DNA of 890 nucleotides. Source: Escherichia coli (lineage in GTDB: Bacteria > Pseudomonadota > Gammaproteobacteria > Enterobacterales > Enterobacteriaceae). Shown here piece after piece: positions 1 through 890 of the stretch; within the stretch, counting starts at the first letter, position 1, and every line of letters begins with the position of its first letter. The position numbers were made by a program, and so were the translations under genes. The DNA is taken from assembly GCF_003334335.1 (NCBI RefSeq), contig NZ_QOWQ01000141.1; one strand, 5' to 3'. The notes beneath the pieces are model-generated. The model was given only the letters and a program-made list of their open reading frames with translations. It was not told the origin of the DNA and searched no databases.

Positions 1-77
<77 letters not shown>

Positions 78-106
78 CGGAGGATTCAGTATTCCCCGGA
101 CAACTC

Positions 107-112
107 AGGAGG
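107..112 (+). promoter_or_regulatory. Shine-Dalgarno (AGGAGG) for the CDS starting at 117
   Basis: Exact AGGAGG hexamer with a 4-nt spacer (AAAT) before ATG 117. Confidence 0.6.
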
Positions 113-116
113 AAAT

Positions 117-551
117 ATGCGAATTCTGAACTGTTATATGGCGAATGACAGCAAAGGCCATTTTGTTACGGCGAAAGAAGCTGCGAAGCACAACCGACAG
201 GACGTTTTGTGCTGTGTGTCCTGTGGATGCCCGTTAACACTTCAGCGGGGCAATGACGGACAACCACCGTGGTTTGAACATGACCAGATGACTGTCGCTG
301 AAAAAATCCTGCTGCGATGTACCTGGCTTGACCCGGCGGAGAAAGAGGCCCGTCGTTTGCATCTGCAGGGCATGACGGTTCCGGATTATACGGTGAAGGT
401 GAGAAAGTGGTTTTGTGTGATGTGTGACGAAGATTATGAGGGGGAAAAGTGCTGCCCACGCTGCGGTACCGGGGTATACAGCAGGGCGTGGGGGCGGCAG
501 GAGGTGCCGTCGGAAGATGCCAGGGCTGATAATCCGTTACAGAGGCTGTAA
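117..551 (+). CDS. Hypothetical cysteine-rich protein (144 aa) with zinc-ribbon-like CxxC / CPxCG motifs; function unknown
   Basis: ATG at 117 lies 4 nt after a perfect AGGAGG (107..112) and the frame runs to TAA at 549..551. The product has 11 Cys, with clusters CCVSCGC (aa 32-38) and CVMC-x8-CCPRCG (aa 100-117). The provided ORF track gives the same frame from a GTG at 48; I prefer 117 because of the Shine-Dalgarno. An alternative start is ATG at 138 (MANDSKG...). The frame is also open back to the 5' window edge, so an upstream start outside the window cannot be fully excluded. Confidence 0.75.
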   Translation: MRILNCYMANDSKGHFVTAKEAAKHNRQDVLCCVSCGCPLTLQRGNDGQPPWFEHDQMTVAEKILLRCTWLDPAEKEARRLHLQGMTVPDYTVKVRKWFCVMCDEDYEGEKCCPRCGTGVYSRAWGRQEVPSEDARADNPLQRL

Positions 552-787
552 TGGTTGCCTCCGGAGCAGTTTGCGGTGATGCCTTTCCCGGGAATGGATT
601 GCCAGTGCGGGGACTGTGGAGCTTAATTCCGGTGTTGGTGGCCTTTCCGTTGATTTTATGCCAACAGCCCCCTGTGACTGACAGGCTGCCTCGTCATTCC
701 ATTCGTATCTCCAGTAACAGGGGGTTGTATTGTATTTTATTGTGCCGGTTCAGGTGTGCGTTTCCCGGCGCGTCTGCACCGGCTTAA
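551..787 (+). CDS. Doubtful small ORF (78 aa) with one hydrophobic helix-like segment; may be non-coding
   Basis: ATG at 551..553 overlaps the TAA stop of the upstream CDS (TAATG), with AGAGG at 541..545 as a possible Shine-Dalgarno 5 nt upstream. The translated segment LWSLIPVLVAFPLIL (about nt 614..658) is hydrophobic. Against it: the rest is Pro/Arg/Ser-rich and low in complexity, and the ORF contains the inverted repeats listed below. Codon usage includes 3 AGG and 2 CGG, but the upstream CDS also uses rare Arg codons, so this does not discriminate. Confidence 0.2.
   Translation: MVASGAVCGDAFPGNGLPVRGLWSLIPVLVAFPLILCQQPPVTDRLPRHSIRISSNRGLYCILLCRFRCAFPGASAPA
664..728 (+). other. Inverted repeat / possible stem-loop: ACAGCCCCCTGT (664..675) pairs with ACAGGGGGTTGT (717..728), 41-nt loop
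   Basis: Pairing checked by hand: 12 positions, 11 Watson-Crick plus one G-U (G667-T725). A C5/G5 core sits at 668..672 and 720..724. Confidence 0.25.
744..783 (+). other. Imperfect GC-rich hairpin (about 15 bp stem with one mismatch and three G-U pairs, 8-nt loop), not followed by a U-tract
   Basis: GCCGGT (744..749) pairs with ACCGGC (778..783), and CAGGTGTGC (751..759) pairs with GCGCGTCTG (768..776), around loop GTTTCCCG (760..767). The downstream sequence TTAACCAAATT lacks a T-run, so it is not a canonical intrinsic terminator. Confidence 0.2.
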
Positions 788-838
788 CCAAATTCAACAG
801 GGATAAAATAGTGGTAAGCGTACAGCCTGAACCGTCTG

Positions 839-851
839 GTCAGAATCTGAC
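839..851. promoter_or_regulatory. 13-bp palindrome GTCAGA-a-TCTGAC; candidate operator for a dimeric DNA-binding protein
   Basis: Perfect 6-bp inverted arms around a single central base, in a region with no forward ORF leaving the window. It overlaps a weaker hairpin at 827..843, CTGA(a)CC-gtct-GGTCAG. Confidence 0.25.
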
Positions 852-864
852 GAATTAGACAAAG

Positions 865-876
865 TGGTGTCCACCA
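865..876. promoter_or_regulatory. 12-bp palindrome TGGTG-tc-CACCA; second candidate protein-binding site
   Basis: Perfect 5-bp inverted arms with a 2-bp spacer, 14 bp downstream of the 839..851 palindrome. Confidence 0.2.
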
Positions 877-890
877 AATAAGTAGTGGGA

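Follow-up and report, generated by a model that had tools for sequence, protein, structure and literature searches.

Introduction

Small proteins composed of the Pfam domains DUF7828 and Zn_ribbon_11, annotated in RefSeq as "zinc-ribbon domain-containing protein" or "putative zinc ribbon protein", are the closest described relatives of the protein analysed here. Zinc modules are also known from the IS91-family and Helitron/Helraiser HUH transposases, which have zinc-binding N-terminal regions; HUH-superfamily proteins are recognised by an HUH motif on a beta strand, a catalytic Tyr (YxxK) on a helix and a Rep-like fold. CoiA has an N-terminal region described as a putative C2H2 zinc finger (bioRxiv 10.1101/2024.02.06.579203), and the CoiA family has a central PD-(D/E)XK nuclease domain (PMC1189080).

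We analysed an 890-nt stretch of Escherichia coli DNA (the window), in which a sequence-only reading had picked out the ORF at 117..551 as the gene of an unrecognised, Cys-rich protein with two zinc-knuckle clusters, proposed to be a small zinc-binding regulator or nucleic-acid-binding protein, possibly acquired horizontally and not assignable to a named family.

Results

Identification of the zinc protein gene

The ORF at 117..551 (+ strand) translates into 144 aa followed by a stop codon. A Shine-Dalgarno sequence, AGGAGG, can be read at 107..112 (+), with the spacer AAAT (nt 113-116) placing it 4 nt before the ATG. The matching E. coli chromosomes are 99.8-100% identical to the window, and in strains EC11 and E2865 (loci L001 and L002) the product is annotated as RefSeq WP_001221615.1, "zinc-ribbon domain-containing protein". 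The Pfam search gave confident matches to DUF7828 (PF25165; E 9.3e-31, aa 4-89, model positions 2-86 of 87; nt 126..383, +) and Zn_ribbon_11 (PF11682, formerly DUF3279; E 1.7e-18, aa 93-128, model positions 1-36 of 37; nt 393..500, +). Translation, RefSeq annotation, Pfam and an AlphaFold2 model thus agree on a gene for a two-domain zinc protein, the downstream member of a paralogue pair, which we call ZnR-B.

We then aligned 40 diverged relatives with 23-83% identity to the window protein. All 40 matched both Pfam domains, and the window protein shares their length and motif pattern, with nothing that sets it apart. Among orthologues with unsaturated dS, dN/dS was 0.10-0.21, and the zinc-protein gene is therefore under purifying selection; the ORF is a real gene.

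The gene was found in 3,427 of the 5,426 complete E. coli genomes (63%), at up to four places per genome, and the window copy encodes a protein 100% identical to the widespread intact allele. Given this distribution, the RefSeq entry and the named Pfam domains, the protein is neither unrecognised nor rare, and the description of it as unplaceable falls away. On a wider scale, an exhaustive profile search of 1.84 billion representative proteins returned only 258 at E<=1e-3, nearly all of 110-160 aa. Searches of NCBIfam, PADLOC and PHROGs assigned no significant family.

The protein is thus already catalogued as a DUF7828 plus Zn_ribbon_11 member, and both Pfam families are uncharacterised. We found no paper on DUF3279, PF11682, DUF7828, WP_001221615.1 or its product name, and a literature search on the family names and neighbours gave no functional study or experiment on any member. 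The Pfam check proposed with the sequence-only reading therefore leads to named families, though not to a well-characterised one of known function, which was the outcome that would have counted against that reading.

Relatives in AFDB are labelled DUF3279, Ybl85 and similar, while many UniProt entries of the family (130-170 aa) bear the label "DNA-directed RNA polymerase, beta subunit/140 kD subunit", and one "Competence protein". The RNA-polymerase and "Competence protein" labels look like propagated misannotations. RpoB/Rpb2 proteins have domains of their own and exceed 1,000 aa; we rejected the RNA polymerase beta subunit identity for the 144-aa product, in which Pfam found no RNA-polymerase domain.

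The composition of the ORF is unusual in two respects. The 11 Cys among 144 aa (aa 6, 32, 33, 36, 38, 68, 100, 103, 112, 113 and 116), as counted earlier, have P about 2e-6 under an assumed Cys background of 1.2%. The several AGG/AGA/CGA Arg codons noticed before amount to 7 of 12, and at least 7 such codons out of 12 have P about 7e-4 under an assumed background of 15%, both backgrounds following the general composition of E. coli.

Truncated or frameshifted copies are frequent in E. coli, and the gene is accordingly dispensable. The E. coli copies fall into two allele classes, which are about 96% identical up to ORF nt 388 and then run into unrelated C-terminal tails (window 489-551 versus L024 5373-5408); the downstream DNA also differs by class, with an IS66-family element in one and an ISL3-family element in the other. 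This pattern in the sequences suggests that the 3' end of the gene has been exchanged by recombination or IS-mediated replacement. Contigs of a "Collinsella sp." metagenome-assembled genome (L006 and L012) carry the E. coli zinc gene at 98% identity, and most likely represent binning contamination.

Predicted zinc sites and structure model

The motifs named in the sequence-only reading all lie exactly where it placed them on the + strand: CCVSCGC at aa 32-38 (nt 210-230), WFEH at aa 52-55 (nt 270-281), CVMC at aa 100-103 (nt 414-425) and CCPRCG at aa 112-117 (nt 450-467). They are followed by an acidic C-terminal tail, SEDARADNPLQRL (aa 132-144, +). In the 40-sequence alignment, C33, C36, F53, H55, C100, C103, C113 and C116 are invariant, and C68, W98, Y107, G109, G119 and S122 are at least 90% conserved. 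The other Cys residues vary (C6 in 13/40, C32 in 4/40, C38 in 26/40 and C112 in 5/40).

By this conservation pattern, the two proposed clusters reduce to two sets of four residues. The N-terminal set consists of C33 (nt 213-215; 40/40), C36 (nt 222-224; 40/40), H55 (nt 279-281; 40/40) and C68 (nt 318-320; 39/40), all + strand, which suggests a C2HC site in DUF7828. The C-terminal set, C100 (nt 414-416), C103 (nt 423-425), C113 (nt 453-455) and C116 (nt 462-464), also +, forms two CxxC knuckles, C100-x2-C103 and C113-x2-C116, present in 40/40, and suggests a C4 zinc ribbon. The idea of two zinc-knuckle clusters accordingly survives as a two-site sequence signature, the C-terminal one being Zn_ribbon_11, while C32 and C112 drop out as poorly conserved, C38 is kept in only part of the family, and H55 and C68 are the likely N-terminal partners. 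The zinc-binding proposal made earlier is thus reasonable.

The confident AlphaFold2 model calculated with the 40-sequence alignment (pLDDT 88, pTM 0.58) has two domains. In the N-terminal domain, the modelled order is strand-strand-helix-strand-strand-strand-helix-helix, and the CxxC falls at a hairpin; strands 31-33, 39-43 and 52-55 and helix 62-65 are modelled in the part that bears the C2HC candidates. This domain is joined by a lower-confidence linker (aa 86-96) to a three-stranded ribbon, and knuckle-type hairpins are modelled at both CxxC motifs. The C-terminal tail (489..548, +; aa 125-144) is non-conserved, specific to this allele class and of low confidence, with block-mean pLDDT about 62-64 over aa 131-144. 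From the conservation and the model together, we infer that one structural zinc probably holds each domain together.

The PDB analogues of the model were only zinc fingers or zinc ribbons, with no close solved relative. A PDB sequence search with the single protein returned nothing below E 0.1, and the family profile gave only a marginal match to RPB9 (E 0.003); the protein resembles RPB9/TFIIS-type proteins in being small and in having two Cys-based zinc sites of similar spacing. The likeness to CoiA concerns its N-terminal domain, CoiA_N (PF25164), since both have a CxxC followed about 15 residues on by aromatic-F-x-H. The Pfam matches to CoiA_N are, however, sub-threshold (window protein E 0.39; relatives 10/40 at E<=0.1 and 0/40 at E<=0.001, best 1.3e-3), and the fourth ligand is Cys in the window protein but His in CoiA_N. 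Furthermore, the 144 aa are fully covered by the two zinc domains and give no PD-(D/E)XK Pfam match. The resemblance thus points at best to a distant kinship of a single small domain, and serves as a lead rather than as a membership.

The calculated pI of the zinc protein is 6.9 and the family median is 7.6. These near-neutral values do not speak for a classic basic DNA binder and lend no positive support to direct DNA binding; a role as a protein-protein adaptor is equally open.

Organisation of the window

The window begins with the terminal segment of an IS100 element (IS21 family; 1..77), which ends in CGTGACA and was identified from the istA/istB annotation of L001 and the junction sequences. 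It is directly followed by the duplicated target CGGAGG (78-83). In EC11, IS100 with istA/istB lies just upstream (L001 13118-15083), and the 6-bp CGGAGG is duplicated at both junctions; the target duplication of IS100 is typically 5 bp. Comparison of the junction with the uninterrupted locus of E2865 indicated that IS100 is inserted in the 3' end of an upstream paralogue, ZnR-A, and cuts this gene off, leaving at 78..129 (+) a 3' remnant that encodes GGFSIPRTTQEEICEF and the stop codon. In uninterrupted strains, as in L002, the intact ZnR-A has 133 aa and overlaps the start of ZnR-B by 13 nt, and the two proteins share 31% identity (E 1e-15).

At the other side, 262 nt downstream of the ORF, the left end of an IS66-family element occupies 814..890 (+). 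It begins with GTAAGCG, typical of IS66 ends, and its tnpA starts just past the window, according to the annotation of L001 and L002; this segment has a separate repeated match at L001 23823-23899. With ZnR-A cut by IS100 and the IS66-family element downstream, the window copy of ZnR-B is thus intact but stranded.

A promoter consensus scan of the window gave no sigma-70-like site, and Rfam gave nothing meaningful. Two terminator-like sites were detected in the window, no more than in shuffled sequences (1.2 expected). A remnant of the downstream YagK-like paralogue (described below) was considered for positions 552-813 and rejected, the one weak tblastn match (E 0.019) crossing stop codons. 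The same interval contains an inverted repeat at 664-728, with 17-nt arms (664-680 and 712-728; 88% complementary), a 31-nt loop, a T-rich run after it and a fold z-score of -2.0, which is a possible terminator of the zinc-gene operon. The inverted repeat extends across the start of a 106-nt repeat (708-813), whose second copy lies 14 kb downstream in EC11 in the same orientation with 100% identity (L001 29861-29966). This 106-nt segment carries no annotated feature and is present in 1-4 copies in 2,084 of the 5,426 complete E. coli genomes; it may be a recombination scar or the end of an element.

Genomic context and linkage to YagK/YfjJ

In strain E2865, the locus runs from tRNA-leuX and an integrase, through further genes, to a YagK/YfjJ gene ("inovirus Gp2 family"), zinc gene A, zinc gene B and the IS66-family element. 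The EC11 island continues with a CP4-type backbone consisting of a GTPase, Ag43, DUF932, antirestriction, JAB/RadC, DUF987 and a YeeU-type antitoxin. The module also occurs, at about 50% identity, on 340-kb conjugative Klebsiella IncFIB/HI1B plasmids, in the order YagK/YfjJ, AlpA, zinc A, zinc B (13-nt overlap), a second YagK-like gene and DUF2913. The same order is found in Hafnia, Superficieibacter and Yokenella. Lelliottia has one zinc gene after YagK/YfjJ, and in divergent metagenomic members the one or two zinc genes directly follow YagK/YfjJ and AlpA.

In the E. coli leuX island, on the Klebsiella plasmid, in Hafnia, Superficieibacter, Yokenella and Lelliottia, and in six contexts from metagenomes or assemblies, a YagK/YfjJ-family gene thus precedes the zinc gene on the same strand within a distance of two genes. 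This linkage was seen in every context of the examined sample that was uncut by a contig end or IS, a genome-contig profile scan with an alignment narrower than the 40-sequence one having contributed 7 loci only. The exceptions are decayed loci, such as that of E. coli B, with gene B truncated by an IS. YagK/YfjJ-family neighbours were assigned at L002, L004, L005, L008-L011, L013, L016, L017 and L021. AlpA stands beside or between the YagK/YfjJ and zinc genes at six of these loci (L004, L005, L013, L016, L017 and L021), and is absent from the E. coli leuX island. These results establish the zinc gene as a backbone component of CP4-type integrative islands and of some large enterobacterial plasmids, co-oriented with YagK/YfjJ and usually accompanied by AlpA.

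In Enterobacteriaceae, the zinc gene is usually duplicated as a translationally overlapping pair, with the 13-nt overlap found at L002, L004, L008-L010, L019 and L024. Several distant members have a single zinc gene and no pair, so that a hetero-pair is not obligatory. As for K-12, zinc genes were not found at the two loci checked, leuX and CP4-44: YjgZ at leuX (BLASTP E 0.11) and yoeG/yoeH at CP4-44 were tried as orthologues and rejected, with no HMM match at either locus.

The suspicion of horizontal acquisition is thereby borne out, by the integrase-bearing tRNA-leuX island, the IS flanks and the relatives on conjugative Klebsiella plasmids more than by the codons. As to the defence-island or prophage setting to be looked for among the neighbouring genes, the surroundings proved to be an integrative island with IS elements, and the neighbouring proteins tested, of the YagK/YfjJ family, gave no significant PADLOC match.

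The YagK/YfjJ partner and its fusions

We then examined the YagK/YfjJ neighbour itself (L002 13919-14488), which matches Pfam YagK_YfjJ_C at E 9e-48 and, weakly, REP_ORF2-G2P at E 3e-5. In its confident AlphaFold2 model (pLDDT 87, pTM 0.86), a strand carries HYH and a helix YLAK, and Helraiser is among the structural matches. The motifs and the model together show that this predicted structure, which is that of the neighbour and not of the ORF 117..551 product, has an HUH-endonuclease fold with HUH and Y (YxxK) motifs. YagK/YfjJ is an E. coli y-ome family, and we found no paper describing its HUH fold.

While both motifs, HUH and Tyr, are retained in YagK/YfjJ proteins of the upstream type, the YagK-like paralogues encoded downstream of the zinc genes (L004 7493-8059; L008 and L009 5426-6061; L010 5336-6040) lack both, which suggests, at the level of motifs, a pair of one active and one inactive HUH-like protein. 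Two fusions were found in the family. P0186 (454 aa) joins a complete DUF7828 plus Zn_ribbon_11 unit to a 313-aa YagK-like domain (L005 3220-4158) that matches the adjacent full-length YagK/YfjJ protein at E 7e-24, with the HUH and Tyr motifs missing. P0072 is a tandem fusion of two DUF7828 units. By their architecture, these fusions suggest a physical association of the zinc protein with YagK-like proteins, and of the zinc paralogues with each other. P0186 calls for caution, since it comes from a single 4.8-kb contig of one sequencing run and could result from a lost stop codon. Furthermore, because both the fused and the downstream YagK-like domains are without the HUH and Tyr motifs, the direct partner may be catalytically dead.

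The arrangement recalls the HUH transposases in combining a Cys-rich zinc module with an HUH domain, here in adjacent genes and, in P0186, in one polypeptide. It differs from them in that the zinc protein is usually made as a polypeptide of its own and the domain fused in P0186 has no catalytic motifs, and the zinc modules are likened by description only.

Discussion

We infer a role for the zinc protein as an accessory or targeting subunit of the YagK/YfjJ HUH module. In the proposed mechanism, the zinc protein, either by itself or paired with its paralogue, would bind the nickase-like YagK/YfjJ protein or its inactive paralogue, and would then act as a targeting or regulatory subunit on island DNA, possibly while the island is replicated or processed following AlpA-driven excision. 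In the window, the operon is damaged, IS100 having truncated the upstream paralogue and parted the ZnR-B gene from its upstream partners. Taken as a whole, the explanation of a zinc-stabilised DUF7828 plus Zn_ribbon_11 protein that serves as an accessory or targeting subunit of this module stands, in our judgement, evenly poised between right and wrong; the linkage to YagK/YfjJ is an association, not a mechanism. More tentatively, YagK/YfjJ as an HUH nickase, AlpA and the zinc protein or proteins might form an unrecognised replication/mobilisation module on CP4-type "cryptic prophage" islands and some IncF/HI plasmids, with the zinc proteins as specificity or control subunits of the nickase, a proposal that we regard as possible but doubtful.

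Small zinc-ribbon proteins are often regulators, and the zinc protein could instead be a stand-alone transcription factor on promoter DNA of island genes, for example those of integration and excision together with AlpA, independently of YagK/YfjJ. The AlpA-family regulators adjoining the zinc gene in six contexts, and its position near the integrase-proximal control region of the island, would fit such a role. However, Pfam found no helix-turn-helix or other recognised DNA-reading domain in the protein, its pI is near neutral, the fusion partner is a YagK/YfjJ-like domain and not a regulator, and the linkage to YagK/YfjJ is tighter than that to AlpA, which the E. coli leuX island lacks; we thus consider a transcription factor unlikely. 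A module for anti-phage defence, anti-defence or addiction, with the HUH-like nuclease as the effector and with sensor or inhibitor roles for the zinc proteins, appears very unlikely to us. The islands do carry antirestriction genes, toxin-antitoxin genes and defence cargo, and genes with the Pfam labels SMEK_N/CTD10-MC6-DUF2326, which we take to be defence cargo, lie between the integrase and the module at L021; overlapping small gene pairs also resemble toxin-antitoxin layouts. Yet PADLOC gave no significant match for the zinc proteins or for the YagK/YfjJ proteins, the zinc protein giving only PDC-S64 at E 0.063 among the PADLOC-DB 2.0 defence HMMs, and the module sits in the conserved island backbone, not in a variable cargo slot. 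In addition, a search of 50,697 phage records for homologues of the zinc protein found none, and this speaks against an anti-defence role carried by phages.

The window copy could, finally, be a functionless passenger, an intact ORF stranded between IS100 and the IS66-family element and decaying there. With the overlapping paralogue cut by IS100, the ORF is indeed parted from the YagK/YfjJ gene and from whatever promoter the operon has; the consensus scan found no sigma-70-like promoter in the window, and damaged copies are common in E. coli. This state is nevertheless distinctly unlikely, since the protein is identical to the widespread intact allele and the Shine-Dalgarno sequence is kept, and IS ends often provide outward promoters. 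Moreover, it concerns the window copy only, and not the role of the family, for which the accessory or targeting subunit of the HUH module remains our preferred reading.

The zinc protein itself is not a discovery, being a catalogued domain-of-unknown-function protein present in most E. coli. Its modest significance lies in the context, namely the linkage to the YagK/YfjJ y-ome proteins with an HUH fold, in the backbone of widespread CP4-type islands. If the zinc proteins are partners of an active nickase, three uncharacterised gene families would gain a testable function at once, and the "cryptic prophages" would seem to have DNA-processing machinery of their own. A replication/mobilisation module, if true, would explain how very common E. 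coli islands are processed or copied after AlpA-induced excision.

Follow-up and report, generated by a model that had tools for sequence, protein, structure and literature searches.

Does the N-terminal part of a small protein encoded on an Escherichia coli island share its origin with the zinc finger of the competence protein CoiA, and what would such a finger do beside a zinc ribbon rather than a nuclease? The stretch of DNA analysed here (the window, 890 bases) is part of an E. coli chromosomal island and matches strain EC11 over its full length at 99.8%. Its place, covered to at least 80%, is present in at least 1906 of the 5426 complete E. coli genomes. Between the two insertion-sequence ends lies one real gene, at 117–551 on the plus strand. 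The product falls into a protein cluster (P0001) of 2076 member sequences, and RefSeq calls it 'zinc-ribbon domain-containing protein'. The window is laid out as follows.

1–77, minus strand: end of an IS100 element, 77 bases, with a 28-nt inverted repeat at 50–77; outside the gene.
78–129, plus strand: 3' remnant of an upstream tandem paralog; its stop codon TGA (127–129) gives a 13-nt overlap with the start of the gene.
107–112, plus strand: Shine-Dalgarno-like AGGAGG, 4 nt ahead of the ATG at 117, as read from the sequence.
117–551, plus strand: coding sequence of 144 residues, ATG at 117 and TAA at 549–551; identical to RefSeq WP_001221615.1.
814–890, plus strand: left end of an IS66-family element, with the inverted repeat GTAAGCGTACAGCCTGAACCGT at 814–835; outside the gene.

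The IS100 copy is 1954 bp long and holds istA/istB between inverted-repeat arms at 10124–10151 and 12050–12077 of L001. The IS66-family element lies further along the same sequence, where inverted repeats at 12813–12834 and 15080–15101 enclose tnpA/tnpB/tnpC; its 22-nt repeat starts with GTAAGCG, and 263 nt separate the stop codon of the gene from the IS66 end. In IS-free loci the match to the window begins only at about base 74. The IS100 element interrupts the upstream paralog of the tandem in its 3' part and splits the gene from the paralog and the operon; other strains have it ahead of the paralog (L017) or lack it (L016). Because IS100 cuts the gene off from its operon, this copy may have lost normal expression. 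Across the 890 bases, scans for promoters, terminators and Rfam families find nothing above chance.

The defining feature of CoiA is a PD-(D/E)XK nuclease domain, PF06054 (PMC1189080), which is preceded by a small putative zinc finger and followed by a long C-terminal extension (bioRxiv 10.1101/2024.02.06.579203). It was recently shown to be a D-loop-processing, structure-specific ssDNA endonuclease in transformation, and it acts genetically with the RadA helicase. The initial annotation had seen in the 144-residue protein a pattern loosely reminiscent of the CoiA finger, and the residues it named are all in place. M8-A9-N10-D11-S12-K13-G14-H15-F16-V17 fits M-A-x-D-x-x-G-x-x-V, the knuckle reads C33-V-S-C36-G37-C-P-L40-T-L42-Q-R-G45, and W52-F53-E54-H55 stands where it was placed, so that 138–284 corresponds to M8–D56. 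The C-terminal zinc ribbon is also present, as CxxC...CxxC with C100, C103, C113 and C116. Counting the motifs from Met8 gave correct positions, but the protein starts at M1 and not at M8, since residues 1–7 (MRxLKCY) are kept across the family.

Two Pfam domains cover the protein, each matched over its full length and above threshold; the core that aligns with CoiA lies within the first of them.

126–383, plus strand: DUF7828 (PF25165), residues 4–89, E 9.3e-31, model positions 2–86 of 87.
135–344, plus strand: CoiA_N-like core, residues 7–76, aligned by hhalign to CoiA residues 2–62; it contains 138–284.
393–500, plus strand: C4 zinc ribbon, Zn_ribbon_11 (PF11682), residues 93–128, E 1.7e-18, model positions 1–36 of 37.

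The protein and both domains are thus already catalogued in RefSeq and Pfam, where Zn_ribbon_11 was earlier named DUF3279. The remaining Pfam matches are weak (DUF7830, PF25169, E 0.077; CoiA_N, PF25164, E 0.39). NCBIfam gives no match, and PHROGs and PADLOC give a few sub-threshold matches, all to uncharacterised families (best E 0.018). Literature searches with DUF7828, DUF3279, PF11682 and Zn_ribbon_11 return no paper on the family.

An exhaustive HMMER scan with residues 1–91 against 1.8 billion representatives finds 84 proteins at E<=0.001; fragments aside, nearly all are 105–171 residues long, and one is a 238-residue fusion. Relatives in AFDB come from Escherichia, Salmonella, Klebsiella, Citrobacter, Enterobacter, Serratia, Pectobacterium, Cedecea and Budvicia, and the Budvicia member A0A2C6DNN4 is named 'Competence protein' in UniProt. 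The family length of 128–160 residues is stable across Enterobacterales. In an alignment of 19 members with 25–85% identity (A1), C36, W52, F53, E54, H55 and C68 are invariant in the N-terminal domain and C33 is kept in at least 90% of the sequences; W98, C100, C103, Y107, G109, C113, C116 and G119 are invariant in the ribbon. Long repeat proteins (P0090, P0099, P0102, P0115, P0128 and P0130), matched by residues 32–90, were rejected as relatives: their E-values are inflated, because repeats of about 10 bits each are summed, and the repeats lack the Cys ligands.

Domain combinations vary in a few database entries. The 238-residue protein has two DUF7828 domains ahead of one ribbon, and among P0031, P0033, P0038, P0040, P0054 and P0086 there are mosaics whose N-terminal domain and ribbon come from different paralog types. 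The mosaics hint at recombination or gene conversion between paralogs; some may be assembly or frameshift artefacts.

Authentic CoiA sequences were collected by two routes. A search that started from a pneumococcal sequence leads to proteins named 'competence protein CoiA', which carry PF06054 and PF25164; many of the streptococcal ones also have a precomputed match to PF25165, that is, to DUF7828. A tblastn search of plasmid records leads to annotated CoiA-family genes from S. aureus, B. subtilis, Cytobacillus, Bacillus sp., Variovorax and Shinella. Of ten diverse CoiA N-termini, CoiA_N recognises all ten and DUF7830 nine at E<=0.001.

Pfam models connect the two groups unevenly. On the 144-residue protein, CoiA_N stays below threshold (E 0.39, 10.7 bits, residues 18–55, model positions 5–41 of 50); in the family, none of the 19 members is matched at E<=0.001 and four are at E<=0.1, the best at 2.7e-3. 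In the other direction, DUF7828 matches authentic CoiA: six of the ten N-termini reach E<=0.001, in a sample from Streptococcus, Staphylococcus, Bacillus and proteobacterial plasmids, with the best match (E 5.2e-6) aligning CoiA residues 1–49 to model positions 4–54. An HMM of the family N-terminal domain aligns with residues 2–48 of streptococcal CoiA at 14–22 bits, pairing 'ylaldskghivta...tCvsCgcpLvlhag...WFEH' with 'FVARDAKGNLVNA...TCPACGSRLRLRQG...HFAH'. This is the register that the initial annotation had proposed. Profile–profile comparison of A1 with the ten CoiA N-termini (A3) by hhalign gives a probability of 94.9%, E 4.7e-8 and a score of 46.8 over 59 columns, which places the region in a CoiA_N-like superfamily with CoiA_N, DUF7828 and, probably, DUF7830.

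Predicted structures point the same way. The AF2 prediction, made from an alignment of 34 family sequences without any CoiA, has a mean pLDDT of 85.6 and values above 92 over residues 1–80. It consists of strands 8–10, 16–18, 31–33, 39–43 and 52–55 and helices 19–24, 62–65 and 73–85; in this prediction DUF7828 is a zinc module rich in beta strands, with a helix after it. A fold search retrieves CoiA models, and the matches listed by Foldseek on afdb50 are family members only. In the predicted models the domain has the same fold as the CoiA N-terminal domain; PDB searches find no experimental structure for the DUF7828 or the CoiA N-domain family. The CoiA-like character of the N-terminal region is borne out by Pfam matches in both directions, by hhalign and by the fold search. 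Since CoiA_N gives only E 0.39 and pairwise BLAST is not significant, the link to CoiA rests on profiles and predicted structures. We consider it very probable that the DUF7828 module is a remote homologue of the CoiA N-terminal zinc finger, set in a different architecture.

The alignment with CoiA pairs the following residues.

213–215 and 222–224 (codons), plus strand: CxxC knuckle, C33 and C36, putative zinc ligands 1 and 2; aligned with the invariant C26 and C29 of CoiA.
270–281, plus strand: W52-F53-E54-H55, invariant in A1; aligned with H44-F45-A46-H47 of CoiA.
279–281, plus strand: H55, putative third zinc ligand; paired with H47 of CoiA.
318–320, plus strand: C68, putative fourth zinc ligand, invariant in A1; paired with C53 of CoiA, which is kept in nine of ten sequences.

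Both groups follow the pattern CxxC ... (H/W)FxH ... C, with C33, C36, H55 and C68 here and C26, C29, H47 and C53 in CoiA, where the shared Cys lies about six residues past HFAH. The sequence comparison suggests Cys-Cys-His-Cys as the putative ligand set common to both families. The likeness of WFEH to the HFxH of CoiA, noted at the outset, holds for the second His and fails for the first: H44 of CoiA is replaced by Trp (W52), which is invariant in DUF7828 members. This replacement calls the C2H2 label of CoiA into question, and the conserved positions suggest that the metal site of CoiA is Cys-Cys-His-Cys and not, as the literature has proposed, C2H2.

The surroundings of the gene are those of a CP4-like island. 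Six loci are informative, two from E. coli (EC11 and E2865) and four from other enterobacteria (L009, L010, L011 and L012); L014 and L015 share a fifth arrangement, of which each is one copy. In every locus a gene of 190–240 residues of the YagK/YfjJ or REP_ORF2-G2P (inovirus Gp2-like) type comes first, and the zinc gene, or a tandem pair, follows downstream of it on the same strand. In four loci a 70-residue AlpA gene stands between the YagK/YfjJ-type gene and the zinc gene. Upstream on the other strand there is an island GTPase gene, joined in some loci by DUF905, DUF932 and antirestriction genes. The downstream side differs from locus to locus: an OLD-TOPRIM ATPase with a UvrD helicase (Gabija-like) in L010, CTD1/MComp1/SMC-like genes in L011, Kiwa KwaA with type I HsdR in L014, an HsdR_N protein in L009, and insertion sequences in E. 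coli. As the upstream module is constant and the downstream side variable, the gene belongs to the conserved core of CP4-like integrative islands in Enterobacterales and borders a cargo hotspot; the region downstream looks like a hotspot for variable defence cargo that adjoins the YagK/YfjJ-AlpA core. In the literature on YagK/YfjJ-AlpA we found no paper that treats a zinc-ribbon gene as part of the module. The stretch of K-12 CP4-44 that we examined contains no homologue, and its pseudogenes yoeG, yoeH and yeeH, tried as candidates, do not match.

Where the locus is intact (L016), the upstream paralog, annotated 'putative zinc ribbon protein', occupies 4654–5055 and the gene 5043–5477, with a 13-nt overlap. 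The paralog is 25% identical and has the same two-domain plan. A second lineage, represented by L014, has its own tandem pair (4612–5001 and 5001–5717), overlapping by 1 nt. The gene often stands in such a pair. Tandem overlapping paralogs suggest translational coupling and perhaps a heteromer.

What the protein does can be proposed only conditionally. The open reading frame at 117–551 would encode a small non-enzymatic protein of two putative zinc-binding modules. In CoiA the finger leads into a PD-(D/E)XK nuclease; in the 144-residue protein it leads into a helix and a C4 ribbon. Such a protein would act by binding and without catalysis, because it has two independent zinc modules and no catalytic motif is detected, and because its gene has the same orientation as its paralog and the YagK/YfjJ-AlpA module, with partial translational coupling to them. 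Finger and ribbon would recognise either DNA or a protein partner from that module and so help with island regulation, excision or replication; the finger would serve in substrate or partner recognition, as is presumed for it beside the nuclease in CoiA. We propose a binding factor that assists island regulation, excision or replication tentatively, as a possible role. As its ligand, DNA and protein appear about equally probable. DNA may be bound, by analogy, since the CoiA finger adjoins a structure-specific ssDNA/D-loop endonuclease. The family, however, has a net charge near neutral and a pI of about 5.5–9, so that composition does not favour DNA binding, and as an analogy the function of the CoiA finger would carry over little.

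The same charge is among the points for a different role, in which the module binds proteins and not DNA, as an adaptor or decoy. Its partners could be host proteins of recombination or repair or the defence cargo next to it; alternatively, it could regulate these as a heterodimer with its tandem paralog. The translationally coupled paralogs in two lineages, the position of the gene beside variable defence cargo (Gabija-like, Kiwa KwaA, type I R-M) and the genetic tie of CoiA to the RadA helicase all fit this reading. However, no PADLOC match is significant, and the cargo varies and the zinc protein stays, which makes it unlikely that one particular cargo protein is its partner. An adaptor or decoy of this kind, with any of these partners, seems to us rather unlikely, though worth keeping in mind.

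A bolder version of DNA recognition would make the DUF7828/Zn_ribbon_11 protein a free-standing CoiA finger that binds ssDNA or branched (D-loop-like) DNA, or RadA/RecA, and thereby aids the island or modulates recombination. Island establishment or replication would then be promoted together with the Rep-like YagK/YfjJ protein, or host recombination would be modulated. If this were true, the CoiA finger would be an autonomous recognition module with a Cys-Cys-His-Cys site instead of the proposed C2H2. We regard this as improbable.

The initial annotation had allowed that the resemblance to CoiA could be coincidental. The likeness would then be convergent or generic, such as any small CxxC...H knuckle may show, and DUF7828 an unrelated zinc ribbon. 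CoiA_N indeed reaches only E 0.39 on the protein, and pairwise BLAST only E>=0.3. Zinc-ribbon families often cross-match weakly, and several did so here. BLAST and tblastn comparisons of eight CoiA proteins with the window are not significant; their weak N-terminal matches lie in register. Generic zinc-ribbon models, run on the ten CoiA N-termini, reach E<=0.001 in at most one. In 80 column shuffles of the CoiA alignment the hhalign score is 11.6 +/- 2.9 with a maximum of 21.9, and in 80 shuffles with the five Cys/His columns fixed it is 12.9 +/- 3.1 with a maximum of 21.8. Scores that stay so far below 46.8 with the ligands held in place indicate that the similarity exceeds the metal ligands. 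Coincidence, for which shuffle maxima of about 22 are the measure, does not account for the observed score, and convergence appears very unlikely to us; remote homology is the reading that we carry forward.

Homology of the finger does not make the protein a CoiA. Pfam finds no CoiA_nuc domain (PF06054) in the 144 residues, and tblastn with eight CoiA proteins detects no nuclease or C-terminal remnant in the window (best E 0.15). The protein and its family (128–160 residues) fall well short of the 260–390 residues or so of CoiA with its extended C-terminal region. No competence genes lie near the gene, which is set among a CP4-like island, YagK/YfjJ, AlpA and insertion sequences. The earlier description of the architecture, 144 residues with a zinc ribbon in place of the nuclease, is accurate; its suggestion of a truncated or re-shuffled protein stands in part, in that the domain plan is a different one, belonging to a stable and separately catalogued family (DUF7828 plus Zn_ribbon_11), and not that of a truncated CoiA. 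Decay of a full-length coiA into a pseudogene after loss of the nuclease might be suspected from the two insertion sequences that flank the gene in the window and from an island rich in pseudogenes. However, the plan of 128–160 residues and the invariant C4 ribbon are kept at 25–50% identity across genera (Escherichia, Salmonella, Klebsiella, Citrobacter, Serratia, Pectobacterium and others), no nuclease-like remnant follows in the window, where the reading frame stops 263 nt before the IS66 end, and full-length DUF7828–nuclease proteins are absent among the 84 representatives. The short two-domain plan, kept across genera, argues that the gene is not a decayed coiA, and we find such an origin highly implausible. 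A role as an RNA polymerase-related protein has next to nothing to recommend it, its sole support being the AFDB entry names by which many UniProt family entries are called 'DNA-directed RNA polymerase, beta subunit/140 kD subunit', whereas Pfam, NCBIfam and PDB searches find no such domain, the protein has 144 residues and RefSeq says only 'zinc-ribbon domain-containing protein'.

Taken as a whole, the explanation that combines a remotely homologous finger, a distinct architecture, a place in the island core and a binding role appears likely. It gives a domain relationship and a conserved position to a protein whose present annotation is just 'zinc ribbon' or, wrongly, an RNA polymerase subunit. 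The question of what the CoiA finger binds gains a simple handle in this free-standing and widespread relative, and the comparison points to the metal-site residues, Cys-Cys-His-Cys being common to both and the first His of CoiA not.

Measured against known systems, the 144-residue protein is a full member of the Enterobacterales proteins with Pfam DUF7828 and Zn_ribbon_11, from which it does not differ. Pfam DUF7830 (PF25169) cross-matches the same region, with nine of ten CoiA N-termini at E<=0.001 and three of 19 DUF7828 members at E<=0.1; it differs in reaching just E 0.077 on the 144-residue protein, and it probably belongs to the same superfamily as CoiA_N and DUF7828. The YagK/YfjJ-AlpA core, known from cryptic prophages and integrative islands of the CP4-like kind, has the gene as a conserved neighbour, downstream on the same strand, in six of six informative loci. 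With CoiA (PF25164 plus PF06054) the protein shares the N-terminal 50–60 residues: the A-x-D-x-x-G-x-x-V strand, the CxxCG..L.L..G knuckle, the F-x-H strand and the downstream Cys. Unlike CoiA, it has neither the PD-(D/E)XK nuclease nor the CoiA C-terminal region (144 residues against about 260–390), carries a 7-residue insert before the last Cys and Trp in place of H44, and is encoded on a gamma-proteobacterial mobile island and not in a competence regulon. It is a nuclease-less relative of CoiA that has the finger alone in common with it. A CoiA finger joined to a zinc ribbon, without the nuclease, in enterobacterial islands is a variant architecture, and it leaves current views standing.

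Follow-up and report, generated by a model that had tools for sequence, protein, structure and literature searches.

The window analysed here, an 890-nucleotide stretch of Escherichia coli DNA, carries a GC-rich imperfect hairpin at 744-783 in the spacer between a zinc-ribbon gene and an insertion sequence. Is this hairpin an RNA element, a DNA site or an inert palindrome, and to which of its neighbours would it belong? The original prediction, made from the sequence of the window, placed it at the end of a doubtful open reading frame (ORF) and suggested an RNA-level element, part of a larger fold, or a region of Rho-dependent or otherwise non-canonical termination.

Genomic setting of the hairpin

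The window is genomic-island DNA that strain EC11 and many others match over 100% of its length at 99.8% identity. Its features are as follows:

1-73, no strand assigned: end of an IS100 (IS21-family) element inserted in the first zinc-ribbon gene; genomes without IS100 match from base 74 only, and istA/istB lie directly upstream
117-551, + strand: zinc-ribbon-domain gene, 144 aa, WP_001221615.1; equivalents in related loci are Pfam Zn_ribbon_11/DUF7828
691-813, + strand: conserved non-coding leader block, common to paralogous island copies and ending at the downstream gene's start codon
707-725, + strand: small upstream hairpin P0, core CUCC 709-712 with GGGG 720-723; terminator-like by scan, with a U-rich tract following
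724-743, + strand: U/G-rich tract separating P0 from the main hairpin; predicted partner of the start-codon region (helix P1) in intact paralogs
744-783, + strand: stem-loop P2, the hairpin under review, with arms 744-759 and 768-783 and loop 760-767 containing a conserved UUUCC; from sequence, RNA folding and variant pairing
784-798, + strand: A-rich linker TTAACCAAATTCAAC, predicted single-stranded, conserved among close paralogs and without a U-tract
799-803, + strand: Shine-Dalgarno-like AGGGA, 7 nt upstream of the GTG; other clades have AAGGAA or AAGGAG at the equivalent place
811-813, + strand: GTG start codon of a UCP030791 (PF27752) gene, the sole remnant of that gene in the window
814-890, + strand: left end of an IS66-family element, with terminal inverted repeat GTAAGCGTACAGCCTGAACCGT at 814-835; tnpA/tnpB/tnpC lie directly downstream, the tnpA start about 15 nt beyond the window

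The hairpin begins 193 nt past the stop codon of the zinc-ribbon gene, in a spacer that is unannotated both in the EC11-type locus and in uninterrupted relatives, and its 3′ edge lies 27 nt upstream of the GTG, with the Shine-Dalgarno-like AGGGA between them. A sensitive BLAST of the spacer revealed that diverged copies (about 75% identity) align only to 691-813 of the window, the leader block. Of 5,426 complete E. coli genomes, roughly half contain this block, at a median of 1 place per genome and a maximum of 6, always in the same island context, and it occurs wherever the downstream GTG, or its decayed remnant, occurs.

The proposed link between the hairpin and an ORF end did not survive these comparisons: ORF 551-787 is not conserved in paralogs, the upstream half of the spacer being unrelated in other clades and single-base insertions falling inside the ORF in close relatives, and the hairpin is placed instead by its distance from the GTG. 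Another reading frame crosses the hairpin and continues to the GTG, but two of the three leader types interrupt it with an in-frame TGA, which makes the hairpin non-coding. Neither frame being conserved, we rejected a coding explanation.

Intact paralogs use the same GTG (GTGCAAATAACC...) to start a gene encoding 166-183 aa, annotated directly after the block, for example at L003 6120-6668 (182 aa; strain LR-31, NZ_AP027520, around 384.6-385.3 kb) and L004 6126-6638 (170 aa). The family is Pfam PF27752 (UCP030791), some members of which are named 'inovirus Gp2 family' and some of which have weak YagK_YfjJ_C similarity; the Pfam library used, NCBIfam and PHROGs yielded nothing further informative for the downstream or upstream proteins, and literature on YfjJ/YagK and on UCP030791/PF27752 nothing relevant. 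In the window this gene is gone, because the IS66-family element starts at 814, right after the GTG. The terminal inverted repeats of the element lie at L001 8813-8834 and 11080-11101, and its far end has a different flank without an 8-bp target duplication, indicating that the DNA originally following the GTG has been lost. The hairpin is not itself part of the IS66-family terminal inverted repeat (GTAAGCG... terminus inward), the left repeat starting only at 814 and the hairpin being unchanged in copies without the IS.

Window-like copies without the IS continue GTGTAAATAACC..., reading GTG TAA ATA ACC GAA: the gene start, a stop at codon 2 and then decayed coding sequence. Across the sampled copies, the IS66 junction is identical to that of the window in 68, a TAA stands at codon 2 in 19, and the GTGCAAATAACC start is retained in 38; in these last, every window-type leader runs into a frameshifted remnant (22-27 codons, or the contig end), and the other clades mostly encode 166-183 aa. 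Because window-type leaders all precede the IS66 junction, an early stop or a frameshifted remnant, the downstream gene is dead in every sampled copy of the window's lineage. The hairpin in the window is an orphaned relic, whatever its role.

Structure of the stem-loop and conservation of its pairing

Read directly from the sequence, the 5′ arm (744-759) is GCCGGTTCAGGTGTGC and the 3′ arm (768-783) is GCGCGTCTGCACCGGC, enclosing an 8-nt loop (760-767, GTTTCCCG). Pairing extends over 15 of the 16 stem positions and includes three G·U pairs (754·773, 755·772 and 757·770), the sole mismatch being T750 x C777 (U×C as RNA); the geometry originally described, down to the missing T-run, is therefore confirmed. 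RNA folding of the + strand returns this very structure, with an energy of -23.4 kcal/mol (z -4.0; matched by 1 shuffle in 200), and the hairpin is the most stable 40-nt window of all 890 bases on both strands. The - strand reached -16.5 kcal/mol (z -2.0), and folding with DNA parameters gave weak, strand-symmetric values of -10.2 and -9.7 kcal/mol on the two strands (z about -1.8 to -1.9). Two extensions of the structure were set aside: a lower stem pairing 730-743 with 784-797, predicted for the window, is absent from the consensus fold of the variants, and complementarity for a pseudoknot between loop and Shine-Dalgarno sequence is at most 4 bp by inspection.

Related copies were gathered from metagenome contigs by a pattern search whose anchors lie outside the hairpin (TCGTCATTCCNTTCGT, 55-85 nt, TTAACNAAATTCAAC), which returned 119 stretches; together with E. 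coli loci these made 126 copies and 29 distinct variants (alignment A1). From A1 we built a covariance model, to which a second alignment of 35 distinct sequences (A3) was fitted; it matches window 691-798 at 118.9 bits and also finds diverged copies in L129, L130, L008 and L131. The linker at 784-798 belonged to the search anchor, making its invariance within A1 true by construction; it is also found in L128, L129, L140 and L008, loci found independently. The leader of the upstream Gp2-family gene of the same island has no similar sequence. In the species-representative genome collection the same anchored pattern had 0 matches and a protein-based scan found 2 loci only, which puts deep covariation out of reach, and an all-against-all protein search for the UCP030791 family returned only 57 cluster representatives. 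This leader family is narrow, young and essentially confined to Escherichia.

In all 29 variants the + strand folds into the hairpin, with energies from -13 to -28 kcal/mol, and in each the - strand fold is the less stable of the two. Standard pairs make up 91.8% of the cells in A1, a share that drops to 28-37% if partners are slid (28-41% against 91.8-92.5% observed across A1 and A3). In A3 the paired share is 92.5%, a value that none of 500 shuffles attains (89.5 +/- 0.5); the covariation score of A3 is 0.258, against 0.212 +/- 0.008 in shuffles. Variation in the hairpin is mostly one-sided wobble change: 12 of the 16 pairs vary on one side only in A1 and stay paired, 0 changing on both sides, and two-sided changes in A3 affect 4 pairs (pair 1, G-C/A-U; pair 9, A-U/C-G; pairs 11 and 13), in 1-3 sequences each.

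The wobble pattern is strongly asymmetric: across the variants, 108 cells are G·U and 5 are A·C. A decaying DNA palindrome should give both equally; strand-biased C>T mutation could partly contribute to the G·U excess. A minimum spanning tree of the variants, which is not a phylogeny, carries 56 stem substitutions, of which 38 still allow a standard pair; a spectrum-matched null, which moves each base change to a randomly chosen stem position with that starting base, gives 30.1 +/- 2.6 (P=0.003). For the - strand reading the count was 30, equal to the null. By RNA versus DNA folding, by wobble asymmetry and by this substitution test, the hairpin behaves on the + strand like the RNA-level element originally suggested.

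These results also weigh on whether the feature is a DNA-level inverted repeat, either an operator for an AlpA-type HTH or zinc-ribbon protein or an origin or nick-site hairpin of G2P/YagK-like proteins, which we consider quite improbable. Conservation within the stem is highest in its outer arms, GCCGGT(G) and (C)ACCGGC, as it might be in a DNA site, but half-sites 28 bp apart would be unusual for a dimeric operator. Like rolling-circle G2P-type origin hairpins, the repeat is GC-rich, has AT-rich flanks and lies by inovirus Gp2 / REP_ORF2-G2P-like genes, the block being flanked by REP_ORF2-G2P / YagK_YfjJ-type genes; unlike them, its inner stem needs G·U pairs on one strand that are A·C mismatches on the other, and its DNA folding energy is unremarkable. 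The hairpins of L131 and L134 are about equally stable on both strands, as a DNA site would have it, yet the excess of pair-preserving changes over the null is seen on the + strand only. We know of no rolling-circle nicking activity, nick motif or replication function for these G2P/YagK-like proteins.

More distant copies extend the comparison. In L131, whose protein is 52% identical, the arms ACCGGUGCCGGCGUGC and GUGCACCGGCACCGGU span 16 positions with one mismatch around a UUUCCU loop (-29.7 kcal/mol). A second O157 copy (L130 1198-1287), recognised by the covariance model, shares the 5′ arm of L131 and differs in the 3′ arm at 6 of 16 positions, five of these six differences keeping or gaining a pair. 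In PV15-279 coordinates the two O157 copies stand at about 1,348,915-1,349,004 and 1,352,707-1,352,807. The loop is UUUCC in all aligned variants printed or listed except the O157-type copy (UUUAC) and L098 (UUUCU). L134 (38% protein identity) cannot be aligned here, but it has a GC-rich hairpin of analogous kind, whose 3′ edge is about 28 nt upstream of its start codon. Conservation of the pairing, which the original prediction had put forward as a check, thus held in part: the stem is kept across 29-35 variants, but it is degenerate in the O157:H7-type copy of L130, where the gene is intact (-12.5 kcal/mol, z -0.13), and among the distant UCP030791 homologs (28-38% identity) L134 alone has such a hairpin, the other five (L133, L135, L139, L143 and L144) having none at this place.

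Could the hairpin have no function at all, being a quasi-palindrome that persists through recent descent together with template switching or strand-biased transitions, and in the window inert junk beside an IS? The family is young and almost all Escherichia, the downstream gene is dead throughout the window's lineage, and one lineage with a working gene, the O157 type, has let the hairpin decay. Stem positions are also more polymorphic than non-stem positions in window-type copies (A1, counted by eye), and quasi-palindrome template switching could be the source of some stem-perfecting changes. We nevertheless judge this explanation improbable, since the 16-pair length and the UUUCC loop persist in diverged copies with differences at 4-6 of the 16 arm positions, the pair-preserving excess is significant after control for the mutation spectrum, and stability of this degree is unlikely by chance across the window, an equally stable 40-nt window arising in 3 of 150 dinucleotide-preserving shuffles of all 890 bases. 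On these sequence comparisons, drawn within a narrow family and, for A3, on an alignment fitted to the model, pairing appears to be kept on the + strand through compensatory and wobble changes, as is required of a structured cis-acting RNA.

The rest of the leader and known classes of element

The suggestion that the hairpin is part of a larger fold is upheld to the extent that it shares the conserved block with the second small hairpin, P0, which contains a covarying pair. The second pair of P0 occurs as U·G, G·U, A-U, G-C and U-A, in a stem that is weak (-5.3 kcal/mol in the window, -7.0 in L003); its clade B equivalent is CGCCAGTCACTGGTG followed by TTTGTATCGT, and the clade B hairpin is CGCCAGUCACUGGUG. 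If P0 is an RNA structure, the transcript would start upstream of about 707, and the main hairpin would be internal rather than at the RNA 5′ end. Promoter scans upstream of the hairpin gave no convincing sigma-70 promoter.

In most intact variants the U/G-rich tract is predicted to pair with GUGCAAAUAACC (the start codon and codons 2-4), forming a helix, P1, that encloses the hairpin and leaves the start codon with an unpaired probability near zero. Such a fold would recall the phage MS2 maturation-gene leader and the hok mRNA fold-back, long-distance folds that occlude translation starts. Attractive as it is in minimum free energy folds, P1 is not established, and we build nothing on it: unlike in those systems, its duplex energy is no better than that of shuffled sequence (p 0.09-0.5), and the pairing is absent in L131. 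In the window its 3′ strand has been removed by IS66. Direct sequestration of the ribosome-binding site, as in an RNA thermometer or translational operator, was rejected, the stem ending at 783 and both AGGGA (799-803) and GTG (811-813) lying outside it.

Intrinsic terminators resemble the hairpin in being GC-rich, with a stem of about 16 bp, and in following a gene, but the hairpin stands 27 nt before a start codon rather than close behind a stop. A U-run (at least about 5 in 8 nt) directly 3′ of the stem is absent in the window (TTAACCAAATTCAAC) and in related copies (TTAACAAAATTC, TTCAGAAACATG, TTCAGTAAATTA and TTTGACAAAATT), and every variant lacks a U-tract there, which bears out the original view that the hairpin is no textbook intrinsic terminator. 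The promoter and terminator scan of the window left the hairpin uncalled, its sole call being the small hairpin at 707-725, and P0 was flagged by the terminator scan in two clades. For Rho-dependent or otherwise non-canonical termination, the remaining part of the original proposal, we found no positive evidence.

REP/BIME elements are intercistronic stem-loops that stabilise mRNA, as between malE and malF, and REPs are scattered through each genome by the hundred. The hairpin resembles them in being a GC-rich, imperfectly palindromic stretch of about 40 nt that lies between co-oriented genes, lacks a U-tract and could plausibly block exonucleases and uncouple neighbouring cistrons, but it departs from them in copy number, the block occupying a single median place per genome and only this island context. 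Stabilisers of the ompA 5′-UTR type require a hairpin within a few nucleotides of the RNA 5′ end. The hairpin shares with these a stable leader stem-loop, upstream of and separate from the ribosome-binding site and followed by an A/U-rich single-stranded stretch; the covarying P0 farther upstream suggests, however, that the transcript starts before the hairpin.

Rfam gave only chance-level miRNA and lncRNA matches on the window (E 0.5-9, far below gathering scores), and on related loci (four at an E-value threshold, four at the gathering threshold) there was no match to the leader in any clade or neighbourhood. Elsewhere in L003, Rfam matched a group II intron.

Candidate roles of the stem-loop

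We give about an even chance to the reading that the hairpin is a + strand RNA stem-loop of the leader, or intercistronic spacer, of the UCP030791/PF27752 gene (G2P/YagK-like) and acts post-transcriptionally, probably on stability, processing or translation. Such a stem-loop would act after transcription as a structural element, its most likely role being that of a stability or processing determinant that sets the survival or translation of the downstream-cistron mRNA. It might shield the 5′ end that processing leaves on the downstream mRNA, or it might separate the zinc-ribbon cistron from that of UCP030791 as a barrier; by either route it would neither terminate transcription nor directly sequester the ribosome-binding site.

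The main rival, which we regard as unlikely, ties the hairpin to the upstream zinc-ribbon operon as a 3′-end element that blocks 3′-to-5′ exonucleases, or that takes part in non-canonical or Rho-dependent termination together with P0 and its U-rich tail. P0 and this tail lie immediately upstream and are terminator-like in two clades, but were P0 to terminate, the hairpin would not be transcribed in the upstream RNA, and no variant provides a U-tract after the hairpin itself. Position also speaks for the downstream gene, whose start is 27 nt away against 193 nt for the upstream stop. Although the block almost always follows a Zn_ribbon_11-type ORF, the gene sets upstream vary (two Zn-ribbon genes, an HTH gene with a mini-ORF, or none), and across these differing sets the block travels with the downstream start codon.

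The distribution of strong and weak hairpins favours the upstream operon. The hairpin is strong where upstream Zn-ribbon ORFs accompany a dead downstream gene, as in window-type copies and the second O157 copy (L130 1198-1287), and the O157-type copy, where it is degenerate, lacks an upstream gene in the same orientation. Hairpin strength thus follows whether such co-oriented genes lie upstream and not whether the downstream gene is intact, which fits an upstream-tied element at least as well, although the copies with dead genes may be too young for decay.

The hairpin is an undescribed feature, though one of an ordinary kind. Taken alone it matters little, conserved leader and intercistronic stem-loops being common and the window's copy being a relic next to an IS. 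For annotation, the block marks the true 5′ boundary of a widespread, essentially unstudied gene module (zinc-ribbon plus UCP030791/G2P-like), and our analysis shows that ORF 551-787 is spurious. Were the G2P-like gene under the control of the stem-loop, there would be a way into the function of these island modules. More speculatively, and with little likelihood in our estimation, the UUUCC-loop hairpin may be the central part of a so far undescribed cis-regulatory RNA motif, specific to the Zn_ribbon_11-UCP030791 module of Escherichia islands and recognised by the upstream zinc-ribbon protein to control the G2P-like gene, or else a single-stranded origin hairpin for G2P-like proteins; if either were true, poorly understood island modules would gain a defined regulatory or replication mechanism.

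Zinc-ribbon genes and a small hairpin upstream of the gene start

The conserved non-coding leader block that carries the stem-loop is preceded by a zinc-ribbon ORF in nearly every context, and both this upstream side and the block itself contain further elements:

Window 1-73: end of an IS100 (IS21-family) element
Window 707-725: P0, a small hairpin, with a U-rich tract next to it (724-743)
L003 5839-5931: unannotated 30-aa mini-ORF, MKRVVMPVRWQCAKCRRWYCGNQPCPWCWR, in the intact module of E. coli LR-31; also in L004, L131 and L130 (about 1042-1130)

In the window, IS100 splits the first gene of an overlapping zinc-ribbon pair (1-116 region); in genomes without IS100, the match to the window starts only at base 74. 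The mini-ORF, which overlaps the stop codon of an AlpA-type HTH gene and always lies directly upstream of the leader block, encodes a zinc ribbon similar to the motif at the C-terminus of the 144-aa protein encoded in the window. P0 and its U-rich tract were flagged as terminator-like in clade B, another leader type, as well as in the window, and the second base pair of P0 shows covariation between clades (U·G, G·U, A-U, G-C, U-A); P0 may serve the upstream zinc-ribbon genes as a weak terminator or attenuator, or may be a further part of the leader.

The IS66 junction and the UCP030791 gene

Behind the leader block, the gene is interrupted directly after its first codon:

Window 814-890 and L001 8813-11101: IS66-family element

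In the UCP030791 gene, the insertion point lies exactly behind the start codon, GTG. The element's flanks are AAATAGTG and TTTTGTTC, with no target duplication, so the gene body was removed by an adjacent deletion or an IS-mediated rearrangement. The identical junction recurs in 68 of the copies sampled, pointing to one ancestral event.

In LR-31, the UCP030791 gene is followed after about 20 nt by a frameshifted ProQ/FinO-family gene on the opposite strand (L003 6686-7194); this gene, which was not found in the other contexts examined, is a hint that the module involves RNA-based regulation. A few kb upstream of the same module, within an IS3 transposase pseudogene and adjoining an ltrA reverse-transcriptase gene, L003 2448-2534 matches a group II intron domain (64.9 bits to Rfam RF00029).

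Stem variation and hairpin strength

Among copies close to the window (clade A), polymorphisms in columns 55-100 of the leader alignment fall, counted by eye, at roughly 11/32 stem positions versus 5/46 surrounding non-stem positions. T757C and G754A are among several changes that perfect the stem, and the pattern is compatible with quasi-palindrome template-switch mutagenesis instead of selection.

These window-type copies (for example L006, L007, L035, L066 and L099) retain a strong hairpin (-21 to -28 kcal/mol) although their downstream gene is always dead. In the O157:H7-type copy (L129/L130 4990-5622), by contrast, the gene is intact, there is no co-oriented upstream gene, and the hairpin is degenerate (-12.5 kcal/mol). 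The L129 contig (JAIJJM010000615.1) carries the label of a Collinsella sp. MAG; the 131 bases of it that were compared match island DNA of E. coli O157:H7 and O111 at 100% identity, and the contig is most likely a binning contaminant. This distribution of hairpin strength is the opposite of that predicted for a leader serving the downstream gene only.

Follow-up and report, generated by a model that had tools for sequence, protein, structure and literature searches.

An 890-nt stretch of Escherichia coli DNA, referred to here as the window, ends shortly after a small palindrome that had been proposed as part of a regulatory region, and the question this locus raises is what, if anything, the palindrome does. 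All coordinates are those of the window, and positions beyond 890 belong to its continuation, which we read in a near-identical record (L001). The 12-mer at 865-876 is as originally described, with TGGTG at 865-869, a TC spacer at 870-871 and CACCA at 872-876, the two arms being perfect reverse complements. Another palindrome, GTCAG-aat-CTGAC, lies at 839-851, with 13 bases between the two, such that the second begins 14 positions past the end of the first, as had been noted. The accompanying caution that 5-bp arms are by themselves close to chance expectation is confirmed by shuffling. The window contains four palindromes with 5-bp arms and spacers of up to 2 bases, where 500 dinucleotide-preserving shuffles give 2.5±1.6, and seven with spacers of up to 4 bases, where shuffles of the same type give 4.1±2.3. 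Taken alone, TGGTG-tc-CACCA is real but unremarkable.

The left end of ISEc8

The palindrome sits inside the left end of ISEc8, an insertion sequence of the IS66 family (Table 1). The window matches E. coli chromosomes at 99.8%, with tnpA, tnpB and tnpC annotated directly downstream, and the RefSeq annotation of L001 places three consecutive genes at 6905-9064 in the order tnpA-tnpB-tnpC. Homologues of TnpA belong to Pfam PF01527 and contain a helix-turn-helix (HTH) domain. The GTAAGCG tip is common to all of the relatives that we collected, and a full-length 2442-bp copy (L005) is 99.4-99.5% identical to RefSeq records for the 'IS66-like element ISEc8 family transposase'. The element shares with ISEc8 and IS66 its GTAAGCG termini, imperfect inverted repeats of about 22 bp, gene order and, for ISEc8, an identity of more than 99%. 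Of 5426 complete E. coli genomes, 3376 contain at least 80% of ISEc8; the element and its relatives are among the commonest E. coli insertion sequences, and are also found on virulence and resistance plasmids and in genomic islands.

The copy in L001 (6813-9101) differs from the full-length element in that it is 2289 bp long, has a short tnpC of 461 aa, and has flanks that do not match. No 8-bp target-site duplication is present at its ends (AAATAGTG on the left, TTTTGTTC on the right), whereas 8-bp duplications, a typical trait of the family, are found in the relatives L009 (TAGCCATC) and L017 (TCTATGCA). The missing duplication points to a rearranged copy and not to another family; the shortened length and the unmatched flanks suggest a deletion or recombination between copies.

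Table 1. Features of the window around the palindrome at 865-876.
Feature	Position	Strand	Remarks
Zinc-ribbon domain protein gene, WP_001221615.1	117-551	+	From the ORF list and RefSeq; context, not part of the feature
ISEc8 left end	814-890	+	Last 77 bases of the window; starts with GTAAGCG and continues past the window
Left terminal inverted repeat, GTAAGCGTACAGCCTGAACCGT	814-835	+	22 nt; 82% complementary to L001 9080-9101
Predicted hairpin 5' arm, ATT.GACA...TGGT.TCCAC	854-874	+	RNAfold and RNAalifold
Reported palindrome, TGGTG-tc-CACCA	865-876	.	C875 and A876 are loop bases in the predicted long hairpin
Predicted hairpin loop, CAAATAAGTA	875-884	+	From the predicted fold; the equivalent loop is about 3 to 12 nt in other subgroups
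Visible part of predicted 3' arm, GTGGGA	885-890	+	Includes the Shine-Dalgarno (SD)-like GGGA at 887-890; the arm runs to 905, outside the window

In L001 the zinc-ribbon gene is followed by the IS66-family element. We note a 17-nt inverted repeat (664-680 and 712-728, 88% complementary) 3' of the zinc-ribbon gene, and a terminator-like stem at 707-725 with a T-rich tail (to 735) that is the sole plus-strand terminator hit; together, the repeat at 664-728 and the stem at 707-725 may mark the end of transcription of the zinc-ribbon gene. Just upstream of the window region, at L001 3768-6550, IS100 (IS21 family) lies between two zinc-ribbon protein genes and is followed by fragments of IS3, IS5 and IS1; insertion sequences have thus heavily disrupted the island.

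The original prediction placed the palindrome in a regulatory region and raised the matter of its distance to a start codon beyond position 890. The region around the palindrome is indeed non-coding and lies just 5' of a gene, tnpA of ISEc8, whose start is about 20-30 nt past the palindrome, the candidates GTG 897 and ATG 906 both falling outside of the window. It had also been allowed that the 12-mer might occur at background frequency genome-wide. In 455 kb of fetched related loci, which are mostly IS copies and their flanks and not whole genomes, it occurs 82 times, and all 82 occurrences are within IS left ends, so that it is not spread about at a background rate; 76 of these are offset by 51 nt from the GTAAGCG tip, and the other six are in truncated or variant copies with no tip found upstream. 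Conservation, which had been proposed as a check on both palindromes, gives a divided answer, since the 865-876 palindrome keeps a fixed place in IS left ends while the one at 839-851 is specific to ISEc8. Relatives have GTCAT..CTGAT or CTGAA at the latter position (GTCATAATCTGAT or GTCATAATCTGAA), so that its symmetry is broken, and we rejected it as a partner element of 865-876 because it is unconserved among them. The view of the two palindromes as a compound operator is not supported, because 839-851 is not conserved and the halves of 865-876 are predicted to pair with sequence downstream. As a whole, the original interpretation holds in part.

A predicted hairpin in the tnpA leader

On balance, we favor the view that the 12-mer is no unit of its own and instead makes up the central part of the 5' arm in an imperfect hairpin, predicted at 854-905, in the tnpA leader. 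RNAfold and RNAalifold pair ATT (854-856) with GAT (903-905) and GACA (858-861) with TGTC (898-901), and, in the inner stem, TGGT (865-868) with ACCA (891-894) and TCCAC (870-874) with GTGGG (885-889). In this fold the two halves of the 12-mer are unpaired with each other, and each pairs with the 3' arm, most of which is outside of the window. The window ends in the middle of that arm, and the pairing partner could therefore not be seen when the palindrome was first described.

The 3' arm of this inverted repeat lies over both an SD-like sequence (GGGA, 887-890) and a potential start codon (GTG 897), and the end of the hairpin at 905 abuts ATG 906. The partner of TCCAC, GTGGG, overlaps GGGA, the partner of GACA, TGTC, overlaps GTG 897, and the bases that separate the SD-like site from the start codon are complementary to TGGT. 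Within the start-codon stretch (885-908, L001 6884-6907) there are three in-frame candidates for the tnpA start, GTG 885, GTG 897 and ATG 906, all of which are used by gene callers, to give proteins of 133, 129 and 126 aa, respectively. Relatives have GTG, ATG or TTG at the position of codon 897, where one common ISEc8 variant has GTA, and ATG, TTG, ATA or TCA at the position of codon 906. GTG 897 is the best candidate, because GGGA lies six bases upstream of it, with ATG 906 as the fallback; whichever of these two is used, the translation start region is within the predicted 3' arm or flush to it.

The hairpin is present in both the minimum-energy and the centroid structures of the ISEc8 leader, with 61 nt giving -15.7 kcal/mol and a z-score of about -3; for a 113-nt leader fold the z-score is -2.0. 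RNAalifold returns the identical 16 pairs from 14 close variants. None of these 16 pairs has changed on both sides among the 14 variants, because the ISEc8 clade is too uniform, and the single changes in the clade are split roughly evenly between those that are compatible with wobble pairing and those giving A·C breaks. Copies of ISEc8 are 98-100% identical, and conservation within the clade thus says little. The stability of the leader is average for the element (-16.3 kcal/mol, versus -16.0±4.7 in 223 sliding 61-nt windows of the same IS). The plus and minus strands fold equally well, and G·U and A·C mismatches are about equally numerous and carry no strand signal; strand assignment from these counts was dropped as uninformative.

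Other identities for the 854-905 region were also considered. A consensus scan found no sigma-70-like promoter in the window or in L001 6700-7000, and a search by eye for a sigma-70 promoter having the palindrome within its spacer gave weak hexamers only (TAGACA, then TAAGTA). An intrinsic terminator was rejected, as there is neither a T-run nor a terminator-like site. A known RNA family was likewise rejected, since Rfam 15 gives no relevant match in the window, nor any match at E <= 1 in L001 6760-6980. Elsewhere in the element, we note that a perfect 9-bp G+C-rich hairpin (TAAGCCCGG-taaaatac-CCGGGCTTA, z -4.1) is present between tnpB and tnpC, at L001 7655-7663 and 7672-7680, and takes in the initial two bases of the tnpC ATG; it may occlude a second start or be something like a terminator.

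The leader hairpin across IS66 subgroups

Relatives collected via TnpA from genomes, viral contigs and plasmids comprise 217 loci, which sort into about 17 left-end types; TnpA identity among them falls to about 30%, and elements of Serratia, Pseudomonas and Cupriavidus are included. Records labelled as a Corynebacterium MAG, Chryseobacterium and Acinetobacter (L002, L025, L032 and L039) also contain TnpA or ISEc8-clade relatives with 90-100% protein identity to the window copy, and these are likely to reflect assembly contamination or mislabelling, not a wide host range. Folding of the 61 nt that end at the start codon gives, for 13-15 of the 17 types, a minimum-energy hairpin that terminates 0-6 nt 5' of the tnpA start. 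The z-scores of the leader hairpins range from -1.4 to -10.5 across types, and pairing probabilities at positions -14 to -5 are 0.67-1.0 across those that bear a hairpin. The arm sequences vary by type (GACAAAG..., GGATAGTG..., ACTTAGA..., GATAGAG..., TTAGAGC...). The design extends to non-enteric elements: a Cupriavidus element (L217) has a perfect 15-bp hairpin (CAAAGTAGTTCCCAT and ATGGGAACTACTTTG, z about -5), and one from P. aeruginosa (L216) pairs 15 of 16 arm positions (CCACAATGGTGCCCAC and GTGGACACCATTGTGG, z about -4.5).

Compensating changes occur across the subgroups and not within the ISEc8 clade. When seven sequences from other subgroups are aligned, both sides have changed in 8 of 17 pairs. 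Of the cells, 78.6% are paired, a share that falls to 30-43% if the partner is slid, and the covariation score of 0.336, as against 0.183 after shuffling, is reached in 0 of 500 shuffles. With 15 subgroup representatives in a gap-free register, 78% of cells pair, versus 34-44% when slid and 59% when columns are shuffled (0 of 2000), a register that was anchored by hand and that compares phylogenetically related subgroups, so that the shuffle counts are not probabilities. Among the same 15 representatives, a 5' arm forms on average 11.7 of 15 pairs with its own 3' arm and 8.6 with that of another group. Column-wise covariation between ISEc8 and the L028 group was dropped, as the inner register slips by 2 nt, and a hand-anchored register of the arms only was used instead.

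Individual relatives illustrate how the pairing is kept. Cupriavidus has T-A in place of the C874-G885 pair of ISEc8. In Serratia L045, GTGTCCAC has become GTTCCCAC (the element reads TAGTTCCCACCA), which destroys the local palindrome and makes GTTCCCAC an exact complement of GTGGGAAC. The 3' arm of L023 has five substitutions, each of which creates or restores a pair, to give a perfect stem of about 23 bp. This leader stem (about 2950-3000, Intestinirhabdus alba) is predicted at -42 kcal/mol, looks like the product of templated palindrome correction, and probably silences tnpA. In most subgroups the 5' arm has a central dinucleotide TC or CC that is met by GA in the 3' arm, a correspondence that fits an anti-SD/SD pair.

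Not all relatives conform. In the common register L197 forms no more than 7 of 15 pairs, the hairpin of Pandoraea is 17 nt upstream of the start, and in L051, from a Serratia plasmid, ATGGACAC is repeated directly in tandem and no clear hairpin is predicted. We note that in L051 (about 110-160) three in-frame direct copies of (A/G)TGGACA, with spacings of 18 and 12 nt, replace the inverted layout, and that the motif is likewise doubled in frame in P. aeruginosa L216. In L047 (about 107-140), L029 and L052 the conserved motif (A/G)TGGACAC(T/C)AT begins a short ORF that is not in the frame of tnpA; that of L047 reads ATG GAC ACT ATC GTA TGA, and its stop codon overlaps the tnpA ATG (ATGA), an arrangement that suggests translational coupling.

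A plausible scenario, and one in which we have moderate confidence, is that the palindrome serves to occlude the tnpA translation start in the manner of IS200 and IS10. As the SD-like GGGA and GTG 897 are in the paired 3' arm, an RNA containing both arms would bury the ribosome-binding site and the start of tnpA in the hairpin, and translation of this transposition protein would be kept low. We infer that both arms are transcribed and that the structure acts in the sense-strand RNA to repress translation; the target could be the element's own transcript, read-through transcripts from outside, or both.

Alternative readings and other insertion sequences

The local symmetry of the 12-mer invites a different explanation, in which it is a dyad-symmetric DNA site for a dimeric protein, putatively the element's own HTH protein TnpA or a host regulator, and a second, diverged copy (TAGTGGGAACCA) follows 18 bp downstream; the bound protein would repress tnpA or help the assembly of the left end for transposition. 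We regard this as unlikely, if worth serious attention, since the recurrence of local dyad symmetry is not predicted by occlusion of the tnpA start. The two-fold symmetry that had originally been taken as a regulatory hint does recur in most IS66 subgroups: the 5+2+5 layout is found at the homologous position with differing arms (TGGTG/CACCA and AGGTG/CACCT) and in imperfect (4/5) versions in other subgroups (TAGAG/CTCTT and AGACG/CATCT), and 56 of 75 cells are Watson-Crick pairs, compared to 38.8±3.1 in column shuffles (0 of 2000). Two of the pairs use positions 875-876, which are loop bases of the long hairpin, and in every case 2 nt separate the arms, not enough for an RNA loop, with local RNA hairpins that are weak (0 to -5.8 kcal/mol). 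The PF01527 HTH domain of the TnpA homologues is consistent with such a site, as are the direct, not inverted, copies of (A/G)TGGACAC in L029, L051 and L216. The symmetry is lost, however, in relatives that keep or improve the long hairpin without it, being reduced to three of five pairs in Serratia L045, two in Cupriavidus L217 and one in Pandoraea L049; in L045 and L217 the long hairpin is improved. The distance between the arms varies, no promoter-like site overlaps the 12-mer in a consensus scan of the window and L001 6700-7000, and positions 11-15 in the outer part of the arm, for which there is no local partner, are still 63% complementary (counted from the per-position table), which an operator leaves unexplained. 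The motif was not found at the right end, and a symmetric subterminal transposase site at both ends was rejected on this account. The local symmetry could instead have arisen incidentally, because the two arms are diverged direct repeats (TGGTGTCCACCA and TAGTGGGAACCA) with 18 nt between them. The 12-mer also resembles a host operator of the GntR/HutC type, TGGT-N4-ACCA; this candidate was set aside, as it is not common to the other subgroups. It is possible, with a somewhat smaller chance than that of a dyad site in general, that the 12-bp dyad TGGTG-NN-CACCA and its covarying equivalents are the DNA recognition site of TnpA in a dual use, or else a kinetic trap. In the former case one sequence would work twice, as a DNA operator or left-end assembly site and as an RNA anti-Shine-Dalgarno arm; in the latter, the 5' arm would fold on itself during transcription and permit translation in a single burst, until closure of the long hairpin. 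To our knowledge, it is not established what the accessory proteins TnpA and TnpB do in the IS66 family.

Two further explanations do without a sense-strand structure of any function. The palindrome, and perhaps the hairpin too, might be a neutral by-product whose apparent conservation comes from recent, near-identical copies and templated perfection. Palindromes of this size are at chance frequency, ISEc8 copies differ by 2% at most, the palindrome block is barely more conserved than its neighbors (majority fraction 0.97 versus 0.89-0.93), the stability of the leader is average for the element, and L023 looks like a case of mutational palindrome perfection. Drift would nevertheless be expected to erase such a hairpin, and its persistence at the same place relative to the tnpA start, despite TnpA identities of about 30-60%, arms that cannot be aligned, and compensating changes, counts against neutrality and makes it improbable. 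Least probable is that the functional product is an antisense RNA stem-loop made from the opposite strand across the tnpA start, like RNA-OUT of IS10 or art200 of IS200. Control of this kind is known for IS10, IS30 and IS200 (PMC4513863, PMC8450116), the minus strand folds equally well (-15.8 kcal/mol, z -3.7), and several plus-strand C·A mismatches in other subgroups would be G·U pairs on the minus strand; other plus-strand pairs in those subgroups are themselves G·U, however, and neither a minus-strand promoter-like site in L001 6700-7000 nor an Rfam match is present.

Occlusion of the tnpA start by a leader hairpin has close counterparts in other families. In IS200, a stem-loop in the tnpA leader sequesters the Shine-Dalgarno sequence and represses translation, and mutations in the stem raise expression (PMC4513863); a structure in the 5'UTR of ISPpu9 has experimentally been shown to have the same effect on translation (PMC8450116). 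ISEc8 is like IS200 in having a left-end inverted repeat 5' of the transposase gene with its 3' arm over the ribosome-binding site, an arrangement from which low translation would be expected. It differs in belonging to an unrelated IS family without sequence similarity, in that toeprinting and mutagenesis have been applied to the IS200 structure while the ISEc8 hairpin is a prediction, and in that the left-end terminator and antisense RNA of IS200 are not seen in the ISEc8 leader.

In IS10 and IS50, a left-end inverted repeat occludes the start codon in read-through transcripts and so protects the element from outside transcription; their native promoter lies between the two arms, and their own mRNA escapes. 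ISEc8 shares the complementarity between an IS end and the translation start, and its version would silence transcripts from flanking DNA; the consensus scan found no promoter-like site in its leader. The InsA proteins of IS2 and IS1 are HTH repressors that bind left-end operators overlapping the promoter or the terminal repeat. ISEc8 is similar to these in having a small left-end dyad and a first ORF that encodes an HTH protein of the PF01527 type, and differs in that its dyad, a putative site, is 51 nt inside the tip and beside the ribosome-binding site, and has been lost in some relatives.

Both ISEc8 itself and start occlusion by a leader hairpin are already known, and it is the IS66-family instance that we find undescribed: no account of a leader hairpin in this family was found in the searchable literature, a search outside of which older key papers lie, and there is no Rfam family. 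The locus shows that, where a short palindrome lies at a window's edge, it can form one arm of a bigger structure with its partner outside. Self-silencing by a hairpin that hides the translation start is an ordinary device of such elements, and the putative ISEc8 hairpin fits the general rule that insertion sequences throttle translation of their transposition proteins. A conserved structure over the tnpA ribosome-binding site would then provide a simple and testable handle on self-control in the IS66 family, which is little documented.
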